Positions 1 to 10,176 of a stretch of DNA of 10,176 nt are shown piece after piece. The DNA comes from Eubacteriales bacterium. Lineage in GTDB: Bacteria > Bacillota > Clostridia > Oscillospirales > CAG-272. Below the pieces are notes generated by a model. It saw only the letters and a list, made by a program, of their open reading frames with translations, ran no database searches and was not told the origin of the DNA. Made by a program: the position numbers and the translations under genes. The stretch's first letter is position 1; each line of letters opens with the position of its first letter. Location of the stretch: assembly GCA_045629725.1 (NCBI GenBank), contig JAZQRT010000080.1, positions 1 through 10,176 of the forward strand, written 5' to 3'.

Positions 1-113
1 GGCGGAATGATAGATTTCGATTTGATGTCCGAAACATTGTTTGCTTGGTCAAAAAAATGGATTTCAGAAAACAGTTAAACAAATTGGAATTTGTCGAACA
101 GACAGCGATGTGA
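1..113 (+). other. Possible 3' end of an upstream + strand gene that enters from outside the window. Two frames are open from position 1: frame 1 stops at 76-78 and frame 3 stops at 111-113. The frame is undetermined.
   Basis: Open reading frames run into the window edge. An intrinsic terminator follows at 180-216. No start codon or RBS lies inside the window, so the gene cannot be identified. Confidence 0.2.
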
Positions 114-179
114 GATCTCGCACCTTTTTTGCGTTTTTACCTATGCCTACGCACCGTTTGTGCGCTTCTTCGCAAATAG

Positions 180-216
180 AAAAGCCGCGCACGTAAGTGA
201 GCGGCTTTTCTTTTTG
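180..216 (+). terminator. Rho-independent terminator: 12-13 bp GC-rich stem (aaaagccgcgcac / gtgagcggctttt) with a GTAA tetraloop and a T-run.
   Basis: Inverted repeat 180-192 / 197-209 with one mismatch, followed by tcttttt (209-216). An A-run on the 5' side makes it potentially bidirectional. Confidence 0.6.
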
Positions 217-218
217 TA

Positions 219-303
219 CTTTTCTCTCTTCACTATTCACTTTTCTCTTTTCACTATCCCACGCAACTTTTCCGGAGAAGAAATAATAGAGAAAAGAGAA
301 AAG
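219..303. repeat. Three copies of a ~17-nt T/C-rich motif (TTTTCTCT[C/T]TTCACTAT). Two are direct (219-236 and 240-256) and one is inverted (285-303).
   Basis: Read directly from the sequence. The reverse complement of 285-303 is cttttctcttttctctatt, against 239-256 cttttctcttttcactat. Confidence 0.5.
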
Positions 304-599
304 AAAAGGTAGCTTTTCTCCCGTTGTCGAAAAGCATTGATTTTTATTTGGAAACATGATATAAACTTTTCAAAGACTAAAAAGGATACAACGATTACAA
401 AACAATTATTGCGTTCTGCAACAAGTATCGGTGCCTACATAAATGAAGCCATTTACTATCATATGTTAAAAAAGAACCCTAATACAGTTTTTATTAATAT
501 TCCTTCTCTCAAAGGTATGAATAATGCCTTAATGAATAAATTGACCGAGATATTTTGAGTACTATTTTTCAAAATACACCATCAAAAAGGAGCCACACT

Positions 600-1613
600 A
601 TGCCCAACATACAAAAAGGCAGAAATATATATCTTGACCTTTTCAAATTTTTTCTCTGCTATCTCGTTATAGCGATTCACCTTGCAGGTGAAACTTATTC
701 TCATTTTCCTCTTTACCGCTTGGCGGTGCCCATGTTTTTTCTCATAAGCGGATATTTTAACTATTCCTCCGATACATCTCGGTTGCAGAGTAAGGCTTTG
801 GGATTCATTAAACGGTCATTCCGCTATATGCTCATGGGATTTCTCATTTACATAATCTTCGATTTCGTTATGTGCTACGTCGAGGGACGTGGCGTTGGCT
901 ACTATTTCACCACGCTTTTTTATGAGGATCTCCTCCTTGAGTTTTTTATTCTCAACCGACCGATAACATATACCGGCGCTCAGCTTTGGTTTTTGATCGC
1001 GCTTTTTGTGGTGTCCCTTATCCACTATATCCTCGTCCGATTTGATAGACTCAGATATTATAAGATCATCATTCCCCTTTGCTACCTAATTTACTTTTTC
1101 TTTGCAGGATATATGTATCTTTTCCAAAATACTGATATGCCCATCAGGTACACAAGAAATGCTTTGTTTTTCGGGCTTCCCAATTTTGCTCTTGGGTATA
1201 CTCTTGCAAAATTTGATTTCCACAAAAAATCATGGTATAAATATATCTATCTCCTTCTCGGCATGCTTTGCTTTTTCCTGCAGATTATTGAGGACCGCCT
1301 TGTGAGAGTGGAGAACTGCTCCCTTGAAATGTATATAATGGGAGTGCTCTCAGCCGTTTTCCTCCTCCAATTCTTTTTGGGCATCAAGAAAAGCGACTGT
1401 CCCTTTTACTACCGCTATATCGGCAAAAACGCCTCCTTTGGGGTCTATATCCTCCACATGGCAGTGGCAGTTGTGCTTTCAAAGATCTTCACATTCCCCA
1501 ATCTCATGTTTAAAAGCTTTGTTGTTTTGATCGCGTCGTTTCTTGTGTATGAGATGGCTTACCTTTTGAGCATGGTATTAAAAACATCTCAAAGCAAAAA
1601 ACACTTGCAATAA
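600..1613 (+). CDS. Acyltransferase family 3 (Acyl_transf_3 / OatA-like O-acyltransferase) integral membrane protein, 337 aa.
   Basis: RBS aaaaaggag at 584-592, then ATG at 600 after a 7-nt spacer. The ORF-track TTG at 555 has no RBS. The N-terminus (NIYLDLFKFFLCYLVIAIHLAG...PMFFLISGYF) matches the characteristic start of AT3-family acyltransferases. The protein is hydrophobic and multi-TM throughout. Confidence 0.75.
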   Translation: MPNIQKGRNIYLDLFKFFLCYLVIAIHLAGETYSHFPLYRLAVPMFFLISGYFNYSSDTSRLQSKALGFIKRSFRYMLMGFLIYIIFDFVMCYVEGRGVGYYFTTLFYEDLLLEFFILNRPITYTGAQLWFLIALFVVSLIHYILVRFDRLRYYKIIIPLCYLIYFFFAGYMYLFQNTDMPIRYTRNALFFGLPNFALGYTLAKFDFHKKSWYKYIYLLLGMLCFFLQIIEDRLVRVENCSLEMYIMGVLSAVFLLQFFLGIKKSDCPFYYRYIGKNASFGVYILHMAVAVVLSKIFTFPNLMFKSFVVLIASFLVYEMAYLLSMVLKTSQSKKHLQ

Positions 1614-1633
1614 AACCCAACCTATGTTATAAT
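1605..1633 (+). promoter_or_regulatory. Sigma-70-type promoter TTGCAA-17 nt-(TG)TATAAT with an extended -10. It overlaps the stop codon of the acyltransferase gene.
   Basis: -35 TTGCAA at 1605-1610, 17-nt spacer, TGtTATAAT at 1625-1633. It would start a transcript at ~1640 that contains the leader/terminator structures ahead of the lipoprotein gene pair. Confidence 0.5.
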
Positions 1634-1677
1634 ACTCATATAAAGCGATCCTTTGTTTGGGTACTTATACTTTTAAT

Positions 1678-1715
1678 AAAATCCCGAACAGATCGTTTGG
1701 GATTTTTTGCTTTTT
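1678..1715 (+). terminator. Rho-independent terminator or attenuator between the acyltransferase gene and lipoprotein gene A.
   Basis: 12-bp stem aaaatcccgaac (1678-1689) / gtttgggatttt (1695-1706), 5-nt loop, then ttttttgcttttt. The 3'-arm sequence gtttggg is duplicated upstream at 1655-1661, giving a possible alternative pairing. Confidence 0.65.
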
Positions 1716-1751
1716 ACGAATATGCGTTAAAAAACTGAAAGGAGAATTATT

Positions 1752-2843
1752 ATGAAAAGATCACTTGCTCTTATATTGACCGTTTTCTTCCTGCTTCCTC
1801 TTTTGCTCGGTTCTTGTACACAAACGCCTCAATCAAATGAAACCTCAACACCTGAATCCTCAACATCGGAAGCACCGCTCCCCGAGTTAAAACAGCTCGG
1901 ACTGGATATTGATTCATACTCAACCAAGAACGCATTCAACCCGATTTTAGATGTTCGATATAACCGTTTAAGTCTCAGCACCGCATTTTTCTCAAGCGAC
2001 CCTGAACGAAAAAAGTTTGAAGTTGAGATAACAATAAGCCTCAACGGTTGCCCTGAGCCAAACCTTGAAGATCCTTTTCCCGCAAATTTTTTCCGTAGTG
2101 TCTCTCTGGTTTCAGATTCAGAATCGGTAACAGAAAAAATAAACGGAACTGCCGTTGAAATTGACGCTTCCGTTTTGGAAAAGCTGCCTGAGGATACCAT
2201 AAAAGGCAGATATTCTTTTGATCTTTCCGATTTACCCGACAAAGGGGATTATTCCCTTGAGATCGTACTGTCTCCAAAATCACGAAGCAAGAATAAAAAC
2301 ACGATCCATACCATCAAAAACGCGGTAACGATCGGTGAAAAAATTGAATTTGCAAGCGAAAAAGTTATAGAACTTGCGGACAGTAAGCTTAAAGAAAAGG
2401 CGGCAGATAATAAATATCAATATTACCGCCCCGATCGGCTGAGATACGACTATGAAGAAGACTACTATCACACATGGTTTTATATGTATCTGGAAAAGTA
2501 CCGCACTGATGCGGCTTACGGTGCATACGTTGATATAAACAACAAAAAAGTTACTAAATACGAATTTAAAGATAGAAATAATTATTCCTACTATTTTGAT
2601 AAAATCACCAAAGAAGATATACTCACGGCAGAAAACGCGCTTCTTACAAAGGTAAATGATTACCTTACAAAAGAGGGACAAAAAACCTACACACTTGAAA
2701 ACGCGCCTTTTTGGCTTAGTTGTGAGGGCGGCGGACCTCTTACTCTCTCAACAGAGCTTATCATTCCCGTAAAGGAAGGCGAGGTCTCAGGCTGCGGCGA
2801 TCACAAGCATGCAATGTTTTCAGAAAATATTTACCCCAAATAA
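1752..2843 (+). CDS. Lipoprotein, paralogue A, 363 aa. Signal peptide MKRSLALILTVFFLLPLLLGSC with lipobox L-L-G-S-C. Function unknown.
   Basis: RBS gaaaggag 7 nt before ATG at 1752. SPase II lipobox. Ser/Thr/Glu-rich linker after the Cys. A conserved block (FFSSDPERKKFEVE) and a C-terminal module (ITKEDILTAENALLTKVNDYLTKEGQKTYTLEN ... CGDHKHAMFSENIYPK) are shared with the next gene. Confidence 0.8.
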   Translation: MKRSLALILTVFFLLPLLLGSCTQTPQSNETSTPESSTSEAPLPELKQLGLDIDSYSTKNAFNPILDVRYNRLSLSTAFFSSDPERKKFEVEITISLNGCPEPNLEDPFPANFFRSVSLVSDSESVTEKINGTAVEIDASVLEKLPEDTIKGRYSFDLSDLPDKGDYSLEIVLSPKSRSKNKNTIHTIKNAVTIGEKIEFASEKVIELADSKLKEKAADNKYQYYRPDRLRYDYEEDYYHTWFYMYLEKYRTDAAYGAYVDINNKKVTKYEFKDRNNYSYYFDKITKEDILTAENALLTKVNDYLTKEGQKTYTLENAPFWLSCEGGGPLTLSTELIIPVKEGEVSGCGDHKHAMFSENIYPK

Positions 2844-2882
2844 GAAATAAAAATCGAAATTAACAGAAAGAAGAGACTAACC

Positions 2883-3905
2883 ATGAAAAGAACACTTGCT
2901 CTTATATTGACCGTTTTCTTCCTGCTTCCTCTTTTGCTCAGCTCCTGCACACCCTCACCGAAGCTGATACAAACACAAGCAGGAGAGCCGATCTACAAAA
3001 AACTCTACAATTATGATTCCAAACTCAATCTGAACGTGGGATACTACAGCCTCGATATTGAAGCCCTTTTCTTCTCCGAAGACCCCGAAAGAAGAATATT
3101 TGAAGTGGAATTCACCGTCAAGATCACCGATTATGAAGAAACCGCCAAGGAGAAGCTTTTCCCCGAGAGCTTTTTCTCGCAAGCATATTTCTTGAATTCA
3201 GAGTCCGAGGAAATTAAAATAATGGGTACACCCATTGAAAACTCAAAAATCGAGCAAAAGGACACAGTTATAATAAGATACGCTTTCGATATGGGTGAAA
3301 GTCCTGCCGAGGGAAACTATGATTTAAACGTATTGTTTACTGATAACACCTCGGAGCCAAGCCTCAGTTTTCCCTATGCCGTGATCGTTCGGGATAAGAT
3401 AGAAATATTAAATGAGGTATTTTACCCGATTTCAGATGAAGCGCTTGTAAAAAAAGTCGGTAGTGATAAATCCTCTCAATTTAAACTGAGAAACGTTTTG
3501 TATCAAGCCGAGTCCGACAGCTTTATAATAATGTACAACAGATATTTGGGAGATTATGATACGGACAATTACTACAGCATAACAATTAACGCCAAAGAGA
3601 AAACGACTTCACATGAGGATCTATGTGAATTGACCAATCTTACAAAACTCTTTGAAAACATCACCGACGAGGATATTAAATCAGCAGAGCTTGCTCTTTT
3701 GGAACAGGTCAATAATTACCGTACAAAGGAAGGACAAACAATCTTTACCTTACATGAATTAAAAAGACTAATCCTCCTCTACCCCTATACCAAAGACTAT
3801 GCCTGCCTGTCGGTTGAATTTATCGTTCCTGCAAAAGAAGGCGACGATGCCCCCTGCGATGACCACTGGCACGTGATGTTTGATGAACAAATTTATCCGA
3901 GATAA
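2883..3905 (+). CDS. Lipoprotein, paralogue B, 340 aa. Signal peptide MKRTLALILTVFFLLPLLLSSC. Tandem duplicate of the preceding gene.
   Basis: The first ~60 nt are nearly identical to those of gene A (about 2 mismatches before the lipobox codons). The body is divergent. The same C-terminal motifs are present (DEDIKSAELALLEQVNNYRTKEGQTIFTLHE ... CDDHWHVMFDEQIYPR). There is only a 39-nt gap and no terminator after gene A, so the two are probably co-transcribed. Confidence 0.8.
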   Translation: MKRTLALILTVFFLLPLLLSSCTPSPKLIQTQAGEPIYKKLYNYDSKLNLNVGYYSLDIEALFFSEDPERRIFEVEFTVKITDYEETAKEKLFPESFFSQAYFLNSESEEIKIMGTPIENSKIEQKDTVIIRYAFDMGESPAEGNYDLNVLFTDNTSEPSLSFPYAVIVRDKIEILNEVFYPISDEALVKKVGSDKSSQFKLRNVLYQAESDSFIIMYNRYLGDYDTDNYYSITINAKEKTTSHEDLCELTNLTKLFENITDEDIKSAELALLEQVNNYRTKEGQTIFTLHELKRLILLYPYTKDYACLSVEFIVPAKEGDDAPCDDHWHVMFDEQIYPR

Positions 3906-3914
3906 AGCTTACAC

Positions 3915-3951
3915 GGGATGTAAAACTAAACTATGTTTTACATCCCTTTTT
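3915..3951 (+). terminator. Rho-independent terminator after the lipoprotein pair.
   Basis: Perfect 12-bp stem gggatgtaaaac / gttttacatccc, 8-nt loop, then ttttt. Confidence 0.8.
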
Positions 3952-3962
3952 GTAAAAAAGGG

Positions 3963-3991
3963 TTGACTATTTCAAAATAAAGCAGTATAAT
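3963..3991 (+). promoter_or_regulatory. Consensus sigma-70 promoter TTGACT-17 nt-TATAAT for the LCP-family gene.
   Basis: TTGACT at 3963-3968, 17-nt spacer, TATAAT at 3986-3991. RBS GGAGGA at 4015-4020 and ATG at 4026. Confidence 0.7.
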
Positions 3992-4025
3992 CTATCAGTA
4001 AATATAATTATTTCGGAGGATTTAA

Positions 4026-5471
4026 ATGGCAAGCTTTGCAGATTCCATCCCAAGAGAAAAAAACAGCAACGGATTCCTTAAATTTTTAAAGGTTTTCGGT
4101 ATCGTATTGTGCTCCTTGCTCGGCATAATCATCATCTCGGTTCTTGGGCTTTACTTTATTATCACGAACACTCTCAACAATACACTTTTTGACCAATCCT
4201 GCCCGATCATTGAAGCAAGTGATACCTCTGTCAATTGGATCCCCGCAGAAAACGATCTTATCCCCGTTCTCGTTGATATTCGAGTTACTAAGGAGAAGAC
4301 CGAATATAATATCCCGCTTGCAAGAAATAACGATCAGGATTTTTTTAACGATATAAAGGTAACGGGAAGATTTCTCGGATTAAACGGAGAGATCATTGAA
4401 AAAGATATTGAAGACTTTACGATTGATTTTAGTGAAGATACCTTCACCACGGCAGGAAAAAAGAATCTTCGTATATATATTATCGTTGAATACCTTGGAC
4501 TTAAGGTTACAGCAGAGGCAAACATTCCCATAACCGTGACCTCGGATGGACCATCAAATTCCGATTCTCCCTTTGACTCCGACACCTCCAAGAATTCAGT
4601 GCAGGTTGAATACGATACCTCAAGCCTTTATGAAAACAAGGAAATATATGACGATGACTCACTTGAAAAGATCAAGGAAGGTTATCAGCAGCCTATTTAT
4701 AAGGTTGATCAAAAGGACGAAAACATTTTTAATATTCTTATTATTACAACGGATAATAATAAAGTCGATCCCGATGCAAAAAGAAGCAATATCGGTATTT
4801 TGACCATTCTTTCCTACAATTTCAACACAAGCGAAGCAACGACGTTTAACTTGGACGAAAAAATGATCGGAGCCTATGACGGTCAGTTCTACACCCTCAA
4901 CGGAATTTGGGCGATCGGCGGTCCCGGAGCATTGATAAATTCTATCAATAACATGCTTGATCTTGATATCCAAAGGTATATCTATATGGATCCCTCTTCA
5001 CTTTTGGAGCTTGTTGATACTGTTGGCACAGTTCCGATTACACTTACGGAAGAAGAAATCAATCTTTTGGGACTTGAAAACGTCGCCCCCGGAAACGTAT
5101 TGCTTGACCGCAACATGGCACTCGTATATATTAACCTTGAGGGACCTGACAAAACAAACCGCCAGCAAAAATTTGCAAGTGCCGTTTTGAAGAAAACCTT
5201 TGACGGAATGTCCATTTCCGACTTTTCCTCTTTCATTTCCAAACTTAGCTTTGCAACGAGCAATTTGTCCACAGAGATACTTATTGACCTTGTATTCTCA
5301 AAGGGTATTGACGTTAATAATCTTCAGATCGACCAGTTTAATGCTCCCTTCGGCGAGTTCGGAGAGGATTATTCTTTCGTTGTCTCGGCAAAGGGTAACT
5401 ACGCTATGCTCTATACAGATCTTGAAAAATTGAAAGAAGAGATGTATCAGTACATAGGCTACAGCGACTAA
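4026..5471 (+). CDS. LytR-CpsA-Psr (LCP) family protein, divergent, 481 aa. It has an N-terminal TM anchor and a ~200-aa extracytoplasmic N-terminal extension before the LCP domain.
   Basis: TM helix FLKFLKVFGIVLCSLLGIIIISVLGLYFII. The region NILIITTDNN...RSNIGILTIL...YTLNGIWAIGGPGALINSINNMLDLDIQRYIYMDPSSLLELVDTVGTVPITL...LLDRNMALVYINLEG resembles the LCP-domain consensus (ilgsD...R.Dtiml...kiNaA..GGp...v..llgi.id.yv.vnf.gf..lvDalGGV ... ALaYaR.R). Confidence 0.65.
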   Translation: MASFADSIPREKNSNGFLKFLKVFGIVLCSLLGIIIISVLGLYFIITNTLNNTLFDQSCPIIEASDTSVNWIPAENDLIPVLVDIRVTKEKTEYNIPLARNNDQDFFNDIKVTGRFLGLNGEIIEKDIEDFTIDFSEDTFTTAGKKNLRIYIIVEYLGLKVTAEANIPITVTSDGPSNSDSPFDSDTSKNSVQVEYDTSSLYENKEIYDDDSLEKIKEGYQQPIYKVDQKDENIFNILIITTDNNKVDPDAKRSNIGILTILSYNFNTSEATTFNLDEKMIGAYDGQFYTLNGIWAIGGPGALINSINNMLDLDIQRYIYMDPSSLLELVDTVGTVPITLTEEEINLLGLENVAPGNVLLDRNMALVYINLEGPDKTNRQQKFASAVLKKTFDGMSISDFSSFISKLSFATSNLSTEILIDLVFSKGIDVNNLQIDQFNAPFGEFGEDYSFVVSAKGNYAMLYTDLEKLKEEMYQYIGYSD

Positions 5472-5575
5472 AGCGGTCTGCCTTTCACAGTCAGATCACT
5501 CCAAAGCAAAGCAATTCCTATAAACAAAGAATACCCGACCAAATCACAAGAATTTGATTGATACATTAAGTATTA

Positions 5576-5625
5576 ACCAAAAACACAGCCCCACCGCTAC
5601 GGTGAGGCTGTGTTTTTTACTTTTT
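5576..5625. terminator. Bidirectional rho-independent terminator shared by the convergent LCP gene (+) and the lipoprotein / flotillin operon (-).
   Basis: Stem acacagccccaccg (5583-5596) / cggtgaggctgtgt (5600-5613) with one mismatch, flanked by aaaaaca upstream and ttttttacttttt downstream. U-runs are therefore present on both strands. Confidence 0.8.
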
Positions 5626-5626
5626 A

Positions 5627-6403
5627 TTAAAACCCGTCATACTCGTCAAGGTCTGAAGGAACGTTTACATTCACTTCCTTACCGGGATCAACTATCTTAA
5701 GGTCATCGGTTACCTGAACTTCAATATCAAACGTTTGTGTTTGAACCTTGACCTTCAGCTTAAGATCATATGAAACCGAATAGCTTACAACGTATCCGTC
5801 CTTTACCTCGATTCCAACCTTACAATTATCAAAGGTCTTTGAGTTTATTTTTCCTATCGCTTCCACGGATGCAACAGAACGGTCTATATACTCTTTGAAA
5901 TTTGCCTCAAACACCTCGGGGGTAAGCTCAAATTCAATCTTTCCCTCTTCAAGTGTCTTTTCTCCGAACTGCTCCTCCGGTATCATACGGAAAAAGGATT
6001 TAACAAGGTCATAGACATTGTAGCTGTCTGTTTCTTTGCCCTCTTTTACCTTTGTCTTTGATCCAAGAGCATCAAGATAAAAATATCCATCTTTATAATA
6101 AAGACCCATATCAACCGTAACGCCGCTTGTTTTTATCGAAAGATCGGTGGAATATTCCGGAGTCTCAGTATTAAATCCCTTGAACACCGAGGTTATATTA
6201 GTCTTCTGAGTCTGTGTTGACCCATCAACCTTCTGCTTGGCGTTTTCATCGAGCACAACCTTGACCATATCAAGTGCAAGGGTGTTTTCTATCGCTTCTG
6301 TTACTGCTTCATAAGGTGTTTTTTCCTTTTTACAGGATACAAGCGAAAGAGATGAAATTACCATAATTACAGCAAGAACCAATGATAAAATCTTTGTCTT
6401 CAT
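5627..6403 (-). CDS. Lipoprotein, 258 aa. Signal peptide MKTKILSLVLAVIMVISSLSLVSC with lipobox L-V-S-C. It is the last gene of the flotillin operon. Function unknown.
   Basis: RBS AAAAGGAG 6 nt upstream of ATG (reverse complement of 6401-6418). No convincing terminator separates it from the flotillin gene 93 nt upstream. It is terminated by the bidirectional terminator at 5576-5625. Confidence 0.75.
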   Translation of the reverse strand: MKTKILSLVLAVIMVISSLSLVSCKKEKTPYEAVTEAIENTLALDMVKVVLDENAKQKVDGSTQTQKTNITSVFKGFNTETPEYSTDLSIKTSGVTVDMGLYYKDGYFYLDALGSKTKVKEGKETDSYNVYDLVKSFFRMIPEEQFGEKTLEEGKIEFELTPEVFEANFKEYIDRSVASVEAIGKINSKTFDNCKVGIEVKDGYVVSYSVSYDLKLKVKVQTQTFDIEVQVTDDLKIVDPGKEVNVNVPSDLDEYDGF

Positions 6404-6496
6404 AGTATTCTCCTTTTATCCTTTTAATAATGATAAATTTGACGTCATTGTGATTTTTTTCCAAGAAAAAACGTATTCCTTGATAACTGCCGTTAA

Positions 6497-7900
6497 TTAC
6501 TCTGCGCTTTGCTCATTTTCAACGGAAACTGCTTCCGTTGTGGGTATTTTCTTTCCAAGAACCTCGGGAAGCTGCATTCCTGCAAGAGAGAATACCTCTT
6601 CAAGAGGGGGAACTGACTTCATCATGCCTGAAAGGAAGTTTGCGGTTGAAGTCTTACCGTCACCGTTTTGACCGCCGTCCCAAACAGTAACCTTATCGAT
6701 CTTGATATTCTTGATCGCGTCAACCTGTACACGCATAAGGTCTTCAAGCTTATCGGCTATAAGAAGCTTAAGAGCCGCATCTGTGTCGCCGCCTGCGGAT
6801 TTTACGATCTCTGCAAAACCTGCAGCCTGCTTTTTAAGGATCTCCTCAACGCCTCGAGCCTGTGCTTCCATCTTTGCATAGATAGCATCAGCCTCACCCT
6901 GTGCGCGTCTTCTCATCTGCTCAGCCTCAGCCTCAGCTTCAAGTTCCATTTCCTTCTTCTTAGCCTCTGCACGAACGATAACATCTGCCTCGAGTGTTGC
7001 CTGTTCCTTGGAGCGTCTTGCTTCTTCTGCCGCTCTTTCTGCCGCATAGGACTCCTCAAGGGCTTTCGCTGCCTGGATCTTTTCTGCTGTTGTTGCGATC
7101 TTCATAGCCTCAGCCTGCTTTTCCTTGAGGGCAGCCTCGGACATCGCGATATTCATTTTTGCTGCGTTTTCACCCTGGATAGCAATTGAATTGGACTCGG
7201 AAACCTTGATTCTCTGCTCCATGTGTGCGTTTGCTTCACCGATAGAACCGTCTCTTTCCTGCTCCGCAACGCTCTTTTTAGCATCGTTGATAGCCTTTGC
7301 TGCCGCTTCCTTACCAAGAGCCGCGATATATCCGGACTCATCGCTGATGTCTGTTACGTTTACGTTGATAAGTCTAAGACCGATCTTCTTAAGCTCTGTT
7401 TCCACGTTGCTGCTGACAGCCGCAAGGAACTTGTCACGGTCTGTATTGATCTCCTCGATATCCATCGTTGCAATTACAAGACGGAGCTGACCGAAGATGA
7501 TATCCTTTGAAAGCTCCTGAATCTCGGAAAGCTGGAGTCCGAGAAGTCTTTCAGCCGCATTCTGCATTACGCCGGGCTCTGTTGAGATACCTACTGTAAA
7601 TCTTGAAGGTACGTCAATTCTGATGTTCTGACGTGAAAGTGCATTCTTAAGGTCAACCTGAATTGAAATGGGAGTCAGGTCAAGGTATGAATACGCCTGA
7701 AATATCGGAACAACGAATTCCGCGCCGCCGTGGATACACTTTGAGTTTCTGTTTGTGCCATCCTTGTTTTTACCGATAGAACCGTAGATAACCATGATCT
7801 TGTCGGAAGGACACTTCTTGTATCTTGAGAAGATCCATGCAAGGAAGGAAACAAGTATAATTACTATTGCGCCAATAAGAAAAATTACTTCTTGAGTCAT
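6497..7900 (-). CDS. floT: Flotillin-like SPFH/band-7 protein (FloT / YuaG / YqiK type), 467 aa.
   Basis: N-terminal TM, then an SPFH domain with KCIHGGAEFVVPIFQ (compare B. subtilis FloT KIVRGGGTFVLPVFQ). A long Ala/Glu/Lys-rich coiled-coil region (EA repeats) and a C-terminal DKVTVWDGGQNG (compare DKITVVDTGGSG) follow. The true start is ATG at 7900, with GGAGG 8 nt upstream. The ORF-track TTG at 7915 lies inside the RBS. Confidence 0.9.
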   Translation of the reverse strand: MTQEVIFLIGAIVIILVSFLAWIFSRYKKCPSDKIMVIYGSIGKNKDGTNRNSKCIHGGAEFVVPIFQAYSYLDLTPISIQVDLKNALSRQNIRIDVPSRFTVGISTEPGVMQNAAERLLGLQLSEIQELSKDIIFGQLRLVIATMDIEEINTDRDKFLAAVSSNVETELKKIGLRLINVNVTDISDESGYIAALGKEAAAKAINDAKKSVAEQERDGSIGEANAHMEQRIKVSESNSIAIQGENAAKMNIAMSEAALKEKQAEAMKIATTAEKIQAAKALEESYAAERAAEEARRSKEQATLEADVIVRAEAKKKEMELEAEAEAEQMRRRAQGEADAIYAKMEAQARGVEEILKKQAAGFAEIVKSAGGDTDAALKLLIADKLEDLMRVQVDAIKNIKIDKVTVWDGGQNGDGKTSTANFLSGMMKSVPPLEEVFSLAGMQLPEVLGKKIPTTEAVSVENEQSAE

Positions 7901-7936
7901 TTGTTTTTCCTCCAAATAAAAAATTTAATTAATACA

Positions 7937-7952
7937 AAACTGATATCAGTTT
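7937..7952. promoter_or_regulatory. Perfect 16-bp palindrome AAACTGATATCAGTTT in the 69-nt spacer between the NfeD-like and flotillin genes.
   Basis: Self-complementary sequence read directly from the window. It is a candidate operator or processing site. Its function is unknown. Confidence 0.3.
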
Positions 7953-7969
7953 ATATTTATACGTTTTGT

Positions 7970-8614
7970 TTACTTGCGCTTTACCACAAGTGTTGTTTTG
8001 CCGCTGAGTCCGATTACGGTAACCTCGCTTCCCGTGGGAATTGGTGTGCCTTCGTCCGTAACCGCTTCTCTTTCGGAATATACGCCTTGAAGCATGATAT
8101 GTACCTTGCCAAGTCCCGATCTTTCAGCAGGGATCACAAGCTGAACTCTGCCGGAAACACCCAGAGCATTTTTGTTGTCCGTTGTTCCGTCGCTTCGAAG
8201 CTTCATGACCCATCTTACAAGCAGTGCAAGTAAGAACATCATTGCAAGACCGCAAAGCGTTGAAACAAGTATCGTCCATGCAAGAGAGAGTCCTCCGTTG
8301 TATGCAACCACACCAACCCAACCGAATACGGTAAAGAAAGCCATTATACCTCTTACGGAGAAAATTCGAAGTCCGTCAAGTCCCGAAATATCATCGGCAT
8401 CGGGGATATCACCATCTCCGTATATTCCGTCCGAGGAATCACCGTCGGGCATATCAATATCCCCGTCTGCATCAGCACCTGAATCCCCTCCAAAGCCTAT
8501 AAACATTAAGATCGTCTGTATGAGCGTTATCAGCGTAGTAGGCAACGCTATACACGCAAACACTTGGGATACAAGTCCAAGTGAATTCCACCATTCAATA
8601 AAAAACATTTCCAT
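7970..8614 (-). CDS. NfeD-like (YuaF/YqiJ-type) membrane protein with a C-terminal OB-fold beta-barrel, 214 aa (or 212 aa from the second ATG at 8608).
   Basis: Sits immediately upstream of and co-oriented with the flotillin gene, the classic NfeD-SPFH pairing. Two hydrophobic segments and a C-terminal GRVQLVIPAERSGLGKVHIMLQGVYSER...EVTVIGLSGKTTLVVKR typical of the NfeD short-form OB domain. It has an unusual Asp/Gly-rich insert. RBS AAAGGAAG abuts the first ATG, so the second ATG (8608) has the better spacing. Confidence 0.8.
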   Translation of the reverse strand: MEMFFIEWWNSLGLVSQVFACIALPTTLITLIQTILMFIGFGGDSGADADGDIDMPDGDSSDGIYGDGDIPDADDISGLDGLRIFSVRGIMAFFTVFGWVGVVAYNGGLSLAWTILVSTLCGLAMMFLLALLVRWVMKLRSDGTTDNKNALGVSGRVQLVIPAERSGLGKVHIMLQGVYSEREAVTDEGTPIPTGSEVTVIGLSGKTTLVVKRK

Positions 8615-8627
8615 CTTCCTTTCTTAC

Positions 8628-9182
8628 TTAATAAAGTGCGGTAAGCATTTGGTCTGCAGTTTGTCTGAACTGCGTAGCAAAGTGTCCGTAGATCATTACC
8701 TGAAGAATTTGCTCAAGCTTCTTTTTGGCACCCGGAATCGGTTCTACATAATCCTCAACCGCTCGCCTTGCACTCTCAGCAACAGTATCGGGACGAAGTA
8801 TATCAATATCTCCCCCCGCGATCATATCTACGTAACGATGATAAAGCTCATCATCTGAAATAAGATCGTCAGTTTCGTCCTCAAGCTCTCCTCCGATAAC
8901 CTTGATCAGATTGCATATCTTGTCTATCTGCAACGACTCTCTCAACATATTTATTATTACGATCCTCGCAAATTGACTTTTTGAATAAACTCTTTTTTTG
9001 GGAGACGTCAAAAATCCTCTTTTTACCCAGTTTTGTACAACGTATGGCTCAAGTCCCGTCATAACCGAAACCTGTGAAAGTGTTATACCCCCTGTTGCGA
9101 AGATACCGTCAAAAAGAATTTTTGAACTTCCCTTTTCAATGATTTTAACTTCTATGGTCGTTCCCGGAAACAATTTCGACAT
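8628..9182 (-). CDS. Small MerR-like helix-turn-helix protein (DUF1836-like), 184 aa. First gene of the flotillin operon.
   Basis: RBS GGAGGTG 6 nt upstream of ATG at 9182. The ORF-track extension to 9230 translates across the RBS. The segment GITLSQVSVMTGLEPYVVQNWVKRGFL resembles a MerR-family HTH. The C-terminus is acidic. The stop lies 13 nt before the NfeD start. Confidence 0.55.
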   Translation of the reverse strand: MSKLFPGTTIEVKIIEKGSSKILFDGIFATGGITLSQVSVMTGLEPYVVQNWVKRGFLTSPKKRVYSKSQFARIVIINMLRESLQIDKICNLIKVIGGELEDETDDLISDDELYHRYVDMIAGGDIDILRPDTVAESARRAVEDYVEPIPGAKKKLEQILQVMIYGHFATQFRQTADQMLTALY

Positions 9183-9220
9183 CCTATCACCTCCATTCGA
9201 GTCTTTTCTTCTGTGTCTTA

Positions 9221-9249
9221 ATTGTAGCACATGGTCGCGTGATTGTCAA
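9221..9249 (-). promoter_or_regulatory. Consensus sigma-70 promoter TTGACA-17 nt-TACAAT on the minus strand, driving the MerR-like / NfeD / flotillin / lipoprotein operon.
   Basis: The reverse complement of 9244-9249 is TTGACA and the reverse complement of 9221-9226 is TACAAT, with a 17-nt spacer. An A-rich UP-like tract lies upstream (reverse complement of 9250-9270). Confidence 0.7.
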
Positions 9250-9434
9250 GAGAGTTGGAGTGATTTTTGTTGATTCTGCGTTATGCACAAATCTATCCCG
9301 CGTTTTTTGTAAACCTTAAACAAAACAAGTTATTGACAATAACATAATCAAACAAACTTCTGTCGCAAAACATTTTAAAACATCTCATTTAATATTTTTT
9401 TAAAAATTTTTCATATTTTTTTAAAAAAAGCTAT

Positions 9435-9462
9435 TGACAAATGCACTTTAGTGTGGTAATAT
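9435..9462 (+). promoter_or_regulatory. Sigma-70 promoter TTGACA-16 nt-TAATAT with an extended -10 TG, preceded by AT-rich direct repeats (ATATTTTTTTAAAAA twice) resembling an UP element. It drives the leader ORF and metN.
   Basis: TTGACA at 9435-9440 and TGgTAATAT at 9454-9462. The upstream tracts at 9400-9430 are A/T-rich. Confidence 0.65.
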
Positions 9463-9505
9463 GCTTTCATAAATTTTGAAAGACTTGTGGAAAGGAGACT
9501 ATATC

Positions 9506-9604
9506 ATGTTTGCAAAAAGATCCAAGATGATGATGGATATGATGATGCGCATGTCAGCCATGTGTATGTTTTGTTGTGCAAATTATGATAGAGTCCTTGC
9601 TTAA
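9506..9604 (+). CDS. Short Met/Cys-rich leader ORF, 32 codons: MFAKRSKMMMDMMMRMSAMCMFCCANYDRVLA. It is a candidate leader peptide of a metNIQ attenuator.
   Basis: Strong RBS aaaggag at 9491-9497 with an 8-nt spacer to ATG at 9506. 10 of 32 codons are AUG and 3 are Cys. It sits between the promoter at 9435-9462 and the intrinsic terminator at 9648-9675, upstream of metN. Confidence 0.5.
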   Translation: MFAKRSKMMMDMMMRMSAMCMFCCANYDRVLA

Positions 9605-9647
9605 ATCGCGAAGTCATCAACATCGTCTTTCTTAATGTTGTAATCTT

Positions 9648-9675
9648 GCGGAGAGTGCGGCTCTCCGCTTTTTAT
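9648..9675 (+). terminator. Intrinsic terminator in the metN 5' leader, a putative attenuator.
   Basis: Stem gcggagag(t) / (g)ctctccgc, 8-9 bp and GC-rich, with a 3-5 nt loop, followed by tttttatttg. It sits 43 nt after the leader-ORF stop and ~28 nt before the metN RBS. Confidence 0.7.
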
Positions 9676-9702
9676 TTGTAAACTCAAAGGAGTTGTGATA
9701 AG

Positions 9703-10176
9703 TTGAACACAATGATAAAAATAGAACACCTTAACAAGACCTACCACCTGAAATCGGGTAACGTAGATGCTGTTAAGGATGTAAACCTCGATATTAAAGA
9801 GGGAGAGATATACGGTGTTATCGGTTATTCGGGAGCAGGAAAATCTTCCCTTATCCGATGCGTCAACCTTCTTGAAATACCCGATTCGGGTGCCATCACT
9901 GTTGGTGAAGAAAAACTGACTTGGATGGAAAACGATAAAATGAAGGTCATCAAGACCTCGAAGTTAAACAAAGCCCGCCGCGGTATCGGAATGATATTTC
10001 AGCACTTCAATCTTCTTGACAGAAGCACGGTGTTCGACAACGTGGCATATCCCCTGAAGCATTCGGGAATGTCAAAATCCGAAATTTCCCAAAGAGTCAA
10101 GGAGCTTTTGGAGCTTGTGGACCTTACGGATAAGATCGACGTTTATCCCTCCCAGCTTTCCGGCGGACAGAAGCAG
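9703..10176 (+). CDS. metN: Methionine ABC transporter ATP-binding protein MetN, N-terminal 158 codons. It is truncated at the window end.
   Basis: RBS aaaggag at 9686-9692. The start is either TTG at 9703 (10-nt spacer) or the in-frame ATG at 9712 (MIKIEHL..., matching the MetN N-terminus MIKLSNI of E. coli and MINLQDV of B. subtilis). Walker A GYSGAGKSSLIRCVNLLE, then ARRGIGMIFQHFNLL, then the LSGGQKQ signature. These are near-identical in pattern to E. coli and B. subtilis MetN. Confidence 0.9.
   Translation, partial: MNTMIKIEHLNKTYHLKSGNVDAVKDVNLDIKEGEIYGVIGYSGAGKSSLIRCVNLLEIPDSGAITVGEEKLTWMENDKMKVIKTSKLNKARRGIGMIFQHFNLLDRSTVFDNVAYPLKHSGMSKSEISQRVKELLELVDLTDKIDVYPSQLSGGQKQ

Follow-up and report, generated by a model that had tools for sequence, protein, structure and literature searches.

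A tandem pair of diverged lipoprotein genes sharing a near-identical signal-peptide segment and a conserved C-terminal Glu…Asp-His-x-His motif

Two neighbouring genes of an uncultured bacterium start with almost the same DNA and continue into bodies that have diverged widely. The locus raises the question of how the identity came to be confined to the first codons, and what the two products, which share a conserved motif close to their C-termini, might do. We analysed a 10,176-nt stretch of contig JAZQRT010000080.1, referred to here as the window. Our overall account, for which our confidence is moderate, combines an old tandem duplication, a converted cassette at the 5′ end, and a PepSY/FTP-like domain with a candidate metal site. 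Every ingredient of this account is of a known kind.

Architecture of the A-B gene pair

The open reading frames of genes A and B were found where the original prediction had placed them, both on the + strand and separated by a spacer of 39 nt (Table 1). The gene A product is composed of a signal peptide with a lipobox, a linker rich in S, T, P and E, an Ig-like β-sandwich domain, and a two-module PepSY/FTP-like C-terminal domain (C-domain). The A and B proteins share 36% identity (BLASTP, E = 8e-57). The similar patches first picked out by eye are all present, namely SDPERKKFEVE and EDPERRIFEVE, the ED-I..AE.ALL..VN.Y.TKEGQ block, and the pair CGDHKHAMFSENIYPK and CDDHWHVMFDEQIYPR.

The N-termini of the two proteins read MKRSLALILTVFFLLPLLL-G-S-C22 in A and MKRTLALILTVFFLLPLLL-S-S-C22 in B, and each contains the basic n-region, hydrophobic h-region and lipobox of a lipoprotein. 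The lipobox consensus is [LVI][ASTVIG][GAS]-C, located within approximately the first 35 residues, and the lipobox of A fits the PROSITE PS51257-type pattern. A simple lipobox pattern of our own was matched by 46 of the 55 tabulated proteins. We regard A and B as putative Lgt/Lsp-type lipoproteins, for which lipidation and cleavage by signal peptidase II are predicted from the sequence. The host is an uncultured bacterium represented by metagenomes only, and the genes neighbouring A and B suggest a monoderm (Gram-positive-type) envelope.

Since the spacer lacks a terminator and a terminator-like hairpin follows gene B, A and B appear to form one two-gene operon, which would encode paralogous lipid-anchored surface proteins. 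The promoter-like site upstream of gene A has 10 of 12 matches, as judged from a consensus scan only. In one other allele of the locus (L004), the stretch from position 1544 onward accompanies gene A, and the acyltransferase is absent. The minimum free energy fold of the gene A leader contains an alternative pairing of positions 1645-1661 with 1683-1697 (z = -1.88), and the leader hairpin region has no match in Rfam.

Table 1 Features of the A-B locus in the coordinates of the window.
Feature	Position	Strand	Remarks
Promoter-like site TTGCAA-17-TATAAT with TG	1605..1633	+	Upstream of gene A; overlaps the end of the acyltransferase ORF
Terminator-like hairpin followed by a T run	1678..1706	+	May terminate the acyltransferase gene or lie within the gene A leader
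Gene A, 363-aa lipoprotein	1752-2843	+	ORF list, BLASTP, structure model
Cassette copy 1, 57 nt encoding MKRSLALILTVFFLLPLLL	1752..1808	+	56/57 versus copy 2
Lipobox L-G-S-C of A	1806..1817	+	Codon of predicted lipidated Cys22 at 1815-1817; read from sequence
N-terminal all-β domain of A (Ig-like sandwich)	1890..2333	+	Confined to close relatives of A/B
C-terminal 169-aa domain of A	2334..2840	+	FTP/PepSY-like; each of its two modules pairs a helix with a β-sheet
Invariant Glu of gene A (E141 of the C-domain)	2754..2756	+	50/50 motif-bearing family members
C-terminal motif of A, C-G-D-H-K-H-A-M-F-S-E-N-I-Y-P	2793..2837	+	Family alignment
Motif codon of gene A, Cys154	2793-2795	+	
Motif codon of gene A, Asp156	2799-2801	+	
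Motif codon of gene A, His157	2802-2804	+	
Motif codon of gene A, His159	2808-2810	+	
A-B spacer, 39 nt	2844..2882	+	Carries the ribosome-binding site of B, AAGAAGAGA; without terminator
Gene B, 340-aa paralogous lipoprotein	2883-3905	+	ORF list, BLASTP; architecture as A, shorter linker; product matches exactly an NCBI protein from a 10,176-bp contig
Cassette copy 2, 57 nt encoding MKRTLALILTVFFLLPLLL	2883..2939	+	Probable donor
C-terminal PepSY/FTP-like domain of B	3396..3902	+	Alignments
Codon of gene B, Glu312	3816-3818	+	Read from sequence
Codon of gene B, Cys325	3855-3857	+	Read from sequence
Codon of gene B, Asp327	3861-3863	+	Read from sequence
Codon of gene B, His328	3864-3866	+	Read from sequence
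Codon of gene B, His330	3870-3872	+	Read from sequence
Intrinsic terminator-like hairpin, 12 bp followed by TTTTT	3915..3946	+	Putative end of the A-B operon

Origin of the 57-nt signal-peptide cassette

The near-identity of the 5′ ends that drew attention to the locus stands, with one difference in the first 57 nt (56/57) in place of the approximately two originally counted. The sole mismatch is located at +10 (tca/aca, Ser4/Thr4) and is followed by an exact repeat of 47 nt from +11 to +57 (positions 1762-1808 and 2893-2939). The window contains exactly two copies of a 45-nt core, which was never found in 200 shuffles. The two copies of the cassette lie 1,131 nt apart and are both in-frame. 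Pairwise alignment at the DNA and protein levels gave a divergence that is not uniform, with a homogenised 5′ end, as A and B have a nucleotide identity of 0.98 within the cassette and of 0.49 outside it. The edges of the cassette are sharp; four of the 10 nt preceding the ATG and four of the 9 nt past +57 are mismatched. At identical residues with degenerate codons, A and B use the same codon in 17 of 17 cases within the first 19 codons and in 46 of 113 cases elsewhere (Fisher p = 1.2e-6). The exact cassette was not found in the GTDB genomes or JGI metagenomes scanned.

A solo A-type orthologue, L005A, has an A-like 5′ UTR and no B downstream. Outside the cassette, it matches gene A of the window at 938 of 1035 positions (91%, dS 0.25); within the cassette the match is 37 of 57 (65%, dS 1.72). 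As L005A is A-like in both the 5′ UTR and the body, the cassette forms a divergent island between conserved flanks. The cassette groups gene A of the window with gene B (56/57), whereas the body groups it with L005A (91% versus 49%); both this grouping and the direction of the exchange are read against one outgroup lineage, that of L005A. The differing histories of the cassette and the rest of gene A agree with the gene conversion originally suggested for the 5′ end, and the cassette was very probably homogenised by short-tract homologous recombination of this kind. The T/A variant at +10 is present in A and B copies alike across strains, in line with exchange between the copies. For the direction, we favour B into A with moderate confidence.

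The duplication of A and B is old, given the 36% protein identity of the bodies and the saturation of their synonymous sites. The 57-nt segment was very probably converted recently, in a short patch, after the L005 lineage had split off and around the time at which the sampled strains separated. This left a direct repeat (47 nt exact, 56/57 overall) that is itself a substrate for recombination. For conversion that depends on RecA, a tract of at most 59 nt between flanks of ~50% identity is short, which speaks against conversion. The signal peptide of L005A could itself have been replaced, which weighs against the B-into-A direction.

Selection on the nucleotide sequence itself is another way in which the 5′ identity could be maintained; its target could be a structure in the mRNA, an element for a small RNA or for translation initiation, or a signal coupled to secretion. 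The 19 codons are identical at every synonymous site, an outcome that strong constraint could in principle yield. However, L005A differs at 20 of the 57 nt and still has a functional lipoprotein signal peptide, which shows that this particular sequence can be dispensed with; judging from the aligned sequences, this orthologue largely refutes selection at the nucleotide level. Moreover, the nonsynonymous polymorphisms S4T, R3K and F13S segregate among strains within the cassette. The predicted folds of the 5′ regions are no better than those of shuffled sequences (z = +0.46, +0.61 and +0.14), and nothing in Rfam is matched; on these grounds we rejected an RNA structure as the explanation of the cassette. 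We consider nucleotide-level selection very improbable.

The near-identity or the tandem layout could also be an artefact of assembly, caused by the collapse of a repeat or by a chimeric contig, since all data are metagenome assemblies and the coverage of L004 is only ~2x. Such an artefact is scarcely conceivable, as A and B with both cassettes are also found in L001 and L002, an ENA scaffold and a k141 contig, and in L003, a Logan contig, besides the NCBI contig of the window. In addition, strain-specific SNPs tell the two cassette copies apart, and a collapse would not give two in-frame copies 1,131 nt from each other.

Next to the gene conversion that we prefer, other alleles of the locus point to further rearrangements, and the gene content at the A-B locus is fluid. 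In L012 and L013, both from sample SAMN15871228, the upstream region and UTR of A lead into a cassette (A-type at +10, B-type at +38) that is joined to the body of B. The two sequences are 100% identical where they overlap and are probably one sample assembled twice. This allele would represent the in-frame A-UTR::cassette::B fusion that a crossover between the repeats is expected to leave once gene A has been lost; it could also be an assembly chimera joined through the repeat. A different allele consists of A and a 246-nt remnant of B, with the same breakpoint in L004 and L014-L017, from several datasets. These lineages would have lost B through a different, illegitimate deletion. Judging from these alleles, A and B are each individually dispensable. 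Gene A of L001 has a nonsense codon, to which we give little weight, since L001 and L002 differ at only two positions and the codon could reflect an error or variation within the sample. We speculate that the in-frame cassette may act as a built-in recombination switch, by which strains keep both A and B, or B alone behind the promoter of A.

The diversification of a surface-exposed domain, also proposed from the variable middle of the genes, was not supported. Orthologues are under purifying selection, with dN/dS of 0.24-0.42 overall for A and 0.08 for B, and on this range of 0.08-0.42 we rejected positive selection on the middle of the genes. The N-terminal domain of A is merely more relaxed (dN/dS 0.37-0.67). 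The middle of A and B looks variable because the duplication is old and the synonymous sites are saturated. The locus offers a compact, well-resolved case of concerted evolution restricted to the segment that encodes the signal peptide, and its natural alleles show the effects of the repeat, in gene loss via in-frame fusion and in the independent decay of the other paralogue.

Fold and family of the C-terminal domain

The AF2 model of the C-domain (pLDDT 88.8) is formed by two modules, in which helix 8-22 is combined with strands in the range 31-79, and helix 93-113 with strands in the range 127-167. The arrangement of one helix on a three- to four-stranded antiparallel sheet, characteristic of the PepSY fold, is present in the model; Foldseek did not confirm it, as the C-domain had no PDB match at E < 0.001. 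The two-module fold could be superposed on solved M4/M36 propeptides, and those of AfuMep and vibriolysin MCP-02 provide the best structural match over both modules. PepSY PF03413 gave no match for A, B or any of 35 family members at E up to 1, and the FTP HMM matched neither A and B nor the 35 members. Judging from the model, the C-domain probably has an FTP/PepSY-like fold, and its module pair would share the overall fold of the M4/M36 FTP/PepSY propeptides and of PepSY proteins. The last β-hairpin bears an invariant Glu, an invariant His-x-His, and a nearly invariant Asp before the latter.

The suspicion that A and B belong to an uncharacterised lipoprotein family was borne out. Neither protein was assigned to a family from Pfam, NCBIfam or PHROGs, searches of the PDB sequences with two profiles found nothing, and the homologues are all unnamed. 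NCBIfam searches with core family members gave signal-peptide noise only. A profile derived from A and B retrieves the family with E from 1.5e-14 to about 1e-3 and similarity over ~160 residues, and a trimmed C-domain family profile, with A and B included, retrieves 33 further unnamed members with E down to 2e-53. The family is small, unnamed, and without a Pfam or NCBIfam model. No relatives were found in the GTDB genomes or JGI metagenomes scanned, and the Glu…Asp-His-x-His domain has so far been found in metagenome-derived sequences only, mostly in lipoproteins. The distant homologues share no conserved neighbourhood; a gene of ~340 aa that follows P0040 and P0047 encodes an unrelated lipoprotein. 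The family profile also found motif-less relatives that match DUF4901 (PF16244), P0011 with E = 2e-6 and 28.3 bits, and P0023 with E = 4e-5 and 24.2 bits, of which only P0011 exceeds the cut-off of 27 bits. There was no DUF4901 match, even at E = 1, for A, B or the 35 scanned motif-bearing members.

The constraint predicted for the C-terminal Cys/His motif was borne out in part, as the motif is conserved far beyond A and B, with an upstream Glu and the two His as its invariant residues. All 50 motif-bearing members have Glu141, His157 and His159, and 48 of them have Asp156, while the Cys singled out earlier, Cys154, is found in 41 and absent in 9. The A and B proteins carry all four residues that characterise the family, Glu141, Asp156, His157 and His159. 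The usual three Cys of the family are located in YL-C-L, G-C-G and ERI-C, and the full set is found in neither A nor B. The A protein retains the GCG Cys only; its first and last Cys positions read LTLS and IYP, respectively. Two Cys are retained in B (YACLS and PCD), which also has IYP at the last position. The Tyr of IYP in A and B stands where the family has Cys167, and it is a Tyr throughout the A/B clade.

Candidate metal site and comparison with known systems

The Glu, the Asp and the His-x-His would form a mononuclear divalent-metal site, with Zn2+ as the most likely ion, and the three variable Cys would serve as auxiliary ligands or form a disulfide. Judging from the secondary structure of the model, residues 137, 141 and 143 on one strand and residues 157, 159, 161 and 167 on its neighbour alternate in such a way that they would share one face of the sheet. 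The C-domain would be a binding or regulatory module at the cell surface and not an enzyme. We advance this predicted metal site tentatively. Heme had been named as a possible ligand as well, and nothing points to it. Depending on the strand register, more than 10 Å could separate the Glu from the two His, and none of the Cys is conserved throughout the family; both points count against a metal site. As to the function of the domain, neither a peptidase nor a two-component system nor a metal transporter is consistently encoded close by.

The conserved residues could instead be purely structural, forming a buried, metal-free network of hydrogen bonds or salt bridges together with a disulfide that would stabilise the last hairpin. 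An invariant Ala in the helix, and an invariant Ile and Leu beside the Glu, suggest that this face of the sheet packs on the helix. In most members, the Cys of YLCL and that of ERIC are placed on adjacent antiparallel strands, as expected for a disulfide. However, a buried His-x-His and carboxylate that are invariant at 22-30% identity are more typical of a ligand set than of packing, and in A and B, where one or both candidate disulfide Cys are gone, the Glu, the Asp and both His persist. We regard a purely structural role as rather unlikely.

It has also to be considered whether the C-domain is a membrane-anchored chaperone or inhibitor that acts in trans on a secreted metalloprotease, of M4/M36 type or other; the His-x-His/Glu patch would then contact either the protease itself or the zinc of the protease. 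The best structural match, to the AfuMep and MCP-02 propeptides, is in line with such a role. According to a widespread view, PepSY domains are inhibitors of peptidases (Yeats et al. 2004, as cited in PMC9988556), and FTP domains have been linked to folding and inhibition (PMC6117016). No peptidase gene, however, is located in the window or near the distant homologues. The tail of a zymogen propeptide occupies the cleft of the protease; the proteins end two to five residues past the last strand, A and B two residues past it, and thus have no cleft-occupying tail. The propeptide families lack the DHxH motif, and their FTP and PepSY HMMs do not match A or B. Taken together, we find a propeptide-like role improbable.

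Glu, Asp and two His recur in the active sites of metallohydrolases, and these residue types could make the C-domain a small metal-dependent hydrolase or another enzyme with a catalytic Glu/Asp/His-x-His. Its predicted cystatin-like or PepSY-like fold is that of non-enzymatic binding and inhibitor proteins, its secondary structure suggests no obvious pocket, and no enzyme family was matched, all of which make catalysis very unlikely.

The metal site, which we still prefer over these alternatives, allows a wider speculation. The ~160-residue two-module domain might be an undescribed extracytoplasmic module for the binding or sensing of transition metals, built on the PepSY/FTP fold, with A and B as a Cys-depleted subclade fused to an Ig-like domain and with the cassette as a recombination switch; we consider this combination doubtful. 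With its confident predicted fold and sharply defined invariant Glu and His-x-His, the family provides a metal-binding hypothesis for unannotated surface proteins that is cheap to test. Current understanding is not overturned; the value of the locus lies in annotation and in a clean example.

Peptidases of the M4 (thermolysin/vibriolysin) and M36 (fungalysin) families have FTP/PepSY propeptides, such as the AfuMep prodomain (4k90_B) and the MCP-02 propeptide (3nqz_A), that resemble the C-domain of A and B in overall fold, at a sequence identity of 2-12%. Unlike these propeptides, which are joined to a peptidase, A and B stand alone as lipoproteins, and no ORF of the window contains a peptidase domain. 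The propeptides also lack the invariant Glu…Asp-His-x-His that is the hallmark of the A/B family.

PepSY proteins, among them YpeB, YpmB, UipA, LanP, FoxB, DbfQ and C. difficile CD1622, are small, secreted or membrane-anchored, and often built of tandem modules. Metal binding has been documented for UipA and LanP and occurs via highly negatively charged, Asp/Glu-rich PepSY domains (PMC9988556), and DbfQ regulates a partner protein (PMC12714742). In contrast to the acidic domains of UipA and LanP, the A/B family has a discrete cluster of His-x-His and Glu. The A and B proteins further differ from PepSY proteins in having no PF03413 match and no adjoining two-component system or SleB-like enzyme. 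The matches of P0011 and P0023 suggest a remote evolutionary link to DUF4901 (YcdB/YcdC repeated domain), although these DUF4901-like relatives lack the Glu/DHxH/Cys motif of the A/B family.

The WRKY-type β-sheet zinc finger has the pattern C-X4-5-C-X22-23-H-X-H. It differs from the C…C-x-D-H-x-H…C of the family in the spacing and order of the Cys, in context, in outer topology and in function, and we take the likeness as a lead for zinc binding and not as homology.

The lpl cluster of Staphylococcus aureus resembles A and B in being composed of tandem lipoprotein paralogues with a conserved block within variable ORFs. The lpl proteins, which are DUF576 proteins, are unrelated to A and B. The lpl block is central and longer, whereas that of A and B is the 57-nt start encoding the signal peptide; A and B comprise two copies only and, unlike lpl, have no known role in host interaction. 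In S. aureus, the conserved nucleotide block is a site of homologous recombination, with deletions, duplications and apparent conversions among strains (PMC2568036). The A-B locus extends this principle to a two-gene system in which the secretion signal is the block.

The shared 5′ cassette of genes A and B

Genes A and B are separated by a spacer of 39 nt, and their proteins share 36% identity (BLASTP, E = 8e-57). Both carry a canonical lipoprotein signal peptide, with the lipobox LGSC in A and LSSC in B. Codon-aware alignment of the two genes shows identity at 56 of 57 nucleotides over the initial 19 codons, referred to here as the cassette, whereas the aligned codons beyond it share 49% nucleotide identity; divergence along the pair is thus not uniform. 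The original prediction of near-identical 5′ ends holds with one substitution instead of about two, at +10 (tca/aca, Ser4/Thr4), and the patchy peptide identities and C-terminal motif that it quoted are present as stated. The same codon is used at 17 of 17 degenerate identical-residue positions of the cassette versus 46 of 113 elsewhere (Fisher p = 1.2e-6). The 45-nt cassette core has two exact copies in the window and none in 200 shuffles. The edges of identity are abrupt: the 10 nt that precede the ATG contain four mismatches, and the 9 nt that follow +57 contain four as well. An assembly artefact fails as an explanation of the identity or of the tandem pair, since the pair was found again, with copy-specific SNPs, in NCBI, ENA, and Logan assemblies.

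Features of the window
Feature	Position	Strand	Remarks
Acyl_transf_3 acyltransferase			neighboring gene
Promoter-like site	1605-1633		TTGCAA-17-TGnTATAAT, upstream of hairpin
Terminator-like hairpin	1678-1706		before A; possible leader element
Gene A	1752-2843	+	ORF, 363 aa
Gene B	2883-3905	+	ORF, 340 aa
Strong terminator	3915-3946		after B
LCP-family (LytR-CpsA-Psr) protein	4026-5471		neighboring gene
Third lipoprotein	5627-6403	-	258 aa, MKTKILSLVLAVIMVISSLSLVSC…
SPFH/flotillin protein	6497-7915	-
Membrane protein	7970-8614	-	weak NfeD-like match
MerR-HTH/DUF1836 protein	8628-9230	-
Strong promoter-like site	9249-9221		by the minus-strand gene row

Homologues are extremely rare: a word-indexed search of 5.8 billion clusters gave only the near-identical alleles P0001 (93%), P0002 (88%), and P0003 (99%), and neither the cassette nor the protein family was found in the GTDB species genomes or JGI metagenomes searched. 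The contigs encoding these alleles form a small population sample, in which metagenomic contigs L005 and L006 are the most informative. In these two, the A-type gene (P0002) lies in another genomic context, with a gene for a 222-aa membrane protein upstream, unrelated GC-rich DNA downstream, and no B gene following. The mature region of the L005 gene is 91% identical to that of A in the window (938/1035, dS 0.25), and its 5′ UTR resembles that of A. The cassettes, however, are identical at only 37 of 57 nucleotides (dS 1.72), which makes this the most divergent 57-nt window of the gene, and the L005 segment stands about as far from one window cassette as from the other (36 and 37 of 57). The body of A groups with its L005 orthologue and its signal-peptide segment with the paralogue B, and this conflict is the hallmark of gene conversion, or of short-patch recombination with an equivalent outcome. 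The predicted conversion as the origin of the cassette identity is therefore well supported by the sequence comparison. The simplest reading, with one outgroup only, is that a B-type segment overwrote that of A in the lineage ancestral to the window and L001-L004.

Within each strain, the two cassette copies differ by one or two substitutions, about what the strain divergence of 1-4% predicts, and the conversion event thus dates back about as far as the strain cluster. At +10, copies of A carry T in the window, L001, and L002, and A in L004; B-bodied copies carry A in the window and L001-L003, and T in a fusion gene in L012. The occurrence of the variant in both kinds of copies fits repeated exchange, and the T of L012 would simply mark a crossover point. 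Selection at the nucleotide level that keeps the cassettes identical fails as an alternative to conversion: the L005 gene shows that an A-type gene can do without this cassette sequence, predicted folding of the 5′ regions is not stronger than that of shuffled sequences (z = +0.1 to +0.6), and an Rfam search gave no matches.

Nei-Gojobori estimates of dN/dS for orthologous pairs show purifying selection: 0.24-0.42 for the A mature region (N-domain 0.37-0.67, C-domain 0.12-0.30), 0.08 for B and the neighboring acyltransferase, and 0.13 for the neighboring LCP protein. Selection on gene A is somewhat relaxed, and the comparisons give no evidence of positive diversifying selection. The proposed diversification of the variable middle is thus not upheld, and the variability reflects the age of the duplication.

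The C-terminal domain and its putative metal site

HMMER, run exhaustively over 1.84 billion representatives, gave 23 matches at E <= 0.001, in which the N-half is restricted to close relatives and the C-half (~165 residues) occurs in ~20 distant clusters with other architectures. Protein A also has an S/T/P/E-rich linker. The C-domain profile retrieved 33 further proteins, mostly ~200-aa lipoproteins, none with a Pfam match; where a source gives a name, it is "hypothetical protein". The C-domain model, built from a 35-sequence alignment, is confident (pLDDT 88.8, pTM 0.79, five concordant models). It matches the AfuMep (M36) prodomain (4k90_B; 9.6, 130/169), the YpeB C-terminal domain (5boi; 7.4, 101), the FoxB PepSY protein (7abw; 7.4, 86), UipA (7atk; 6.4, 61), YpmB (2gu3; 6.3, 61), the Vibriolysin MCP-02 propeptide (3nqz_A; 6.0, 125), and the CD1622 lipoprotein (4exr; 5.9, 62). 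The C-terminal motif thus distinguishes a small family that has no name and a predicted PepSY/FTP-like fold.

The family signature is …G-Y-L-C-L-x-x-E-x-I-V…(5-25 residues)…G-C-G-(x)-D-H-x-H-x-F-F-x-E-R-I-C. Among 50 motif-bearing members, Glu141, His157, and His159 are kept in all, Asp156 in 48, and Cys154 of G-C-G in 41. The constrained Cys/His motif of the original prediction is thus real, but its Cys is not invariant, and the invariant core is Glu plus His-x-His. Most members have the cysteine of YL-C-L, and most have that of ERI-C; the latter is Tyr throughout the A/B clade, which gives the "IYP" noted originally, and the former is Thr in A. A and B form a Cys-depleted subclade.

In the model, residues 137, 141, and 143 are inferred to lie on one strand and 157, 159, 161, and 167 on the next, and strand alternation would put them all on the same sheet face. 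Mononuclear metal sites are classically built from an invariant His-x-His together with a carboxylate. In structure, the last sheet of the C-domain locally matches WRKY domains, which are zinc-binding sheets. Because of this match, and since metal-binding PepSY proteins are known (UipA and LanP, PMC9988556), it is reasonable to regard the conserved Glu/His-x-His cluster as a putative metal site. Alternatively, the conserved Glu/Asp/His cluster may be purely structural or form a propeptide-like protease-binding surface. Nothing in the analysis points to heme binding by the motif.

The distant members P0013 and P0019 (400 aa) are not lipoproteins. They begin with a cytoplasmic segment of ~50 aa and a single TM helix; the Glu/DHxH domain follows, and then an additional C-terminal domain, rich in Tyr/Phe, of ~150 aa without a Pfam match. 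This architecture resembles a membrane-anchored sensor or anti-sigma factor. In P0006, P0009, and P0043, the lipobox and the Glu/DHxH domain flank an Ig-like domain of the CARDB/DUF11 type (…VTVKNIGEDY…), whose sequence shows no detectable similarity to the A and B N-domains. The architecture of lipobox, β-sandwich, and PepSY-like domain may have arisen more than once.

Gene neighborhood and variable flank

The window is an entire NCBI contig of 10,176 bp. The neighboring genes are cell-envelope genes, and no terminator was found in the A-B spacer. No conserved neighborhood common to the distant family homologues was found. The LCP domain scores only 37 bits (residues 288-391) and is preceded by a long uncharacterized extracellular insert after the TM helix (~residues 60-210), with a weak BgaA-like CBM match (E = 0.034). 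The third lipoprotein has an unrelated signal peptide, is fully (100%) conserved in L001, and has no match in Pfam and PHROGs searches. The MerR/DUF1836, NfeD-like, and SPFH genes are consecutive; NfeD and flotillin genes are commonly paired.

In the minimum-free-energy fold of the gene A leader, 1645-1661 pairs with 1683-1697 and competes with the hairpin (z = -1.88). The leader (1605-1751) could be a transcription-attenuation leader, or the hairpin could simply be the acyltransferase terminator; Rfam gave no match for the leader, the best motif being trpB (E = 0.11, 25.9 bits versus a 59-bit threshold).

The flank upstream of the locus varies among strains (window 1-555; L001 41-129; L004 1062-1224 and 1492-1616). 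L001 has tRNA-Ser(tga) directly 5′ of a shared palindromic terminator (window 173-216). In L004, tRNA-Thr and tRNA-Tyr lie ~270 nt upstream, and the acyltransferase gene is missing, window position 297 being joined to 1544. The window has an extra 337 nt (216-552), missing in L001 and L002, which include a truncated ORF (337-558) resembling 23S-rRNA-intervening-sequence proteins (PF05635, E = 5e-5, below cut-off). The locus resembles a variable region next to tRNA genes. Gene A of L001 has a GAA→TAA nonsense change at 1737-1739 (window 2121-2123), absent from L002, which differs from L001 at only one further base; either a within-sample pseudogene variant or an error of assembly or sequencing could account for it.

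Structural alleles of the locus

Four types of the locus occur. Type I (window, L001-L003) has the order acyltransferase, A, B, LCP. In type II (L012/L013), the acyltransferase 3′ end, hairpin, and A 5′ UTR are followed by a cassette with A-type T at +10 and B-type C at +38, the B body from +58, and LCP; the gene A body and spacer (1,131 nt) are missing. Type II appears to be exactly the in-frame product of a crossover inside the 47-nt identical stretch. L012 and L013 are 100% identical in their overlap and are therefore probably one sample assembled twice, and type II could also be a chimeric assembly join through the repeat.

Type III (L004 and L014-L017, from several datasets) has an intact A, 92-96% identical to that of the window, and a B remnant. 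Its deletion corresponds to window ~2847-3066 and removes the spacer, the B start, the B signal peptide, and ~61 codons. The match to B stops at 3312, and beyond this 246-nt remnant lies an unrelated gene. The identical breakpoint recurs, and type III is therefore a real allele. In type IV (L005/L006), an A-type gene stands alone and has a signal peptide of its own. Since alleles lack A or an intact B, each paralogue is individually dispensable in nature.

The mechanisms involved are all of known kinds, and what the locus contributes is a clean natural example, a family delineated here for the first time, and a site open to testing. Among published systems, the tandem lipoprotein cluster lpl of S. 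aureus comes closest; in it, a conserved intragenic block is the inferred site of homologous recombination and underlies deletions, duplications, and apparent conversions (PMC2568036).

Follow-up and report, generated by a model that had tools for sequence, protein, structure and literature searches.

A putative methionine-tuned leader-peptide attenuator upstream of a metNIQ-type importer operon in an uncultured gut Clostridia bacterium

A short open reading frame rich in methionine codons probably serves, at roughly three chances in four, as the sensor of a classical leader-peptide transcription attenuator that is tuned to methionine and controls a metNIQ-type importer in an uncultured gut Clostridia bacterium. 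The locus lies in a stretch of DNA of 10,176 nucleotides (hereafter the window), which carries on its plus strand, in this order, a promoter, a Shine-Dalgarno (SD) sequence, a 32-codon ORF, an intrinsic terminator and a metN-type gene. The initial annotation had proposed a ribosome-mediated, methionine-tuned attenuator of metN, and this core reading is supported by the conservation of both the leader and a competing RNA structure, and by the absence of an S-box or T-box. Besides Met-tRNA, Cys-tRNA is possibly sensed as well.

Read directly from the sequence, the promoter, ribosome binding site, Met/Cys-rich ORF, terminator and metN gene named in that annotation are all present where it had placed them. 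Specifically, a sigma-70-type promoter (9434-9462) combines the -35 element TTGACA (9434-9439), a 17-nt spacer and the extended -10 element TGgTAATAT (9454-9462). A promoter scan matches 10 of 12 consensus positions plus the TG, and the implied transcription start is at about 9469. The leader SD AAAGGAGA (9491-9498) sits 8 nt 5′ of the ATG of the leader ORF MFAKRSKMMMDMMMRMSAMCMFCCANYDRVLA (9506-9604), whose 32 codons, followed by UAA, include ten ATG (counting the start) and three Cys codons. Nine internal AUG codons (9527-9568) and the Cys codons at 9563-9565 and 9572-9577 together make up a candidate sensing zone (9527-9577), within which a hairpin formed by AUGCGCAUG and CAUGUGUAU (9545-9567), followed by the U-rich tract GUUUUGUUGU, was flagged as terminator-like by a scan. 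Further downstream are the putative 5′ strand of an antiterminator (9594-9613), here called region 2, which extends over the end of the coding part and its UAA stop (9602-9604), and a small hairpin predicted by folding within the antiterminator (CAACAU pairing with AUGUUG, 9618-9640).

The intrinsic terminator (9645-9675) consists of a stem between 9648-9656 and 9660-9668 (GCGGAGAGU-GCG-GCUCUCCGC), with 9 bp (six of them GC) and a loop of three, then TTTTTATTT, in which the U-run begins at 9669. Its predicted energy is -14.7 to -15.9 kcal/mol. The metN SD (9687-9693) and 5′ part follow (9687-10176), with a start at TTG 9703 or ATG 9712, and the gene is truncated by the contig end. The same TTGACA plus TGnTAAYAT promoter layout occurs in the eight relatives for which the fetched sequence spans the promoter; the stretch from L183 has the -10 element only, and that from L161 has neither element.

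The metN fragment in the window finds its best NCBIfam match in TIGR02314 (MetN) at 179 bits, which is below the full-length cut-off. In relatives, MetN carries the ABC_tran and NIL domains of Pfam. Where the relatives' genes are full length, MetN scores 389 bits against a cut-off of 500, MetI scores 193 bits against a cut-off of 212, and MetQ matches the NlpA family. The regulated operon thus appears to encode a MetNIQ-type methionine ABC importer, whose methionine specificity we infer, since these scores all fall below the equivalog cut-offs.

The density of methionine codons in the leader is far above chance. Nine of its 31 internal codons are AUG, and eight ATG codons fall within one 12-codon stretch. 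At least five ATG per 12 codons were found in 14 of 156 sense-strand metN upstream regions, compared with none of the 156 antisense upstream regions, none of 3120 shuffled metN upstream regions and 9 of 6036 other 300-nt tiles. Cysteine, which accounts for 16 of 266 leader residues across eight lineages, is likewise enriched (P ~4e-6).

Homologous leaders were recovered with a 42-aa profile of the leader peptide itself; metN-based scans of genome and metagenome collections yielded no relative above 70% identity. The family comprises 16 homologous sORF clusters (P0121-P0136) of 30-37 aa with the consensus MF.R.S.MMMDMMM[CR]M..MCM..HAH.D.ISA. The initial annotation had suggested that its proposal would fail if a Met-rich small ORF were not conserved at orthologous loci; in fact, a terminator and then MetN lie 3′ of the leader in each of the 21 leader-bearing loci fetched. 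MetI and MetQ come after MetN in most loci with enough contig, and a few L170-type loci have an opposite-strand gene call after MetN. The upstream neighbours include DUF1836/MerR (as in the window), GH67N/DUF4838, GntR with an ABC gene, NTP_transferase and HTH_3. Because these neighbours differ while MetN is constant, the leader appears to travel with metN.

Across the 16 clusters, the SD, the ATG, the reading frame and the approximate length are conserved, and the distance from the ATG to the terminator end is held at 166-170 nt. The sole indel within the ORF is one whole codon. All nine internal Met codons and Cys20 are invariant, and the stretch ATGATGATGGATATGATGATG is unchanged in 21 of 21 fetched relative loci. 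With such recurrence, the leader is not a product of chance.

One might ask whether such conservation reflects a functional small peptide rich in Met, Cys and His, for example one that binds Cu(I) or another metal, acts as an oxidation sink or serves in signalling, in which case the terminator would end the peptide's own transcript and metN would be controlled separately. Motifs rich in Met, Cys and His typically bind metals, the peptide is maintained over the 16 clusters, its non-Met positions S6, D11, D28, A25 and A32 are invariant and an HAH motif recurs. However, variable sites in the ORF are spread over the three codon positions as 15/13/13, with no third-position bias, and this flat distribution, together with the invariant Met codons, is more in keeping with a regulatory leader than with a functional protein. 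Moreover, those C-terminal codons that are conserved fall at sites of predicted RNA pairing, the leaders of other lineages share Met/Cys runs only, the sORF always lies directly 5′ of metN whatever the neighbourhood, and the 30 nt that separate the U-run from the metN start contain no apparent promoter of metN's own. We regard a functional peptide as a very improbable explanation.

Attenuation by a leader peptide calls attention to RNA structures that compete with the terminator. In the family, a predicted antiterminator helix of 7 bp joins the three final sense codons (UCUCUGC-like) to the terminator 5′ arm GCGGAGA. This helix is paired in 69 of 70 alignment cells, compared with 46-68% in slid registers, and CU/UC swaps retain C-G or U-G pairs even though the encoded amino acids change (ISA, IFA, VFA, VSA, VLA). 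When only the RNA available in the 'stalled' state is folded, the antiterminator is part of the minimum-energy fold in nine of nine relatives, with energies of -11.7 to -21.9 kcal/mol; the relatives' terminators have energies of -14 to -18.7 kcal/mol. The relatives' antiterminators also exceed those of dinucleotide-shuffled sequences, of which a fraction of 0.01-0.15 is at least as good. The terminator itself is paired in 77 of 77 family cells, with nearly invariant arms and differing loops, and the hairpin inside the ORF is paired in 90 of 90 cells, compared with 0-88% in slid registers, with two pairs that vary on one side only. Within the antiterminator, the 3′ strand of the inner hairpin, (A/G/C)UGUUG, is conserved in all relatives, and its 5′ strand is paired in 78% of cells in an alignment that is unreliable across the two subtypes. 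None of the helices shows a two-sided compensatory change among its base pairs in the family alignment. Since the arms are nearly invariant, the structural support consists of conservation, one-sided changes and register specificity.

The copy of this structure in the window is the weakest in the family. In the family register, 9594-9600 (UCCUUGC) pairs with 9648-9654, and the one unpaired cell of the alignment is the window's own C9596 opposite A9652, a mismatch found in none of nine relatives. The minimum-energy fold of the window instead uses an alternative register, in which 9599-9602, 9606-9609 and 9611-9613 pair with 9645-9656 and thereby occupy eight of the nine nucleotides of the terminator 5′ arm, at -12.0 kcal/mol versus -14.7 to -15.9 kcal/mol for the terminator. 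This candidate emerged from folding only the RNA available to the stalled complex. When the whole leader was folded with the ribosome footprint masked, the terminator always persisted and long-range pairings with the 5′ UTR appeared, an outcome that was uninformative on the antiterminator. The window antiterminator is no better than those of dinucleotide shuffles (fraction 0.44-0.64), so the case for an antiterminator rests on the homologous family. A competing structure that depends on ribosome position, as initially anticipated, is thus conserved in the family, but the copy in the window does not rise above shuffles. The antiterminator that the initial annotation had been unable to make out by eye is present, as a predicted structure, in the relatives.

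These features could also mean that the AUG-rich ORF of the window is a decaying or non-functional copy, that the terminator is constitutive or leaky and that metN does not respond to methionine. The private mismatch and the shuffle result fit this scenario, as does the C-terminal peptide CCANYDRVLA, the most divergent in the family. Set against it, the promoter, the SD, all Met codons, the ORF length, the stop position, the spacing and the terminator are intact, and the alternative register still sequesters nearly the entire 5′ arm. Furthermore, antiterminators need only form first kinetically rather than dominate thermodynamically, and such kinetic priority of the antiterminator is established for the trp attenuator. 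Decay is therefore an unlikely account of the window copy, and a working methionine-tuned attenuator is preferred.

A second set of pairings involves the translation start of the leader. RNAalifold, applied to ten family members, predicts a consensus helix between SD columns 24-28 and columns 128-132, each pair of which can form in 9-10 of the 10 sequences, such that the SD GGAGA would pair with region 2 in the untranslated state. The window breaks one consensus pair of this helix. Among the C-terminal codons, AUGAU pairs with the start-codon region, and UCUCUGC is able to pair either with the SD or with the terminator arm. Because the terminator 5′ arm of this family mimics an SD, region 2 could switch among three partners.

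Together, these elements suggest the following course of events. Transcription would begin at about 9469, after which a ribosome would load at the SD (9491-9498) and translate the leader of 32 codons. The hairpin at 9545-9567 and its U-rich tract may make RNA polymerase pause, a putative role that would keep ribosome and polymerase in step. With ample Met-tRNA(Met), the ribosome would pass the nine internal AUG codons, reach the stop at 9602-9604 and cover region 2, such that the terminator (9648-9668 plus the U-run) forms and transcription stops before metN. When Met-tRNA is scarce, the ribosome would stall within 9527-9577 with its leading edge extending only to about 9580-9590. Region 2 would then be left free to pair with the emerging terminator 5′ arm, with the small hairpin at 9618-9640 bringing the two strands together, and the resulting antiterminator would permit read-through into metNIQ. 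Stalling at the three Cys codons when Cys-tRNA is short may act in the same way. In the absence of any leader translation, the SD and start-codon region would pair with the closing part of the ORF, region 2 included, and termination would result by default, with the SD serving as the proposed anti-antiterminator.

One consequence of this model counts against it. Methionine starvation should also lower the charging of initiator tRNA and hence the translation of the leader, which in the model favours termination. The locus raises the question of how a Met-codon sensor contends with a simultaneous fall in initiator-tRNA charging, as well as whether interleaved Cys codons give combined sulfur-amino-acid sensing.

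Alternatively, the leader could sense a small molecule, either free methionine or SAM, by way of its nascent peptide, as with TnaC or eukaryotic arrest uORFs, rather than tRNA charging. The family peptide is indeed conserved beyond what a count of codons would need, as illustrated by the invariant D between the MMM runs. Nevertheless, the peptides of independent lineages are unrelated apart from their Met/Cys codons, arrest by the ligand would turn on the importer at high methionine, which is the wrong logic for uptake, and the placement of region 2 at the stop codon, with the sensing codons 26-75 nt upstream, is the geometry of a starvation attenuator. We consider it highly unlikely that the leader operates by ligand-dependent arrest, and favour the sensing of tRNA charging.

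The initial annotation had also noted that an S-box or T-box is lacking before metN. This was borne out by an Rfam scan of the whole window, in which no S-box, T-box or other family matches within 9183-9702 at E<=1. Similarly, no Rfam family matches the loci of seven relatives at E<=0.1, and the 11 leader-bearing loci that were scanned show no known RNA family 5′ of metN. Among 24 other loci scanned, a T-box lies directly 5′ of metN in five (L003, L009, L014, L017 and L021) and a SAM riboswitch in four (L011, L025, L030 and L032). The recovery of RF00162 or RF00230 at these nine metN loci indicates that the scan is able to detect them. Sub-threshold matches to Phe, Thr and Leu leaders on the minus strand at 175-320 look like a bidirectional terminator and a low-complexity hairpin, and were not taken as a second attenuator. 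A RiPP or bacteriocin precursor was rejected as well, given that there are no modification or export genes nearby and that metN is the only constant neighbour.

Sequence-unrelated Met/Cys-rich sORFs followed by a terminator are found directly 5′ of metN in at least five more lineages, namely the Holdemanella group, an Agathobaculum-like group, L099, Lachnoclostridium phytofermentans and Flavobacterium. In L160, a Met/Cys sORF lies 5′ of metN but no clear terminator follows it. These leaders share only Met/Cys runs, not sequence, and their predicted antiterminators, except in Holdemanella, are not better than those of shuffles. Apparent leaders in L066 and L144 (Streptococcus) and in L074 and L131 were set aside, since they fall within the coding sequence of upstream genes.

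In Gram-positive bacteria, S-box riboswitches, T-boxes and protein regulators are the textbook means of controlling methionine uptake and synthesis, and attenuation by classical leader peptides is regarded as rare in Firmicutes. We tentatively suggest, as a broader and rather less than even possibility, that Met/Cys leaders with terminators are widespread sulfur-amino-acid attenuators of metNIQ that have arisen repeatedly (in Clostridia, Erysipelotrichales, Flavobacteriia and perhaps Streptomyces) and replace S-box or T-box elements, with the interleaved Cys codons making them dual sensors of Met-tRNA and Cys-tRNA. Although the regulatory principle itself is not new, methionine attenuation has so far been suggested only in passing, in genome-annotation papers. 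What is added here is a conserved and well-defined family that has the full set of four attenuator elements, a number of independent analogues from gut Clostridia, Erysipelotrichales and Flavobacterium, and the observation that the leader and the T-box or SAM riboswitch share one position in different metN loci. The locus thus offers a concrete, testable case of sensor swapping at one operon and points to a likely function for many small 'hypothetical proteins' of gut metagenomes.

A Met-codon leader before a methionine importer had been thought undescribed, yet such leaders have already been predicted; that part of the initial annotation does not stand, and we found in the literature no functional test of any Met leader. 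A leader named metL is predicted 5′ of S. lividans metNIQ (PMC8079986), MetL is predicted 5′ of C. jejuni metBA (PMC3847290) and CJsORF19 (MMYQMR) is predicted 5′ of the C. jejuni Met-binding protein Cj0772c (bioRxiv 10.1101/2022.11.09.515450). At its C terminus, CMCRRMCAF, the S. lividans peptide combines Met and Cys as the window family does. Its authors report no typical Rho-independent terminator (PMC8079986), whereas in the window family the terminator is clear and the predicted antiterminator is conserved. As in the window, the predicted MetL peptides are short Met-enriched ORFs before genes for methionine transport or biosynthesis; however, they have only three or four Met codons and are not homologous to the window family, and in the papers that predict them we found neither an analysis of alternative structures nor a test of the methionine response. 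The type of switch is therefore familiar, and its methionine version was previously only predicted; candidates for it are seen here in several unrelated bacteria of gut and environmental origin.

The layout of the window, with a promoter, an SD, a codon-rich ORF, hairpins predicted at family level to be mutually exclusive and an operon, is that of E. coli trpL, hisL, leuL, pheL and thrL. The pause hairpin within the leader and the default termination of untranslated RNA that characterize classical attenuators also have candidate equivalents here. Unlike those systems, the window leader uses methionine (nine internal AUG codons) plus Cys, targets an importer rather than a biosynthetic operon, resides in Clostridia and employs its own SD and start region, not the codon run, as the candidate anti-antiterminator. 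The family has no sequence or covariance-model similarity to the Trp, His, Leu, Phe and Thr leaders of Rfam.

The His attenuators of Firmicutes (B. cereus-group hisS/hisZ, Peptostreptococcaceae and Erysipelotrichales) resemble the window leader in that they replace a T-box or protein regulator at orthologous genes, and have a patchy distribution and apparently independent origins (PMC2965389, PMC9413887), but they sense histidine and are unrelated in sequence. Similarly, the polycysteine leaderless sORFs of mycobacteria, which have been tested experimentally, use sulfur-amino-acid codons to sense charged tRNA and control sulfur metabolism, although they sense Cys only (bioRxiv 10.1101/834739). 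Finally, the Met T-box and the S-box (SAM-I) found before metNIQ or metNPQ occupy the same position and likewise act through a terminator, and the T-box also reads tRNA charging. These RNAs sense by binding tRNA or SAM without translation, whereas the window leader would read the availability of charged tRNA through a translating ribosome.

The window is one entire 10,176-nt contig of an NCBI metagenome-assembled genome, and its DNA upstream of metN contains each component that the initial annotation had claimed, at its position on the plus strand. Specifically, sequence scans locate a promoter (-35 element TTGACA at 9434-9439, a 17-nt spacer, TGgTAATAT at 9454-9462) and an intrinsic terminator composed of a 9-bp GC-rich hairpin (9648-9668) followed by UUUUUAUUU. 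Between them, the sequence reads as a Shine-Dalgarno (SD) element, AAAGGAGA (9491-9498), and a leader ORF (9506-9604) encoding MFAKRSKMMMDMMMRMSAMCMFCCANYDRVLA, in which 10 codons, the start among them, are AUG and three are Cys. The metN SD (9687-9693) precedes the 5´ part of an ABC ATPase gene, with a start at 9703 or 9712, that is cut off at the window edge. Its best NCBIfam match is MetN (TIGR02314); MetN, MetI and MetQ all score below the NCBIfam equivalog cut-offs, so the transporter's specificity for methionine is inferred. Searched against Rfam at E<=1, the whole window gives no match in the stretch that separates metN from the divergent minus-strand gene upstream of it (8628-9182), consistent with the claimed absence of an S-box or T-box.

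Met-codon density was scored as the maximum ATG count in any stop-free 12-codon stretch within 300 nt upstream of metN, using 160 metN loci from genome and metagenome collections. The window scores 8. Of 156 sense-strand upstream regions, 14 score at least 5, a level that none of the 156 antisense regions and none of the 3120 shuffles reaches and that 9 of 6036 other 300-nt tiles reach. Cys codons are recurrent companions of Met codons in these leaders: in eight lineages taken together, 16 of 266 residues are Cys (P about 4e-6 versus a 1.5% background). They may add sensitivity to Cys-tRNA, and their excess may be partly structural, in that UGC and GCA strengthen AUG/CAU hairpins.

The 160 loci include no close relative of the window (MetN identity at most 70%). 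A broader protein search yielded one MetN at 80% identity, whose contig (L161) has a clearly homologous leader. A profile of these two leaders, extended to 42 amino acids, recovered 16 small-protein clusters of 30-37 amino acids with the consensus MF.R.S.MMMDMMM[CR]M..MCM..HAH.D.ISA. The initial annotation had proposed searching for Met-rich small ORFs followed by terminators upstream of metN orthologues, and this order precedes MetN (ABC_tran plus NIL) in all 21 family loci fetched (L161, L164-L183). MetI (BPD_transp_1) and MetQ (Lipoprotein_9) come next in most of those whose contig extends. Genes on the opposite side are DUF1836/MerR (as in the window), GH67N/DUF4838, GntR with an ABC exporter, NTP_transferase or HTH_3. 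Because these neighbors vary while MetN is constant, the leader is tied to metN rather than to its neighborhood. In loci of the MFERKSV... subtype (L161, 187-340; L170-L176, about 2168-2318), about 150-190 nt of additional GC-rich sequence separate the leader terminator from the metN SD. This stretch is conserved there and absent in the window subtype, and may represent either an insertion or a second regulatory element.

Ten distinct family sequences, aligned from ATG to U-run, are nearly constant in length (166-170 nt). The sole indel within the ORFs is one extra ATG codon, and neither Cys20 nor any of the nine internal Met codons varies. Variable sites are spread evenly over codon positions 1, 2 and 3 (15, 13 and 13), a pattern that argues against a protein under ordinary purifying selection and fits a leader in which Met codons, reading frame and RNA pairings count.

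Folding had also been proposed as a way to find a structure mutually exclusive with the terminator, and the outcome differs between the window and its relatives. Folding the window leader with the ribosome footprint masked was not decisive, as the terminator remained in every case. If folding is limited to the RNA that lies free behind a ribosome stalled at the Met codons, 9599-9613, which spans the stop codon, pairs with the terminator 5´ arm (9645-9656) and encloses a small hairpin (9618-9623 with 9635-9640). This candidate antiterminator (-12.0 kcal/mol, versus -14.7 to -15.9 kcal/mol for the terminator) is no better than dinucleotide shuffles. The same stalled-state folds in relatives produce a 7-bp helix in nine of nine, between the last three sense codons, 5´-UCU(C/U)(U/C)GC-3´, and the arm GCGGAGA. 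Their energies range from -11.7 to -21.9 kcal/mol versus -14 to -18.7 kcal/mol for the terminators, and only 0.01-0.15 of shuffles do as well as the helix.

Across the alignment this helix pairs in 69 of 70 cells (one base-pair position in one sequence), versus 46-68% when the partner is slid by 1-3 columns. A CU/UC swap preserves C-G or U-G pairs despite residue changes (ISA, IFA, VFA, VSA, VLA). The only unpaired cell, C9596 against A9652, is in the window, which therefore has the weakest copy of the family, and the antiterminator predicted for it is marginal. The terminator arms are almost invariant, as expected of a segment that needs to fit two partners. No pair has two-sided changes, and hence there is no full covariation in the alignment; the structural evidence thus consists of conservation, one-sided changes and register specificity. 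It is the family, rather than the window fold alone, that settles the case for this predicted structure.

RNAalifold, applied to full leaders including the 5´ UTR as untranslated RNA, predicts that the terminator is present in this state. The SD (GGAGA) is predicted to pair with UCUCU in the antiterminator 5´ strand (region 2, 9594-9613), the same segment that the antiterminator uses, and the start-codon AUCAU with AUGAU in codons 27-28. One predicted hairpin surrounds the first MMM run, and another 9-bp hairpin is formed from Met/Cys codons (9545-9553 with 9559-9567). A U-rich tract follows the latter, which is paired in all 90 cells and registers as terminator-like in a simple scan; we infer that this hairpin could act as a pause hairpin that lets the ribosome catch the polymerase.

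We propose that when the ribosome is absent, region 2 would be bound to the SD, and when the ribosome reaches the stop codon (UAA, 9602-9604), region 2 would be buried; in both cases the terminator would form. A ribosome stalled on codons 8-24 would leave region 2 free to form the antiterminator, and the polymerase would read through. Ribosome geometry fits this model: protection is expected to about 9580-9590 when the last Met/Cys codon is in the A site, and over about 9587-9614 at the stop codon. Methionine starvation also affects initiation, which in the model would favor termination. The conserved leader-metN linkage, the terminator and the family antiterminator uphold the initial proposal of a ribosome-mediated methionine attenuator, a mechanistic reading that is well supported by comparative and folding analyses.

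Rfam scans at gathering thresholds covered 11 leader-bearing loci, none of which has a known RNA upstream of metN, and 24 others, of which five have a T-box and four a SAM riboswitch directly upstream of metN. The closest leaderless metN loci (L162, 1-370; L163, 1-300; and L001) are Lachnospiraceae-like, with about 70% MetN identity, and have a promoter conserved among them and a shared 5´ UTR, about 140 nt long, in which we find no Met-rich small ORF and no obvious terminator. L001, a Lachnospiraceae metagenome-assembled genome, has no Rfam match upstream of metN; its TwoAYGGAY RNA (RF01731, 113.9 bits; 1027-1190, minus strand), about 2.8 kb upstream of metN, is unrelated to the leader finding.

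Met/Cys-rich small ORFs unrelated to the family adjoin metN upstream in six groups: Holdemanella (MKTMMMSMMQMYM...; L004, L005, L083, L088), an Agathobaculum-like group (...RMLMCMNMDMAMPM...; L035, L145 plus four near-identical loci, L159), L099 (MRFDRQNSMMMMAMHMCRMCM...), Lachnoclostridium phytofermentans (...TMNMKMCCNNGCMCNSM...; L026), Flavobacterium (...NMAMCCMTAMQ...; L047, L069, L080, L138) and L160. L160 lacks a clear terminator; in each of the other groups the small ORF comes with an SD or promoter of its own and a clear intrinsic terminator. Pairing between the terminator 5´ arm and the small-ORF 3´ end is possible in each lineage with a terminator, and only the Holdemanella helix is better than shuffles. 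His-Ala-His (CAC GCU CAU) lies just 3´ of the Met/Cys run both in the family leaders (columns 70-84 of alignment A4) and in the otherwise unrelated leaders of L035, L145 and L159. Because CAU is the reverse complement of AUG, this recurrence may reflect pairing with Met codons rather than selection on the peptide.

Elsewhere in the window, sub-threshold Rfam matches to Phe_leader (36.9 bits, E 0.0028; gathering score 55), Thr_leader and Leu_leader occur at 175-320 on the minus strand, a region also readable on the plus strand at about 175-215. A GC hairpin here is flanked by U/A runs on both strands and looks like a bidirectional terminator. A plus-strand ORF that continues in from the left end stops at 76-78, about 100 nt upstream of both this hairpin and a long CT-rich/GA-rich one next to it. 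The minus-strand 'FLFSFLYYFF' reading looks like a by-product of a pyrimidine run. A second attenuator here is improbable. At 1752-2843 and 2883-3905 on the plus strand lie two paralogous lipoprotein-like genes in tandem; their signal peptides are almost identical (MKRSLALILTVFFLLPLLLGSC and MKRTLALILTVFFLLPLLLSSC), and their C-terminal ends resemble each other (...GCGDHKHAMFSENIYPK and ...PCDDHWHVMFDEQIYPR). The met leader shares its intergenic region with the divergent promoter (9249-9221, 11/12 matches plus TG) of a conserved minus-strand cluster (6497-9182). This cluster encodes a 184-aa protein (8628-9182), for which L164 and L183 have, in the same position, a counterpart of equal length that matches DUF1836 and, weakly, MerR_1; a 214-aa membrane protein (7970-8614) that has an acidic segment rich in Asp and Gly; and a flotillin (6497-7915) whose closest named relatives are 'Clostridia bacterium' and 'Ruminococcaceae/Oscillospiraceae bacterium'. 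Synteny in L164 and L183 covers at least the DUF1836 gene.

The leader element matches no Rfam family, and the searchable literature holds only annotation-level predictions of methionine leaders. These include Campylobacter jejuni MetL upstream of metBA (PMC3847290), for which initiation-site profiling later confirmed translation; C. jejuni CJsORF19 (MMYQMR), which precedes a Met-binding protein gene (bioRxiv 10.1101/2022.11.09.515450); and Streptomyces lividans metL (…CMCRRMCAF) upstream of metNIQ, which according to its authors is missing a typical terminator (PMC8079986). Given these earlier predictions, the novelty claimed in the initial annotation was overstated. Mycobacterial polycysteine small ORFs are experimentally proven attenuators (bioRxiv 10.1101/834739), but act on translation. 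Leader-peptide attenuation is uncommon in Firmicutes, where histidine cases are documented by comparative genomics (PMC2965389; PMC9413887). The mechanism proposed here corresponds to the one at work in the trp, his, leu, phe and thr attenuators, and the element would represent a well-resolved case of this known type, with a distribution wider than the literature suggests.
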